Source of the DNA: Desulfobacterales bacterium
GTDB lineage: Bacteria; Desulfobacterota; Desulfobacteria; Desulfobacterales; UBA5616
Reading direction: 5' to 3'
DNA: 64,000 nt
Assembly (NCBI GenBank): GCA_046483495.1
Contig: JAWODC010000090.1
Span: 64,001 to 128,000 of the forward strand
Shown piece by piece: positions 1-64,000 of the stretch. The notes under the pieces were generated by a model. It had not been told where the DNA came from and made no database searches. It worked only from the letters and a program-made list of their open reading frames with translations. Numbering within the stretch: position 1 is the first letter of the stretch; every line of letters begins with the position of its first letter. A program made the translations under genes and the position numbers.

Positions 1-39
1 GACGCCTTTTCAGGCAACAGATGCCGTTTTCGGTTTATT

Positions 40-1320
40 TCAACCGGAAACTTCCCCTGCCGAGAGAACCGGCTCTGCAGTGAGCGTCGGCTTCAGATGG
101 GCGACAGGTTTCAGCAGAACGGCTATCGTTCCGCAAAGCAGCATCAGCGGTATCAAAAAATAAAAGACGGGTAAATACGAATGATAGGCGTCATATACGT
201 ATCCGGCACCGACCGGACCGATTGCTCCGCCGATGGTCCCCATAATATTCAGAATGCCGAACAGCGTGGCGAAATGTTTCACACCCAGGTATTCTCCCGC
301 CAACAGCGGGTTGATCACCAGCGGTGCGCCGCACGATAACCCGTAAATACTCGCAAAAACCAGCACGATCCAGTAAGGAACGGCCATGATGAGAAACACG
401 ATCGAAATGCAAAACAAGAGACATGAAAGGGCCATGGCATATTTAGCACCCCACCGGTCCGCCATCGGTCCGAAGACGACCTTCCCGATAACCATGACGC
501 CCATAACCATACTCCAGGCAAACGCCGCCCGTGTGGGTGAATGGCCGATATCCGTCAGGTACGCGACGCAGTGATTTGCCAGCCCGCCGTAAGCGATCGA
601 AATGATAAGCATGATCGCGGCAATCTGCCAGAACACTCGTAAAGAAAATGCCTCTTTGACGGTGACACCCCATTCAGGCTCCTCGGAAACGGCGGCCGCT
701 GTTTTGTGCCGGTAGGGTTTTAATCCGATTTCTCTGGGATGGGTTCGGATGACCAGGAGAATCAGCGGCACAACCACCACCAGCACCGTACTTCCGCTGA
801 ATACGAAAGCGGTTCGCCACCCGTAATTGACGATGATCCAATTCGCCACCGGCGACATGATCATGCCGCCGAAACTCGTGCCGACAAAAGCGGCGCTCAT
901 CGCCGCTCCGCGCCGCGAGACAAACCAGTTCGAGATGAGAAGAGAGCAGGGAATAATTGTGGAGCACATCAACCCCAGGCCGATAAAACCGAACAGCACG
1001 TAGAGGTGCCAGAGTTCCGTAATACGACTTGCGACAATGATGGCGACGCCCACGACGGCCGCTCCGATGGTCATGACCCGTTTGGCCCCGATTCGATCGA
1101 TCAGGACACCGGCAAACGGGGAAGCCACGGCGGACACGACCGAACCCACCAGCAGGGCGATGGACAATTCGCCCCGGCCCCAATTCATGCTGACAGCAAT
1201 GGGCTTGAGAAATACAGGGAAGGTATTGAACACCACCCCCCAGAGAAAAAACAGAATGAAAAAGCAGGCGGCGACAATGAAAAAACCATAAAAAAAACGT
1301 GGTGAATCCGACGATTTCAT
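40..1320 (-). CDS. MFS transporter (OFA/MCT-like)
   Basis: About 12 hydrophobic segments; MFS motif A twice (GVLIDRIGAKR, GPMADRWGAK). Confidence 0.92.
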   Translation of the reverse strand: MKSSDSPRFFYGFFIVAACFFILFFLWGVVFNTFPVFLKPIAVSMNWGRGELSIALLVGSVVSAVASPFAGVLIDRIGAKRVMTIGAAVVGVAIIVASRITELWHLYVLFGFIGLGLMCSTIIPCSLLISNWFVSRRGAAMSAAFVGTSFGGMIMSPVANWIIVNYGWRTAFVFSGSTVLVVVVPLILLVIRTHPREIGLKPYRHKTAAAVSEEPEWGVTVKEAFSLRVFWQIAAIMLIISIAYGGLANHCVAYLTDIGHSPTRAAFAWSMVMGVMVIGKVVFGPMADRWGAKYAMALSCLLFCISIVFLIMAVPYWIVLVFASIYGLSCGAPLVINPLLAGEYLGVKHFATLFGILNIMGTIGGAIGPVGAGYVYDAYHSYLPVFYFLIPLMLLCGTIAVLLKPVAHLKPTLTAEPVLSAGEVSG

Positions 1321-1353
1321 GGGCGGATCTCCTTTATTAAAACGGGTTATATA

Positions 1354-3027
1354 CTATTCGCCCGGTCCCCTGCCCTCCGTTTGGACTTCCAGTACGTAAG
1401 GCGTGTTGCCGGCAAAGGCCTCCCGCAGGGCCGGCTGCAATTCCTCCGGCTTCATTACTTTTCGGCCTTTAACCCCCATGCTGCCGGCCAATTCGACAAA
1501 ATCGATCGGCGGCTTTGTAAAATCCATGTGAGCATAAGGCGTTTCGGTGTCGATATGCTGAAGCGTGACATACCGGTTCATGTTGTATTTTAAAATTCTG
1601 TAGCCCCGGTTGGCCAGGATAACATACACTACCGGAATGTCATGGTGGGCGGCGGTCCACAAGCTCTGGATGGTGTACATGGCGGAACCGTCGCCGACCA
1701 AAGCAACGACAGGCCGCTCCGGATGTGCCAACTTGACGCCGATTGCCCCGGGCATTCCCTGTCCGATGCCGCCGCCGTGGTTCCCATAGAGTGTCCCCGG
1801 CCGATCGAACGGGATCACGGACAGCAGGTCGATATAGGCGGTTATCGCCTCGTTGTAAACCACTGCATTTTCCGGCAGGCACTCTTTTAAATCGGACATC
1901 AAACGAACCGGAGAAATGGGGACAGCGCCTCTTTTTTTGTCGGCGTTCTCGGCCGTCATCTTCCGGATATGCTCCTTTTGAACAGCCATTGCTTCAGCTC
2001 TTCTTTGAGCATCGCTTCGCACATCGGAACTCATTTTCTCCGCCAGATGTTTTTCGAGCAACGCCAATCCCTGTTTGGGATCTGCCAGTATTCCGATTTC
2101 GACCGGCAGGTTTTTGCCGATTTCCCAGGCAGCGGCGTCCAACTGAATCAGCTTGCAGCCCTCCGGCAGCGGAGACCCTTCACCGTAAAATACCGCCTCG
2201 AAAAGCCGGGCGCCCACCGCGAGAACCACGTCGGTGTCGCCGAGCATCTCGCGGGTTATGGATGCCTCTCCGGGAAGCAAACCCTGAAAATGAGGATGCG
2301 ACGTGGGAAAATTCAGCGCCCCCATCATCAGCGTGTTCCAAACCGGTGCCCCGAGCACTTCCGACATCCGGACCAGTTCATCGAATGCTTTCGACGCGGA
2401 TACGCCGTCACCGCATATGATTGCCGGCGATTTCGCCTGCAGCAGGAGATCCGCCGCCGCCTCTACTGCGCCGGGCCCCGGACGCATGTCCCGGTGATAC
2501 TTCCCCGGATCCGGAATTTCTTCTGTGAGATCGTCATCCAGAACATCCGCCGGGAGAGCGACGAATACCGGCCCTCGAGGTGGATCTTGAGCGATTTTGA
2601 ACGCCCGTGACATGACCACGGGAATGTCTTTTGCGTGCTGAATCTGAACAGACCACTTGGTCAACGGTTTAGCGATTTCCGCCAAATCGTGGGAAAGAAG
2701 GGGCTCCTGAATGAGCATTCGGCTGTCCTGCTGCCCGGCCGTGACCACGAGAGGCATTTTTCCCATGGCCGCATTATAAAGAGAGCCCATCGCGTTTCCT
2801 AACCCGGGCGCCACGTGCAAATTAACGACACCGGTCCGGCCTGAAGCATTGGCGTACATGTGGGCGATGGTCAGGGCAACCGCCTCCTGAAGGGTCAAAA
2901 TATAGCGTATGCTCGGATGTCCGTGAAGCGCCGTAATCAGCCCGAACTCTGTTGTCCCCGGATTTCCGAACACATACGCCACGTCGTGTTTTTCCAGAAC
3001 TTTGACAACCGCGTCTCTGCCTTTCAT
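1354..3027 (-). CDS. ThDP-dependent enzyme, benzoylformate decarboxylase-like
   Basis: FGNPGTTE, LQEAVA, NLHVAPGLGNAMG and the ThDP motif GDGSAMY...N; start moved to ATG 3027 (MKGRDA), which follows GGAGAG. Confidence 0.88.
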   Translation of the reverse strand: MKGRDAVVKVLEKHDVAYVFGNPGTTEFGLITALHGHPSIRYILTLQEAVALTIAHMYANASGRTGVVNLHVAPGLGNAMGSLYNAAMGKMPLVVTAGQQDSRMLIQEPLLSHDLAEIAKPLTKWSVQIQHAKDIPVVMSRAFKIAQDPPRGPVFVALPADVLDDDLTEEIPDPGKYHRDMRPGPGAVEAAADLLLQAKSPAIICGDGVSASKAFDELVRMSEVLGAPVWNTLMMGALNFPTSHPHFQGLLPGEASITREMLGDTDVVLAVGARLFEAVFYGEGSPLPEGCKLIQLDAAAWEIGKNLPVEIGILADPKQGLALLEKHLAEKMSSDVRSDAQRRAEAMAVQKEHIRKMTAENADKKRGAVPISPVRLMSDLKECLPENAVVYNEAITAYIDLLSVIPFDRPGTLYGNHGGGIGQGMPGAIGVKLAHPERPVVALVGDGSAMYTIQSLWTAAHHDIPVVYVILANRGYRILKYNMNRYVTLQHIDTETPYAHMDFTKPPIDFVELAGSMGVKGRKVMKPEELQPALREAFAGNTPYVLEVQTEGRGPGE

Positions 3028-3064
3028 AAATGATACTCTCCGCATGTAAGGTTCATCGGTCATA

Positions 3065-3898
3065 TCACACAACCATTCCGCCGTTCGGACTGATCACTTG
3101 ACCCACAAAGAAATCGGCGTCATCGGTTGACAGGAAAACCACCGCATTGGCGATTTCCCCGGGTTTTCCCATTCTCCCGATAGGTTTGCGTGAGGTGATA
3201 ATCGCTTTCACTTCAGGAGACATCGTATCCAAAAGCGGCGTATCGACATATCCCGGTGCAACGGCATTCACGTTGATGCCGGAGGCGATCACCTCGAGGG
3301 CCACGGACTTTGTAAATGCGATAATACCGCCCTTGGCCGCGGAATAGGAAGGCGCTCCGGGGCATCCCTGCATGCCGCAGATCGACGCCATGTTGATAAT
3401 TTTGCCACGCCTTTTTTCTTCCATAATTTTCAATGCTTCCCGGGTGCAGTAAAACGTGCCGTTTAAATGCACATCGATCATGCTGTGCCAGTACTCGTCC
3501 TTAAACGAAGACGTCACCCGCATGCCGTCCTGCGCCTTGCCAAGCGTTGCCGTTTCTTCCGTCATGCGCACATAAGTGGCGTTCACGGCGTCCGTGAATT
3601 CCTTCCAGTCGGCACGTGCGCTGAATCCCGCATTGTTCACCAGGATGTCAAGGGTTCCCCACCGGGACACCAATTCCTCGAACATGGCCCTTACCTGATC
3701 CACATTTCCGACATCCGCCTGAAGCCCGATGGCTTGAGCTCCGTTTTCTTTCAGCATGGAAAGCGTTTTTTCGATGCCGTCCGGATTGATATCGTTTACT
3801 GCGATGCAAGCTCCCTCGGCGGCCATTTGCCGGGCGATAGTCCTTCCGAATCCGGACCCCGAACCGGTGATCAGGGCCACTCTGTCTTTCAGCTTCAT
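3065..3898 (-). CDS. Classical SDR oxidoreductase (FabG-like)
   Basis: TGSGSGFG, NNAG, YSAAK, PGYVDT. Confidence 0.93.
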   Translation of the reverse strand: MKLKDRVALITGSGSGFGRTIARQMAAEGACIAVNDINPDGIEKTLSMLKENGAQAIGLQADVGNVDQVRAMFEELVSRWGTLDILVNNAGFSARADWKEFTDAVNATYVRMTEETATLGKAQDGMRVTSSFKDEYWHSMIDVHLNGTFYCTREALKIMEEKRRGKIINMASICGMQGCPGAPSYSAAKGGIIAFTKSVALEVIASGINVNAVAPGYVDTPLLDTMSPEVKAIITSRKPIGRMGKPGEIANAVVFLSTDDADFFVGQVISPNGGMVV

Positions 3899-4123
3899 CA
3901 GTTCTCCTTTCGTTGAAGATCGGCTGATTTATTGAAATCGAATTGTTTTTCTGCTGCTGCAATTCGTGCAGTGTTTTTCGCAAAGAGAATACGATATGTC
4001 CGGTCCAAAGCGAAGGAAGCGGACCATCGGTGCGGATCCGTTTCATATAGCGAATTTCACGGAAGAACACAAATCGAATTGCAAGGGATGAACGGTTTGT
4101 CCAGCATTGAACATCAGACGATG

Positions 4124-5008
4124 TCAATCGTCCTTCGGGTCCACGTGAACGAGAACCTTATCCACTTGTCTGACATCCCGAATAATGCAGGTTTCCACCG
4201 TTTTGGCGATATCATGCCCCCGGCTGACGCTCATTCGCCCATCCACTACCACATGGATCTCCATCTGCAAATGCCCTGCCAGGCTGCGAACCCTTAAATC
4301 GTGCACATCGAGAACACCGTTTACAGACAGTGAACAAGCCTTGATTTTATCGACAATTTCCTCTGGGGGTGCCGTATCCGTGATCTCCCTAAACGTGCTG
4401 GTAATTATTTCCACCGCTATTTTAGCGATAAAGAAGGCGACAACCAGGGCGGCAACCGAATCTAGAAAATACCATGAAGGATTTACGATAGCGCCGGTTA
4501 CTCCGATGAGAACGGCTATCGACGAAAGGGAGTCGGTTCTATGATGCCATGCATTTGCAATAATCAGCTGATTGCCGAGGCGCTTTCCGATGTAAACGGT
4601 GTATCGGTACATTGCCTCTTTCAGGACAATGGAAACAGCGGCTCCGGCAATCGCCGTAATCGTGGGATGCCGAATCTGCTTTTCGTAGATATCTGTGATC
4701 GCCTCCACACCGATAAAAGCACCCGTTGCCAGGAGAACCAGACCCACACCGGCGGAAGCCATTGTCTCTATTCTGCCGTGGCCGAAATGATGCTCCGAGT
4801 CCGGTGGTTTTCCACCCATTTGCAGCCCCAGCAGCACCACGACATCGGTAAATAGGTCCGATACCGAGTGCACGGCATCGGCAATCAATGCCCGGCTGTC
4901 CCCGAAAACACCGGCAGCCGCTTTCAGCAGGATCAAAAGGCTGTTGACGGCAAGTCCGGCAACCGTCACCCTTCTTCCGGCATTTTGGTGAATCGTGTTA
5001 CGGGTCAT
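4124..5008 (-). CDS. Cation diffusion facilitator transporter (FieF/MamB-like)
   Basis: SRALIADAVHSVSD, HHFGHGR, HHRTD, C-terminal VHVDP. Confidence 0.93.
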   Translation of the reverse strand: MTRNTIHQNAGRRVTVAGLAVNSLLILLKAAAGVFGDSRALIADAVHSVSDLFTDVVVLLGLQMGGKPPDSEHHFGHGRIETMASAGVGLVLLATGAFIGVEAITDIYEKQIRHPTITAIAGAAVSIVLKEAMYRYTVYIGKRLGNQLIIANAWHHRTDSLSSIAVLIGVTGAIVNPSWYFLDSVAALVVAFFIAKIAVEIITSTFREITDTAPPEEIVDKIKACSLSVNGVLDVHDLRVRSLAGHLQMEIHVVVDGRMSVSRGHDIAKTVETCIIRDVRQVDKVLVHVDPKDD

Positions 5009-5304
5009 GGTTCAAAACAGCCGGTCCTGGTGCGGGTGAATGGAAACCGTTTTCATGTTTTCGTTGCCGACGTTGATCGCATTTTCGGTAAAAGCGGGTT
5101 ATAAACGCCGATTCTGAGGCAAGGCGTGATGTGCAAACCGGTGGCCATTTTAACAGCCGGCATGTCGACCCGGTCCTCTTCCGGACCAAAATCGACAATT
5201 TTGGATCCAAACTCGCCAATTGCGTCGTTTAGCGAAAAAATATCGTAAACCCTTCAACTCGTCAATTCAAATTCCACCCGAAACGGATAATATTTTTTTG
5301 CCGG

Positions 5305-5333
5305 TTGTCTTGCCAATCCGCCAAATCTATACT
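5305..5333 (+). promoter_or_regulatory. Putative sigma-70 promoter of the AAA/VWA operon
   Basis: TTGTCT-N17-TATACT upstream of ATG 5459. Confidence 0.5.
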
Positions 5334-5458
5334 ATTAATTAAACAGTGCCGTTCGTAAACGGCTGGCACCTCCATTTCCGCGTTGATCCGGACCTGAGCC
5401 CCGACACATCCATCTCAAGCTGATACGCCACTTTTGACTTTCACAGGACAAAAAAACC

Positions 5459-6289
5459 ATGACCGAGGCAATCCGAAATATTCGAATCGATGAAAAAAGC
5501 TTTGAAATTACTACGGAGCCGTTTTATCTGCCGCAAGCCGGTGAAATGTTTTTATTCGAGGCGGCCTATAATAATCAACTGCCGGTAATGCTCAAGGGGC
5601 CTACCGGCAGCGGGAAAACCCGGTTGATCGAGCACATGGCCTGGAAATTGAAACGCCCCTTGTACACCGTTGCCTGCCATGATGACCTGAGCGCCAATGA
5701 TCTGGTCGGCCGTTACATCATCGTCGGGGACGAGGTGGAATGGATCGACGGTCCTCTGTTGATGGCCCTGAAGAACGGCGGCATCGTTTACCTTGACGAA
5801 ATTGTGGAGGCCAGAAAAGACACCACCGTTGTGATTCATCCCCTCACGGACCATCGCCGGTACCTGCATGTCGAGAAGCTGGGAAAAATATTCACCGCCA
5901 GAGACGAATTTATGCTGGTCATCAGCTACAATCCGAATTACCAGAGTATCGTCAAGGAGCTCAAACCCAGCACACGTCAGCGTTTTGTGACCATCGACCT
6001 GACCTGGCCCGAAGAGGAGCTCGAAATCCGGATCATCATTCAGGAAACCGGGGTCGACCGGACAACAGCCCGGAATCTGGTAAAGGCCGCCGGTAAAATT
6101 CGGCATCTCACGCACCAGGGGCTTGAAGAAGGTGTTTCGACCCGCGAACTGGTATATGCGGGGCTGCTGCTGAAAAGCGGGGTCGCACCCAAAGATGCGC
6201 TCTATGCCACTCTGGTGGAATCGCTGACCCATGACACGGACCTCAAGGAAGGCATAACAGAAGTGCTGAAAAATTATTTTCATTTTTAG
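5459..6289 (+). CDS. CbbQ/NirQ/NorQ-family MoxR AAA+ ATPase
   Basis: Walker A GPTGSGKT, Walker B VYLDE, EARKDTTVVIHPLTD, LKPSTRQRF, GVSTRELVYAG. Confidence 0.93.
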   Translation: MTEAIRNIRIDEKSFEITTEPFYLPQAGEMFLFEAAYNNQLPVMLKGPTGSGKTRLIEHMAWKLKRPLYTVACHDDLSANDLVGRYIIVGDEVEWIDGPLLMALKNGGIVYLDEIVEARKDTTVVIHPLTDHRRYLHVEKLGKIFTARDEFMLVISYNPNYQSIVKELKPSTRQRFVTIDLTWPEEELEIRIIIQETGVDRTTARNLVKAAGKIRHLTHQGLEEGVSTRELVYAGLLLKSGVAPKDALYATLVESLTHDTDLKEGITEVLKNYFHF

Positions 6290-7657
6290 ATGGTGTCCTG
6301 TCGAATTATGGATCCGAACATAGCCCATAAAAACCCCGAAACATTCGCCGGAACGTTTTCCACGGTCGATGAACGTTCATCTTTGGACGATCTCCTGGTG
6401 TCGGTCTCACGTTCGCTTTCCAAACAGGGATCGGACATCCCGGGAAAGGTAAGGCGGCTTGGCAGCCAAATTTCCCGGTACAGCCTGAAAACAGCAGCCG
6501 GGATGATCGTATGCAGCCCCGGAATCGTTGACCGGGTCGGCTTCCAGGGGCTCGAAAAAATTTCCCGTATCGGCATCGGGCTTTCCCGGAACTGTTGGGT
6601 AACCGCCGTGGAAATGTTCAAGAACAGTCCCGGATTGATTGACGTCCTCATGCCGATGGGGGGACGCAAACTGGTCCTGGATGTATATGAGCTGAGTGAG
6701 CGGGTCTGCCCATACAGCTGGAAAACCGCTGCCGGAATGCTGGACAGCAGCCCCTCGATCATCCGGCGGGTGGGCATCGAAGGGCTATACGCGATTGCGG
6801 AAATGGGGATACGGATAGCCCCGGGATGCTGGTTGACCGCTATGGGAAATTTCGAAAAAAGCCCGCGGCTTATCGACCGGCTGTCACGTTACTGCGACAA
6901 AGAAATGATCATGGATGTTTTGGACTTAGGCGCCGCAGCATCACATACCAGTTGGCAAATGGCCGTCCGCCTCATGGAAGAAAGCCCGGCGCTTATCAGC
7001 CGTGTCGGGTTTTCCGGGCTTCAAAAAATGGCGATTTTCGGTGGAAAGATTGCACGGCACAGTTGGCTCGGTGCCGTAGAAATGATTGAAAGAAGCACGG
7101 TACTCATCGATGATATCCTCGATCTCGGAACGGCATCGCTGGTGCTTGAAATTTGCGACACCTGCGGGCGGGCGGCGGATGTGTGTTGGCGTACCGCCGT
7201 TCACCTGTTTTACAAAAGTCCCTTTCTTATCGATCGTGTCGGAACGGCGGGATTTCAGCATGTGGCAGAGAAAGCCTGTGAACTGGCACAAAGCAATACG
7301 GAAAGGGCCGTTTCCTTCATAAACGGGGAATCGTTGGAGGGCGCCTCATTTATGGCCGGCATTTCGGACGGCATCGCGCTTTCGGAAGTGAAACCGATTC
7401 TTGCCAATTACCTCAATGCACTGTTGAGTTACCGCATTGAAATCGCCGGGGCCGTGGGTCACGCAACCGACGGGCGCAAGATTTTTCTTCCCGAAAGCGT
7501 GAACGATTTCAATGAGAAGAAGAAAAATTTCATGATGTATAAAATATACGCCACCCATGAAGAGGCCCACCTGGAATACGGCAGTTTCGACTTTTCCCTT
7601 TCCGAAATCCGGGAAACCGTGGATAACATCACCGCCCGTTATGGGAAACGGTCATGA
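6290..7657 (+). CDS. Repeat (probable alpha-solenoid) protein ending in the N-terminal part of a CbbO/NorD-like domain
   Basis: Seven [S/C]WxxAxxxxxxSPxxIxR repeats; C-terminal TDGRKIFLP and HEEAHLEYGSF; abuts the AAA gene and overlaps the next gene by ATGA; alternative start at 6308. Confidence 0.8.
   Translation: MVSCRIMDPNIAHKNPETFAGTFSTVDERSSLDDLLVSVSRSLSKQGSDIPGKVRRLGSQISRYSLKTAAGMIVCSPGIVDRVGFQGLEKISRIGIGLSRNCWVTAVEMFKNSPGLIDVLMPMGGRKLVLDVYELSERVCPYSWKTAAGMLDSSPSIIRRVGIEGLYAIAEMGIRIAPGCWLTAMGNFEKSPRLIDRLSRYCDKEMIMDVLDLGAAASHTSWQMAVRLMEESPALISRVGFSGLQKMAIFGGKIARHSWLGAVEMIERSTVLIDDILDLGTASLVLEICDTCGRAADVCWRTAVHLFYKSPFLIDRVGTAGFQHVAEKACELAQSNTERAVSFINGESLEGASFMAGISDGIALSEVKPILANYLNALLSYRIEIAGAVGHATDGRKIFLPESVNDFNEKKKNFMMYKIYATHEEAHLEYGSFDFSLSEIRETVDNITARYGKRS
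6482..7294 (+). repeat. Seven tandem protein repeats alternating 37 and 41 aa (78-aa super-repeat)
   Basis: Manual alignment of aa 65-335 gives unit lengths 37/41/37/41/37/41/37. Confidence 0.88.
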
Positions 7658-9369
7658 ACGGTGCAACCGATATCGAGACGTTTTTTCAGCTTTTTCCCGA
7701 ACCGAATATGGCCCGGGATCTTTTCAATATCCTCGAGGATTTCAGGATCGAGTCGCGAATAAAAGACGAATACCCCGTTCTGGGAGAACAGGTCATCGAG
7801 GTCAACCTGTTCCTGCTGAATCGGCGGCCGGACTTAGACGACATGGCCGGCGACAAGCAGCGGATCGTCGAAATCATCGGGCAGTGGCTCACCACTGGAA
7901 AAACGAAACAGGATGTTCCCCCCCGTCTATTATCGCTCTTTGAATTCGCCCAGGCCCTTGCCGGAAAATTGGAAACCCCGCGATCATCGATTCATGATGC
8001 GGCCGCCGTCGCTTCGGAAATGTATTTCAGCATCGATGACGCCTTTCCCAAGGATGCCTACCGTCCGGTTCTTCCTTTTTCCGCTTTTATCGACCCGATG
8101 AAAACCGACAGCTATGATGCACGGCTCGGCGGCAAAGACGGTTCCAAAAGCCGTTCAGAAGCAGAACCCGAGGATAAAGACGCATCCCGACCCCCTGCGA
8201 ATGCGGCTCCTATGGAAGACCGCACCCCGCCGGTGTCACATCGTTCCGATACCGCAACCGAAGACCATCGAGAACCGGTGTTCCGGCCTTCGGATCTGCC
8301 GGAATTCGAAGCGGAAAACCCGGCCGAAGATGCCGAAGAACCCAAAAAGCGTTCCAAACGTCTGCTATTCGGCGAAGACGGCATGCAGCCGGATGATATG
8401 GACGCTGCAGATCCATTTCCGAGCGAGGCGCCGTCACGGCCCGCTGTCCCGGAATTGAGATCCTCTTCTGCAACGGGAGAGGAGCTGGAGGCGGCCCCCA
8501 TCAGCTGCCTTTACCCGGAATGGGGCGTCGATATCGAAGGCTACCGCGTCAATTGGGCACGCGTGACAGAGCGCCGGTTGTCCGGCGGATCGGAAGATTT
8601 TTACCGTAGCACATTGACCAAGTACGCCGGACTGGTGAAGAAAATCAAACGGGAATTCCAGATGCTGAGACCCGAGGGTGTGATCAAGTTCAAACGACAG
8701 GTCGATGGAAATGAGATCGATCTCGATGCCGCCGTGGAATATTTCATCGATCGAAAACTGGGGATCACCCCGTCGGAAAAAAATTATATTCGCACCCGAA
8801 AAAGCAGCCGGGACATTGCGGTCGCCTTCCTTTTGGACATGAGCGGAAGCACCCGGGGCACCGCCATTTCCCTGGAAAAGGAGGCATTGATCATCCTGTC
8901 GGAAGCGTTGCACGAACTCGGCGATACGTTCTCGATATACGGCTTTTCCGGCCACACGAGGGAAAATGTGGAATTTTTCGTCATCAAGGATTTCCTGGAG
9001 CCTTATGACCATCGGATCACCAGGAAAATATCGGCGATACGCGACCTTCACAGCACCCGTATCGGTCCCGCCATCCGTCATACCCATACCAAACTAGGCA
9101 GGCGTGAGGAAAAATTCAAACTTTTGATACTGTTGAGTGACGGAAAACCCGAAGACAGCGGATACAACGACGCCTATGGAATTGAAGATACCCGTATGGC
9201 ATTGAAGGAAGGTTTACAACAGGGAATACGGCCGTTCTGTATCACAATCGATGCGGCTGCACCGGAATACCTGCACCGGATGTACAGCCACAGCAATTGG
9301 GTGGTGATCCAAAAAATGGAAAAGCTTCCCCTGGAAATTACCCGGGTATACAAGCGCTTAACCACTTAG
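7654..9369 (+). CDS. CbbO/NorD-like VWA-domain adaptor protein
   Basis: N-terminal LFNILEDFRIE, acidic low-complexity linker, YPEW, GNEIDLDAAV, MIDAS LLDMSGS, TRIGPAIRH, LSDGKP. Confidence 0.9.
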   Translation: MNGATDIETFFQLFPEPNMARDLFNILEDFRIESRIKDEYPVLGEQVIEVNLFLLNRRPDLDDMAGDKQRIVEIIGQWLTTGKTKQDVPPRLLSLFEFAQALAGKLETPRSSIHDAAAVASEMYFSIDDAFPKDAYRPVLPFSAFIDPMKTDSYDARLGGKDGSKSRSEAEPEDKDASRPPANAAPMEDRTPPVSHRSDTATEDHREPVFRPSDLPEFEAENPAEDAEEPKKRSKRLLFGEDGMQPDDMDAADPFPSEAPSRPAVPELRSSSATGEELEAAPISCLYPEWGVDIEGYRVNWARVTERRLSGGSEDFYRSTLTKYAGLVKKIKREFQMLRPEGVIKFKRQVDGNEIDLDAAVEYFIDRKLGITPSEKNYIRTRKSSRDIAVAFLLDMSGSTRGTAISLEKEALIILSEALHELGDTFSIYGFSGHTRENVEFFVIKDFLEPYDHRITRKISAIRDLHSTRIGPAIRHTHTKLGRREEKFKLLILLSDGKPEDSGYNDAYGIEDTRMALKEGLQQGIRPFCITIDAAAPEYLHRMYSHSNWVVIQKMEKLPLEITRVYKRLTT

Positions 9370-9511
9370 TACCCATCCAGAAATGGCTGATTCGCTCCAT
9401 TTCGGCGTTGGCCGGGTAATTTTAATCCTCAAAATACTCAATGTATTCGTGCGGTTAAAATTTCCCGGCCGCCTTGAACGGAATCGAATTATCTCATTTC
9501 TGGATGGATAC
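9369..9511 (+). mobile_element. 143-bp palindromic MITE/ERIC-like element, copy A
   Basis: Terminal inverted repeats GTACCCATCCAGAAATG / CATTTCTGGATGGATAC with an internal imperfect palindrome; 6 mismatches to the reverse complement of 48016-48158. Confidence 0.88.
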
Positions 9512-9524
9512 CACGTAGTTTCCA

Positions 9525-9821
9525 TCACTCTGCAAACCCATAGTGAAACACCTCGTAGTCCGTATGCCCTCCAAGTATTTCATCGATTTCACGCTGAATA
9601 CTCCGCCGCTCCTCGCTGGACAGCCACTCTTCCCAGTCATCGGAGGATTTCCAGTTGCTGATGACGAGAAAAACATCGGGACGATCCAGGCTTCGAAGGG
9701 TTTCACCTGAAATGTAGCCCCGCCGCACAACGGCAAGAGACCTCATTTTCCTGAACAGCGGCATCACCTCTTTGGTTTTATTTTCGGGAACCACCCTTTT
9801 GATGAGGACTTTTACAGCCAT
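9525..9821 (-). CDS. Antibiotic biosynthesis monooxygenase (ABM) family protein
   Basis: GYISGETL...LVISNWKS..DWEEW pattern; about 98 aa. Confidence 0.85.
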   Translation of the reverse strand: MAVKVLIKRVVPENKTKEVMPLFRKMRSLAVVRRGYISGETLRSLDRPDVFLVISNWKSSDDWEEWLSSEERRSIQREIDEILGGHTDYEVFHYGFAE

Positions 9822-9845
9822 ATCCAACCTCTTTGTATTGGGTCT

Positions 9846-11057
9846 TCACATTTCGGGCCCTGGCACAGCGGTTTGGACCGCCGCCTGAACTTGCCGAACG
9901 TCGTTGCGTCTTTTTTTGCTCCTTTCCATGATTATTACGCTGATGACCAGGCATTCGAGACCGAACGGCAAATAACCCCCATATCCCAGGATGGGCATTT
10001 CGAAAATGTGAAACCGCTCTACAAACGGAATCGCATATTCCCATTTTGGAAAGCTCCAATAGTTCCACATTTCCCAAAAAAATCCGCACATCAGGGCCGC
10101 CGCCGGTGCGAAAACGATCGTCTTCCAATTCCCGGAATCGATCATGTCCGAAAATATGTGCTTTTCCCGGAAAAGGGACTGCAGTGAGGTAATGATCAGC
10201 AAGGGGGAGATCCAGAGCAGCGGGAAAAGCACATTCGGCCACACGCCGATAAACGCCAATCCAACTCCGGAGATTCCCAGAACGGTTACGGCCGGCCACC
10301 GGCCCTCGGGAGGTTTCGGTGAACGGAATCGAAACGGCGCCTCATCCGAAACCGTAAACGAGATCAGGTAGTGGTAAGTCGAGTATACCGCCGGCAGGAC
10401 GGTTGAAAAGGATATGGACGCGAATACGATGTATTGGGCCGTGGTAAAGTGCGCGACCCCCAGGTAGACCCAATTTTGAACATACCGGTTCAGGTATTCG
10501 AAAAACCACCAGAAAACGGCACTTGCCGGAAAAAGCAGCCCGAAGCGAAGGGGGGATTCATTCAGAGGGCACACCCCGCGTCGCCGACAGCAGAGGGCGT
10601 TGATTACGAGGATGTATCCCAGCCACAAGGGAAAAAACGTGTGCTGCCAGACAGCGCCGCTTCGTTCGAAACGGCCCCATGCCGCAACCCATCCTGTGAT
10701 GACGATCACAATGCCGATCCAGCCCCACCAGGGAAAAGGGGCGACCGCCTTCTTCTTGACCTTTATTCCTCCATTGCGTATAAAATAAACCAGCATACGG
10801 CCGAGGAAAAGCAAAAGGACCAGGTCAACGACCCCCACCGCGATAAACGCGGGCCACGAAAAGCCGGGGTGGTCTACATATCGTGTCAGCGGCGGGAATT
10901 CGAGAAAACGGCGGGCATCGATCCCCGTCAGGTAAACGCTGATCAGTGGAAGGCAAACCAGCATGGCTGCCATTATGCCGAACTTGAGAATTGCGGAAAC
11001 GACTGGATTGTGGGGGGAATTTTTCAAGGGAAATCCTCGTTTCGTCTGTTGCTGCAA
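9846..11057 (-). CDS. Conserved polytopic membrane protein of unknown function
   Basis: Multiple TM segments; duplicated motif WWFFEYLN..VQNWVY / FFWEMWNYWSFPKWEY; FEMPILGYGGYLPFG; start uncertain. Confidence 0.78.
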   Translation of the reverse strand: MQQQTKRGFPLKNSPHNPVVSAILKFGIMAAMLVCLPLISVYLTGIDARRFLEFPPLTRYVDHPGFSWPAFIAVGVVDLVLLLFLGRMLVYFIRNGGIKVKKKAVAPFPWWGWIGIVIVITGWVAAWGRFERSGAVWQHTFFPLWLGYILVINALCCRRRGVCPLNESPLRFGLLFPASAVFWWFFEYLNRYVQNWVYLGVAHFTTAQYIVFASISFSTVLPAVYSTYHYLISFTVSDEAPFRFRSPKPPEGRWPAVTVLGISGVGLAFIGVWPNVLFPLLWISPLLIITSLQSLFREKHIFSDMIDSGNWKTIVFAPAAALMCGFFWEMWNYWSFPKWEYAIPFVERFHIFEMPILGYGGYLPFGLECLVISVIIMERSKKRRNDVRQVQAAVQTAVPGPEM

Positions 11058-11093
11058 AACGGTTGTGCCGCAATCCGGCGAAAATTCATTATC

Positions 11094-11750
11094 ATGCTGA
11101 AACGCGAAGAAATCAACCGAAAACTACTGCACATCGTTGCGCTGCTCATGCCGATCGGCATCTTTTACGTTCCTGTATTGACGCCCTGTTCGAAATGGAC
11201 GGGACCGGCTGTTTTGGCCGGATTGTTCACGGCATCCATTTTCCTGGAAGAATTGCGCCTGAAAAACCGGGGCATTCGCGAACGATTCACCGCCTGGTTC
11301 GGCACACTCATGAGGCAGGATGAAAAACAGCGCGCAACCGGGGCCACCTTCATTATCGGCGGCGCTTTGATATGCTCGGTGGTGTTTGTGGATTCCCCGC
11401 ATATTTCATTTATCGTATTGACGCTGTTTATTATCGGTGACGCCGCCGCCGCTCTGGTGGGCCAAAGCCTCGGCCGAATCCCGATTTTCGGCAAATCCCT
11501 TGAAGGTTCCATGGCCTGCTTCACGGCATGCATGATCCTGTTTGCGGTTGTATTTCCCCATGTTCCGCTGTTGGAGCGGCAGTGGCAAAGCGGCCACATT
11601 CCCATTTCTTCGATGATCGTCACATCCCTTGCGGTCACCATTCTGGAACTGGTTCCGATACGGATCACCAAACACCTCCTGTTAAACGACAACCTGTACG
11701 TCCCGGTTGCAGCCGGCTTGATTATGAAAGGGTTTACCGTATTATCGTAA
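11094..11750 (+). CDS. CTP-dependent polyprenol/diacylglycerol kinase family (SEC59/DGK1/VTE5-like)
   Basis: RKLLH, GDAAAALVG..G, KSLEGS, DNL motifs; real start is ATG 11094 inside ORF 10434..11750. Confidence 0.85.
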   Translation: MLKREEINRKLLHIVALLMPIGIFYVPVLTPCSKWTGPAVLAGLFTASIFLEELRLKNRGIRERFTAWFGTLMRQDEKQRATGATFIIGGALICSVVFVDSPHISFIVLTLFIIGDAAAALVGQSLGRIPIFGKSLEGSMACFTACMILFAVVFPHVPLLERQWQSGHIPISSMIVTSLAVTILELVPIRITKHLLLNDNLYVPVAAGLIMKGFTVLS

Positions 11751-11766
11751 TGACACGGGTATCGGC

Positions 11767-12027
11767 ATGAAGGTAGCGGTCTCATGTGATGCCGGCGGCA
11801 GCGGGGAAGAGACACCCCGCAGGTTCCGGCTCGGCGACAGAAAAGTTGAAGTTGCACAGATCCTGGATCGGTGGCCGGCAGCAGACCACTGGTATTATAA
11901 AATCCGTGGAGACGACGACAGCATCTATATTCTCCGCCATGATCTTATAACAAACGAGTGGGAAATGACCTTTTATACCGACGTTTCCCTGTCTTTTCCC
12001 GATGTCCCGGATCCGAAAATCATGTAA
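11767..12027 (+). CDS. Small conserved hypothetical protein
   Basis: EETPRRF..G...V..ILDRW...YYKI......YILRHD...W pattern; co-oriented between two clear genes. Confidence 0.72.
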   Translation: MKVAVSCDAGGSGEETPRRFRLGDRKVEVAQILDRWPAADHWYYKIRGDDDSIYILRHDLITNEWEMTFYTDVSLSFPDVPDPKIM

Positions 12028-12055
12028 GTTGCCTATATGGACAGCGGCCGACTGT

Positions 12056-12928
12056 ATGAACGATCTGGAGAAAATACATGTACCTGCCGAATGGCACGCG
12101 GTCCTGGAAAAAATCCCCGGGGGTGAGGTTATGGTCATCGGGGGAACGGATACGGGCAAAAGCACCTTCGTCCGCTGGCTAACCGTTCGGCTGCTCAACC
12201 GTTTCCAGCGCGTCGGCTGGATCGACTGTGATGTGGGCCAGTCCACACTCGGCCTGCCGTCCACACTGAACATGTCCCTGCTGGGTCCATCGGACTCGGC
12301 CGCAACGCCGCCCGATAAGGTGTTCTTCGTCGGTGCGACCTCACCGCGCGGTCACATGCTGCCGATGCTGGTCGGCGCCGAACGTCTGGTTCAATCCGCA
12401 CGCACCGCCGGCATCGAATGCCTGGTGACGGATACCACCGGGATAGTGAGTGCCGCCTCCGGCGGCGGCGCCCTGAAGCAGTGGAAAATAGAGCTCCTCA
12501 GGCCCGACATTGTAGTCGCTTTCGAGCATCACCGTGAACTGGACCACATTTTACAGCCCCTGGAAAAATCGCTTAAGCCGACAGTGCATCGGTTGCGGCC
12601 TTCCCCGGCCGTGCAGTTTCGTGAACCGCACATGCTGGAAAGTCTCCGATGGCAGCGGTACCGCAGCTATTTTTCAGGTGCGGTCCAACGGCATATCCCG
12701 GTTCGGAATCGGCCGGTATTCAATTCTGAAAAAGCGGCTGAAGGATCCTTGACGGCACTCCAGAATGCTTCCGGTTTTTGCCTTTCCATCGGAATCCTCT
12801 CACATCTCACCGAAAGAACGATCGAACTGATCGCCCCGCGCACGGACCTTGGCACGCTCGCCGGTATTCGTTTTGGAAATATTCGAATCGATGCTGACAG
12901 CTTGAGGGAAAAATCACCTGCGCCTTAA
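12056..12928 (+). CDS. Clp1/Grc3/Nol9-family polynucleotide 5'-hydroxyl kinase
   Basis: P-loop GGTDTGKST, DCDVGQSTLGLP, DTTG, C-terminal R..R...YF lid; start uncertain (12002 or 12056). Confidence 0.85.
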   Translation: MNDLEKIHVPAEWHAVLEKIPGGEVMVIGGTDTGKSTFVRWLTVRLLNRFQRVGWIDCDVGQSTLGLPSTLNMSLLGPSDSAATPPDKVFFVGATSPRGHMLPMLVGAERLVQSARTAGIECLVTDTTGIVSAASGGGALKQWKIELLRPDIVVAFEHHRELDHILQPLEKSLKPTVHRLRPSPAVQFREPHMLESLRWQRYRSYFSGAVQRHIPVRNRPVFNSEKAAEGSLTALQNASGFCLSIGILSHLTERTIELIAPRTDLGTLAGIRFGNIRIDADSLREKSPAP

Positions 12929-13620
12929 TTTCCGATGCCCTTTGACCCGGCAACAGCAAGGAGAGCCCGCTTGCGTACCGAAGCCGGCGTTACGATGCCG
13001 GTAAAATCGATATGGTCCATCTGCGGAAAAGCGTTTCCATTATAATTCAGAATCAACCCATCGAGCAGCGGCGGATCGCTTTGGGCCTGCAGAAAGTTGG
13101 CTGCAATCATGTAAAAAGTGGTTTGGCCGCCGAAAGAACCCTGAAAAAAATGCCTGAGGGCTATTTTGTTCTGATCCTCCATTTCGATAACGGCAATCCG
13201 GCGGCGCGGATGGGATTCGCCGATATAATAAATTTTTTCGATGTCAAAATGGATGAGGCTGTCATCCCCCCGGGGGGTTTTACCGAAATAGGTCTTTTCC
13301 AAATACCCGGCAAGTAATGTCAAGGCATCTTCAACCGCAATGTTTTCGGGATGCCGGACCGGCCGGGCGGATTCTAAGACCTCTTCCGTACCGGGTTCGA
13401 ACGTATACAGAATCCCCGTATACACCGATGCCGCACCGGGTTCTGTACGGCTTTTTTCGGAATCACCGGAAAGCACCAGAACGGCCGTCATAAATCCCGA
13501 CAGGAAAATCGCCGCTATACCCCCGATCATCGATACCCGGGCGATTTTCGTGTATTTGACAGGCTTTTCTGTCATATGACCTCTGTTTTCCTGCAAACGG
13601 TTTTCGTTTTCCATTATCAA
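12925..13620 (-). CDS. Hypothetical membrane-anchored protein
   Basis: 231-aa ORF with one N-terminal TM helix; fills the gap between two + genes. Confidence 0.65.
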   Translation of the reverse strand: MIMENENRLQENRGHMTEKPVKYTKIARVSMIGGIAAIFLSGFMTAVLVLSGDSEKSRTEPGAASVYTGILYTFEPGTEEVLESARPVRHPENIAVEDALTLLAGYLEKTYFGKTPRGDDSLIHFDIEKIYYIGESHPRRRIAVIEMEDQNKIALRHFFQGSFGGQTTFYMIAANFLQAQSDPPLLDGLILNYNGNAFPQMDHIDFTGIVTPASVRKRALLAVAGSKGIGN

Positions 13621-13773
13621 CTATGTCAAAAACCAACCGGCAAATCAATAGCTTAACACCTCCTCGATTTTTTTTGTAGACAAACCACCGGGCAGCAGCG
13701 TCTTTTCAGGAAAACGACCGTGATCTCAATTATCGCTTCAAGCATCTTTATAATTGCCAACCCGGAGGATCAC

Positions 13774-14202
13774 ATGAAGAAGCTTATGATGCTGCTGATC
13801 ATCATTGGACTAGCCGGCCTCGGTTGCGCGAACACCGGACGCTATAATACCCAAAAAGGAGCCGCTATCGGTGCGGGACTCGGCGCTTTGGCCGGGCAGG
13901 CCATCGGCAACGACACCCGTTCAACGCTGATCGGAACCGGGGTGGGAACCCTGCTGGGCACGATTGTGGGAAACGGAATCGATCAACAGGAAGACGAATA
14001 CCGCAGTCGCTCAAGGCAATACGAACATCCGATTCACCACAGCGGTGCGTATGAAAGCCGGTATTACGGACATCGTGAAAACGGCGAAGCCGCGGGTTGC
14101 CGTCAACCCCCGCCGGGCAGGTGGGTTATGGTGCCGGGCCACTGGGAAGGCCGCCGCTGGATACCGGCCCACGAAATATGGATGCCGGTAAACCCGCGAT
14201 AA
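13774..14202 (+). CDS. Glycine-zipper lipoprotein with C-terminal YXWGXW-like repeat
   Basis: GGAGG RBS, lipobox LAGLGC, GAAIGAGLGALAGQAIG zipper, WVMVPGHWEGRRWIPAH. Confidence 0.85.
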   Translation: MKKLMMLLIIIGLAGLGCANTGRYNTQKGAAIGAGLGALAGQAIGNDTRSTLIGTGVGTLLGTIVGNGIDQQEDEYRSRSRQYEHPIHHSGAYESRYYGHRENGEAAGCRQPPPGRWVMVPGHWEGRRWIPAHEIWMPVNPR

Positions 14203-14211
14203 GGCCGCATC

Positions 14212-14268
14212 CTTATTCCCGAATCCGTTTATGAGCCTTAAAAAACCGGATTCGGAAATAAGAAAAAA
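14212..14268. terminator. Inverted repeat, probable terminator between convergent genes
   Basis: CTTATTCCCGAATCCG ... CGGATTCGGAAATAAG followed by an A-run. Confidence 0.55.
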
Positions 14269-14273
14269 ATCTC

Positions 14274-15533
14274 CTATTCTTTTTTCGGGGGATTCATAAA
14301 CAGCGACGCGATAAACGCCATCCCCAGTATGATGGACAATAAAAGGAAAGCCGTTTGATAGCTGCCGGTTTTTTCGAAAATAAACCCTGCGCCGACCGGC
14401 ACCATCGCCCCGAAAAATACCACCGTCGGGCCGACGATCCCGTTAATGGAGGCGAAGGCTTCAACGCCATAATAATTGCCCAGCAGCGTCGGAAACATGA
14501 TCAATTGCGAACCATAACAGAAACCGAGAATCATTCCGGCGGTGATCACGAATGTCAGGTCCGTCAATTTCCACAAACCGATAAACATCACCAGCATGAT
14601 GCCCAATGTCGCGCTGATGATCCACCTCGGCTCCACCCGATCACCGAGCCAACCGACGGGAAAACGGGCCAATCCGCTGCCCAGAATGACGAAACTCAGG
14701 ACGGAAGCCGCCTCCATTTCGGTAAACCCCTTGTCCGTGAAATGGAGCACACCGTGGCTGGTGATCATGAAAAGGATCATGATATGGCCGACGATGGTGG
14801 CGATAAAAAACCATAACGTGCGCGTTTTCAAGGCTTCTCTGAATTCCCATGCGGCATGGGTGCGATATGTTTTCGTTCGCTTAACGTTTTCTCCGGCCGC
14901 CGCTGCTTTTTCCGGTGAAAGGCCGTCCGAATACTGCCCTACATCCTGGGGTTTGCCGATCAGCAGAAAACTGGCGATAAGGCCCACGAGGGCAAAGCCT
15001 GCGCCGGTCAGCCATCCGACCTGCCAGGTGCCGGTTTGTTCCATGAGCCACGTGTAAAACGGCTGAGCCAGGAATCCGCCTGCAGCCGCGCCGGTCATGA
15101 CGAGCCCGATCGCCGTACCCCGATTGATGTTGAACCAGTACATCAATATGGTTTGAATGGGGACGACACCGCAAAATGCAAACCCTGTCCCTACAACGAA
15201 TCCCCATAAAATGATCCATTGCCACATCTCGGATGTCACCGTCCCCAGCAGAACCAGCCCGAAAAGCAGCAAGCTCGTGCCGATGAGGATGGTTTTTCTT
15301 GCCCCGATTTTATTGATACAAATCGCCGCAAGAGGGACGCCGAAACCCATCAGCAGCGTGCAGATCGTATGGGCGATGGATGCGGATCCCCTGCTCCACC
15401 CCAGCGTTTTGATCATCATGGGGAAAATGACGGAAAAGCCATAAAATACCATCCCCAGGGTAGACATATAGATTAGAAACAAGAGGCCTACATTTTTCCA
15501 TCCATAGAAACCGGGTTTTACACTTGGGTTCAT
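14274..15533 (-). CDS. MFS transporter (OFA/MCT-like)
   Basis: About 12 TM; GWLGDRVEPR; same family pattern as 40..1320. Confidence 0.92.
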   Translation of the reverse strand: MNPSVKPGFYGWKNVGLLFLIYMSTLGMVFYGFSVIFPMMIKTLGWSRGSASIAHTICTLLMGFGVPLAAICINKIGARKTILIGTSLLLFGLVLLGTVTSEMWQWIILWGFVVGTGFAFCGVVPIQTILMYWFNINRGTAIGLVMTGAAAGGFLAQPFYTWLMEQTGTWQVGWLTGAGFALVGLIASFLLIGKPQDVGQYSDGLSPEKAAAAGENVKRTKTYRTHAAWEFREALKTRTLWFFIATIVGHIMILFMITSHGVLHFTDKGFTEMEAASVLSFVILGSGLARFPVGWLGDRVEPRWIISATLGIMLVMFIGLWKLTDLTFVITAGMILGFCYGSQLIMFPTLLGNYYGVEAFASINGIVGPTVVFFGAMVPVGAGFIFEKTGSYQTAFLLLSIILGMAFIASLFMNPPKKE

Positions 15534-15991
15534 TTTTTCTCCTTTCCGAAAAAACAGGCATTCCTATCGTGGGTATGAACATGCCGGCGCAGGACAAGGT
15601 GATGGTTTATTCAGCGCCCATAAGAAGTCAGGGCCATTTTCGGCGGGTTTGTGCGGCGGTCCACACAGCGTTGTCACGAACCCCCGCAACCTGCGACTGC
15701 AAAACCATATCCTAATGAAGAAAAAAGGAAAATAATTTTTTTTTATAAACGCCGGATGAAATTTTACTGAATCCCCAATACCGGATGAATGATCCGAAAT
15801 GTGGACATCCTTCCAAAAGATGGTTGACAAACACGTGAATATAAGCAAAAAAAATAAGCTTATTCGATTTTTTTTCATCAAATATCGTCCATCTGCATAA
15901 CGGCTCAACCCACTGGTATTCGTGCCCCTATCGATAATTCATTTACGGACGGACACGAAAGAACAGTGTTTCACCAAAAAAGGAGGGATTT

Positions 15992-17212
15992 ATGGACTAT
16001 CGACTGACGCCCGAACAGGAAGCCTTCCGAAAGGAATTTTCCGAGTGGCTGGATCAGAATCTCCCGGAGGGATTCGACCCTTCGAAAAGACGGAATTACA
16101 AAACTTCCGAAGAGCATCTCGCCGCCTATAAGGAATTCCAAAACCGTCTATACAAGGGCGGTTATACGGCCATGCACTATTCTGAAGAATACGGCGGACA
16201 GGGCAAGACACTGATGGAAGAATCCATCGTTTTGCGAACAATCGCCGAAAAATGCATGGAGTTGAGGGGCCCCGGCGTGATCACCTTCGGGATGGCCGTC
16301 CCCACGATTCACACCTGCGGAAGTGAAGAGCAAAAACGCAAATATCTCCCCAAAATTATGGATGGAACCCACCTGTGGTGCCAGGGATTCAGCGAGCCGG
16401 AAGCGGGTTCCGACGTCGCGAATGTTTCCACGATGGCCATCAGAAAAGGCGATCATTACGTCGTCAACGGCCAGAAAGTATGGACCAGTATGGCTCACAT
16501 GGCGGACTACTGCATTCTGCTTGTCCGGACAGATCCTGAGGCCGTCAAACATCGGGGATTGAGTTATCTGCTGATGGACATGAAGACCCCCGGCGTCGAT
16601 GTCAGGCCCATGAAGCAGATGACGGGAGAAGCCGATTTCAATGAAATCTTCATGGACAACGTAAACGTTCCCGTTGAAAATCTCGTGGGCAAGGAGGGGG
16701 ACGGCTGGATGATCGCCATCACGACCCTGATGTTCGAGCGCGCTTTGGGGGATGTCACCATGGCAGCAATTTATGAGAAGACCATCAGTAACATGCTGGC
16801 GATGGCCAAGACCGCCAAACGCTCGGGAAAACCGGCCATCGAGGATCCGCTTTTCAGGCAGAAACTGGCGCGGCACTATATCGAGGTGATGGTCCTGAAA
16901 TATCATGGTCTTCGAAATTTCAGCAAAACCATGAAAGCCGGCGTGCCGGGGCCGGAAAGCTCCATCGGTAAGCTGCTGTGGAGTGAACCCAACCAGGGCA
17001 TCACCGATGACGCCCTCAATATCGAAGGGCCCGTCGGCCAGATAACGGAAAATTCCCCCTGGTCGATAAATGACGGCGCCTGGCAATATGCGTTTCTCAG
17101 ATCCAAGGGAAATACCATCGAGGCCGGCAGCTCTGAAATTCTACGAAACATCATCGGAGAGCGTGTACTCGGCCTGCCCAAAGATGCATCCAGAGCCGTT
17201 GTGAGAAAATAA
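15992..17212 (+). CDS. Acyl-CoA dehydrogenase, catalytic subunit of a heteromeric pair (FadE26/FadE29-like)
   Basis: WCQGFSEPEAGSD, NGQKVWTS, TLMFER, IEAGSSEILRNIIGERVLGLP; AGGAGG RBS. Confidence 0.93.
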   Translation: MDYRLTPEQEAFRKEFSEWLDQNLPEGFDPSKRRNYKTSEEHLAAYKEFQNRLYKGGYTAMHYSEEYGGQGKTLMEESIVLRTIAEKCMELRGPGVITFGMAVPTIHTCGSEEQKRKYLPKIMDGTHLWCQGFSEPEAGSDVANVSTMAIRKGDHYVVNGQKVWTSMAHMADYCILLVRTDPEAVKHRGLSYLLMDMKTPGVDVRPMKQMTGEADFNEIFMDNVNVPVENLVGKEGDGWMIAITTLMFERALGDVTMAAIYEKTISNMLAMAKTAKRSGKPAIEDPLFRQKLARHYIEVMVLKYHGLRNFSKTMKAGVPGPESSIGKLLWSEPNQGITDDALNIEGPVGQITENSPWSINDGAWQYAFLRSKGNTIEAGSSEILRNIIGERVLGLPKDASRAVVRK

Positions 17213-17226
17213 GGAGGGAAGCACTC

Positions 17227-18369
17227 ATGGATATTACGTTAAGCAAGTCACAACAGGATATCGCCAAGGAGGCGCGCAATTTTTTAAAGAAGGAATGCCC
17301 CAGGGAATTCGTGGAGGAAATGCACGATAACGAAAACGGGTATACGGATGCGCTATGGTCGAAAATCGTCAAAATCGACTGGCAAGCCATGTACATACCC
17401 GAAGCATACGAAGGCATGGGCATGTCGTTGCTGGATCTCGTTATGATTCTGGAGGAAACCGGCCGCGCCCTTCTGCCCGGCCCTTTTTTCTCCACGGTCT
17501 TGTATGCGGCCGAAATGGTCAAGGCTGCGGGAAGCGAAGCACAGAAGGAAAAATACCTGAAAGCGATTGCAAACGGCGATCTCAAAGCAACGGTTGCCGT
17601 GCATGAACCGGATGGCGGCGCCGACCTGGATTACATTCAGATGGAAGCCGTATCCGACGGCGGCGGATATCGGTTGAATGGAACCAAGGTGCTGGTCCCG
17701 GATGCGCATGTATCCGATCTTATCATCTGCGCGGTCCGCACATCTCCGGGAGATTCACCCGAAAACGGCGTGACGCTTTTTATCGTCGATACCGATACAG
17801 AGGGGGTTACCGTATCCCCGCTGCCTACCATGGATGCCGTAAGGAAATACAGTGTGGTCGAATTCAAGAATGTAAACGTCGGTTCGGATGCCGTTTTAGG
17901 AGAGGTCGACAAGGGATGGCCGCCCTTTTTTACCGCCGTTCAGAGGGCCAATGTGGGAATCGCGGCGGAATCCATCGGCGGCGCCCAATGGGCTATGGAG
18001 GCCGCCACGGATTATGCCAAGATGAGGGTGCAGTTCGATCAACCGATCGGTGCGTTTCAGGCGATCAAGCACCGCTGCGCCCAAATGTTCGCCGACGTGG
18101 AAAGCTCCCGGTCGCTCTTGTATTATGCCGCCTGGGCCCAAGATCATGAAGATCCGTCAACAGCCGCCATTGCCGCTTCGGCAGCCAAGGCATTTTGTAC
18201 GGAAGCCTTCAAAAACGTGGTCTGCGGGACCGTTCAGGTCATGGGCGGGGCGGGATTCATTTGGGAGAATGAAGTCCACTTTTACTTAAAGCGGGCCAAG
18301 GCCAATGAAATCATCATGGGAGACCCCGATTACCACCGTGAGAAAATTTTACGACTTCTCTCGCTGTAA
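17227..18369 (+). CDS. Acyl-CoA dehydrogenase, partner subunit (FadE27/FadE28-like)
   Basis: R.QFDQPIGAFQAIKHRCA, QVMGGAGF.WE, HFYLKRA; lacks the IYEG segment. Confidence 0.92.
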   Translation: MDITLSKSQQDIAKEARNFLKKECPREFVEEMHDNENGYTDALWSKIVKIDWQAMYIPEAYEGMGMSLLDLVMILEETGRALLPGPFFSTVLYAAEMVKAAGSEAQKEKYLKAIANGDLKATVAVHEPDGGADLDYIQMEAVSDGGGYRLNGTKVLVPDAHVSDLIICAVRTSPGDSPENGVTLFIVDTDTEGVTVSPLPTMDAVRKYSVVEFKNVNVGSDAVLGEVDKGWPPFFTAVQRANVGIAAESIGGAQWAMEAATDYAKMRVQFDQPIGAFQAIKHRCAQMFADVESSRSLLYYAAWAQDHEDPSTAAIAASAAKAFCTEAFKNVVCGTVQVMGGAGFIWENEVHFYLKRAKANEIIMGDPDYHREKILRLLSL

Positions 18370-18475
18370 TAACAATTGACCGCGATTGACCAACCCTCGG
18401 GCGGTGCCCTGCAGACGCGCCGCCCGTTTCACAAGGGCAGCCCGCGTTGTTCGCGGCTTCATTCGGAGCCTGAAA

Positions 18476-19477
18476 ATGGAAGAAATTTTGCCTCATCTTT
18501 ATCGTGTTGTCGTCCCCCTTCCGAGAAATCCCTTAAAGGAAGTAAACTCCTATATCATCACCTCGAGTGAACGTAATCTCATCATCGACACCGGCATGAA
18601 TCGGCCGGAATGTCAAGAGGTGCTTGAAGCGGGACTCGAAAACATCGGAATCGATCTTGAAAAAACCGATATTATAGCCACCCATTATCATGCCGATCAT
18701 CAGGGGCTGGTGGCCACTTTTTTAAAGGGCGGCTGCCGTGCGTATATGGGAGAAAAAGACGCCGCCGCCATGAACCAGAAGTCGACGACCCATGCCCGTA
18801 AAATGCCGATGGGGGATTACGCCGCCCTGAGCGGTTTTCCGGAAGAAGAGCTTCTATGGGCGCAGCAGAACCACCCGGGCTTCAAGTACGGCCCCCAATC
18901 ATCGGTCGATTACATCGGCGTAAAGGAAGGGAAGATCTTTCGTGTGGGATCCTACACCTTGAGCGTCATGGATACACCGGGCCACACGGAAGGGCACATC
19001 TGCCTTTATGAACCCGACAAAAAGATCTTTTTTTCCGGAGACCACGTGCTGGGAGACATCACCCCGAATATTCAAGCCTGGGCCGACAATTACGATCCGC
19101 TCGATCTTTACATTGCAAGCCTGAAAAAGGTGTACCATCTGGATGTGGCCATGTGCTATCCCGCGCACCGATCCTTCATACCGGATCTAAAAAAACGGGT
19201 CAGTGAACTGATGGAACACCACCGGCTTCGGGCCAATGAAGTCATTGCCATTCTGGAGGAAAAACCGCTCAATGCGTACCAAACCGCATCGCGAATGACG
19301 TGGGACATTGTCGCAAAATCATGGGATGATTTCCCCGTTATGCAGAAGTGGTTTGCGACCGGAGAAGCTATCGCCCACCTGCGGTATCTTGAAAACAAGG
19401 ATTACATCCGCCGGGAAATGGTCGACGGGAAAATCTTTTACGCAAAAATAGCGGGAAAAACCCTGACTTCGGTTTAA
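18476..19477 (+). CDS. Metallo-beta-lactamase-fold hydrolase
   Basis: THYHADH, TPGHTEGH, FSGDHVL..ITPNI, PAH, EAIAHL; start at ATG 18476. Confidence 0.9.
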   Translation: MEEILPHLYRVVVPLPRNPLKEVNSYIITSSERNLIIDTGMNRPECQEVLEAGLENIGIDLEKTDIIATHYHADHQGLVATFLKGGCRAYMGEKDAAAMNQKSTTHARKMPMGDYAALSGFPEEELLWAQQNHPGFKYGPQSSVDYIGVKEGKIFRVGSYTLSVMDTPGHTEGHICLYEPDKKIFFSGDHVLGDITPNIQAWADNYDPLDLYIASLKKVYHLDVAMCYPAHRSFIPDLKKRVSELMEHHRLRANEVIAILEEKPLNAYQTASRMTWDIVAKSWDDFPVMQKWFATGEAIAHLRYLENKDYIRREMVDGKIFYAKIAGKTLTSV

Positions 19478-19496
19478 CGGGTGAGGACAGAAACGT

Positions 19497-19542
19497 GACG
19501 CGGCCGGGGAATGAATTCGACCGCGTCCTTTCTTCACTTTTG
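19497..19542 (+). terminator. Hairpin with T-rich tail between convergent genes
   Basis: GACGCGGCCG ... CGACCGCGTC followed by CTTTCTTCACTTTT. Confidence 0.5.
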
Positions 19543-19559
19543 GCATGATCCCGATCGTT

Positions 19560-20735
19560 TTACATTAAGTCGGCGGAAGAATAATTCAATATCGCCCTTG
19601 CGATGACCAGGCGGTTGATTTCCCCCGTTCCTTCGTAGATATCCGTAATCCGGGCATCCCGCCACCACTTTTCCACCAGCAGGTCATGCGTAATGCCTGT
19701 GACGCCGAGCAGCTCCAACGCGAGCGTGGCGCCGCTTCGGCAGACATCGCCGCCTTTTGCCTTGCTAATCGAGGATTCCAGATTATTGGGCTTTCCCTGG
19801 TCCATGAGCCATACGGCCCGGAGAGTCGTCAAAATGGAGGCTTCGAGCTGGGACTCGATTTCGATCATCTTTTGCTGGAGCGCGGTGCGCCGGTGCAGAC
19901 CGACTTCCCAATCCACTTCGACGCCTTCATCCCGCAGAACGTCCGATGCGGATTCATAACATGCTAAAACAGCACCCGTACCGGTTGCCGCCACCAACGG
20001 TCGGGTGATATTGAAGGTTTTCATCAGGCCCTTGAACCCGCCGCCGCCCGTTTGAATCTCTTCGTTCTGACCGAGGAGGTTTTCCCGCGGTACCCGACAG
20101 TCCTTCAACACGAAGGCCGCCGTATCGCTGGCCCGAATGCCCATTTTTTTCTCTTTTGCGGAAAGCTGAAACCCCGGTGTTCCTTTTTCGATGAGAAAGG
20201 CTTTGATGGCCCCCCTGCCCTTCGATTTATCGAGAGTGGCCCATACTACGACGCCGTCGCATTGAATGCCGCTGGTGACGAATATTTTTTCACCGTTAAG
20301 CACCCATTCATCGCCCTCCAGCACAGCGGTGGTTTCAATCGCTTTTGAATCCGACCCGCATCCGGGCTCGGTATTGGCCATGGCCAGCAGTTTGCCTCCC
20401 CATTTTTTCTTCTGCTCTTCCGTACCGGCGGCGGCAAGTGATGCATTTCCCAATCCAAATGGGTGAGACTTCAATGTCATCATGGAATCGCCCCATGATT
20501 GGTACAGATCCACAAGAATGCCGAAGACCGTCGGACTGCAGGCTCCGGGAGCCTTCGGCCGCTCCAGCATCATTAAGGGAATGTGCTCGAAATCCTTGGC
20601 TTCGGGGAATTCCGATGGCGGCAATTCGTCTTCGTGATCATCATAATATCGGGTATGTTTGCGAACAACGAGACCTTGTTTTCGAATTTCCTGGAGAATT
20701 TCCTGATCTTTTTCATTAAGGCTAAAATCGACCAT
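19560..20735 (-). CDS. Acyl-CoA dehydrogenase (FadE23-like)
   Basis: AMANTEPGCGSDS, NGEKIFVT, KMGIRASDT, DIYEGTGEINRLVIAR. Confidence 0.92.
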   Translation of the reverse strand: MVDFSLNEKDQEILQEIRKQGLVVRKHTRYYDDHEDELPPSEFPEAKDFEHIPLMMLERPKAPGACSPTVFGILVDLYQSWGDSMMTLKSHPFGLGNASLAAAGTEEQKKKWGGKLLAMANTEPGCGSDSKAIETTAVLEGDEWVLNGEKIFVTSGIQCDGVVVWATLDKSKGRGAIKAFLIEKGTPGFQLSAKEKKMGIRASDTAAFVLKDCRVPRENLLGQNEEIQTGGGGFKGLMKTFNITRPLVAATGTGAVLACYESASDVLRDEGVEVDWEVGLHRRTALQQKMIEIESQLEASILTTLRAVWLMDQGKPNNLESSISKAKGGDVCRSGATLALELLGVTGITHDLLVEKWWRDARITDIYEGTGEINRLVIARAILNYSSADLM

Positions 20736-20799
20736 TGCTTGCCTCCTGTGGTTTATTATTCCGGCATCACCGATGTTTTGGACCTTGTATGACTCGGCC

Positions 20800-21912
20800 C
20801 TAAGCGGCGATCATGCCTTCGAGGACGGTAAGTGTCCTGGCGTTTCTCAGCCACATTTCGACGGGAAAATCCCGAATGTAGCCGTGTCCACCGAAAATCT
20901 GAACGCCGTCATCGGCGATTTTCATGGTTTTTTGATCGACGTAATGCTTTGCCAGTGTGGCGGCTTTTGCCCCGTCCATCCCCTGATCAAGCTGACTTGC
21001 CGCCTTCCATACCATCCATCGCATCGCATCCGTTTCGATGCACATGTCGGCAAGATAAAACGCAATGATCTGCTTTTTGGCAATGGGTTCACCAAATGCG
21101 ATGCGTTCTTTGGCATAGGGAATCGTGTAATCCATTACAGCCCGCGAAAGCCCCACGCAAAGGGCGCTGTTCGCGATTCGAAGGGAATTGACAAGACGCC
21201 TGCCGTCGATGCCGTTTTCTTCTCCGAGAAAATCATCCGCCGGAACGACGCAATCCTGCAACGTCAATGCAGAACAGGGCAGTGACCGCAGCCCCATCGT
21301 CTTCTCATTGTCCGTATCGATATGCAATCCCGCCGCATCCCGCCCCACGATGAAGGCGCCCAGCCGGGAAAGCCCGGAGGCCTCCCCGGTTCGGGCGACC
21401 ACCAAAAAATGATGGGCGGAAGATCCGAACGGCACCAGCCGCTTCTTGCCGTTGATAATCCATTCACCGCCTTGTTTCGTCGCCGTTGTCTTCATGTCCG
21501 TGGGATCGAACGTGTGTCGAGGTTCGTGCAAAGCCATGGAGGCGGGTTCGAATGCTTCACCGGCATACAGGGGAAGATACTTCTTTTTCTGCTTTTCCGT
21601 CCCGAAATCGATCAGGGGATGAATGAACGACATCGGGCCCAGAATCGCCGATGCCAGAGAGGCGCAGCCGTAAGCCAGCTCTTCACAAACGAGCGCACTG
21701 GTAACGGCCGACCGCTCCATTCCGATTCCGCCATAGGACTCCGGAACCGCCGCATTCGCCAGTCCGATTTCCCAGGCCTTGTCCAGCACCTTTTCAGGAA
21801 TCACGCCGGTCTCGTCGCATTCCCGTGAAACGCCTCTGAGTTCACCGGCTGCAAATTCTTTTGCGCTTTTGACGACAAGGTCCTGCTCTTTTGTCAGGTC
21901 AAATGAGATCAT
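20800..21912 (-). CDS. Acyl-CoA dehydrogenase (FadE24-like partner)
   Basis: ERIAFGEPIAKKQ, QIFGGHGYIRDFPVEMWLRN; short C-terminus ending VLEGMIAA. Confidence 0.92.
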   Translation of the reverse strand: MISFDLTKEQDLVVKSAKEFAAGELRGVSRECDETGVIPEKVLDKAWEIGLANAAVPESYGGIGMERSAVTSALVCEELAYGCASLASAILGPMSFIHPLIDFGTEKQKKKYLPLYAGEAFEPASMALHEPRHTFDPTDMKTTATKQGGEWIINGKKRLVPFGSSAHHFLVVARTGEASGLSRLGAFIVGRDAAGLHIDTDNEKTMGLRSLPCSALTLQDCVVPADDFLGEENGIDGRRLVNSLRIANSALCVGLSRAVMDYTIPYAKERIAFGEPIAKKQIIAFYLADMCIETDAMRWMVWKAASQLDQGMDGAKAATLAKHYVDQKTMKIADDGVQIFGGHGYIRDFPVEMWLRNARTLTVLEGMIAA

Positions 21913-21998
21913 TTTTTCCTCCGTCCCTTGTGAATAGAAAAAAAAGAAACGATGCAGGCGGCTTTGACGTGATCGAAACGACTCCCGTCAAAAAGCAC

Positions 21999-23162
21999 TT
22001 ACCCCAGCATCATCTTTGAAATAATCTCCTTCATGATTTCACTGGTTCCGCCGCCGATTGACATGATTCGGTTGTCCCTGAACATGCGCTCCACCGTATA
22101 CTCCCGCATGTACCCGTACCCCCCGAAAACCTGGACGGCGTCATAGGTCACTTTGTCGCTGACCATGCAGGCGAAATTTTTAGCCATGGAGACTTCCTTG
22201 ACTATGTTTTCCCCGGCATTGACCCTGGCGGCTACACGGTAAGTAAACTCCCGGCTGGCTTCCAGAAGCGTCGCCATGTCGGCAAGCTTATGCCGGATGA
22301 CCTGGAAGCCGGAAAGATGTTTGCCGAAAGCCTCTCGCTCTTTTACGTACTTGAGGCATTCATCCAGGCAGATCTCGGAGATCATGTTCGTTTCCGCCGC
22401 CATGCCCAGCCGTTCATGTTGAAAGTTCTCCATCTGGTAGTAAAAACCCTTGTTTTCTTCTCCGATACGATTTTCAACGGGAACCCGGCAATCGTCGAAA
22501 AAGAGTTCCGCCGTGTCGGATGCCCACCATCCCATTTTCTTCAATTTCTTTGAAACGGAGAATCCGGGTGTGCCCTTCTCGATGACCAGGAGGCTGATGC
22601 CGTGGGCCCCTTCCCCTCCCGTCCGGACGGCGCAGGTGATCTGTCCCGCCTGAACACCGGTGGTGATAAAGGTTTTGCTGCCGTTGACCACGTAATAGTC
22701 GCCGTCTTTTACGGCAGTGGTTTTCAGACGGGCCACATCAGAACCCCCGCCGGGTTCGGTAACGGCCAATGCTGCTTTTCGTTTCCCTTCGAGAACAGGT
22801 TTGACGAATTTCTCCTTCTGTTCGTGCGTGCCGTGAGAGACGATGGGCGGCAGGGCAATCGCATACGTGCCTATGCTGGCGGGTATACCAATAGAGCCGC
22901 ATCGGCAGAGTTCTTCGGTAACGGCAAAACCATGAAAAATATCACCCTCCACACCACCGTATTCGACCGGATAGCCGATCCCCAGGTATCCGAGCTCCCC
23001 CGCCTTTTGATACAGCTCCATCGGCGTTTCGCCGGCCTCTTCCCATTCGTCCACATAGGGGACGATCTCTTTTTTTACAAATTCACGCACCGCCTTGCGC
23101 AGCATCTCATGCTCTTTGGTGAAGTACTTCTGATAGGAACGGTCTCTCTCAGGTTGATTCAT
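21999..23162 (-). CDS. Acyl-CoA dehydrogenase (AtuD/long-chain-like)
   Basis: AVTEPGGGSDVA, KMGWWASDTAEL, FQHERL, IGGGTSEIMKEII; start at ATG 23162 after GGAGA. Confidence 0.93.
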   Translation of the reverse strand: MNQPERDRSYQKYFTKEHEMLRKAVREFVKKEIVPYVDEWEEAGETPMELYQKAGELGYLGIGYPVEYGGVEGDIFHGFAVTEELCRCGSIGIPASIGTYAIALPPIVSHGTHEQKEKFVKPVLEGKRKAALAVTEPGGGSDVARLKTTAVKDGDYYVVNGSKTFITTGVQAGQITCAVRTGGEGAHGISLLVIEKGTPGFSVSKKLKKMGWWASDTAELFFDDCRVPVENRIGEENKGFYYQMENFQHERLGMAAETNMISEICLDECLKYVKEREAFGKHLSGFQVIRHKLADMATLLEASREFTYRVAARVNAGENIVKEVSMAKNFACMVSDKVTYDAVQVFGGYGYMREYTVERMFRDNRIMSIGGGTSEIMKEIISKMMLG

Positions 23163-23231
23163 AGCATCTCCTGTTCTCGTCTGCGGGATACGCGCAAAAC
23201 GCAAACCCGATGAAATATATGAAATTCAAAA

Positions 23232-24806
23232 TTATAAATGCAAGTGATATGAACCCCAATTACTATCCTGCCACATAATTTTACCGCCGATGATGGTCAT
23301 CAAAACCCGGATGTTTCGAATCTCCTCCGGAGGTACATGAAACGGATCGGCGGACAGGATCGTGAAGTCCGCATCTTTTCCGGCACGGATCATCCCTTTG
23401 GATGTCTCCAAATATCCGGCGGCCGCGGCGGCTGACGTGTGCATTTCCAAGGCGTTATACACCGTAACAGCTTCATTAGGCAATAACGGATTTCCCGTTT
23501 CGGTCATCCGGGTGACCGCACTGTAAATCCCTGAAATCGGATCCGGGGAAACCATCGGCGCATCCGATGCTGCACACACCCGGGCACCGGCCTTGAGCAG
23601 CGAACCGATCGGATACAAGAACGGCTGATGGTCGGGGAGAACGGATATCAGATAGCGGTCACCGTTGACGTATATAAAAGAAGGATGCGTCACAACGGTG
23701 ATGCCGAGTGCACCGATCCGGCCGGCCAATTCGGGAGGGCACAAGGAACAATGTTCGATTCTGTGCCGGCAACGCTTCTCCGGGTGCCGGTGCACGGCAT
23801 TTTCGATCGCCGTAACCGCCGCCCGAACGGCATCCGCTTCAATGGCATGAATGACGGCCTGCCTGCCGGATCGATGAATCAGCGCCACCATTTCATTAAG
23901 ATCGGCCTGTTCCGGAAGTGGTATTCCGGTCGTTTCATCGATAATGATTTTAACCCCTCCCGAAAATATGCCGTCCTGTTCGTATGCATTCGGAACAAGC
24001 GCGTTCAGATCATTTTGAAAGGATAAAAATCCCTGGATGAAAACAACCCCGGGCGCCAAAAGACCTTTTTTTTTCAACCCGTGCAGCCAATCCAGCCTCG
24101 TTCGGTCATTGCGGTATGATGCATCCTGAAATGTCGTCACCCCATGGGACAGCAGATTCCGATCGGCCGATGCAATGCCTTTAAGAAGGCTGCTTTCTTT
24201 GACATGCGGAATTTTTCGGTTCAGATCGTGTCCCATGTTGAACAAAACGCCGGTCGGTTCACCGGTATTCGGGTCTCTTTCAATAATGCCGCCGTCCGGA
24301 TCGGGTGTCTGTCGACCGATGCCGACATCTTTCAGTGCGGGTGTATTGAGCACATGGGCGTAGCCGGACCGGTGGGTGATCTTTATGGGATGTTGAACGG
24401 TTACGGCATCCAGATCCCTGCGATTCGGATGCCGCTGCTCCTTTATGTCGGTTTCATGGTAACCCGCCCCTCTGATCCATTCACCCGAAGATGCCGTTTC
24501 AAGGGCGAGTCTGAGACGGTTTTGGATATCGCAAATCGACCGGATTCCCGAATCAGCCTTTAAATCGATCGTCAGAAAGCTCTCCGCCAAGGCCCGAAAA
24601 TGAAGATGGGCATCGATAAATCCCGGTAGAAGCGTCTTCCCGTTGAGATCCAGAATCGGTATATCCCTGTTTTTAAATGCCTCTATGGATTTCCTGTCGC
24701 CGACATGCCGTATGTTCCCGTTTGAAACCGCCAGGGCCGATGCCCTGGGCAATGCCGGGTTCATGGTGACGATATCGGCATTTATGATGATCATGTCGTC
24801 TTTCAT
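23232..24806 (-). CDS. Amidohydrolase 3 family (YtcJ-like)
   Basis: LPGFIDAHLH, HAIEAD, RHRIEHC, ASDAP, GKDADF. Confidence 0.9.
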   Translation of the reverse strand: MKDDMIIINADIVTMNPALPRASALAVSNGNIRHVGDRKSIEAFKNRDIPILDLNGKTLLPGFIDAHLHFRALAESFLTIDLKADSGIRSICDIQNRLRLALETASSGEWIRGAGYHETDIKEQRHPNRRDLDAVTVQHPIKITHRSGYAHVLNTPALKDVGIGRQTPDPDGGIIERDPNTGEPTGVLFNMGHDLNRKIPHVKESSLLKGIASADRNLLSHGVTTFQDASYRNDRTRLDWLHGLKKKGLLAPGVVFIQGFLSFQNDLNALVPNAYEQDGIFSGGVKIIIDETTGIPLPEQADLNEMVALIHRSGRQAVIHAIEADAVRAAVTAIENAVHRHPEKRCRHRIEHCSLCPPELAGRIGALGITVVTHPSFIYVNGDRYLISVLPDHQPFLYPIGSLLKAGARVCAASDAPMVSPDPISGIYSAVTRMTETGNPLLPNEAVTVYNALEMHTSAAAAAGYLETSKGMIRAGKDADFTILSADPFHVPPEEIRNIRVLMTIIGGKIMWQDSNWGSYHLHL

Positions 24807-24813
24807 GCAGGGT

Positions 24814-26073
24814 TCACGCCTGAATCGGTTCGCATCCGATGACCCCTTCGCGGTACAGCCGACCGATTTCCGCATCCGACAGCCCCAGAATTTCTTTCAA
24901 CACCCATTCATTATCCCGGCCCAGGGTCGGTGCGGGGCTTCCTTTTTGCGATGAATCATGTTCAAAGTGAATGGCGCTGCCCGCGTACAGGCGCCGTCCG
25001 GTCTCCGGATGAAAAACCGGTTGAAAAAAGCCCCGAGCGAGAAGATGGGGATCATTCATCAGTTCCTCGGCATTCAGAACATCACCCGCCGGAATACCAT
25101 GCTCCTGCAGAAGAAGCATGAGCTCATGGGATGGATAGCCGGACGTCCAATCCGCTACCCGTCTGTCAAGCTCTTCCCTGTTTTCAAGCCGGGCATTCAT
25201 ATGCGAAAACCGCTCCTCACCGGCCCACGGAGGATTTCCCATCGACTCGACCAGCGCCTGCCATTGCGGTTCACCGGTTATTTCGATGGTGATCCATTTG
25301 TCCTCCCCCCTGCAGGGATAACATCCATAGGGAGCGCAGCAGCAGTCGTGATTTCCCATCCGCTCCGGCAGGCGATGATTGATGGCCAGATCCAGAACAT
25401 ATTCGCCGATCAGGCAGGTGGCGGATTCACATTGCGAAAGATCGATCTGTTGGCCGACGCCCGATTTGCTGCGGTGAAGAAGCGCCGTCAGTACGGCGAC
25501 GGTCCCATGCATCGCCGCCACGGCATCCGGGTAGGGGTTGCCGGAAAGGCGGGGCCCGCCTCCGGGATAGCCGGTGATGCCGGCCAGTCCGCATGCCGGT
25601 TCGATCGTCGTACCGAAGGCCACATGGTCTCGAAAAGGACCGGTCAAACCGAAACCCGACAATGAACACATAATGATCCGGGGATTCAGCCGCTGTAAAA
25701 CGGAATAGGTAATTCCGAAATTTTCCATGACACGGGGGCTGAAATTTTCCAGGACCACATCGCTGACGCTTACCAGCCGCTTGAACAGCGCGAGTCCGGA
25801 CGGTGTGTTGAGTTCGAGTGTCAGGCCGCGTTTGTTTCGGTTCAGGTCGTTTGTCAGCGCTTGCCGTTCCCAGGGCCGCTCGCCGGGATCATTATCCGGA
25901 AACGTGCCGAAAAAAGCGGCTTCCTCCTTATCGACCGGTGATCCGTCCACCAGGGCCCGGCTTTGAATATGAATGACCTCGGCGCCGAGATCGGCCAGCA
26001 TTCGTCCGGCCAGCGGACCGGCCCACACATGGGTCACATCCAGCACCCTGATTCCGTTCAATGCCGATGCCAT
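24814..26073 (-). CDS. Class III (CaiB/BaiF) CoA-transferase, subunit with catalytic Asp
   Basis: WAGP, LADLGAEVI, NRNKRG, ENFSP, SLSGFG; Asp in PYPDAVAAMHG. Confidence 0.92.
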   Translation of the reverse strand: MASALNGIRVLDVTHVWAGPLAGRMLADLGAEVIHIQSRALVDGSPVDKEEAAFFGTFPDNDPGERPWERQALTNDLNRNKRGLTLELNTPSGLALFKRLVSVSDVVLENFSPRVMENFGITYSVLQRLNPRIIMCSLSGFGLTGPFRDHVAFGTTIEPACGLAGITGYPGGGPRLSGNPYPDAVAAMHGTVAVLTALLHRSKSGVGQQIDLSQCESATCLIGEYVLDLAINHRLPERMGNHDCCCAPYGCYPCRGEDKWITIEITGEPQWQALVESMGNPPWAGEERFSHMNARLENREELDRRVADWTSGYPSHELMLLLQEHGIPAGDVLNAEELMNDPHLLARGFFQPVFHPETGRRLYAGSAIHFEHDSSQKGSPAPTLGRDNEWVLKEILGLSDAEIGRLYREGVIGCEPIQA

Positions 26074-27288
26074 TCAAATGACTCCTTTTTCCTTCAATTT
26101 CAAAAGGCGGTTTTCCGTCATTTTCAACCGACCCGTATAGATATCGCGGTTATGTTCACCCAAAAGCGGCGCGCGTCCCGTCTTTGCCGGTGTGCGTGAC
26201 ATGATAAACGGGGCGCCCGGCACGGTCAGCCGTCCGGCTTTCGGATGAAAGACGGTTTTCCAGAATCCTCTTTCCCGGTACTGGGGATCCGAAAGCAGAT
26301 CTTCCAGGGTGTTTACCCGGGCGGCCGGGACCCGCCATTCCATAAAGGCTTCAATGATGTCTTTACTGCTTCTCGATGCAAACCAGCCAAGCACCGTTTT
26401 ATCGAACGCATAGGCATTGGCCGCCCGTTTTCGGCTTGTATCGAATGCTGTATTCGAAGCAAGTTCCGGCATCTCCATTGCCAGGCACAACCGTTCGAAC
26501 TGATCATCGGTGACGGCACTGACGGCGACATACCCGTCCAGGCATGGATAGACAGTCACCGGGTGGGCCCACATATGGCGGTTGCCGGTTCGTTTCTGAA
26601 TGCTGCCGGAGTAGGCGTACCGGGAAAGCGTGTACTGGTGAATTCCCGCCATGCATTCCATGATGGAGACATCGACATAATCCCCCCGCCCGGTGGCACC
26701 CCGATTCATCAGTGCGGCGAGTATGCCGATGCAGGCCTGCAGTCCGCCCTGGTACGCCGGCTGCCGCCCTCCCCCGGCCAGGGGTTCTCGGTCCGGATCC
26801 CCTGTGACATACATGTATCCGCCAAGCGCGTAGCCGGCCAGACGCCCGCCCGTATAATCCCGGTAAACCCCGGTTTGTCCGAAGTCCGTGATGGAGGCCA
26901 TCACCAGCCCGGGATTCAACTTCTCGAGAATCGCATAACCCAGCCCTGATTGGTCCATGACGCCCGGACGATCATTTTCCACCAGGACATCGGCATGCTT
27001 TAAAAGCTCCAGTAGAATTTCTTTCCCCTCTCTGGTATGGAAATTCAGTGTAATGCTTTTCTTGCTTGTGTTCAGGTACTGAAAAACCGGGCTTCGCTCG
27101 GGATCTGCCGGCGTTTGCGGAGAAAAGCGGATATGCCGCGATCGGTCTCCCGTCCCCGGCGTTTCCACCTTGATCACCTCAGCTCCGAAAGCCGACATCA
27201 GTTTGGTGCAGTATGGGCCGGATAGGTACTCCGACAGGTCGATTACCGAAATGTGATCGAGTGCAGCAGCTGTATGTATGGTTGCCAT
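26074..27288 (-). CDS. Class III CoA-transferase, subunit lacking the catalytic Asp
   Basis: GAEVIKVE, NTSKKSITL, ITDFGQTG, APLLGEH; QPAYQGG at the Asp position; start at ATG 27288. Confidence 0.9.
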   Translation of the reverse strand: MATIHTAAALDHISVIDLSEYLSGPYCTKLMSAFGAEVIKVETPGTGDRSRHIRFSPQTPADPERSPVFQYLNTSKKSITLNFHTREGKEILLELLKHADVLVENDRPGVMDQSGLGYAILEKLNPGLVMASITDFGQTGVYRDYTGGRLAGYALGGYMYVTGDPDREPLAGGGRQPAYQGGLQACIGILAALMNRGATGRGDYVDVSIMECMAGIHQYTLSRYAYSGSIQKRTGNRHMWAHPVTVYPCLDGYVAVSAVTDDQFERLCLAMEMPELASNTAFDTSRKRAANAYAFDKTVLGWFASRSSKDIIEAFMEWRVPAARVNTLEDLLSDPQYRERGFWKTVFHPKAGRLTVPGAPFIMSRTPAKTGRAPLLGEHNRDIYTGRLKMTENRLLKLKEKGVI

Positions 27289-27590
27289 CAGGTGTAAGCG
27301 CCATCCGCATGCCGAAGACATCGAGCCTCGATCAACGTATGGAAACGTAAGGGGCCCGCCGGTGGCCGATATCGTTTTTACGGTGAAGTGCACCGGTTTA
27401 TATTGAAGCGGATCGCGCTAAAAGGCGCCTTCCGCCCTATAACTCTATCATATACACGTTAAACTTCCCCATTTCGGCCGAAAAAGTCAAGGAATAAGGG
27501 AAAGGATGGACACTGCCTGCGAAATCCGCTAAATAGTGCAGGAGCCCTTTCACTATCGCGCTTCTCAACACACCTTAAAGGAGGTCCGCC

Positions 27591-28268
27591 ATGACTCGGA
27601 TACACCCTGTCAAACTCGGATTTGTAACATGCTACCTGCTGGAATCCGACAGCAGCTTTATTCTGGTGGATGCCGGATATCCCAAAAAAGAAGACCGCCT
27701 CTGGAAATTTTTGGACAGCCGCCAAATCGATCCGCGCCACATCAAGCTGATCATCATCACCCACGGGCATGTGGATCATGTCGGCAGCTTGAAGCCGATC
27801 AAGGAAAAAACCGGCGCCCCCGTATTGATTCATGAATCCGAGGCTCCGCTGCTGTCGTCCGGCCGAACGCCGGGGGTGGCAATCACGTTAAAGTGGCTGT
27901 CACGTTTCGTTAAAATGGAAAACGGTACAAGCGTAGCGCCGGTGGACCCGGACATCACCATTTCCGGGGAATATCCCCTGAACGATTACGGCATCACGGG
28001 GAAGGTCATCCCGACGCCGGGGCACACCGAAGGTTCACTCTCGGTCATTCTGGATGGGGAAAACGCCATTGTCGGGGATATCGCAATGAAATTCCCAATC
28101 CTCTCCCGCAAATCATATGAACCGATCGTGGCCCGGGATCTGAATCAGGTGTATCAAAGCTGGCAAACCTTGATCGATGAAGGCGTCCGGGTCATTTATC
28201 CGGCCCATGGAAAGCCCATCGGAATCGAGGTGCTTCAAGGTTTGATCGAAGCTAAGACTCGGCCTTGA
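27591..28268 (+). CDS. Metallo-beta-lactamase-fold hydrolase
   Basis: THGHVDH, TPGHTEGS, VGD, YPAHG; AAGGAGG RBS. Confidence 0.9.
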   Translation: MTRIHPVKLGFVTCYLLESDSSFILVDAGYPKKEDRLWKFLDSRQIDPRHIKLIIITHGHVDHVGSLKPIKEKTGAPVLIHESEAPLLSSGRTPGVAITLKWLSRFVKMENGTSVAPVDPDITISGEYPLNDYGITGKVIPTPGHTEGSLSVILDGENAIVGDIAMKFPILSRKSYEPIVARDLNQVYQSWQTLIDEGVRVIYPAHGKPIGIEVLQGLIEAKTRP

Positions 28269-28378
28269 GGTTATACCGGTCCGGCACCGGGCCGCATCGG
28301 GAGCAAATCCCATTGTCACGACCGGGACTTGCAGGAATTCCGGGCTCATCGAGATTTGCCGACGGCATCGGCATGCCG

Positions 28379-29068
28379 TCAGCTTTTGATTTTCATGTAA
28401 TACGATTCCGAAAGATAGACAGCCGCCATGGGATTGTGGCCGGTGACACGGTCTTTGACCGCCAATACGGTTGACCAGGCATCGGCATATTTGAAGAAAA
28501 GGGAGTCATGCCCGACGCAAAGCCCCAACAGGATATTGAAATCGGTTTTTTCCGCATTCAGCACCTTGGCCTGGAAAATGGGATTGCACATCGTTTCGTC
28601 GATCCCGGGCATGACTTTCTCTTCATCTTTGATATGGATATCATCTTTTAATGTGCCGCCGGCCTTGCACATTACCGATACCACGTCAAACCCGTGATGG
28701 CGGAAAATGTCATCGACAATGGCCGCCTCCCGAATGAGGCCGGCGCAAAATGCCAGGCCCAGGCGGTGAAATCCCATTTTGTCGGCAAATTCATAAATTT
28801 CCATAATACGGGTTTTCGTCGGTTCCAGGACAAAGGGGTTCTCTTTGCGGTTGATGTAGCATTCGGCCTCCTGTATGGAAGCCTGACGGGCGAATTCCAG
28901 AATGTCGGGCTGCTTGTAGATTTCCGACGTCTCCGCCAAAACCTCTTTTCTCGAAACCGTCGGGCACCCCGGGGAGGCGCTCCCGTTCTTATTGACGCAG
29001 ATCCGGTTGAAAATTTCGTTTTTGCACACAGCGCACGAAGCGTGGCTTATCTTCTTTTCTTCTGTCAT
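28379..29068 (-). CDS. DUF1847-family Cys-rich (probable metal-binding) protein
   Basis: GLAFCAGL, CKAG, MCNPIFQA, GLCVGHDSLF, KDRVTGHNP. Confidence 0.88.
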   Translation of the reverse strand: MTEEKKISHASCAVCKNEIFNRICVNKNGSASPGCPTVSRKEVLAETSEIYKQPDILEFARQASIQEAECYINRKENPFVLEPTKTRIMEIYEFADKMGFHRLGLAFCAGLIREAAIVDDIFRHHGFDVVSVMCKAGGTLKDDIHIKDEEKVMPGIDETMCNPIFQAKVLNAEKTDFNILLGLCVGHDSLFFKYADAWSTVLAVKDRVTGHNPMAAVYLSESYYMKIKS

Positions 29069-29196
29069 TTCAGCCTCCGATGTCGATTTATATCAGGTTC
29101 ACTTCACCTTAAAGCGGTTCTGCCGCAAAACCGCCTCACATGAATGTAGATGTACTATTGAAAATTATTTATTGCTGACCGGCTGCACGGCTGCAG

Positions 29197-31125
29197 TTAA
29201 TCCGCCAGCAATCCATCCTTTGCAAGCACCTCGGCGACATCTTCCATGTCCAGGCTGTTCAAGATCGAGGCCGTCTGGAGGGCGGTGGCGGTATCCCATC
29301 CCCGGAGCGCATAATATTCCCTTCGCATGTCCTCGTACTTGCTTTTGTCCAGGACGTTTCCCCGAAAAGAAACAGGCTCATCGCCCGGGCCGGGTACGAT
29401 CATTCTGGGATTGATGGAGGACATTTCCACCGGATCGGTAAAATTGTACTCCTGCGGATAGTCATCGACCAGCGGCTTCCATCCCTCGCGCAAAAGCACG
29501 GCACGCTGCAGATTGAATATCCGTTCACCGTATCGCAGCAGTTCCGCTTCATCCGTTTCGATTCCGGTAACAGCCGTGAAAATTTTACTTTCCAGTGACG
29601 GATCTCCCACATGATCCGGTGTGTTGAAAGAATCCATAATGGGCCAGGCCGCTTCGCACAGCAGCAGGCTGTCCTTGACCATGACGCGCTCCTGTATGAT
29701 TTTGGCGGCCAGGGCCTTTCCCTCGTAACTGGTTTGGTCCCACGCCTTGTCGCCGCCCTGGAAGCGGATCATCTGTGCCCTGAATACTTCCGAATTCGTA
29801 GGGGAGAGATCCGGTTTAATCAGGTGCAGAAGCCATCGTGCTATTGGATAGCTGATTTCATGGAGCTGGGCTATGGGTTGACGGCTTTCAAGCGCCCACA
29901 GCAGCGCCGTCCCGACGTATTCCCTCGGTGTATACCCGCCGTTTACGCCGACACCGCCCACCCGCTCTCCGAAAAGCGACTTTACCTCATCGCCGAGCGT
30001 TTCACCGGCCCTCAAAAGCCCTTCCGCCAGCAATGCACCGAAGCCTTCCTTTCTGACAATTATTTCCATCAAATCGTTGAAAAATTCGCGCGTTCCTATT
30101 TTCGAAAGTGGAAGACCGGTATCCCTGTCCGATAGATAACCCGCTTCACGGCAGTCCCGAAGCCACGCGATGATATTGCCCGCCTCCATGGTGCAAATGC
30201 CGTAATCATTGCACATAGCCGTGGCATCGAGTGCCGTATGAATGCTCCCATCCTCCTGCATCAATGCATCGGGAATGTAAAATACCAGGGACTGGCATTT
30301 CCGGACCTCTTCCCGTCCGTTCAGGGTCCGGTACAGTCCCCTGAAACAATCCAGACCGCACTGGTAGCAGGAAGCCGTCTTGATGTACTTGAGATGCTGC
30401 TTGGGGACAGGCATCCTCAGTGTGCCGCGCCGGCTTAAGTGGATGGTGTACCTATTAAGGGCCTTTAGTTCATCTTTTCGAAAAACGGCGGGGTTAACGG
30501 TGCCCGAAACCGCAACGGCTTTCATGTTTTTTGAACCCATTACCGCACCAAAGCCGCCCGTGGCCGCCCCCTCATGATCCGTGATCAGTGCCGCGGTGCG
30601 GCACATGCTTTCTCCGGCCGGACCGATGCACACCGATCGCGTATGCTTGCCGTGCATTTCCTTAAGCGCCTCGCGAACGGCATAGGTTCCCCTGCCCCAC
30701 AAAAATGCGGCATCCCGAATTTCGGCACCGCTTTCCGTTATCCAGAGATATACCGGACGCGGCGCCCGTCCGGAAATGACAATGCCGTCGAATCCCGCCC
30801 GTTTCAGCGCCGGACCGAAGAAACCGCCCATATTGCCGTAACAGAAACGTTCCGGCAGCGTCATGGGGGATTTGCCGACGGCTTCGAAACGGGATGCCCC
30901 CTGGGCGCCGGTGGCCGTCAGGGGTCCGTTCATCAGCATCAGGCAATTACCCGGATCGAACGCTTCGGTTTCCGGCTTCACCCGATCGAAATAGATTTTG
31001 GTGGCGATGCCGCGGCCGCCGAGAAATCGGTTTGCATACGACCGGGTATCGCGTTCGGATATCGTGCCATGGGTCAAATCTACGTCGAGAATTTTTCCGC
31101 ACCATCCATAAAGACGAGGTGCCAT
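29197..31125 (-). CDS. Aldehyde:ferredoxin oxidoreductase family (W/Mo-pterin)
   Basis: FLGGRG, KSP, LKRAGFDGI, IGPAGE, GAVMGSKNMKA, CYQCGLDC, DSLLLC; start at ATG 31125. Confidence 0.92.
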   Translation of the reverse strand: MAPRLYGWCGKILDVDLTHGTISERDTRSYANRFLGGRGIATKIYFDRVKPETEAFDPGNCLMLMNGPLTATGAQGASRFEAVGKSPMTLPERFCYGNMGGFFGPALKRAGFDGIVISGRAPRPVYLWITESGAEIRDAAFLWGRGTYAVREALKEMHGKHTRSVCIGPAGESMCRTAALITDHEGAATGGFGAVMGSKNMKAVAVSGTVNPAVFRKDELKALNRYTIHLSRRGTLRMPVPKQHLKYIKTASCYQCGLDCFRGLYRTLNGREEVRKCQSLVFYIPDALMQEDGSIHTALDATAMCNDYGICTMEAGNIIAWLRDCREAGYLSDRDTGLPLSKIGTREFFNDLMEIIVRKEGFGALLAEGLLRAGETLGDEVKSLFGERVGGVGVNGGYTPREYVGTALLWALESRQPIAQLHEISYPIARWLLHLIKPDLSPTNSEVFRAQMIRFQGGDKAWDQTSYEGKALAAKIIQERVMVKDSLLLCEAAWPIMDSFNTPDHVGDPSLESKIFTAVTGIETDEAELLRYGERIFNLQRAVLLREGWKPLVDDYPQEYNFTDPVEMSSINPRMIVPGPGDEPVSFRGNVLDKSKYEDMRREYYALRGWDTATALQTASILNSLDMEDVAEVLAKDGLLAD

Positions 31126-31326
31126 TCTTCCCTCCTTTATTGTGGAAAATTGCCGCACAACAAGCCCCGGCGGCTGGGAACTTCAAAAGACGCATGCAGA
31201 AAGTCACACACGTGATACTTTAATAAAATGCAATAAAAATCAAGTGCTTTATTTTAAATTGAGTCGTGCCGGCAATCGTGGTATAGCGGGTTAAAACACG
31301 TTTGAGTGAAAGGAGAACCCCGCATT

Positions 31327-32118
31327 ATGACCGACCCCGTTATTCTCGTGGAGAAAATAGATCGCGTTGCAACCGTCACTTTAAACCGCCCCGACGTCAT
31401 GAATGCCCTGTCATCGGAATTGCGGATCGCCATTGAAGACACCTTCGAGGATTTGAAAAACGACCGGAGCATCGGCGTCGTTATCCTTACCGGCGCAGGC
31501 CGCGCCTTCTGCGCAGGACTCGATTTAAAGGAGTTGTCGGCCGGAAAAGGCATGATCGGAGATGTCGCGAGCAAACGAGAATCCAAGGTAAACCTGGCGA
31601 CACCCTTAAAGCGGTTCGGCCGGCCCATTATCGGCGCGATCAACGGTGTGGCTGTCACAGGCGGTTTCGAACTGGCCCTGGCCTGCGATATTCTGATCGC
31701 CTCCACGGAGGCGCGATTCGCAGACACTCATGCACGGGTCGGCATCTTGCCGGGATCCGAGCTCAGCCAGAAATTATCGCGATTGATCGGGATTTACCGG
31801 GCCAAGGAAGTGTCGCTGACCGGTAATTTCATCGGTGCCCAACAGGCCGTGGAATGGGGTCTCGTCAACCGGGTGGTCCCCCCGGATCAGGTCTTGCCGG
31901 CCTGCCGTGCGCTTGCAAACGATATCTTGTCATGCCCCGACGATATGGTTGAAAAGTATAAGAAGCTCATCGACGACGGCTTTCACATGACCTTTGGAGA
32001 GGGGCTGGAACTCGAACTGAAAGCCAATATTGAACACTTCAAAAGCCTCAGCCCCGAAACCGTGGCGACACGCCGACAGGATGTGCTGGCACGCGGGCGC
32101 AAACAGCAGCAGCCATGA
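31327..32118 (+). CDS. Enoyl-CoA hydratase/crotonase family
   Basis: LNRP..MNAL, AFCAGLDL, AVTGGFELALACD, FADTHARVG. Confidence 0.92.
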   Translation: MTDPVILVEKIDRVATVTLNRPDVMNALSSELRIAIEDTFEDLKNDRSIGVVILTGAGRAFCAGLDLKELSAGKGMIGDVASKRESKVNLATPLKRFGRPIIGAINGVAVTGGFELALACDILIASTEARFADTHARVGILPGSELSQKLSRLIGIYRAKEVSLTGNFIGAQQAVEWGLVNRVVPPDQVLPACRALANDILSCPDDMVEKYKKLIDDGFHMTFGEGLELELKANIEHFKSLSPETVATRRQDVLARGRKQQQP

Positions 32119-32175
32119 GGCATTCGGCGGTGGGAGCCGCTTCGGCCGCCTGCAAGGCCTTTAGAAAGGATTCAT

Positions 32176-32775
32176 ATGGAAGATCGGGTTGTTTTAGAAG
32201 TATTCTCGGATTATGTCTGACCCTGGTGCTATTTCTGTACCGGGCGTATTGAAAAACTCAAGTCTTCTTGCAATTTAGCGATAAAATGGGTTGCATTTCC
32301 CCTGCATCCCGAAACACCGGAACAGGGCATCCCTGTCCGGCAGCTTTTTGCCGGCCGCACCATCGATATCGAGGCGGTTTTTGCCCGGCTTCGGAATGCC
32401 GCCAAGGATGCGGGCCTTCCGCTTGCCGACCGTGACATGATCTACAACAGCCGCCGGGCCACGGAATTGGGCAAGTGGGCGGAGACGATGGGCCGGGGAG
32501 AAGCCTATCATGATGCGGTTTTCAGATCCTATTTCGATGAAGGCCTCAACATTTCCGACATCGACGTTCTGAAGCGGATCTGTCTGAACGTGGATCTCGA
32601 TCCGGAAAAAGCCGAGCGTGTTCTTGCTGAAAGGACCTTCCGCCTCGCGGTTGACGAGGACTGGGAGTATGCCTTGAGAATCGGCATCAGCGCTGTTCCG
32701 ACCTTTATCTGCGGCGGCAGAAGGATTGTCGGAGCCCAGCCCTACGCGGTTCTTAAGAACCTGGTGAACCGTTGA
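32176..32775 (+). CDS. DsbA/FrnE-family thiol oxidoreductase selenoprotein (Sec at TGA 32218-32220)
   Basis: AAAGGA RBS, ATG 32176, MEDRVVLEVFSDYV-U-PWCYF; frame is open through FPLHPETP into ORF 32437..32775 (GISAVPTF, GAQPY); 199 aa. Confidence 0.9.
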
Positions 32776-32923
32776 GCCGCCCGTTTCCCTTTCCTGTCTC
32801 AGCCCAACTCGAACATATAATCCCGCAACGCCCAATTTATTTTGACTGGTCACGAATAGATAAGGTAAACTTGGTTTTTGTACAAGGAGAATAAAACATG
32901 TGACCGCTTTCGGTGTGAGGCGT

Positions 32924-35900
32924 ATGAATACGGATCCGGAAATTGCCCAATTCCCTGAACCCGGCAGCAAAATCCTTATGTTTCGGGGCAATACGATTAC
33001 TTTCGAATTATCATTATCCGCCGCCCGCAAGGGATCCGGATGGCTTCGGACAAACATCGGCAATTCCGCCGTGACCCGGCGGGAAATTTTCCGCCATTTC
33101 AGATATGATGAAACGCCATTGGGCCGGGACTGGACCGATATTCCCATGAGCCCGGTGAACGAACGCCTTTTCAGTGTTACCGTTCCGCTTCCCGAAGTGG
33201 GCCACTTTGAAGCGAAGTGCTTATTTCTTCCCGAGGGAGAGATCGATCCGGTATGGCCTGCCGGCGCCAACACCGGTATCAATGTGGAGCCTGCCGATAC
33301 GATCTGCGCGAATGTGATTTATAACGCGTTCGTACGCCAGTTCGGACCCAACAAGGCCGGCGGATATTTCGAGTCCACGCCGGAAGACTGCATCGAACTG
33401 CTGGATTCGAAAAAGTATGCCGTTATCCCCCCGTCCGGCACATTCAGGGACCTGATACGGGAGCTCGATTTCATTATGGGGACCCTGGGCTGCAGAATCA
33501 TTCAGTTGCTGCCCATAAACCCCACACCCACAACATTCGCCCGCATGGGCCGATATGGCAGCCCTTATGCCGCCTTGAATTTTACCACCGTGGATCCGGC
33601 CATGGCCGAGTTCGATTTAAGAGCAACGCCCTTAGACCAGTTTATCGAGTTGGTGGATGCCGTTCATCATCGAAACGGGAAACTCATTCTCGATATCGCC
33701 GTCAACCACACGGGCTGGGCGGCCGCCATTCACGAATTGGAGCCCCGTTGGCTGGCACGGGACGATAAGGGACGCATTCAGAATCCGGGGGCCTGGGGCA
33801 TTATATGGGAGGATTTGACCAAACTGGATTACTCCCATAAAGACTTGTGGGAATACATTGCGGATGTATTTCTGACCTGGTGCCGCAGAGGGGTCGACGG
33901 GTTTCGCTGCGACGCCGGGTACATGATCCCTGAACCGGTGTGGCGCTATGTCATCGCCCGGGTCCGGGAACAGTTCCCGGATGCCGTATTTCTGCTGGAA
34001 GGCCTTGGCGGAAAAATTTCAGTCACCCGTGATCTTTTGAATACGGGCAATTTCAACTGGGCTTATTCCGAACTGTTCCAGAACTACGATCGCGGCCAGA
34101 TCGAATGGTACCTGCCGCAAGCCGTCGATATCTCGAAAAAAGACGGTATTCTCATTCATTTCGCCGAAACACACGACAATCTCAGGCTGGCCGCGACTTC
34201 CCGCCCCTATGCCCGAATGCGGACCGCCTTGTGCGCATTATGTTCCTGTTTCGGTGGATTCGGCTTTGCCAATGGCGTGGAGTGGTTCGCCACGGAAAAA
34301 ATCGTGGTACACGAATCGCCTTCCTTGAACTGGGGTTCACCGGAAAACCAGGTCGACCCAATCCAGGCGGTCAGCCGGTTGTTGCGGGACCATCCCGCAT
34401 TCAGCGACCGCACCGACATCTCACTAATCGAGACCGGAGAGGGCAGCGGCATCGCCCTGCTCCGGCACCATCGCCCCAGCGGAAAAAAGCTGCTGATCAT
34501 AGCCAACCTCGATGCCGTAAACGGCACAACGATCAATTGGCTGCAGCAGCCCGGCTTTACCGGACCCGTCCTTTGGGATATGCTGTCCCGCAAAAAGGTC
34601 CGGATCGGAAAAAGCGACCGTTACAATTCTGCAGTGCTGAAGGCCGGCGAAATTTTTTGCCTGTCCGAAGAAACCGAAGAAGTCTCCCGGACGGATAGCC
34701 ATAAAACCGATCTGACATCCATACCCGAAAAGATCCTGCTTCAGCGATTGAAAGCCAAGGTGCTGGAGGCCATACATGCCGTCGACGGTTTAACCGATCT
34801 GCAGGCGTTCGGCATCGAAGATGCGGCCTTTTCACTGGCTGCGGACCCCGTATCGTTCTGCAGCCGTTTGAATACGGCATCCGAAGAGCCGCGGGTCACG
34901 ATCTGGAAGTATCCCGAAGACGTAAAGCGGGAAGTGATGATACCGCCGGATCACTTTTTCTGCATCAATGCCCGAATGCCGTTTCGTGCGATGCTGATCC
35001 ACAAAACCCGGGTCGTGGGCATAGAAAACAGCCTCCCCCTGCAGGATGGAACTTTTTTTGCACTGTTTTGCCCGTGGACCCGGCCGCAAACCGCATCCGC
35101 ATCTTTAGAACTCACCCTGTTTCCTTCCGGACCGGCCGTCAAGGCAACCGGACGTCTTCTTTTTCTCCACCGGAGAATGGCTTCCGACCGTCCGCGGATC
35201 AGGAATTTTTTCGCAAAAAAGGATATTCGAAAAGCGCCCATGATGTTTTTAAGCACGAACGGACGCGGGGCTATGTTCAGATCCGCTTTGTCCTGGTCGG
35301 TCTTGCAAAGCCGGTATGACGCGCTGCTCGCCGCCAACCTGGACCCGGATCATCCGGTCAACCGCCACATTATGTTTGCCCGATGCCGGGCCTGGGTTGT
35401 CTTTCAAGGGTATTCGCAAGAGGTTACGGTCGAAACCCTCCAATCCTTCTATTACACCAACGGCGCCGGCTACTGGCGCTTTGAAATACCGACGGGCAAA
35501 GGTTCCCACATTATGCTCACCATAAAAGGGGCGATGCTGCCGGGCGAAAATGCGACCCTGCTTTCGTTTTATCGTCACCCGGGACAACGGGCCGGAAATG
35601 GTCCGGATGACGCAGAACCCGTTCGTCTCATTCTTCGACCGGATATCGAAGACAGGGGATTTCATGAGGTCACCAAGGCCTATTCCGGTCCGGAGCAGGC
35701 ATTCCCGCGGGCGGTGGCGGAGCATGGCCAGGGATTCATATTTGCACCGTCACCCCATCACCGCCTGAGTATTCACATCAGCGAGGGAGACTTTATTCGA
35801 GAACCGGAATGGCACTACATGGTGCACCGTCCACTGGAGGCGCAGCGGGGTTTGGATCCCGATTCGGATCTTTTCAGTCCCGGATATTTTTCATGCCTGC

Positions 35901-37222
35901 TCAAGGGCGATCACCAAATCGAACTCCTTGCCCGCATCGAACCCGCCGGTGTTCTCCCGCGCCAATATCAGTCCGTCCCCTCTCGAATCAGACGAATCGA
36001 ATTGCCCGAATCGTTGCAGCCGATAGCGATGGAACAGGCGCTGCACAAGGCCATGGATGCCTTCATCGTCGCCAGAAAAGATTTATATTCGGTCATTGCG
36101 GGATATCCCTGGTTTCTGGACTGGGGGCGGGATGCCTTGATTTTCGTCAGGGGGATGATCGCCGCCGGAAAAGTCAAAACAGCCGGAGCCGTTATCAAGC
36201 AGTTCGGCATGTACGAGGAAAACGGGACACTGCCGAATATGATCGTCGGTGACTATCTGGGGAACCGGGATACATCAGATGCGCCGCTCTGGTTCTGCAT
36301 GGCGTGTTCGGATCTTCTTAGAAAAGGCGAGCACATGACCTTTCTGGAAGAGGACTGCGGCGGAAGAAAAATTCGGGACATTTTGCTGTCCATCGCAAAC
36401 GCCTATTCTTCACAGACGGCCAACGGCATTCGAATGGACCCGGATTCGGCACTTATTTACAGTCCGGAGCACTTTACCTGGATGGACACCAATTATCCGG
36501 CGGGAACGCCCCGGCAGGGCTACCCGATTGAAATCCAGGCCCTCTGGTACGCGGCATTGAAGCTGTTCGAACGAATCGACGGTAAGCACGACAGCAGGTG
36601 GCAAACGCTCGCCGAACAGCTCCGATCATCCATTTACGCGTATTTTTACCTCGATGCGGAGGGCTACCTGGCGGACTGCCTACACGCCGGTCCTCAAACG
36701 CGGATTCAACACGCGAAAAAAGACGATGCCCTGCGGCCCAATCAACTTCTTGCAATCACCACCGGACTGGTCGAAGACAAGGCGGTCGGCCGAAATATGC
36801 TTGCCGCATGTGAAGCGCTTCTGATTCCGGGGGCGATCCGCAGCCTGGCGGATAAACCCACCGTGTACCCGTTGACCATCCGGCATAACGGTGAGGTTCT
36901 CAACGACCCTCACCGGCCGTATCGAGGAAAATACGAGGGGGATGAAGATACGCGACGGAAGCCTGCCTATCATAACGGTACGGCCTGGACATGGATGTTC
37001 CCGCTGTTCTCTGAAGCATGGGCGATGGTTTACGGACCCGCGGCGAAAGATACCGCCCTGTCCATTCTTTTCAGCGGTTCCCGGTTGATGGAAACCGGAT
37101 GCGTGGGGCACATTCCCGAGATTCTGGACGGCGACTTCCCTCATATGCCGCGGGGCTGCGATGCCCAGGGATGGGGGGTCAGTGAATTGCTCCGTGTGTT
37201 GATCAAGCTTAATATAAATTAA
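32924..37222 (+). CDS. Glycogen debranching enzyme: GH13 domain fused to amylo-alpha-1,6-glucosidase (GH133)
   Basis: GSPYA, FRCDAG, LLEG, ETHDN; C-terminal IAGYPWF.DWGRD, TWMD, LRPNQ, YHNG, GCDAQGW; start at 32900 or 32924. Confidence 0.9.
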   Translation: MNTDPEIAQFPEPGSKILMFRGNTITFELSLSAARKGSGWLRTNIGNSAVTRREIFRHFRYDETPLGRDWTDIPMSPVNERLFSVTVPLPEVGHFEAKCLFLPEGEIDPVWPAGANTGINVEPADTICANVIYNAFVRQFGPNKAGGYFESTPEDCIELLDSKKYAVIPPSGTFRDLIRELDFIMGTLGCRIIQLLPINPTPTTFARMGRYGSPYAALNFTTVDPAMAEFDLRATPLDQFIELVDAVHHRNGKLILDIAVNHTGWAAAIHELEPRWLARDDKGRIQNPGAWGIIWEDLTKLDYSHKDLWEYIADVFLTWCRRGVDGFRCDAGYMIPEPVWRYVIARVREQFPDAVFLLEGLGGKISVTRDLLNTGNFNWAYSELFQNYDRGQIEWYLPQAVDISKKDGILIHFAETHDNLRLAATSRPYARMRTALCALCSCFGGFGFANGVEWFATEKIVVHESPSLNWGSPENQVDPIQAVSRLLRDHPAFSDRTDISLIETGEGSGIALLRHHRPSGKKLLIIANLDAVNGTTINWLQQPGFTGPVLWDMLSRKKVRIGKSDRYNSAVLKAGEIFCLSEETEEVSRTDSHKTDLTSIPEKILLQRLKAKVLEAIHAVDGLTDLQAFGIEDAAFSLAADPVSFCSRLNTASEEPRVTIWKYPEDVKREVMIPPDHFFCINARMPFRAMLIHKTRVVGIENSLPLQDGTFFALFCPWTRPQTASASLELTLFPSGPAVKATGRLLFLHRRMASDRPRIRNFFAKKDIRKAPMMFLSTNGRGAMFRSALSWSVLQSRYDALLAANLDPDHPVNRHIMFARCRAWVVFQGYSQEVTVETLQSFYYTNGAGYWRFEIPTGKGSHIMLTIKGAMLPGENATLLSFYRHPGQRAGNGPDDAEPVRLILRPDIEDRGFHEVTKAYSGPEQAFPRAVAEHGQGFIFAPSPHHRLSIHISEGDFIREPEWHYMVHRPLEAQRGLDPDSDLFSPGYFSCLLKGDHQIELLARIEPAGVLPRQYQSVPSRIRRIELPESLQPIAMEQALHKAMDAFIVARKDLYSVIAGYPWFLDWGRDALIFVRGMIAAGKVKTAGAVIKQFGMYEENGTLPNMIVGDYLGNRDTSDAPLWFCMACSDLLRKGEHMTFLEEDCGGRKIRDILLSIANAYSSQTANGIRMDPDSALIYSPEHFTWMDTNYPAGTPRQGYPIEIQALWYAALKLFERIDGKHDSRWQTLAEQLRSSIYAYFYLDAEGYLADCLHAGPQTRIQHAKKDDALRPNQLLAITTGLVEDKAVGRNMLAACEALLIPGAIRSLADKPTVYPLTIRHNGEVLNDPHRPYRGKYEGDEDTRRKPAYHNGTAWTWMFPLFSEAWAMVYGPAAKDTALSILFSGSRLMETGCVGHIPEILDGDFPHMPRGCDAQGWGVSELLRVLIKLNIN

Positions 37223-37351
37223 TTCAGACATTTATATTTCAGATCACAGCTGAAAATAAGTGTTGCAAAGGCGGGACAAGATCGATAGAAGACACGCTGC
37301 ACGATACAGGATTCATTGTTGATAATAAAAGGGTTACCGTAAGGATATTCG

Positions 37352-39901
37352 ATGAAAAAATTGCAGACGTTCCAGGTGCTCTGGTATTTGCCCGAGCCGA
37401 TTCAGTTTCTTGAAACACTGGCCATGAATTTCTGGTGGAGCTGGAAACGAGACGCCATAGAACTCTTCAGGCGAATCGACCCGCTGAAATGGGAAGCCTC
37501 CGGCAAAAACCCGATTGCTTTTTTGAGCATGCTCTCCCAGAAACGACTCGAACAGAGCTCAAAGGATCCAAGTTTTCTCGCACATCAAAATCGCGTCATG
37601 GAAGACTTTCGGTACCGGGTTCTTTCAGAACGGGAGCAACCGGGCGAATATTTCGGACGAAACGAAACCATCGCCTATTTTTCAATGGAATTCGGTATCC
37701 ATGAAAGCCTGCCGATTTTTGCAGGAGGGCTTGGAATTCTGGCGGGGGATCATCTGAAATCCGCCTCGAATATGGGACTGCCGCTGACCGGAGTCGGTCT
37801 TCTTTACCGAAGGGGTTATTTCAAGCAATTGGTCAATTCAGACGGATGGCAAGGGGAGGAGTACCCGGAAATCGATTATTATAATCTGCCCATCGTGAGG
37901 GCCCAGGACATCAACGGCAGGGATGCCCGAATAAACGTGACCGGCCCATCCGGGGACATTCACGCCGACGTGTGGAAAATACAGGTGGGCAAGATTCCCC
38001 TGTATCTTCTGGATGCCAATATTCATGAGAATCCCCCTGAAATCAGGGCGATTACATCGAATTTATATACCGGCGATTTAAAATTGAGGCTTTCCCAGGA
38101 AGTTCTGCTGGGCATCGGCGGAATGAAGGCCTTGGCGGCCATGGGAATTTATCCCAAGGTTTACCACATGAATGAAGGCCATTGCGCATTTTGCGGAGTG
38201 GAGCGGCTCGCCCAAATCATGACCGATCATCATGTCGATTTGAAAACAGCACTTGAAATTCTTCCCAGAACCACTATTTTCACCACGCATACCCCGGTTG
38301 CGGCGGGACACGATGAATTCGGTACGGACCTCGTCATCCCGGTATTGAAGCCCTATGAAAACATCTTCCATACATCCGTGGAGGAAATTCTGTCCTGGGG
38401 TCAGGTGAGCGGCCCCAATCCAACCGAACCGCTTTCCATGTTTATCCTGGGCATGCACTTAGCCCAGTATCGAAACGGCGTGAGCAAACTCCACGGCAGC
38501 ACCGCCCGCCAGATGTGGTCCCATGTCTGGCCGGACCGGCCCCTGAACGATGTCCCCATTTCCTACGTCACTAACGGCATTCATATATCGTCTTTCATCA
38601 CTCCTGAGATTTCTTCGCTGTTTGACCGTTACCTGGGGCCGGATTGGTATCTGGGTTCCCGAAGACCCGAAAATATAGAGCTCATCGACAGCATACCGGA
38701 TGAAGAATTGTGGTGGGCCCATGAACTGAGCAGAGCCCGGCTGATCAATATCTGCCGTCAACGGCTGGTGCGGCAGTACAAGCGCCAGAATGCTCCTCTG
38801 AATTTGATCGAGGACATGGAAATGGCTCTGGACAACGACACGCTGACCATCGGGTTTGCCCGAAGGTTTGCCACTTACAAGCGGGCCTATCTGCCGTTCA
38901 GCGACCCGGACCGCCTCGAATCGATACTGAACTCGGAAAACCGTCCCGTTCAGTTTGTCTTTGCCGGAAAAGCCCACCCAAGGGATCATGAAGGCAAGGA
39001 CATTATCAAACGCCTGGTCGAATTCACCCATCGGCCCGGTGCCAAGCGAAAAATCGTGTACCTGGAAGATTACAATATGGACCTTGCCCGGTACCTTATC
39101 CAGGGCGTTGACGCGTGGCTGAACACGCCTAGAAGACCTTACGAGGCATGCGGCACGTCCGGCATGAAGGCAGCCGTAAACGGTGTTTTAAACATCAGCA
39201 TACTTGATGGGTGGTGGGTGGAGGGGTATTCTCCAAATACCGGATGGGCAATCGGCAATGGTGAGGAATACCGGGATTTCGCCTACCAGGATTTCGTCGA
39301 AAGCCAGGCACTCTATAATATTTTGGAAAACGAGATCATCCCGACATTCTATGGCCGAAAAAACGGGGATCTGCCGTTTATGTGGCTGGCTAAAATGAAA
39401 GCCTCCATGAAAATGGTAATGCAGCATTTCTGCAGCCATCGCATGGTGCACGAGTATGAAAACCGGTATTACAATATGGCCGCCCGGCGTCATGATGCCA
39501 TGCTGGCCGACAATGCAGCAGAGGCGAAGCGAATCGCCGACCAGGTTCGGCGATACCGGCGGCTCTGGAATCGGATCAGAATAGAAGAGCCGAAACGGGA
39601 GCGGGCCGGGTCTTTCAGAGTCGGAGAACGCTTCGAGGTCTCCGCTGTTGTATTTCTCGGGGAATTGAAGCCCGAGGAAGTTGCGGTGGAACTCTACTAC
39701 GGGCCTTACAAGGAACTGGCCGAATTCACCGCCGGTGAGGCGATCCCCATGTCGGCAAAGGAGGATCTGGGAAACGGCGCATACCTTTACGGCTGTATGA
39801 TGGATTGCCGAAACGCCGGTCGATTCGGCTTCACGGCAAGGGTCACCCCAACCGGAGACCAGAGAACGATCCTGACCCCCAAACTGATCACCTGGGCGTA
39901 A
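37352..39901 (+). CDS. glgP: Alpha-glucan (glycogen) phosphorylase
   Basis: YFSMEFG, GGLGILAGDH, HMNEGH, FARRFATYKR, EACGTSGMKA (PLP lysine). Confidence 0.96.
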   Translation: MKKLQTFQVLWYLPEPIQFLETLAMNFWWSWKRDAIELFRRIDPLKWEASGKNPIAFLSMLSQKRLEQSSKDPSFLAHQNRVMEDFRYRVLSEREQPGEYFGRNETIAYFSMEFGIHESLPIFAGGLGILAGDHLKSASNMGLPLTGVGLLYRRGYFKQLVNSDGWQGEEYPEIDYYNLPIVRAQDINGRDARINVTGPSGDIHADVWKIQVGKIPLYLLDANIHENPPEIRAITSNLYTGDLKLRLSQEVLLGIGGMKALAAMGIYPKVYHMNEGHCAFCGVERLAQIMTDHHVDLKTALEILPRTTIFTTHTPVAAGHDEFGTDLVIPVLKPYENIFHTSVEEILSWGQVSGPNPTEPLSMFILGMHLAQYRNGVSKLHGSTARQMWSHVWPDRPLNDVPISYVTNGIHISSFITPEISSLFDRYLGPDWYLGSRRPENIELIDSIPDEELWWAHELSRARLINICRQRLVRQYKRQNAPLNLIEDMEMALDNDTLTIGFARRFATYKRAYLPFSDPDRLESILNSENRPVQFVFAGKAHPRDHEGKDIIKRLVEFTHRPGAKRKIVYLEDYNMDLARYLIQGVDAWLNTPRRPYEACGTSGMKAAVNGVLNISILDGWWVEGYSPNTGWAIGNGEEYRDFAYQDFVESQALYNILENEIIPTFYGRKNGDLPFMWLAKMKASMKMVMQHFCSHRMVHEYENRYYNMAARRHDAMLADNAAEAKRIADQVRRYRRLWNRIRIEEPKRERAGSFRVGERFEVSAVVFLGELKPEEVAVELYYGPYKELAEFTAGEAIPMSAKEDLGNGAYLYGCMMDCRNAGRFGFTARVTPTGDQRTILTPKLITWA

Positions 39902-39948
39902 AGGCGCCGCATCGAACCGCGGACGGGAAAGGCTGAAATACTGCAGAA

Positions 39949-41463
39949 ATGGTGAAAGATCCTGAAAATCCACGCATCCTCATCGTGACACCGGAGGTGA
40001 CGTACCTGCCTGACCGCATGAAAAGCTATTCCAGCTATCTCACGGCTAAAGCGGGAGGCCTGGCGGATGTTTCAGCCTCTCTTATCAGCGCCCTTTTCAC
40101 ACAGGGCGCTGATGTTCATGTGGCGCTTCCCGACTATCGTTCCATTTTCCGAAACCGGTTGGCCCCGTTTCTGGAAAAGGAGCAGAACATCATCCGCCGC
40201 ATCATGCCCGACGACCGGCTTCACCTTGCCCAGGACCGGGCCTTCTTCTATTTAAACAGAGTCTATTCCGATTATTCCCCCGAAAACATTACCATGGCGC
40301 TGGCGTTTCAACGGGAAATCATCAACAACATCATTCCCCGGGTGAACCCGGATCTTATTCATTGCAATGACTGGATGACGGGCCTGATACCGGCCGTGGC
40401 GCGCCAGATGGGAATTCCGTGCCTTTTCACCATCCATAATATCCACTCGGTAAAAAGAACGCTTGCAGACATTGAAGACCGCGGTATCGACGCTGCTGCG
40501 TTTTGGCAGTATTTGTACTATGATAAGATTCCGGACGATTACAATTCTTCCCGGGAAAACGATCCGGTTGACTTTCTGTTGAGCGGAATTTTCGCCGCGC
40601 ATTTTGTCAACACCGTGAGCCCCACGTTCTTAAAGGAAATCGTCGACGGCAAACATGATTTTATTTCAGAGGCATTGAAACGGGAACTTTCGAATAAATG
40701 GTATGCCGACTGTGCCTTCGGCATTCTCAATGCACCGGATTCATCCTTCAATCCAAGAACAGACCCCCATCTCGCCGCGCCATACGATGCATACAACCAT
40801 TTCGAAGGAAAGAAAAAGAACAAGTTCGTCCTCCAAAAGCTGCTGGCCCTGATTCCCGATCAAAATGCTCCACTCCTTTTATGGCCCTCCCGGCTTGACC
40901 CTGTCCAGAAGGGATGCCAGCTGCTGGCGGACATTTTTTATGGGGTGATATCCACCCATTGGGACCAAAATCTTCAAATCGTCTTCGTAGCGGACGGCGA
41001 CTACCAGCCTGTATTTCGCAATATCGTAGACTATCACCATTTTTCCGAGCGGGTGGCTATCTGCAATTTCGATCAGCATCTCGAACACCTGGCATATGGG
41101 GCCTCGGATTTTATCCTGATGCCCTCACGTTTCGAACCCTGCGGCCTGCCCCAGATGATCGGCGCCATTTACGGAAGCCTTCCTGTCGCTTTCGATACCG
41201 GCGGCATTCATGACACGGTGGTGCAGTTGGACCCAAAAGAGGGCACCGGCAACGGATTTCTCTTCGCAAATCATGATGCCAACGGGTTATGGTGGGCCAT
41301 CCAGGAGGCGCTTTCGTTCTACAATCTTCCACAGGCGGTCAAGGCATCCGAGATATGCCGAATCATGATCGAAAGTGAACGCGTTTTCAACCATTCCAAT
41401 ACCGCCCGGCAGTATATCGCATTGTATGAAAAAATGCTGAAACGGCCGCTGCTTTCTCCGTGA
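39949..41463 (+). CDS. glgA: Glycogen synthase (GT5)
   Basis: KAGGLADV, HCNDW, TIHN, QKG, PSRFEPCGLPQM, TGGIHDTV. Confidence 0.92.
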   Translation: MVKDPENPRILIVTPEVTYLPDRMKSYSSYLTAKAGGLADVSASLISALFTQGADVHVALPDYRSIFRNRLAPFLEKEQNIIRRIMPDDRLHLAQDRAFFYLNRVYSDYSPENITMALAFQREIINNIIPRVNPDLIHCNDWMTGLIPAVARQMGIPCLFTIHNIHSVKRTLADIEDRGIDAAAFWQYLYYDKIPDDYNSSRENDPVDFLLSGIFAAHFVNTVSPTFLKEIVDGKHDFISEALKRELSNKWYADCAFGILNAPDSSFNPRTDPHLAAPYDAYNHFEGKKKNKFVLQKLLALIPDQNAPLLLWPSRLDPVQKGCQLLADIFYGVISTHWDQNLQIVFVADGDYQPVFRNIVDYHHFSERVAICNFDQHLEHLAYGASDFILMPSRFEPCGLPQMIGAIYGSLPVAFDTGGIHDTVVQLDPKEGTGNGFLFANHDANGLWWAIQEALSFYNLPQAVKASEICRIMIESERVFNHSNTARQYIALYEKMLKRPLLSP

Positions 41464-41488
41464 CAGCCGCGGGCCATGCACCCCGGGA

Positions 41489-43594
41489 ATGTCCGACGGG
41501 AAAACGACATTTGAAAAGAGGGAAAATGGAATGAAGTCCAATCTTTTTCGAAAACATTCGACGGACCGGCAGCGCACCGAACCCGCAACCCGGCATGTAT
41601 TTGCCGATAGCGATCCATGGCTGCAGTCATTTAAAGAATGTATTCTCAAGAGAAATGCCGCCGTCTTAAGGACATTTGAAAGCCTGACCAAGCAAACAGG
41701 ACGCCTTGCCGATTTTGCGTCCGGTCACCTTTATTTCGGCCTTCACAAGCACCAAGATGAATGGATCTTTCGGGAATGGGCGCCGAATGCAACCGCTGTC
41801 CATTTTATCGGCGAGGCAACACAATGGCGGGAGCTTCCGGAATACAGACTATGCCGGGTGGATGAAAACGGCGCATGGGAAGTGCGCCTCCCTGAGGAAA
41901 AAATCAAACACGGAGACCTTTACCGCTTACGAATGCATTGGGAAAACGGTTGCGGTGATCGATTGCCCGCTTATGCAACCCGAGTCGTTCAGGATCCCGA
42001 AACCTACATTTTCAATGCCCAGGTGTGGAGACCCGAACCGGCTTACCAATGGCGGATTGACACATTCATCCGGCAGCCCGAACCTCTTTATATCTATGAA
42101 GTGCACATTGGAATTGCCCAGGATGCGGAAAAAATCGGGACCTATAACGAATTCACCCGTCATGTGCTGCCCCGCATCGTGGATGCCGGTTATAACACGA
42201 TCCAGATCATGGCGATTCAAGAGCACCCGTACTATGCTTCATTTGGATATCAGGTATCGAATTATTTTGCGGCCTCTTCCCGTTTTGGAACACCGGAAGA
42301 ATTGAAGCACTTGATCGATACGGCCCACGAATACGGCATCGCCGTTATTATGGATCTTATCCACTCTCACAGCGTGTTAAACGAGGTGGAGGGTTTGAGC
42401 CGATTCGACGGCACCCCTTATCAGTATTTCCATGAAGGCGGCGACGGCTACCACCAATTGTGGAACTCCCGCTGTTTTGACTATAAAAAACATCAGGTGC
42501 TGCATTTCCTGCTGTCCAACTGTCGGTTCTGGCTGGAAGAATACCGGCTCGACGGTTTTCGCTTTGACGGCGTAACCAGCATGCTGTACCATCACCGGGG
42601 TCTCGGCAAACGTTTTACTTCCTATGATGACTATTTCAACGGTGAAGTCGACGAAGATGCGCTCGTTTACTTAACGCTTGCCAACATGCTGATTCACGAT
42701 ATCGCACCCGATGCCGTGACCATCGCCGAAGATGTCAGCGGCATGCCGGGGCTTGCCGCCCCCCTGAATACGGCGGGCGTCGGATTCGATTACCGATTCG
42801 CCATGGGTATACCCAATTTCTGGATACACCTCACAACGGATGTTCCGGATGAGCATTGGCATCTCGGAGCGCTGTGGCACGAATTGACCAACCAGCGCAG
42901 CGATGAAAATACCATCAGCTACACGGAAAGCCACGATCAGGCCCTGGTGGGAGATCAAACGCTGATGTTTCGCCTAATCGGTTCGGATATCTACGATCAC
43001 ATGACCATCGGTGACGACAACATTCGCATCGATCGGGGCATGGCGCTTCATAAGATGATACGATTGATCACGCTCGCCACGGCCGGTCACGGGTACCTGA
43101 ATTTCATGGGAAATGAGTTCGGGCATCCCGAATGGATTGATTTTCCGAGGGAGGGCAACTGCTGGTCGTTTTGGTATGCCCGCCGTCAGTGGCATCTGGT
43201 CGACAATCCCCATCTAAAGTACCATTTTCTGAATCGATTCGACCGCGATATGATTCACTTGGCAAGGGCCCACCACCTGCTCGATCATTCGGATTTGGAG
43301 CACATTTGGGAAGACGGCGATGCCAAAATCCTGATTTTCCGAAGGGAATTACTGCTGTTCGCGTTTAATTTTCACCCGCATCGATCCCGGGAGGGCTATG
43401 CATTTCCGGCACCGCCGGGAAAATACGTCATGCTCCTGGATACGGATCAACGCGATTATGGCGGCCATGGCCGTCTTGTACCCCGCCAGGAGCAGATTTC
43501 GACAGCCGATCCGAAATCGAATGAAAACATGCCGTTTTTAAGGCTTTACCTGCCGGCAAGGTGCGCTCTGGTACTGCAACGCACCGAGGCATAA
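41489..43594 (+). CDS. glgB: 1,4-alpha-glucan branching enzyme (GH13_8-like)
   Basis: FREWAPNA, EHPYYASFGYQV, GFRFDGVTSM, IAEDVSGMP, ESHDQALVGD, NFMGNEFGHPEWIDFPREGN; start may be 41531. Confidence 0.95.
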   Translation: MSDGKTTFEKRENGMKSNLFRKHSTDRQRTEPATRHVFADSDPWLQSFKECILKRNAAVLRTFESLTKQTGRLADFASGHLYFGLHKHQDEWIFREWAPNATAVHFIGEATQWRELPEYRLCRVDENGAWEVRLPEEKIKHGDLYRLRMHWENGCGDRLPAYATRVVQDPETYIFNAQVWRPEPAYQWRIDTFIRQPEPLYIYEVHIGIAQDAEKIGTYNEFTRHVLPRIVDAGYNTIQIMAIQEHPYYASFGYQVSNYFAASSRFGTPEELKHLIDTAHEYGIAVIMDLIHSHSVLNEVEGLSRFDGTPYQYFHEGGDGYHQLWNSRCFDYKKHQVLHFLLSNCRFWLEEYRLDGFRFDGVTSMLYHHRGLGKRFTSYDDYFNGEVDEDALVYLTLANMLIHDIAPDAVTIAEDVSGMPGLAAPLNTAGVGFDYRFAMGIPNFWIHLTTDVPDEHWHLGALWHELTNQRSDENTISYTESHDQALVGDQTLMFRLIGSDIYDHMTIGDDNIRIDRGMALHKMIRLITLATAGHGYLNFMGNEFGHPEWIDFPREGNCWSFWYARRQWHLVDNPHLKYHFLNRFDRDMIHLARAHHLLDHSDLEHIWEDGDAKILIFRRELLLFAFNFHPHRSREGYAFPAPPGKYVMLLDTDQRDYGGHGRLVPRQEQISTADPKSNENMPFLRLYLPARCALVLQRTEA

Positions 43595-43690
43595 ACGATG
43601 GATTGCACGTTGTTGAATTGAAGACACCATTCGGGCCGATGAGCAGTTCGCCTTACCGGTTTCGCAGAATTCGGAAAAGGAGGTTCGTTC

Positions 43691-44755
43691 ATGTTCGGAT
43701 TAAAAACCGTAAAACGAAAGAAAGTCGGCCTTTCGCCCGGAAGCCTTGTCCATGTCGGTGAAAAAAAATCCGACCGGATCATCATCCGTCTGATGCATTA
43801 CACCGATCGGGAGTTCGAAGAAAAAGAATGCACCACAATTGACGAATGTTTTCCGTATTTCAACGCAGACGGCATCACGTGGGTCAATATCGACGGGCTG
43901 CACGATGTCGAGGTCATCAAAACAATCGGCGAAAACCGCAATCTGCATCCCCTCATTCTGGAGGACATCCTCAATACCCACCAATCCACCAAGATGGACG
44001 AGTTGGATCGTTATCTGTTCATCATATCGAGAATGTTATACTTCAATGAACACACCGACAGTCTCGAAAGCGAACAGGTAAGCCTTGTGCTGGGGAAAAA
44101 CTTCGTGATAACATTTCAGGAACGGAAGGGGGATGTCTTCGATCCGGTAAGGGAAAGAATCAGGACTTACAAGGGCCGTATCCGGAAGATGGGGGCCGAT
44201 TATCTGGCTTACGCCCTGATGGATATCATTGTGGATAATTATTTTGTTGTTATCGATAAAATCGAAGATAAAATCGAACACATCGAAGATTCGGTGATGA
44301 CCGCCCCCCGGCCCGAAATGCTCGAGACCCTCCATTATCTCAAGAAGGATATCATCCTGCTTCGAAAATCGGCCTGGCCGCTTAGAGAAATCATTATGGC
44401 GATCGAAAGGGATGAGCCGGGCCTCATATGTGAAGCAACGATCATTTACTTCAAAGATCTCTACGATCATACCCTTCAGGTGATGGAAGCCGTCGAGACA
44501 TTCAGGGACCTCGTTTCCGGCATGCAGGATCTATACCTCACCAGCATCAGCAACCGAATGAATGAGGTGATGAAGGTGCTGACGGTTATCGCCACTATTT
44601 TTATCCCCCTGACATTCATCACCGGTATATACGGCATGAATTTCAACGATATGCCGGAACTTGCGTGGCCGTTCGGCTATCCGTTGGTGTTGATGCTCAT
44701 GCTCATCGTCGGGCTCTTGATGGTGGCCTATTTCAGACAAAAAAAGTGGCTCTAA
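43691..44755 (+). CDS. corA: Magnesium/cobalt transporter CorA
   Basis: YGMNF and MPEL, two C-terminal TM helices, N-terminal GLSPGSL. Confidence 0.96.
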   Translation: MFGLKTVKRKKVGLSPGSLVHVGEKKSDRIIIRLMHYTDREFEEKECTTIDECFPYFNADGITWVNIDGLHDVEVIKTIGENRNLHPLILEDILNTHQSTKMDELDRYLFIISRMLYFNEHTDSLESEQVSLVLGKNFVITFQERKGDVFDPVRERIRTYKGRIRKMGADYLAYALMDIIVDNYFVVIDKIEDKIEHIEDSVMTAPRPEMLETLHYLKKDIILLRKSAWPLREIIMAIERDEPGLICEATIIYFKDLYDHTLQVMEAVETFRDLVSGMQDLYLTSISNRMNEVMKVLTVIATIFIPLTFITGIYGMNFNDMPELAWPFGYPLVLMLMLIVGLLMVAYFRQKKWL

Positions 44756-44773
44756 GGACAAACGGGAATTGCC

Positions 44774-47461
44774 ATGGGAATTCACAACCTGGATAACGTT
44801 TTTCAACCCGAATCCGTTGCAGTGGTCGGCGCAACCGAAAAATCAAGAAGCGTGGGATCGGCGGTTATGCTGAATCTCATCAACGGCGGCTACAAAGGGA
44901 GGATACATCCGGTCAACCCCCGCCACGCGACTATTTTCGGAAAACCCGCGTTTTCTTCGATAAGCGATTTGGACGAATCGCCGGATCTTGTGGTTATCGC
45001 TACACCTATAACGTCCGTTCCTGAAATCATACGATCATGTGCGGCAAAAAAGGCAGGCGGCGCGATCATCATTTCCGCGGGGGGCAAGGAAACCGGGGAA
45101 ACCGGCAGAGAACTCGAAGGCCGGATCAAACAGGAAGCCGAAGATTCCGGTCTGCGCCTCATCGGACCCAATTGTCTGGGCATATATTCCTCCGCCTCTG
45201 CACTGAATGCCAGTTTTGCCGGCCACATACCGCAGGCGGGTGAAATGGCCTTCATTTCACAGAGCGGCGCTGTCTGCACAGCCGTACTGGATCTCGCGGT
45301 CAAGGAGCGCATGGGATTCAGTTATTTCGTCAGCCTGGGCTCCATGCTGGACGTGGATTTCGGTGATGTCATCGATTATATCGGTTCCGATCCGTCGGTG
45401 AGCAGCATTGTCATGTATATCGAAAACCTTTCCCGGATTCGAAATTTCATGAGTGCGGCGCGCGCCGTAAGCCGGGTCAAACCGATCATTGCTTTGAAGG
45501 CCGGGCGCTCCCAGGCGGGTGCAAAAGCAGCCGCTTCGCATACGGGCGCCATGGCAGGTGAAGACGCCGTGTACGATGTGGCTTTAAGGCGTGCGGGCAT
45601 CATTCGGGTAAAAACCTTCGAGGAATTGTTTGACTGTGCGGAAATTCTGTCCAAACAATCACGGATTAAAGGTCCGGAGCTGGGAATTATCACCAATGCG
45701 GGTGGGCCCGGCGTCATGGCGGCGGATGCGCTTTCCGATTACGGCATAGAGCCCCCCCGGTTAAGCGACGAAACCATAGACAAGCTGAACCGGGTACTCC
45801 CGGAGCACTGGAGTCGCGCCAATCCTATCGATATCCTTGGAGATGCGCCGCCTCAACGGTACCGGGATACGGTTGACATTTGCCTGAAAGCGCCGGAAAT
45901 CAGCGGATTGTTGGTGATGCTGGCTCCGCAGGCATTGACAGACCCCACGGAGGTTGCCGACAGCCTGTCCAAAACCCTTGTAAACGCCCGATTCCCCGTG
46001 TTTACAAGCTGGTTGGGTCAGACGGATGTGGAAAAGGGGCGTCAGATATTCAACGATGCCGGTATTCCCACATTCAATTCCCCGGAACGGGCTATTCGGG
46101 CATTCGTTGACATGGTAAACTACGCCAGAAATATCGACATGCTGCAGGAGATTCCGTCCAATTTCCCGAAAAAGCTTTCCTTTGACAACGCCGCCGCAAA
46201 CCGAATCATTACAGATGCGCTCACCAGCCGTATGGTAAATTTGACGGAAGTCGAATCCAAAAACGTGCTGGCGGCATACGGAATCCCGACAATCCCCACC
46301 AGGATAGCCCAGACCGAAAAAGAGGCGGTTCAATCGGCGGCCGAAACGGGCTTCCCGGTGGCATTGAAAATTTACTCCAGGGACATCAGCCACAAAACCG
46401 AGGCAGACGGTGTGGCGCTGAACCTGAACACCGAGAGCGAAGTGAAATCGGCATTTCACCAAGTGGTGGAAAAGGCCGCCGCCGCATTCCCGAAGGCGGA
46501 TATTTCGGGGGTTACCATTTCTCCCATGGTCGCATCTTCGGGATATGAACTGATCCTGGGTGCAAAAATGGACCCGGATTTCGGGCCCGTTATTTTGTTC
46601 GGGTTGGGGGGCATTTATACCGAAATCATCAAAGACAAGGCTCTTGCGCTTCCTCCCCTAAACCGCTTGCTGGCCAGACGCCTGATCGAGGGCACGAAAA
46701 TCTACCGGCTTTTGAAAGGCTACCGGAACAAGCCGCCCGTTGATCTGATGCGGCTGGAGGAAATCATTCTTCGCCTGTCGCACCTGGTCGTTGACTTTTC
46801 TGAAATTGCCGAACTCGACATCAATCCATTGATCATCGACGAGAAGAATGCCTGGGCCGTAGACGCCCGAATCGTCCTTGCCGGGCGTACACCCTCCTCT
46901 CCCATGCACCTGGTGATAAGCCCCTACCCCGCCCAATATGAAGCACATTGCCGAACCGGCGGCGGTATCGACATATTTATCAGGCCCATTCGGCCGGAGG
47001 ATGCGCCTCTTTTGTCGGAACTGTTTCAAACACTCTCGCAGCAAACCATTTACTTCCGTTTTTTCAGCCCCTTAAAAACGTTGCCCCACAGCATGCTGGC
47101 ACGGTTCACGCAGGTGGATTACGACCGGGAAATTGCACTGGTGGCGCTTTCCGAGACGAGCGAAACGGAAAAGCTCCTGGGAGCGGCAAGAGTGATCAAC
47201 GCCCCCGACCAGGAAAACGCGGAGTTTTCCATCCTGGTGGGAGACCGGTGGCACGGAAAGGGTATCGGGGCCGAACTTCTCAAGCGGTGCCTGGAAATCG
47301 CAAAGGCGCGCGGACTCCAATCCGTTCACGGTGTGGTCCTGTCCGAGAATACGCAAATGCTGGAACTTGGCAGAAAATTGGGGTTTGAAAAAAAACGGGG
47401 TGCCGATCCCAGGGAGATCGAACTGACCATACAGCTTAGTGAGAACAACCCGACCGAATAG
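44774..47461 (+). CDS. Acyl-CoA synthetase (NDP-forming)-GNAT fusion, Pat/YfiQ-like protein lysine acetyltransferase
   Basis: GPNCLG, SQSGA, SHTGA, NPIDILGDA, ATP-grasp (HKTE.DGV, ELDINP), GNAT WHGKGIG. Confidence 0.93.
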   Translation: MGIHNLDNVFQPESVAVVGATEKSRSVGSAVMLNLINGGYKGRIHPVNPRHATIFGKPAFSSISDLDESPDLVVIATPITSVPEIIRSCAAKKAGGAIIISAGGKETGETGRELEGRIKQEAEDSGLRLIGPNCLGIYSSASALNASFAGHIPQAGEMAFISQSGAVCTAVLDLAVKERMGFSYFVSLGSMLDVDFGDVIDYIGSDPSVSSIVMYIENLSRIRNFMSAARAVSRVKPIIALKAGRSQAGAKAAASHTGAMAGEDAVYDVALRRAGIIRVKTFEELFDCAEILSKQSRIKGPELGIITNAGGPGVMAADALSDYGIEPPRLSDETIDKLNRVLPEHWSRANPIDILGDAPPQRYRDTVDICLKAPEISGLLVMLAPQALTDPTEVADSLSKTLVNARFPVFTSWLGQTDVEKGRQIFNDAGIPTFNSPERAIRAFVDMVNYARNIDMLQEIPSNFPKKLSFDNAAANRIITDALTSRMVNLTEVESKNVLAAYGIPTIPTRIAQTEKEAVQSAAETGFPVALKIYSRDISHKTEADGVALNLNTESEVKSAFHQVVEKAAAAFPKADISGVTISPMVASSGYELILGAKMDPDFGPVILFGLGGIYTEIIKDKALALPPLNRLLARRLIEGTKIYRLLKGYRNKPPVDLMRLEEIILRLSHLVVDFSEIAELDINPLIIDEKNAWAVDARIVLAGRTPSSPMHLVISPYPAQYEAHCRTGGGIDIFIRPIRPEDAPLLSELFQTLSQQTIYFRFFSPLKTLPHSMLARFTQVDYDREIALVALSETSETEKLLGAARVINAPDQENAEFSILVGDRWHGKGIGAELLKRCLEIAKARGLQSVHGVVLSENTQMLELGRKLGFEKKRGADPREIELTIQLSENNPTE

Positions 47462-47487
47462 CAATCCAACCGGGCAATATACGGCAT

Positions 47488-47934
47488 CTAAACGTCTTCT
47501 GTAAACACTTTGCTGGGATAACGGATCAGCTCTTTTATTTTAGCCCTGCGGATTTTCTCATCGTGAGCAAACTTCTTTTCGAATGCGGCGGCGATTTTCT
47601 CCAGCAGGTCTTCGAATGGGATGGGCTTCAACAGGTAATCGAAGGCCCCCAACCGCATTCCTTCAATGCTGGTTTCCACCGATGCGTGACCGGTCAGCAG
47701 GAGAACTTCAATCGTTGGCCGGCGCTTTTTGATCGCTCGCAATGTTTCGATGCCATCCATGCCCCCCGGCATACGAATGTCGAGCACCACCACATCGAAC
47801 AGCTGCTTTTCAAGAATCTCGAGCGCGGCTTCCCCGCTTCGGATGCCGACCGCATCGAGCTTTCTTTTCCGGAGCCGATCGACAATGGTATCGAGGAAGT
47901 CGGCTTCGTCATCCACCACAAGGATTCTGAACAT
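47488..47934 (-). CDS. Single-domain response regulator
   Basis: ILVVDDE, LDIRMP, LTGH, GAFDYLLKP; start at ATG 47934. Confidence 0.92.
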   Translation of the reverse strand: MFRILVVDDEADFLDTIVDRLRKRKLDAVGIRSGEAALEILEKQLFDVVVLDIRMPGGMDGIETLRAIKKRRPTIEVLLLTGHASVETSIEGMRLGAFDYLLKPIPFEDLLEKIAAAFEKKFAHDEKIRRAKIKELIRYPSKVFTEDV

Positions 47935-47969
47935 GTTACGCGATCCCGTTTCAATTGCCGTTACACCGC

Positions 47970-48004
47970 TGTCCATCCGGAAATGAGAAAATTCACTTCA
48001 GTTC
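47970..48004 (-). repeat. Partial copy D (one end) of the 143-bp element
   Basis: TGTCCATCCGGAAATGAGAAAATTCACTTCAGTTC, a direct repeat of 48017-48051 with 4 mismatches. Confidence 0.8.
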
Positions 48005-48015
48005 TCACTATACTG

Positions 48016-48158
48016 GTGTCCATCCGGAAATGAGATAATTCGATTCCGTTCAAGGCAGCCGGGAAATTTTAACCGCAGGAATACATTGAGTGTTTTGAGG
48101 ATTAAAATTACCCGGCCAACGCCGAAATGGAGCGAATCAGCCATTTCTGGATGGGCAC
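48016..48158 (-). mobile_element. 143-bp palindromic MITE/ERIC-like element, copy B
   Basis: Reverse complement aligns without gaps to 9369-9511 (6 mismatches); same terminal inverted repeats. Confidence 0.88.
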
Positions 48159-48463
48159 TAGACTACGATAAAGTTGTTGCTCGTTCCAAACGAGTTGGTG
48201 CAAACCAACGAATTTTCGGCATCATTTGCCCATCGACCGTCCACCGTGAATTTGTATTCATAGGTGCCGGGATACAGCAGCAGGTACTTTTCCCAGCGGC
48301 CCTCGGTATTTTTTTTCATCGGGTGTTTTCGATCGTTCCACTCATTGAAATCACCCACAAGGCATACCGCCCGTGCATCGGGAAAATTTGCACAAAAAAC
48401 AACCTTCTTTCGTTTCTGATTCGTATCCGCCGCCTTTTTCTTTACCGCTTTTTTGCCTTTCAT
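48158..48463 (-). CDS. Stand-alone CBM48/AMPK-beta-like glycogen-binding protein
   Basis: V.LVGDFNEW, W...L.LYPGTYEYKFTVDGRW..D, FGTSNN; GGAGG RBS. Confidence 0.88.
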   Translation of the reverse strand: MKGKKAVKKKAADTNQKRKKVVFCANFPDARAVCLVGDFNEWNDRKHPMKKNTEGRWEKYLLLYPGTYEYKFTVDGRWANDAENSLVCTNSFGTSNNFIVV

Positions 48464-48590
48464 TTACACCTCCGGTACATTAAAACAATTGTCTGTCTCG
48501 AGATAGCTGCCGAAACCGAATACCACGGCATTTTAATCATTTTTAAGGGCGTTATCAATTCATTTTTTCAGTCCGGTTTAAAGAATATCC

Positions 48591-49040
48591 TCAACGATGT
48601 TTATAGGACTCTTTTTTAAGGTCCAACCGTTTCATTTTGTCATACAGACCTCTGGGATGAATGCCTGCCGGCCGTGCCGCCTGTGCCACCCGGCCTTTGG
48701 TTTTCGTCAGCACCATATCATGGTACGTTCTTTCAACCTGTTCGATCACCGTCTCTTTTACTTCGTGCAGGGTTTTCCCGAGCCAGCTTTCGGGAAAACC
48801 GTCACCAAGGGGGTTCATGATTTTTGTGAAACGTATGGGGAAGATCATTTAACGTGATCTCATGGGACTCTCACGGAATCATCGCCCTTTCGATGACATT
48901 CATCAACTCGCGCACATTTCCGGACCACTCATGTCGACACAGCGCCTCACCGCCTCCCGGCTCATTCGGGTGACTTCACGGCCGATTTTTTGACGAAAAT
49001 CGCTTACGAAACGACGAGCCAGGCCCGGAATATCCTCCCC
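48591..49040 (-). pseudogene. 3' remnant of a sigma-54-dependent (NtrC/Fis-type) activator
   Basis: EDIPGLARRF... then a frameshift, ALCRHEWSGNVRELMNVIERAM, in-frame TGA, ITLNDLP, a second frameshift, then the Fis-type HTH (GRVAQAAR.AGIHPRGLYDKMKR); no Walker or GAFTGA part. Confidence 0.85.
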
Positions 49041-49047
49041 GTGATTA

Positions 49048-49094
49048 CCGGCCGCCTTGAACTGAATCGAATTTTCTCATTTCTGGGTGGGCAC
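49048..49094 (+). repeat. Partial copy C (right end) of the 143-bp element
   Basis: CCGGCCGCCTTGAACTGAATCGAATTTTCTCATTTCTGGGTGGGCAC matches 9465-9511; followed by TA. Confidence 0.83.
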
Positions 49095-49352
49095 TACTTA
49101 ATTTGTAAATTCGGGAGGTTGAACCCCGTTTGATCGGACAGCGCTTATTTGGAAAAAACCCGCTTTTTTTAACAGAAAATCATGAAAAAAATGAGCAGTG
49201 CACCTTGACTTCAATCATTTTGAGATTATCTTTCAAAATCATCCTGAATGCCTCTCCTTACCGGGGAGCTGATTTTCATTTACCTATTCAAAAAAAGAAC
49301 CTGATGCGATGACTAAAAACACACCATTTTTATCCGAAGGAGGCGAATTGAG

Positions 49353-49640
49353 ATGAAAATCAGACCACTGAATGATCGTGTACTGGTGTTAAGAGTAAAA
49401 GAAGAAGAAAAAACCGCCGGGGGAATTATCATACCGGATACGGCCAAAGAAAAACCCCAGGAGGGTGAGATTGTCGCGGTGGGTCCGGGAAAATTGAATA
49501 AAGAAGGCACCCGGGTACCTCCTGAAGTGAAAAAAGGAGATCGGGTACTCTTTGCGCGATATGCCGGAACAGAGATCAAGATAGAGGGTGTCGAGCATCT
49601 CATGATGCGGGAGGACGATATCTTAGGCATCACCTCCTGA
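49353..49640 (+). CDS. groES: Co-chaperonin GroES
   Basis: [28 protein letters not shown]. Confidence 0.97.
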
Positions 49641-49710
49641 ACAAACGATTATTAAAACCGGACATCCTGACAATCTCCTCACTTCCGGACCTGACCGCCC
49701 TCGCTTATAA

Positions 49711-51405
<1,695 letters not shown>

Positions 51406-51450
51406 ATTTTGAAAAAAACAGATGTATAAATAAACGAAAAATCCAAACCG

Positions 51451-51485
51451 AAGGCGCAGGATGACGTAAAGCCATCCTGCGCCTT
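51451..51485. terminator. Strong hairpin between groEL and dksA
   Basis: AAGGCGCAGGATG-N9-CATCCTGCGCCTT, a perfect 13-bp stem without a U-tract on the + strand. Confidence 0.5.
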
Positions 51486-51561
51486 GCGCAATCAACTACC
51501 CGAAACCGCCGCCTGAATGAAATGTAACGGCATGTTCAGTGACGGTCAAATGGAGTTTTAA

Positions 51562-51924
51562 ATGAAAGAAAAAGACATCCGGTTTTTTAAAGATCTGCTT
51601 ACCGGGCAATTGGAGGAATTGGTCAAGGGGGCCGGGATTGCCGTTTCCGGGATCAAAGAAAGCGGTAATCAGTTTATCGATCCGCTGGACAGGGCCTCTT
51701 TTGATGAAGAGCAGACCATGCACCTTCGCATCAAAAGCCGGGAAAGCAATTTGATCCGCAAGATAAAAGCTTCCCTGGAACGCATCGAAGAGGGCACATA
51801 CGGCATTTGCGAATCCTGCGGCAAAGAAATCCCGCTCAAACGGATGATGGTCAGACCGGTGACCAACAAGTGCATCGAATGCAAGATCAAGGAAGAATCG
51901 TATGAAAAAGTCGCAGGAATCTAG
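51562..51924 (+). CDS. dksA: RNA polymerase-binding factor DksA
   Basis: DPLDRA coiled-coil tip; C4 zinc finger CESC...CIEC. Confidence 0.92.
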   Translation: MKEKDIRFFKDLLTGQLEELVKGAGIAVSGIKESGNQFIDPLDRASFDEEQTMHLRIKSRESNLIRKIKASLERIEEGTYGICESCGKEIPLKRMMVRPVTNKCIECKIKEESYEKVAGI

Positions 51925-51982
51925 ATCCGGTGAGCTCTTTCGTTGAGCGTATGGACCGATGTAGGTACCTGATGCTGTTGGA

Positions 51983-52765
51983 TTAAAACCGTGTCGCAGG
52001 CGGCATGTCCGCCGGTTTGTTTCGGCGGCTCGATGCCCCGCCCGTGGTATGCGGTTTCGATTCGACGATTCGCATGATCACCTGCCTTTCTTTTTCATTC
52101 AAAAACCGCCAGTCTCCCGGCTTGAGCTTGCCGAGTTTCAGATCCGATATCCGAATTCGTTTCAGGTCGATCACACGGTTACCCATTTTTTCCATCATTC
52201 TCCGGATTTGCCGGTTTTTTCCTTCCTTTAAAACGATTCGAAAACGCGTTGCGGATATCCGGCGGACCTTTGCGGGACGGGTTTTGCCCTCCGGAAGAAG
52301 AATTCCTTTTTCAAGGCTCTTTATGGCTCCATCCATTAGGGGCTGTTCGACAGCAACTTCGTATTCCTTTTCGTGGTCAAAAGAAGGATGCGACAGGCGA
52401 TGGTGGAGTCTGCCGTCGTTGGTAAGAAGCAGCAGTCCGGAGGATTCCTTGTCCAGCCTGCCGACGGGGTATACCCGCTCCGCTACGTCGATGAGGTCCA
52501 GAACGGTTTTGTCTTTGGGTTGGCGACAGCTGGTCACCACTCCCCGCGGCTTGTTCATCGCGATGTAGGTCAATTGTTGATCGAGAGATATGCGCTTCCC
52601 ATCGACGGCGACGCGGTCTTTTTCAGGGTCCACTTTGTCCCCCAGTTTCCGCGGTTCGCCGTTTACCGTGACCCTGCCGTCGGCGATCAGCTCTTCACCC
52701 CGGCGCCGAGAACAAAAACCCGAGGCGGAAAGGAATTTTTGAAGCCGCATCGAATTTCCCATCAC
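51983..52765 (-). CDS. rRNA pseudouridine synthase (RsuA/RluB family)
   Basis: S4 domain RLQKFL...SRR, VGRLDKES, EGKNRQIRRM. Confidence 0.94.
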   Translation of the reverse strand: MMGNSMRLQKFLSASGFCSRRRGEELIADGRVTVNGEPRKLGDKVDPEKDRVAVDGKRISLDQQLTYIAMNKPRGVVTSCRQPKDKTVLDLIDVAERVYPVGRLDKESSGLLLLTNDGRLHHRLSHPSFDHEKEYEVAVEQPLMDGAIKSLEKGILLPEGKTRPAKVRRISATRFRIVLKEGKNRQIRRMMEKMGNRVIDLKRIRISDLKLGKLKPGDWRFLNEKERQVIMRIVESKPHTTGGASSRRNKPADMPPATRF

Positions 52766-53955
52766 GAACGATAATCCGCATTTATTTTGACATAATCAAT
52801 GGAAAAATCGCAGGTGATCATCCGGTCGCTGCCATGACCCAAATTTAAATCCACGGTCACCCTGAATTCGGGCTTTTTCAGCACTTCTGTGGCTTGTGTT
52901 TCCGCTTCATCGCCGCAGCCGGCACTGTTCTTCACCATCATCACATTATCGAAATAAATGTCGATTCTATTCGCATCGATTTCAACCCCGGATCTTCCGA
53001 CAGCACAAATGATTCTACCCCAGTTGGCGTCTTCGCCGAAAAACGCGGTTTTCACGAGATTTGAACCCGCTATTGTTTTGGCAACCGCCAGTGCATCGCG
53101 ATCGGAAACGGCCCCTTTTACGACAATGTCCACCAGCTTTCCGGCTCCTTCACCGTCTTTTACCAGCATCCTGGCAAGCCGAAGACACATGTCGTTCAAT
53201 AACCCCTGAAAATAATTCAGGCTCTCCGGCGTATCGATGACAACCCCGGAGGCGCCGTTTGCCAGGATCAGCGCCGTATCATTCGTGCTGGTATCACCGT
53301 CCACGGTAATCCGGTTAAACGAAAATGCAGCGGCCGAGACCAGTGCGTTGTGCAGGTCGGACGAAGCGATACGGGCATCCGTGCACAGAAATGCCAGCAT
53401 GGTGGCCATTTCAGGGTGTATCATTCCAACCCCCTTTGCCGCACCGATGAGGGAAAAATGCCGGCCGTCGATCGTTCCCTTTATTTCATGCAGTTTCGGA
53501 ATCGTGTCCGTCGTCATAATGGCACGGACAAAATCACCCCATCCGTCCGGCTTCAGAGACGCCGCCAAGTCAGGAACGGAGGCCTGAATTTTTTCGATGG
53601 GCAAGGGCTTTCCGATAACGCCGGTTGAAGCAACCAGCACATGGCCCTCGGAAACACCGAGTGCATCAGCGGCATATCGCGCCATTTGCTTTGCATGAAC
53701 CAGACCGTCTTCTCCGGTGCAGCAATTGGCATTTCCGCTGTTTACGATAACCGCTCTGCATGTGCACGACCGAATACGCTCAAGGTCGAGCATTACCGGT
53801 GCCGCCTTCACGCGGTTGGTCGTAAACAAACCGGCAACAGCCGCAGGAGATTCGGACGCGATAAGGCCCAGGTCCAGGACGGCCTTTTTTTTTATGCCGG
53901 CGGCAACGCCTCCTGCAGTAAAGCCTTTGCATGTTAAATGATCGCTCATGTTCAT
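52762..53955 (-). CDS. argJ: Ornithine acetyltransferase / N-acetylglutamate synthase ArgJ
   Basis: NSGNAN, IMTTDT, KGVGMIHPEMATML (autocleavage Thr), DGDTSTND, DGEG. Confidence 0.96.
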   Translation of the reverse strand: MNMSDHLTCKGFTAGGVAAGIKKKAVLDLGLIASESPAAVAGLFTTNRVKAAPVMLDLERIRSCTCRAVIVNSGNANCCTGEDGLVHAKQMARYAADALGVSEGHVLVASTGVIGKPLPIEKIQASVPDLAASLKPDGWGDFVRAIMTTDTIPKLHEIKGTIDGRHFSLIGAAKGVGMIHPEMATMLAFLCTDARIASSDLHNALVSAAAFSFNRITVDGDTSTNDTALILANGASGVVIDTPESLNYFQGLLNDMCLRLARMLVKDGEGAGKLVDIVVKGAVSDRDALAVAKTIAGSNLVKTAFFGEDANWGRIICAVGRSGVEIDANRIDIYFDNVMMVKNSAGCGDEAETQATEVLKKPEFRVTVDLNLGHGSDRMITCDFSIDYVKINADYRS

Positions 53956-54179
53956 CCGTTTTCGTTGGTAGTTATGCGCCGAACATCCTATTCTTTAACA
54001 CATATGACGTAAATGGACCAGTGGTTTATACCTCAAGAAGCACCGGCAAAAGGGATATGCATCGGTCAATCGATTGAACGGAAAAACGTTGACATCGCCT
54101 GATGTTTAACAGAAAATTATTAGAAGTGGTTTCAAAACCACTTCTATTCAATACAACCCAATGGATCGGGAGAGTGCCA

Positions 54180-54389
54180 ATGGCAAAACCCCATGAAATA
54201 TACCAGTGCCAAACGGCGAATTGCGGATGCATGTTCAACCCGGACAAAGGGGATCGAAAAGGCAAAATCCCCAAGAATACCCCGTTCGAAAATTTGCCGG
54301 ATGACTGGAAGTGTCCTGTTTGCGGCGCCTCGAAGAAAGCATTCAGGCCGCTCGCAGGACCCGGGTCATCGGTTGAGTCGTCTTGTTGA
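54180..54389 (+). CDS. Rubredoxin (CxxxxC...CxxC type)
   Basis: YQCQTANCG, FENLPDDWKCPVCGA; start at ATG 54180 after GGGAGAG. Confidence 0.92.
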   Translation: MAKPHEIYQCQTANCGCMFNPDKGDRKGKIPKNTPFENLPDDWKCPVCGASKKAFRPLAGPGSSVESSC

Positions 54390-54476
54390 CCGTAATCACC
54401 AATTACTATAACCGGTTTCAAATTCCGCCGGTTCTAAACGGGCTGTCTCGGTTCTTCTACCCATAACGGTATTTGA

Positions 54477-55214
54477 ATGGTTCGCAATTTCAAATTGACA
54501 ATTGAATACGACGGCGGCGCATATCATGGATGGCAACGCCAAAGCGATAAAGCTTCCATACAGGATGAGATCGAAAGAGCGCTTGCCGCCATGACGGGCC
54601 GAAACGTTGTCCTGAACGGTTCCGGCAGAACGGACGCAGGGGTTCATGCATTGGGGCAGACCGCCAATTTTCGCTGTGATACCGAGTTGACCCCCGACAT
54701 ATTTGCAAAGGGTCTGAACAGCCTTTTGCCGAACGATATCGTCGTCACATCGTGCTGTTATGCGGATAACGATTTCCATGCCCGGTACGATGTTAAAAGC
54801 AAACGGTACTGCTATTGCATTCTGAACCGACCCATCCGCTCGGCGATCGGCCGGGGGCACGCATGGCACATACGCAAAAAACTCGATATCGACGGCATGC
54901 AGAAAGCCGCACGGCACCTTGTCGGCACCCATGACTTCAAGTCATTCCAGGCGCAGGGAAGCGGAATCGAAAATACGAACCGCCACATCATGGACCTGCA
55001 GATTCTCCGCAAAAACGATAGGATCACCATTGAAATTCAGGCCGACGGATTTCTGAGGTTCATGGTCCGCACCATCGTCGGAACCCTGGTGAATGTCGGC
55101 CAGGGCAAATTGTCGCCGGATGACGTCAAAGACATTTTGACTTCCAAAGACCGTTCCCGTGCCGGCGCAACCGCCCCGCCGCATGGGCTCTTTCTCATCA
55201 GCGTGAACTATTGA
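54477..55214 (+). CDS. truA: tRNA pseudouridine(38-40) synthase
   Basis: YDG..YHGWQ, GRTDAGVHA, FHAR, FLRFMVR, TAPPHGL. Confidence 0.96.
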   Translation: MVRNFKLTIEYDGGAYHGWQRQSDKASIQDEIERALAAMTGRNVVLNGSGRTDAGVHALGQTANFRCDTELTPDIFAKGLNSLLPNDIVVTSCCYADNDFHARYDVKSKRYCYCILNRPIRSAIGRGHAWHIRKKLDIDGMQKAARHLVGTHDFKSFQAQGSGIENTNRHIMDLQILRKNDRITIEIQADGFLRFMVRTIVGTLVNVGQGKLSPDDVKDILTSKDRSRAGATAPPHGLFLISVNY

Positions 55215-55253
55215 GGATGAACACGGGGAACCGATTCGGTTTTGAAGGCTGAT

Positions 55254-57104
55254 TTAAAGAACCCCGGATCCAAGCTTTTTGGTGCTGTCCTTGTTCTTCT
55301 TCATGTCGTAAATCCGCTGGTTGTAAAAGCTGATGACTTCACGCCTGTAGAGCATCCCAAGAAGATTTCGGTGGTTTTCTTCGTCCATGACGGGAAGGCC
55401 GTCGATGTTTTTTAGAGTGAATTTTTTCAAAACACCGTTTAAGTCTTCCGAGGGCGTCGTGTAAATCACATCCGAGGTGGCGATATCTTCCATGACGACG
55501 AGGTTTTCGATGCCGATGGAAAAAATGACGCTGCGGATGTCCGTACTGGAAAAGATTCCCACCATGCGTTTGTTCTCATCGACAACCGGAAAATAGTGCT
55601 GCTTTGTTTCGGGGAAGTATTTCTTGAATTCCTGAAACGTCATGTTCTGTGGAACGATATCCACTTTTTTTACCAGATGCATCAAATCCTTCACCCGAAT
55701 GGTTTCGAGCACATCCATAAAAAAATCGCCGGCATGGGCCGGGGATGCGATTTTGTTCTTCACCTGCTTTTCGAAAATCGTCCAGCGCTGAGCGGCCAAA
55801 TAGGTGACCGAGCAAACCAGAAGGCTCGGCAGCAGCAGGTGATAGGAGTTGGTCATTTCACTGACAAAGATGATCGTTGAAATGGGGGCGTTCGATACGG
55901 CGGTAAAAAAACCGGCCATTCCCACCACGACAAATGCACCGGGTTCGGTGATGACATCGGGCATGATCATGTGAAAGAAATTGCCGACCGCCCCACCCAT
56001 TGCGCCGCCGATAACCACCGAAGGCCCGAATACGCCGCCGCTGCCTCCCGAACCAATGGAAAAGGACGTGGTCAACACCTTTCCAATGGCCAGGCTCAGC
56101 AGAAATGGAATCGCATATTCATTGAAAATCGCCTTTTGGGCGAAACCGTATCCAAAAGCAAGGGTCCACGGCAGAAAAAACCCGATGATGCCGGTGACGA
56201 GTCCACCGAGGGCGGGCTTCCAGTGATGCGGTATGTTGATTCTCTGGAACAGGCTGATGGTTCCGTAGAACGACTTTATGTAAAATATGCCGGTGACGAC
56301 CAGGACCATGGCCAAAACCACATAGGGGCCGAGCTCCATGGGGTTGTTGAAGTGGAAGTCGGGAGAGCTGAACAGCGATCCCCAGCCGAATACAAGGCAA
56401 AAGACACAATATGCAACGACCGATGAAATTCCGGCGGGAATGATGACATCCGACTCAAATTCCGGATCCCGATACAGCACTTCAGCGGCAAAAAGGGCCC
56501 CGGCCAACGGCGCCCTGAAGATGCTTCCCACACCGGCACCGATGCCGGCGGCCATCATGATGCGCCGTTCCCGTTCCGAAAGGTTCAGTTTGGTGGCCAG
56601 AAAAGAACCGAAGCCGGCGCCGATCTGCGCAATCGGCCCCTCCCTTCCCCCGGAGCCGCCGGTGGTAATGGTCAGTGCCGATGCCAGTGTTTTAACGATC
56701 GGCACCCGTCCCCGGATAAAACCACCCTTGTTATGAAATGCGTCGATAGCGGCGTCCGTTCCATGGCCTTCCGCTTCGGGTGCGAACGTATATACCAGCC
56801 AGCCGCTTAAAATCCCGCCGATCGCCGGCAGAAAGAGAAGAATCCAACGGTAAAAGGGTGTATCCGTAGACGGCAGAATGTGGTGTTCCCCGGCAGGCAT
56901 GGGAGGCCTGTATCCGGCCAGGCCGTCCAGAAAAAAGTGAAGGCCCAACTGACATAGATATTGGAAAAAGACGGAGCCCAGGCCGGCAATCAGCCCGATC
57001 AGGATGAAGTTAATCCCCCATTTTCCGGCCTTGACGATATCCGGAGTTCTGTAATTTGCTGTTTTTCTGAATCCGCTTTTTATCCGTCCCGGAGAAAGCT
57101 TCAT
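55254..57104 (-). CDS. CLC-family chloride channel / Cl-/H+ antiporter with CBS pair
   Basis: GHGTD, GREGP, FAAE, GGVFGP, EMT; C-terminal CBS domains. Confidence 0.93.
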   Translation of the reverse strand: MKLSPGRIKSGFRKTANYRTPDIVKAGKWGINFILIGLIAGLGSVFFQYLCQLGLHFFLDGLAGYRPPMPAGEHHILPSTDTPFYRWILLFLPAIGGILSGWLVYTFAPEAEGHGTDAAIDAFHNKGGFIRGRVPIVKTLASALTITTGGSGGREGPIAQIGAGFGSFLATKLNLSERERRIMMAAGIGAGVGSIFRAPLAGALFAAEVLYRDPEFESDVIIPAGISSVVAYCVFCLVFGWGSLFSSPDFHFNNPMELGPYVVLAMVLVVTGIFYIKSFYGTISLFQRINIPHHWKPALGGLVTGIIGFFLPWTLAFGYGFAQKAIFNEYAIPFLLSLAIGKVLTTSFSIGSGGSGGVFGPSVVIGGAMGGAVGNFFHMIMPDVITEPGAFVVVGMAGFFTAVSNAPISTIIFVSEMTNSYHLLLPSLLVCSVTYLAAQRWTIFEKQVKNKIASPAHAGDFFMDVLETIRVKDLMHLVKKVDIVPQNMTFQEFKKYFPETKQHYFPVVDENKRMVGIFSSTDIRSVIFSIGIENLVVMEDIATSDVIYTTPSEDLNGVLKKFTLKNIDGLPVMDEENHRNLLGMLYRREVISFYNQRIYDMKKNKDSTKKLGSGVL

Positions 57105-57105
57105 A

Positions 57106-58416
57106 TTATCCTGTCAGATCCTTCACACCTCTCAAAATGATGTCAAACAGCTCTTGAATGTTATCCTCTTCAATACAGGAAAAAGCGATTCTCAAATTGT
57201 CCTCTCCGATAGCGATCAACCCCACCCCGTATCGATCCAGCAGGTGCACGCGAAGGTTTTCCGCATTCGCATGCTTTAATCGAATGCACATGAAATAACC
57301 CGAATTGAACGGGTACGCCTCAAAAGCCTCCTTGTATTTATCCTGAGTCAGAACCGATTTAACCCGCATCGCCCGGGCTTTGAGAATTCTGAATTTCTCC
57401 TCCTTTTCTACAGGAAAATTAAGGTCTTGCATGGACCGGAGAATGATGGATTGTCCCAGGTGGGATGCATTCGAGATGGTACCGCGAACGCAGCCGGCTG
57501 TTTTTCGGACCAGGGCGTCATATACCGCCGCCTCATCCTGTTGGGGGGCACACCCATACGTAATGAACCCTACCCGCAGCCCCCAGACATAGCTTTCCTT
57601 GGTGGCGCCGTCGAGTTTCACCGCAAGAAGCCGGGGATGTTTGCCGCACAATTTTGCGAATAGGGATTCTTTCAGCGTGTCATCCTCATAAAACAGCCCG
57701 AAGTAGGCATCATCCGTGACGGCAATGACATGGGTGCCGTCTTCGGCCAACCGGGTTAATATCTCGACGATTGCATCGCCTTCTTTATGATTGGCGCTGT
57801 ATCCGGTTGGATTCTGGGGGAAATTCAACAGCACGATGACCTTGTCCCTGTCACGGGCTTCTTCCCGCAATTTTTCCTCGAGCGCCGAAAGGTTGAATCC
57901 ACCGGCATCGGAAAACAACGGGTACTGCGAAATGCGGGCGTTGTGCAGGACATTGAAAATCATCGTGTAATTTCCCCACATCATGTCGGGCAATACAATA
58001 ACATCATCCGGGTTTACCCACATATCGGCAAATACACTGATGGCATGCGTAATGCCCGAGGTGACCACCGGCAGACTGACTGATTTTCCGGAAAGGGACG
58101 GATTTTTCCGGTAAAGATCTTCTTTCCATATTTGCCGCAATCCCGGAATCCCAAAGGAAGGCGCATAGGTGAGGTATTCCTTGGGTCGCATTTCGTGAAC
58201 CAATCCGGCGACCGAATTGAATCGCATGGTTTTTCCCTCTTCCAGTGCGATTCCGATGGTGGCATTCAGTCGATGCGCCTTTTCCTTGGCCTCTGCACTC
58301 TGGGTCAGAATACCTTTCGGAAAGAAAAGCTTTTTGCCGACATCGGACATCATGCAGTAGATGTCCGGACAATATCGTTTAATGATGTCGTTTAACTCGA
58401 CAGCAATCGGATTCAT
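57106..58416 (-). CDS. PLP-dependent aminotransferase class I/II
   Basis: NATIG, NFPQNPTGY, DDAY, DGATKE...GLRVG, LRIAFS. Confidence 0.92.
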   Translation of the reverse strand: MNPIAVELNDIIKRYCPDIYCMMSDVGKKLFFPKGILTQSAEAKEKAHRLNATIGIALEEGKTMRFNSVAGLVHEMRPKEYLTYAPSFGIPGLRQIWKEDLYRKNPSLSGKSVSLPVVTSGITHAISVFADMWVNPDDVIVLPDMMWGNYTMIFNVLHNARISQYPLFSDAGGFNLSALEEKLREEARDRDKVIVLLNFPQNPTGYSANHKEGDAIVEILTRLAEDGTHVIAVTDDAYFGLFYEDDTLKESLFAKLCGKHPRLLAVKLDGATKESYVWGLRVGFITYGCAPQQDEAAVYDALVRKTAGCVRGTISNASHLGQSIILRSMQDLNFPVEKEEKFRILKARAMRVKSVLTQDKYKEAFEAYPFNSGYFMCIRLKHANAENLRVHLLDRYGVGLIAIGEDNLRIAFSCIEEDNIQELFDIILRGVKDLTG

Positions 58417-58551
58417 ACGGCCTCCCCAAACCCCACGGTTGCGCTGGGTATTTTAATGCAGTGAGCTATCTTGATACTCTTACAAAACACCGGAAGTCAA
58501 GAGGAATAACGGTGGGGAAATGCTCTGAAGCGTTCACCCTGAATCGATATT

Positions 58552-58580
58552 AAAAACCCCGTCCGTTACGGACGGGGTTT
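58552..58580 (-). terminator. Intrinsic terminator after the PxxKW gene
   Basis: AAACCCCGTCCG-TTA-CGGACGGGGTTT perfect stem, T-run on the minus strand. Confidence 0.75.
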
Positions 58581-58603
58581 GCCGTTCGACCATGAACAGC
58601 GGA

Positions 58604-58879
58604 TTATCGCCGAGCCCGTTTAGACGCTTTCAACGGATTCAACTTGGCTGCTTCTTTTGCAGCCCACGTTACATGAGATGCCAGATTGCAATTGCCGCTT
58701 TTCCATTTCATGGACGGTTCCGGACATGACGTGCAATACCAGCTGTTTGCATATTCGACAGTCCGTTTGCAGCCATTGCACTGTTCTACGATCTCATGGC
58801 AAATCCCGCCATTGTAGGAGCATCCCTCCGGTTTCATAAACGGGCACTCCATACCTTTTCTTACGGTTGTACAAAGCAT
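58604..58879 (-). CDS. PxxKW-family cysteine-rich protein
   Basis: CNGC, PSMKW..GNCNLASH, KLNPLKASKR. Confidence 0.88.
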   Translation of the reverse strand: MLCTTVRKGMECPFMKPEGCSYNGGICHEIVEQCNGCKRTVEYANSWYCTSCPEPSMKWKSGNCNLASHVTWAAKEAAKLNPLKASKRARR

Positions 58880-58951
58880 TTTGATCACCCCCTGAGTTTT
58901 TTGCCCGGTCCTGTTGCCGGGGCAGCATAAAAAAAACCGCCTCTCGGCTTC

Positions 58952-58991
58952 AAAAAAAACAACCTTTGAAGATAAGGCGTTTCAAAGGTTG
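58952..58991 (-). terminator. Intrinsic terminator inside the 5' leader of the PxxKW gene
   Basis: Minus strand CAACCTTTGAA-N10-TTCAAAGGTTG followed by T8. Confidence 0.75.
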
Positions 58992-59082
58992 CCGTGGATA
59001 CCGTCCAACATAACCGGTAATCCATTAAACCGTTTCATATCAGCCGATTGGCGATGACCTTTCGATCTCTTTTGCCGGCGCT

Positions 59083-59111
59083 TATATAAAGCTTTGGCCG
59101 TCTGTTGTCAA
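59083..59111 (-). promoter_or_regulatory. Sigma-70 promoter upstream of the PxxKW leader
   Basis: Minus strand TTGACA-N17-TATATA. Confidence 0.6.
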
Positions 59112-59244
59112 CAAAAATAGGAGGAAAAAATGATCAATGCTTGTTTTTTTTTTCATAATATTCGAAGATGGTTGGGTTAAGAGGTAAGGTCCTGAAATCG
59201 GTCTTGCTGCATACACCACCATCGAAGTTGAGGTTGAAAATCCA

Positions 59245-60225
59245 ATGATCATCGAAAAAGCCAGAGACGTTCTCCGAATCGAGGCCGAAGGCATTCTCAA
59301 TTTGATACAAAAGATCGGACCCGCTTTTTCCGACATGATCGATACCGTATATCGGGCAAAAGGGCGATTGATCGTGACCGGCATCGGGAAATCGGGTATT
59401 GTCGGCCGAAAAATCGTCGCTACCCTGAACAGCACGGGAACGCGATCGGTTTTCCTCCATCCCGTTGAAGCGATGCACGGCGATTTGGGGATTGTTTCCC
59501 GGGAAGATGTGCTTCTGGCCCTTTCTTACAGCGGCGAAACCGATGAATTGAACATACTGATCCCGAGCATACGCAGCATTGGATGCAAAATTATCAGCTT
59601 TACCGGGAACCCGGTCTCCACGCTGGCCCGGCACAGCGATATCATCATCGACGTCGGGGTGGCCAGGGAGGCATGCCCTCTCGGCCTCGCTCCCACAGCC
59701 AGCACCACCGCCATGCTGGCCATGGGTGATGCCATGGCCATCGTTTTGATCGATAAAAATCGTTTTCAATCCAGCGATTTTAAACGAATCCATCCCGGCG
59801 GCAATCTGGGGCAGCGGTTGGCGAACGAGGTCGGCGATCTAATGATGACCGGTGATCATATCCCGTTCGTATTCGAACATCAATCGATGGAAGACGTGAT
59901 CATGGAGATCGATCGGGTAGGACTCGGAGCCGTTTTTATTCTCTCGAGAAAATCGGTTCTTCGGGGAATTATTACGGACGGCGACATTCGGCGCCTTCTG
60001 GCGGGGAAAAAAAACCTCTTTGACCTGGACATTATACACGTGATGACGTCAACTGCGAAATCCGTGAAGCCGGACACCCCCGCTTATGATGCCTTGAACC
60101 TGATGGAACATTACCAGATTACCGTGCTGCCGGTCACCGATGCCGGTGGAAAAGTCCACGGCATATTGCATCTGCACGATATCCTGGGTAAAGGTGAATT
60201 CAAGTTTAATGGAAAGCAACACTAA
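59245..60225 (+). CDS. kdsD: Arabinose-5-phosphate isomerase (KpsF/GutQ family)
   Basis: GIGKSG, HPVEAMHGDLG, EACPLGLAPTAST, HPGG.LG, CBS pair. Confidence 0.93.
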   Translation: MIIEKARDVLRIEAEGILNLIQKIGPAFSDMIDTVYRAKGRLIVTGIGKSGIVGRKIVATLNSTGTRSVFLHPVEAMHGDLGIVSREDVLLALSYSGETDELNILIPSIRSIGCKIISFTGNPVSTLARHSDIIIDVGVAREACPLGLAPTASTTAMLAMGDAMAIVLIDKNRFQSSDFKRIHPGGNLGQRLANEVGDLMMTGDHIPFVFEHQSMEDVIMEIDRVGLGAVFILSRKSVLRGIITDGDIRRLLAGKKNLFDLDIIHVMTSTAKSVKPDTPAYDALNLMEHYQITVLPVTDAGGKVHGILHLHDILGKGEFKFNGKQH

Positions 60226-60239
60226 CGTTTTGAGGTTTT

Positions 60240-61574
60240 ATGAATAAAGATAATCAACCCATACCCACCCGGATCGATACCTTGGGAGAGTCCAAGATCA
60301 CCTCTCCGGCGATTCTCAGAGAGGATCATACCCGGGTCGTGAATCTGGTTTCCGAGGAAGACAGGGTCCTGATCGATGTCAACGCCCTGAGCATCACCGA
60401 GCGGATCCGCAATAACGAGGAGATCCCCTCTTTTGAAATGGCCGGCCCAAGAAGCAAAATATATTTCGATCCCAGCAAGCTGAAATGCGCCATGGTCACC
60501 TGCGGCGGATTGTGTCCGGGTTTGAATGATATCATTCGCGCCATCGTCCTCGAACTGTATTACGGCTATGGCGTACGCCACATCTTCGGTATCCGGTACG
60601 GCCTGCAGGGATTCATCCCGGGCTACGGGCATGATATATATGAATTGAATCCCGCCCGGGTTACAAACATCATGGAGATGGGCGGCTCTATCCTGGGGTC
60701 CTCCCGGGGACCGCAACCCATCGATGAAATCGTGGATTGCCTCGAGCGGATGAACATCAGCATCCTCTTCATGATCGGTGGAGACGGGACGATCCTCGCT
60801 GCATCGAAAATAGCCAATTACATCAGCGAAAATCGTCTGAACATCAGCGTTATCGGGATCCCCAAGACGATCGACAACGACATTTACATGGTGAATAAGT
60901 CATTCGGCTTCGATACGGCTGTCGATGTCTCGACGCAAGCCATCATGGGAGCCCACAATGAAGCGGTCAGCTATCCAAACGGCATCGGAATGATCAAGCT
61001 CATGGGACGGTATTCCGGATTTATCGCCGCGACAGCCGCGCTGGCCCAGCAGGACGTCAACTTCGTTTTGATTCCTGAAATCGATTTCGATCTTGACGGG
61101 ACCTCCGGGCTGTTGACCAAATTGGAAAAACGCATTCACAATAGAAAGCACGCCGTGATTGTAGTGGCGGAAGGCGCCGGCCAGAAATTTTTCGAAACGG
61201 CGAGAGCGGAACGGGATGAATCGGGAAACATTCGACTGCATGACATCGGCATCTATCTAAAAGACGCCATCGGTGACTATTTTCAACGCAAAGGCATCGA
61301 AATCACGTTAAAGTACATCGATCCCAGTTATATGATCCGAAGCCTGCCGGCCAATGCAAATGACAGCGTTTTCTGCAGCTTTCTCGGCAGAAACGCCGTT
61401 CACGCCGGAATGGCGGGAAAAACCAAAATGCTCATCGGACACTGGAACGATTATTTCGTTCATATACCCTTCGACGCCACCGCCGGAAAACGCAAACAGG
61501 TAGATCCCCACGGCACCCTCTGGCGAAGCGTACTTGAAGCCACGGGACAGGGAAACCTGAAAAACGGCGCATGA
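60240..61574 (+). CDS. pfkA: ATP-dependent 6-phosphofructokinase (group X/long type)
   Basis: TCGGLCPGLND, GGDGT, PKTIDND, MGR, YIDPSYMIRS. Confidence 0.92.
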   Translation: MNKDNQPIPTRIDTLGESKITSPAILREDHTRVVNLVSEEDRVLIDVNALSITERIRNNEEIPSFEMAGPRSKIYFDPSKLKCAMVTCGGLCPGLNDIIRAIVLELYYGYGVRHIFGIRYGLQGFIPGYGHDIYELNPARVTNIMEMGGSILGSSRGPQPIDEIVDCLERMNISILFMIGGDGTILAASKIANYISENRLNISVIGIPKTIDNDIYMVNKSFGFDTAVDVSTQAIMGAHNEAVSYPNGIGMIKLMGRYSGFIAATAALAQQDVNFVLIPEIDFDLDGTSGLLTKLEKRIHNRKHAVIVVAEGAGQKFFETARAERDESGNIRLHDIGIYLKDAIGDYFQRKGIEITLKYIDPSYMIRSLPANANDSVFCSFLGRNAVHAGMAGKTKMLIGHWNDYFVHIPFDATAGKRKQVDPHGTLWRSVLEATGQGNLKNGA

Positions 61575-62047
61575 TTCCGCCGGACTACGGACCGCATCGA
61601 ATGGCGTTAAGGACAATTTTTTATCGACACCGTACCATGCCTCGCCTGATCATAAGATATACACTACTGCAGCTTCCCGGATATGTTCTGCTTATCCTGG
61701 TCCTTATCCTGCTGCGACGGATCGTGAATATTCCCGACACCACCCTGTGGGCCGTTCTCGGTTTGTGGTTGGCAAAGGATATCGTGTTGTTCCCCTTGGT
61801 GGGACGGTATTATGCACCTGAAAACTTCCAGGACCGATTTTCAATGATCGGAAAAGACGGCATCGTCCAGAAACCGCTGGCACCTGCCGGAACCATACGC
61901 GTCCGGGGAGAACTCTGGAAGGCGGAAGTTACGGAACAGTGGCATTCCATCGAATACGGCCGGCGGGTGGTGGTGCAGGACATCAAAGGTCTTACGCTGA
62001 AAGTCAAGCCTGCGGAAAATTCCGAAAAGCCGTCTAAAACGCCTTAA
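61571..62047 (+). CDS. NfeD-like membrane protein (C-terminal OB fold)
   Basis: Two TM helices, MIGKDG.V..PL.P.G.IRVRGELWKA; start may be 61637. Confidence 0.85.
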   Translation: MIPPDYGPHRMALRTIFYRHRTMPRLIIRYTLLQLPGYVLLILVLILLRRIVNIPDTTLWAVLGLWLAKDIVLFPLVGRYYAPENFQDRFSMIGKDGIVQKPLAPAGTIRVRGELWKAEVTEQWHSIEYGRRVVVQDIKGLTLKVKPAENSEKPSKTP

Positions 62048-63444
62048 GGGATGAGCACTCCCGGATTCATGAAATTTTCCGTGTCCAGGACGCCTTTGAT
62101 TTTCCTTAACAGACTCACCCCGGTTTCCCCCACTTCATCAGGCATCCAGTTTCGCCTGACCCGGCCGATGCCATGGTGATGCGAAATTCCCCCGCCGCCG
62201 TCGATGGTCGCTTCCATGACGCGTCGCCAGCATTCGTAATAAACCGCCTCCATTTTCGAGGCATCTTCCACTTTTGCGGCAAATGTGAAATAAAGATTGA
62301 TGCCGGAACGGTAACAGTGGGAACTGTGGGCCGAAGCGTTTAACATGTTTTCCACTCGATTGAGTGAAGAAACGGCGTTTTCGTAGATGCCGCCGATGCG
62401 GTCCCATGTGGCGGCGATTTCAATCGTATCAAGAATGATATTGTTTTGCAGGAAGCTCTCGAATCCGGATACATGGTTACGGTCCTCGAGCCATTTCTTC
62501 ACCATTTCCACAGGGGCGGTATCACAGCCGAGATCAGCGGCAATTTCCGAGCATTCACGCATTTCCGCCGCCACCTGCCCGGCGGGCCCCTCGTGCACCA
62601 GAATGACCACGGCGTCTTGATTGCGGACCTGCTCCGGGAAAAGGCGTTTGGCTTCGATGTGGTCGTATTGCCGCATGACCGGGGGCGTCCATCCGGATTG
62701 AATCACGAATCGCTGGAACGCGATGCCCTTTGCCATGGTGGGCGCATAGTAGGCGCTGTAATCCTGCTTCTGCGGTTTCCATCGAAGCGAGAAGGTTGCG
62801 GAACAAATCACGCCCAACGTCCCTTCGCTTCCGATGAACAGCTGCTTCAAATCCGGCCCGGAAGCGGCGCGCGGGGTAAGCCGCGTATTCAGGACCTCGC
62901 CGTTCGGCAGTACCACCTCGAGTCCCATGACCATGTCTTCCACGGCGCCGTAAGCGCTGGAAAACTGTCCGCACGACCGCGTGGCGAGCCAACCGCCTAT
63001 GGAGCTTACATCGATGGATTGGGGAAAGTGGGCGATGGTCATGCCCTCCCTGGCCACCGCTGCTTCGGCATCCGCACCACGAACACCGGCTTCGAACGTT
63101 GCCAGGAGATTATGTGCATCGATTTTTCGAATCTTTTTCATAAAACTCATGTCCAGAAGAATGGACCGGGGAGAAGCAATGACACCGCAGACCACGCCGG
63201 AACCCAGCCCGAAGGGAATCAAGGGCACCCTGTTTTCCCGGCAGACATTGACAACGGCGATTACGTCCTGCGTTGTCCGCGGCGCTGCAACGCAAGCGGG
63301 ATTGGGGGCCCCCCGTCCCTGAAGGTCCGCCAGTTGGCTGACTACCGAATAGTCATGCCGCCGTTCCATCAAAAAGGCTTCATCTGTTTTGACTTTATCC
63401 ACACCGATTGCCGAGATTATTTTTTCAGTAATGTCAACTGCCAT
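62044..63444 (-). CDS. FAD-linked oxidoreductase, alkyl-DHAP synthase (AGPS)/YgcU-like
   Basis: HFPQS...SSIGGWLATR..GQFS..YG, GSEGTLG, HSSH.Y..G.NLYFTF, ISHHHGIG, MNPG. Confidence 0.88.
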   Translation of the reverse strand: MAVDITEKIISAIGVDKVKTDEAFLMERRHDYSVVSQLADLQGRGAPNPACVAAPRTTQDVIAVVNVCRENRVPLIPFGLGSGVVCGVIASPRSILLDMSFMKKIRKIDAHNLLATFEAGVRGADAEAAVAREGMTIAHFPQSIDVSSIGGWLATRSCGQFSSAYGAVEDMVMGLEVVLPNGEVLNTRLTPRAASGPDLKQLFIGSEGTLGVICSATFSLRWKPQKQDYSAYYAPTMAKGIAFQRFVIQSGWTPPVMRQYDHIEAKRLFPEQVRNQDAVVILVHEGPAGQVAAEMRECSEIAADLGCDTAPVEMVKKWLEDRNHVSGFESFLQNNIILDTIEIAATWDRIGGIYENAVSSLNRVENMLNASAHSSHCYRSGINLYFTFAAKVEDASKMEAVYYECWRRVMEATIDGGGGISHHHGIGRVRRNWMPDEVGETGVSLLRKIKGVLDTENFMNPGVLIP

Positions 63445-63487
63445 ATTTCGCTTCTCCTTCACCTCCAAGTCATTTCTCGATTGAACG

Positions 63488-64000
63488 CTAAGCCGACAAA
63501 AACGCTTCAACCACATCTTCGGCCTGTTCGGGCATTATCCCGAGCAAAAAAGACAAATCGAGCACCGTGAACCGTTCTCTCATCTGGTTGGCATGTTTCA
63601 CCACTGTTAAAAAACGCTCCCGTTCGATGCTCCGGTTGTCAATGCGAATATCACTTATTTTGTGGGCCGCCCCCGCCGTTTTGAGACAATGTTTAATGGT
63701 ATGCGGCGGCAACAGGGTATCCTTTATGATCGAGCGCAAATTGTCCCAGTTTTCAGGGTGTGACAAAGTGCGCGCCGCCGCCTCGAACTTCGGCAGCTTT
63801 TTGCGATATTGGTCTTTCACGACTTCGATTAACGGCCCCCAGAATCCCTGATCCGCTTCGAGGGGGATCTTGGCGAATCGCGGTTCTTCAATTTCCAGAA
63901 CCCTTTCATACAACGCCGCCGAAAAAATGGTGCCGACACCGACTTGCCTGCCATGCAAATCATGCTTTTGCCCGTTAACCGATGACGTCATGTCGATGGT
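63488..64000 (-). CDS. sn-glycerol-1-phosphate dehydrogenase-like protein (EgsA/AraM family), 3' part only
   Basis: TIDM...HDLHGRQVGVGT and MRERFTVLDL; frame is open to the window edge. Confidence 0.75.
   Translation of the reverse strand, partial: TIDMTSSVNGQKHDLHGRQVGVGTIFSAALYERVLEIEEPRFAKIPLEADQGFWGPLIEVVKDQYRKKLPKFEAAARTLSHPENWDNLRSIIKDTLLPPHTIKHCLKTAGAAHKISDIRIDNRSIERERFLTVVKHANQMRERFTVLDLSFLLGIMPEQAEDVVEAFLSA

Follow-up and report, generated by a model that had tools for sequence, protein, structure and literature searches.

Two clients are proven for motors of the CbbQ/NorQ type, Rubisco and cNOR, and most of the copies sampled in Desulfobacterota adjoin neither. One such copy lies in the 64,000-nucleotide stretch of a Desulfobacterales genome that we analyzed (hereafter, the window), where it is followed by genes for a repeat protein and a VWA protein (Q, R and V, respectively). 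We asked what kind of machine these three genes encode and on what it may act.

The Q-R-V operon and its ATPase

The predicted three-gene operon was borne out in full by the ORF coordinates: the genes lie on the same strand, with no nucleotide between Q and R and an ATGA stop/start overlap between R and V (Table 1). Upstream, sigma70-like matches were found for the operon (plus strand, 5305-5333) and for the divergent CDF gene (minus strand, 5316-5287), with scores of 9/12 and 10/12, and the region 4950-9700 holds eight such sites, compared with 3.8 +/- 1.7 in shuffles. A block resembling the putative promoter was also seen, by eye, 5' of the ATPase gene in two other loci (L036 and L038). Short contigs from RNA libraries gave exact matches to portions of Q and R and to the Q/R junction (6121-6351), whereas V had no coverage; such contigs cannot prove transcription, and the missing V coverage is uninformative. 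As for the neighbors named in the original prediction, the CDF gene is indeed divergent and adjacent, and of the acyl-CoA genes the nearest acyl-CoA dehydrogenase genes start 6.6 kb downstream; the upstream side of the operon carries an SDR and a TPP enzyme.

Table 1. Positions, in window coordinates, of the genes and features discussed in the text.
Feature	Position (nt)	Strand	Remarks
CDF transporter, FieF/MamB-like group, divergent neighbor	4124-5008	-	not shown as part of the system
Overlapping divergent sigma70-like promoter matches	5287-5333	both	consensus match only
Q, CbbQ/NorQ-type MoxR AAA+ ATPase gene	5459-6289	+	ORF1, 276 aa
R, repeat-protein gene	6290-7657	+	ORF2, 455 aa
Alpha-solenoid arm of R, residues ~60-345	6467-7324	+	~8 alternating 37/41-aa helix-turn-helix repeats
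First half of gluzincin/CobT-N-like domain, R residues 348-455	7331-7657	+	beta-sheet, TDG..LP, HEEAH (residues 423-427, nt 7556-7570)
ATGA overlap of R stop and V start, recurrent fission site	7654-7657	+	
V, VWA-protein gene	7654-9369	+	ORF3, 571 aa
Second half of gluzincin-like domain, V residues 1-148	7654-8097	+	E28-D29-x-R31
Acidic, poorly conserved linker of V, residues ~150-280	8101-8493	+	33 D+E in 131 aa
NorD-type finger region and VWA domain of V, residues 285-571	8506-9369	+	

Q matched AAA_5 (E 8.5e-32) and CbbQ_C (E 3.1e-26), and its motifs include a Walker A (GPTGSGKT, at 47), an H2 insert (GRYII, 84) and a Walker B (IVYLDE, 109), as well as STRQRF (171) and STRE (227). The features that mark a CbbQ/NirQ/NorQ-type ATPase, i.e., Walker A and B, H2 insert, arginine finger and sensor 2, were all found. 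Against solved structures, Q aligned with NorQ (9qh4, E 1e-89) and CbbQ (5c3c, E 8e-88), and distantly with CobS (E 2e-4). In phylogenies it fell within a clade of its own, with a support of 100/100 (34 of 71 sequences in one tree and 16 of 55 in another), whose members are both bacterial and archaeal, the latter judged by their source names ('Halobacteriota archaeon', 'uncultured archaeon') and by mtr, histone and MCR_C neighbors. In these trees, it lies outside the NorQ and CbbQ sequences sampled. The original prediction had named, as part of what would refute it, a grouping of the ATPase with bona fide CbbQ or NorQ; Q was not nested among norCB-linked NorQ (its clade stood at 100 outside eight NorQ-type sequences, the deep branching order being loose), nor was it joined to Rubisco-linked CbbQ, of which the trees hold a single sequence (L124), form II and carboxysomal CbbQ being absent.

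An adaptor encoded by two genes

V matched VWA and CobT_C, and its residues 285-569 aligned with NorD (9qhd_G, E 3e-43). Its MIDAS is intact (D395-x-S397-x-S399, T468, D496) and its C-terminal TT is conserved; as an adjacent partner of the ATPase with a C-terminal finger and a VWA domain, V has what is expected of an adaptor. The linker of V is likely the counterpart of the linker of NorD (PMC13036017). R had no meaningful match in Pfam or NCBIfam. AlphaFold modeled its repeats as a solenoid built of helices only, 293 residues having a pLDDT of at least 90, and most of the repeats carry (S/C)W at the turn. The best structural matches of the arm were designed helical repeats (Z 9.4, rmsd 11.2; Z 9.1, rmsd 4.9), with TOG/HEAT at Z ~7 and rmsd > 10, and across the clade arms have anywhere from some 8 repeats to well over 15. 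A TALE-like mode of binding nucleic acids was considered for the repeats and set aside (Foldseek E ~0.1, TM <= 0.2).

R makes up the N-terminal half of an adaptor of the NorD/CbbO type, and is not a third kind of component. The C-terminus of R and V both matched single proteins (906 and 1048 aa) that adjoin two paralogous ATPases in the same genome. Within the own clade, 23 adaptors are fused and 13 split, with the cut at the same site in all split ones, and the R-V fusion is also found in nearly all outer relatives. Fused own-clade proteins read through the junction uninterrupted, some retaining an internal MNG-x-SD there, and ten of the 14 split junctions shown have the ATGA, the remaining four overlapping or abutting at the same place. 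On a tree of the 13 split and 23 fused own-clade sequences with three fused outgroups, the split state changed at least six times; split and fused forms pair as sisters (L048, split, with L052, fused, at 100; L089 with L090 at 99), and a single split clade was rejected (p-AU 3.95e-10). Fission of the adaptor is recurrent, and occurs at one site.

The two halves are predicted to interlock into one domain. Alone, the C-terminal part of R folded poorly (pLDDT ~45-68, compared with mostly 86-97 in a fused homologue). Co-folding V1-150 with R300-455 gave an ipSAE of 0.83, the best of three controls reaching 0.00, and the runs shared at least 88% of contacts, with a partner pLDDT of at least 80; 116 of 157 solved pairs attained that ipSAE, as did 2 of 215 mismatched ones, and split-gene halves can pass such a test through likeness to solved structures. 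In the model, R(390-451) and V(6-148) would form a single gluzincin/M48C-like domain to which both chains contribute, with His423 and His427 from R and Glu28/Asp29 from V. Both elements expected of a gluzincin, an HExxH and a downstream Glu, could be located, the former as HEEAH on R and the latter as E28/D29 on V, and they are predicted to touch (V28-R427, V29-R423). E28-D29-x-R31 is invariant in 13 of 13 split V proteins, and both histidines are conserved in 51 of 56 own-clade sequences versus 20 of 75 others (14 of those unparsed). The position of the catalytic Glu is held in 36 of the 56, split ones included, and taken by Gln (HQEAH/HQEGH) in 15, while the two paralogues in the genome are without the His site (LEAGF, HQAGY). 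The best VIA matches of the junction domain were zincins (ZMPSTE24, Z 6.1, rmsd 5.2, 150 aligned; BepA, Z 5.5, rmsd 3.3, 113 aligned; abylysin and selecase, Z 5.1), a modest kind of fold evidence, as Z-scores of 5-6 are also reached by unrelated models. Atlas features indicated CobT (PF06213, 0.91). Foldseek returned no match at E <= 0.001, a profile search found no solved relative, and comparison with the N-terminal domain of alphaproteobacterial NorD detected no similarity (E ~7).

Could R nevertheless be an evolutionarily separate specificity subunit of a true three-component system, as the original prediction supposed? The split form is kept in four of six same-family genomes, R and V also form many stand-alone clusters, and five of 11 'solo' R loci (L045, L050, L056, L057 and L071) have no V within at least 2 kb downstream, with the solo R proteins retaining the interface residues. 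However, R and V are fused in 23 of 36 own-clade sequences, in the two in-genome paralogues and in almost every outer relative, and the cut crosses a single folding domain; as to its origin, the separate subunit is largely refuted, and we give this reading very little credence. Another reading, that the locus is a frameshifted pseudogene or a misassembled NorD-like fusion, would fit the majority of fused homologues and the position of V in the -1 frame relative to R, but it is practically negligible: the same junction, with its Met and purine-rich upstream bases, is conserved in three other family genomes and in archaeal-type contigs, every catalytic motif is intact, and the R and V genes are sometimes unlinked. 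A programmed frameshift was also rejected, as the V frame has a TAA stop nine codons 5' of its ATG and no in-frame slippery heptamer was seen.

Candidate clients and mode of action

The source genome (96.7% complete) gave no PF00016 match, the same search being positive as a control in five of 14 genomes, and its lone PF00115 match proved to be subunit I of a cytochrome c oxidase. The genome-wide check thus found neither the RbcL family nor NorB, in agreement with the claim that Rubisco and cNOR client genes are absent and, together with the place of Q outside norCB-linked NorQ, with that of an uncharacterised CbbQ/NorQ-type AAA+/VWA system. Being an 'orphan' is the norm for the family in Desulfobacterota: norB adjoins three of 60 loci of relatives, and rbcL none of 60. 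In outer Desulfobacterota relatives, the only recurring neighbor was a TraB-family gene (13 of 62 loci), the others being housekeeping genes. A literature search, mostly without subscription journals, found no paper on the own clade.

Acyl-CoA genes as a class did not distinguish the own clade, being near 10 of 20 bacterial loci (barely above the genome background of 39%) and near none of the 12 archaeal-type loci with sufficient flank; L055 (3HCDH and ECH directly upstream) and L061 (ECH) have short flanks and were left out of this count. Five archaeal own-clade loci are preceded by an mtr operon. ACD/SucCD-type genes, by comparison, lie within 4.5 kb in seven of 20 bacterial own-clade loci (one of them SucCD) versus a genome background of 8.6%. 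Their arrangement takes about four different forms, and the C11-type paralogue has such genes as neighbors too (L002, L151 and L154). All eight genomes verified to carry an own-clade ATPase have 11-25 PF13607 matches, as against a median of 4 in 56 relatives without it, four of which reach 11. These ACD-rich genomes represent three lineages only, and two same-family genomes without the own clade still have 19 and 23 PF13607 matches. Beta-oxidation genes are generally expanded in the ACD-rich genomes (49 ACAD and 47 ECH in the studied one, which also has 22 ACD-type proteins), the studied locus has no ACD gene within 4.5 kb, and to our knowledge there is no precedent for an ACD requiring an activase. 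An enzyme of CoA metabolism is a tentative proposal for the client, and an ACD-type synthetase specifically a doubtful one; of the leads available, ADP-forming acyl-CoA synthetases are the best, albeit weak.

We are confident of the architecture and motor logic, and consider it probable that Q is a CbbQ/NorQ-type AAA+ motor whose NorD/CbbO-type adaptor is split into two halves predicted to rejoin and which remodels its client by NorQD-like, ATP-driven twisting, the client most likely being a CoA-thioester enzyme such as an ADP-forming acyl-CoA synthetase. By analogy with NorQD and CobST, Q would assemble as a hexamer with the finger and C-terminus of V in its pore, and the joined R/V domain would dock on the small subdomain of Q as a stator. 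The client would be gripped at two points, by the MIDAS and by the solenoid arm, and ATP hydrolysed hand over hand would extend the linker and prise the client open, freeing a stuck ligand or admitting a cofactor. The earlier idea that the repeat subunit chooses a different client survives in part: the arm is plausibly a specificity element, but as part of the VWA adaptor and not as a separate subunit.

Two other functions could be envisaged for the shared site. In the one, its His-x3-His and Glu would bind a divalent metal and deliver it to a client metalloenzyme, in coordination with the CDF exporter. The conservation of the His pair in the own clade and of E28/D29 in split V proteins speaks for this, as do a CDF gene within 4.5 kb in six of 20 bacterial loci (background 0.9%) and beside the archaeal L048/L052, and the precedent of NorQD and CobST as metal-insertion motors (PMC9976466, PMC13036017). 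Yet the neighboring CDFs belong to three kinds that are unrelated to one another (23-32% identity; FieF/MamB-like vs ZitB-like) and come from three lineages, and some enrichment is expected by chance because many neighbor families were examined; moreover, both paralogues have lost the site, and iron delivery by NorQD itself is considered unlikely (PMC9976466). We regard metal insertion as unlikely. In the other, a gluzincin site active only upon R-V assembly would make the system an ATP-dependent, client-specific protease, with the solenoid picking the substrate and the motor presenting it. Although HEEAH retains the catalytic Glu position in most of the own clade and the fold neighbors are M48 and minigluzincin peptidases, Gln replaces this Glu in many members and the paralogues keep the operon without the histidines. 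Furthermore, the accessible part of the CobT report mentions no peptidase activity for CobT-N (10.64898/2026.07.21.739949), and the pore of MoxR motors of this group holds the adaptor finger and not a substrate (PMC13036017), making a protease quite improbable.

Beyond the remodeling motor favored here, the fission could itself be functional, which we consider a long shot. R would then be a swappable arm whose repeats encode client recognition; by clipping onto a shared Q-V motor, it would supply in trans what a metal site, possibly a peptidase site, needs to be complete. With unlinked R genes, archaea could use a single motor for several clients, and the remodeling system, common to bacteria and methane/alkane-oxidising archaea, would act on acyl-CoA enzymes in anaerobic fatty-acid/alkane oxidisers. 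As it stands, the studied operon is an architectural variant with a testable, if weak, client lead. In the own clade the adaptor comes naturally dissected, its client-facing arm and motor-facing VWA being encoded separately and a conserved, putative metal-type site spanning both chains. Automated 'NorD' or 'Rubisco activase' labels on such copies mislead metabolic reconstructions, and identifying the client would add a new class of MoxR ATPase substrate in hydrocarbon-/fatty-acid-oxidising anaerobes.

Comparison with known systems

BssE/BssF-type ATPase-VWA pairs serve fumarate-adding glycyl-radical clusters and, like the studied operon, combine a MoxR-type ATPase with a VWA protein in an anaerobic degrader. 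The contig has two pairs of this kind, located 27-44 kb upstream of the window inside a glycyl-radical cluster, and their ATPases are a very distant outgroup to Q; the cluster therefore has chaperones of its own, and we rejected the operon as a part of it. CbbQ/CbbO is a Rubisco activase, a function also cited in PMC9976466. The likeness to it (PDB 5c3c, 6l1q) lies in the close match of Q to CbbQ and in a weak match of the junction-domain profile to the CbbO encoded next to the form I Rubisco of Cereibacter (L124, E 1.5e-5, FEDAR motif), whereas the studied system has no RbcL-family gene found in its genome, a separate ATPase clade, a long repeat arm and a fission.

With CobS/CobT of cobaltochelatase (10.64898/2026.07.21.739949; 10.64898/2026.10.09.757910), the operon shares the CobT_C match on V. 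CobT-N is reported to be similar to peptidase M48C and to bind the small AAA+ subdomain as well as its client, CobN (10.64898/2026.07.21.739949), which agrees with the fold neighbors and Atlas match of the R/V junction domain. Unlike in that system, CobS is distant from Q, no cobN occurs in the annotated loci, and the accessible text describes no counterpart of the repeat arm for CobT. NorQ/NorD, finally, inserts FeB into cNOR (PDB 9qh4-9qhg; PMC9976466, PMC13036017). The studied system differs from it in that no norB was found in the genome, Q lies outside the norCB-linked sequences, the adaptor is split in two with a solenoid arm added, and its His-x3-His and Glu site is absent from the alphaproteobacterial NorD sequences compared. 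It shares with NorQ/NorD the ATPase family, the finger and VWA with an intact MIDAS, and the layout of N-domain, linker and VWA, in which NorD uses its N-terminal domain to bind NorQ, the same role as that of CobT-N (PMC13036017).

The operon and its surroundings

The three open reading frames, with the 0-nt gap and ATGA overlap described in the original prediction, were confirmed. They encode a CbbQ/NorQ-type MoxR AAA+ ATPase (Q), a repeat protein (R) and a VWA protein (V). Walker A and B, the H2 insert, the arginine finger and sensor 2 are intact in Q, as is the MIDAS in V, and a domain family search of the operon proteins gave no family match for R. The operon's own promoter, also predicted, stands as a candidate, a consensus match only, ~125 nt 5' of Q and back to back with the promoter-like site of a divergent CDF metal transporter gene.

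Features of the operon and its downstream flank, in window coordinates
Feature	Position	Strand	Description
Q	5459-6289	+	276 aa; AAA_5 and CbbQ_C matches
R	6290-7657	+	455 aa; 0-nt gap after Q
V	7654-9369	+	571 aa; VWA and CobT_C matches; ATGA overlap with R
Palindromic element	9370-9510		~140 bp, directly after the V stop; terminal inverted repeats
Clp1-type P-loop gene	12002-12928		polynucleotide-kinase-like; PF16575 E 2e-29; bacterial host

The palindrome forms one long hairpin (-63.6 kcal/mol), is MITE/REP-like and has 124 blastn matches of at least 110 nt across the genome, a count in which a single copy is sometimes matched on both strands. Contig depth there is high in DNA and RNA runs, and the element was not evident by eye behind V in loci L037 and L038.

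The source genome (4.19 Mb, 96.7% complete; window on contig C56) gave no RbcL-family match, and the one hit to the heme-copper oxidase family is subunit I of a cytochrome c oxidase; the lack of Rubisco and cNOR noted for the window was seen in this genome search as well. Contig C70 carries a cytochrome c oxidase operon in this Desulfobacterales genome (L004), its CoxII bearing a cytochrome c motif and its CoxI joined, by eye, to a CoxIII-like part (912 aa). Acyl-CoA enzymes are abundant (49 ACAD, 47 ECH and 25 ACD/SucCD-like by blastp, ACD being ADP-forming acyl-CoA synthetase). Upstream of the window lies a glycyl-radical cluster (G000:C56:1338-37897; L131-L133), which we take to resemble a fumarate-adding hydrocarbon-activation system and which has two MoxR ATPase/VWA pairs of its own. 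It encodes an 844-aa glycyl-radical enzyme, its activating radical-SAM enzyme, and methylmalonyl-CoA-mutase-like, CoA-transferase and benzoyl-CoA-reductase/dehydratase-like proteins (several labels by eye); PFL-family genes number five genome-wide. Contig C82 begins (L001:199-1760) with phytoene-synthase-like and lycopene-cyclase-like genes (by eye), followed by an apparently truncated Tex gene (577 aa vs ~755 in relatives); these contig-start genes are possibly a foreign insert or a mis-assembly.

A split adaptor and its junction domain

Two other CbbQ-type operons in the source genome (C82-type and C11-type) each have a single-protein partner, of 906 and 1048 aa, matching both the R C-terminus and V. 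The prediction of the repeat protein as a separate third subunit was therefore not borne out: R is the front half of an adaptor that is fused in both in-genome paralogues. Across 80 metagenome loci and the fetched genome loci, homologues were fused (938-1486 aa where complete), split-adjacent, or R without a nearby V. The fission site is constant, after a YG-x(2-4) motif, and ATGA occurs at 10 of the 14 junctions printed for the own clade (Q's closest ATPases and their adaptors, bacterial and archaeal-type). On a V-part tree of 13 split, 23 fused and 3 fused outgroup proteins (partial V proteins and near-duplicates excluded), the state changed six times, fissions and re-fusions taken together, with split and fused sister pairs supported at 99-100. 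A single split clade was rejected (p-AU 3.95e-10). Outside the own clade, the three-gene form was found on a Miltoncostaea plasmid, where it adjoins CoA ligase, OB-fold protein and thiolase genes.

Complete R-type genes in L045, L050, L056, L057 and L071 end at the fission site, with V absent for 2-8 kb downstream, and further solo genes have short flanks (L044, L059, L063, L064, L068, L070); Q is mostly absent upstream of solo genes, and their interface residues are kept. Outer-clade adaptors in L040 (436+399 aa) and L168 (590+341 aa) are broken at other positions and may be pseudogenes or independent fissions.

The C-terminal 100 residues of R have low AlphaFold confidence when modelled alone, and the same stretch in a fused homologue gives a confident model (mean pLDDT 83.5). 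Co-folding V1-150 with R300-455 scored 0.83 (best control 0.00); among solved pairs 116 of 157 reach this mark, and among mismatched ones 2 of 215 do. At least 88% of contacts were shared between runs, partner pLDDT was 80 or more, and the predicted contacts across chains pair V-E28 with R-H427 and V-D29 with R-H423. These models support binding of the R and V halves to each other, as support rather than proof, because split-gene halves can score by likeness.

Structural neighbours of this junction domain are zincins at modest scores (ZMPSTE24, Z 6.1; BepA, 5.5; abylysin and selecase, 5.1). Foldseek and profile searches for relatives returned nothing, and Atlas features pointed to CobT (0.91). 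In a preprint (10.64898/2026.07.21.739949), CobT-N is described as peptidase M48C-like and as touching its client CobN as well as the small AAA+ subdomain. The junction-domain profile weakly matched a CbbO encoded beside Rubisco (E 1.5e-5) and NorD from Desulfobacterota (E 2e-6 to 4e-5), with no match to alphaproteobacterial NorD. Of 56 own-clade rows, 51 have both histidines (36 as HEEAH, 15 with Gln), as do 20 of 75 rows outside the clade (14 of the 75 unparsed), three duplicate loci being left out.

The remainder of R is an arm of ~8 repeats in strict 37-/41-residue alternation, six with (S/C)W at the turn. It was modelled as a helical solenoid closest to designed repeat proteins. Archaeal-type proteins have ~10-12 repeats and 1400-aa bacterial ones more. 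A 42-sequence profile found 606 representatives at E <= 0.001 (46 at E <= 1e-30), and Atlas contains unnamed look-alike clusters, the commonest recorded phyla being Acidobacteriota, Chloroflexota and Nitrospirota.

Phylogeny and genomic neighbours

Q is roughly equidistant from NorQ and CbbQ structures. Its fully supported clade, bacterial and archaeal-type, includes none of the eight NorQ-type rows, and the sole Rubisco-linked CbbQ sampled does not join it, a placement that holds at clade level and not for the deep order. On this sampling, the predicted AAA+ system other than the Rubisco and cNOR ones is supported. CbbQ_C was matched in 58 of 251 Desulfobacterota genomes; among 60 loci fetched in searches of Desulfobacterota and relatives, 3 adjoin norB and none adjoins rbcL; a long R-type adaptor is present in most. 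The own clade is represented in 5 of 61 relatives, and three more genomes that have it belong to one other family. In the C82-type clade, the sole widely conserved neighbour is a TraB-family gene divergent from the Q paralogue (13 of 62 loci: L001, L140-L142, L144, L145, L147, L152, L155, L156, L161, L195, L196). A distant long-adaptor clade (L095, L099, L106, L110, L116, L118) lies downstream of ETF alpha/beta, a CCG-domain Fe-S oxidoreductase and coaE.

Neighbours were counted within 4.5 kb, against random positions in the source genome. Of 23 bacterial own-clade loci, 20 entered the count and 3 with short flanks were set aside; of 18 archaeal-type loci, 12 entered it and 6 were set aside, L055 and L061 among them. 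No universal neighbour emerged among the own-clade loci surveyed. The acyl-CoA neighbourhood pointed out in the prediction scarcely exceeds background as a class: such genes lie near 10 of the 20 bacterial loci, against a 39% background, and near 0 of the 12 archaeal-type loci; among the loci set aside, 3HCDH and ECH stand immediately upstream in L055, and ECH occurs in L061. Five archaeal loci are preceded by mtrH.

ACD-type synthetase genes lie near 7 of the 20 bacterial loci (one being SucCD) vs 8.6% background. Their arrangements are of several kinds, and they also adjoin the C11-type paralogue; the present locus has none beside it. In each of the 8 genomes where an own-clade ATPase was verified, which represent three lineages, PF13607 has 11-25 matches, vs a median of 4 in relatives lacking one (4 of 56 reach 11); two ACD-rich family members lack the own clade. 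An ACD-type expansion, mostly of alpha-subunit length, was seen in G000 (the source genome), G001-G005, G091, G129 and G195 (13-25 PF13607 matches vs a median of ~4 in the order). CDF exporters, of three unrelated kinds, lie near 6 of the 20 bacterial loci vs 0.9% background, and near two archaeal-type loci. Both client leads, ACD and CDF, are weak and entangled with kinship among the genomes.

A possible remodelling cycle

In reports on NorQD (PMC13036017, PMC9976466), the hexamer pore is engaged by the finger and C-terminus of the VWA protein, and a small subdomain provides the docking site for the N-terminal domain; the proposed effect of ATP turnover is to stretch the linker that separates two client grips. 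CobST is described similarly (10.64898/2026.10.09.757910). Since the parts required for such a cycle are present in Q-R-V, we infer that the same ATP-driven cycle probably acts on its client, in which the junction domain would be the stator and the R solenoid an enlarged second grip.

The remodelled client is perhaps a CoA-thioester enzyme, the favoured if tentative assignment; among these an ACD-type synthetase would be the first choice, doubtful as it is, with its enrichment near bacterial loci on one side and its absence beside this operon on the other. The main rival, metal donation from a site between R and V, seems similarly unlikely; the paired histidines and CDF neighbours bear on it, the latter being of unrelated kinds. 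Proteolysis by Q-R-V, set beside the modest zincin likeness, is a minor rival and decidedly improbable.

A literature search of partial coverage found no published description of the own clade. Compared with NorQD and CbbQO, remodelling by Q-R-V would share their mode of working, but neither of their clients was found in the genome, and the ATPase falls outside the NorQ-type and Rubisco-linked CbbQ sequences sampled.
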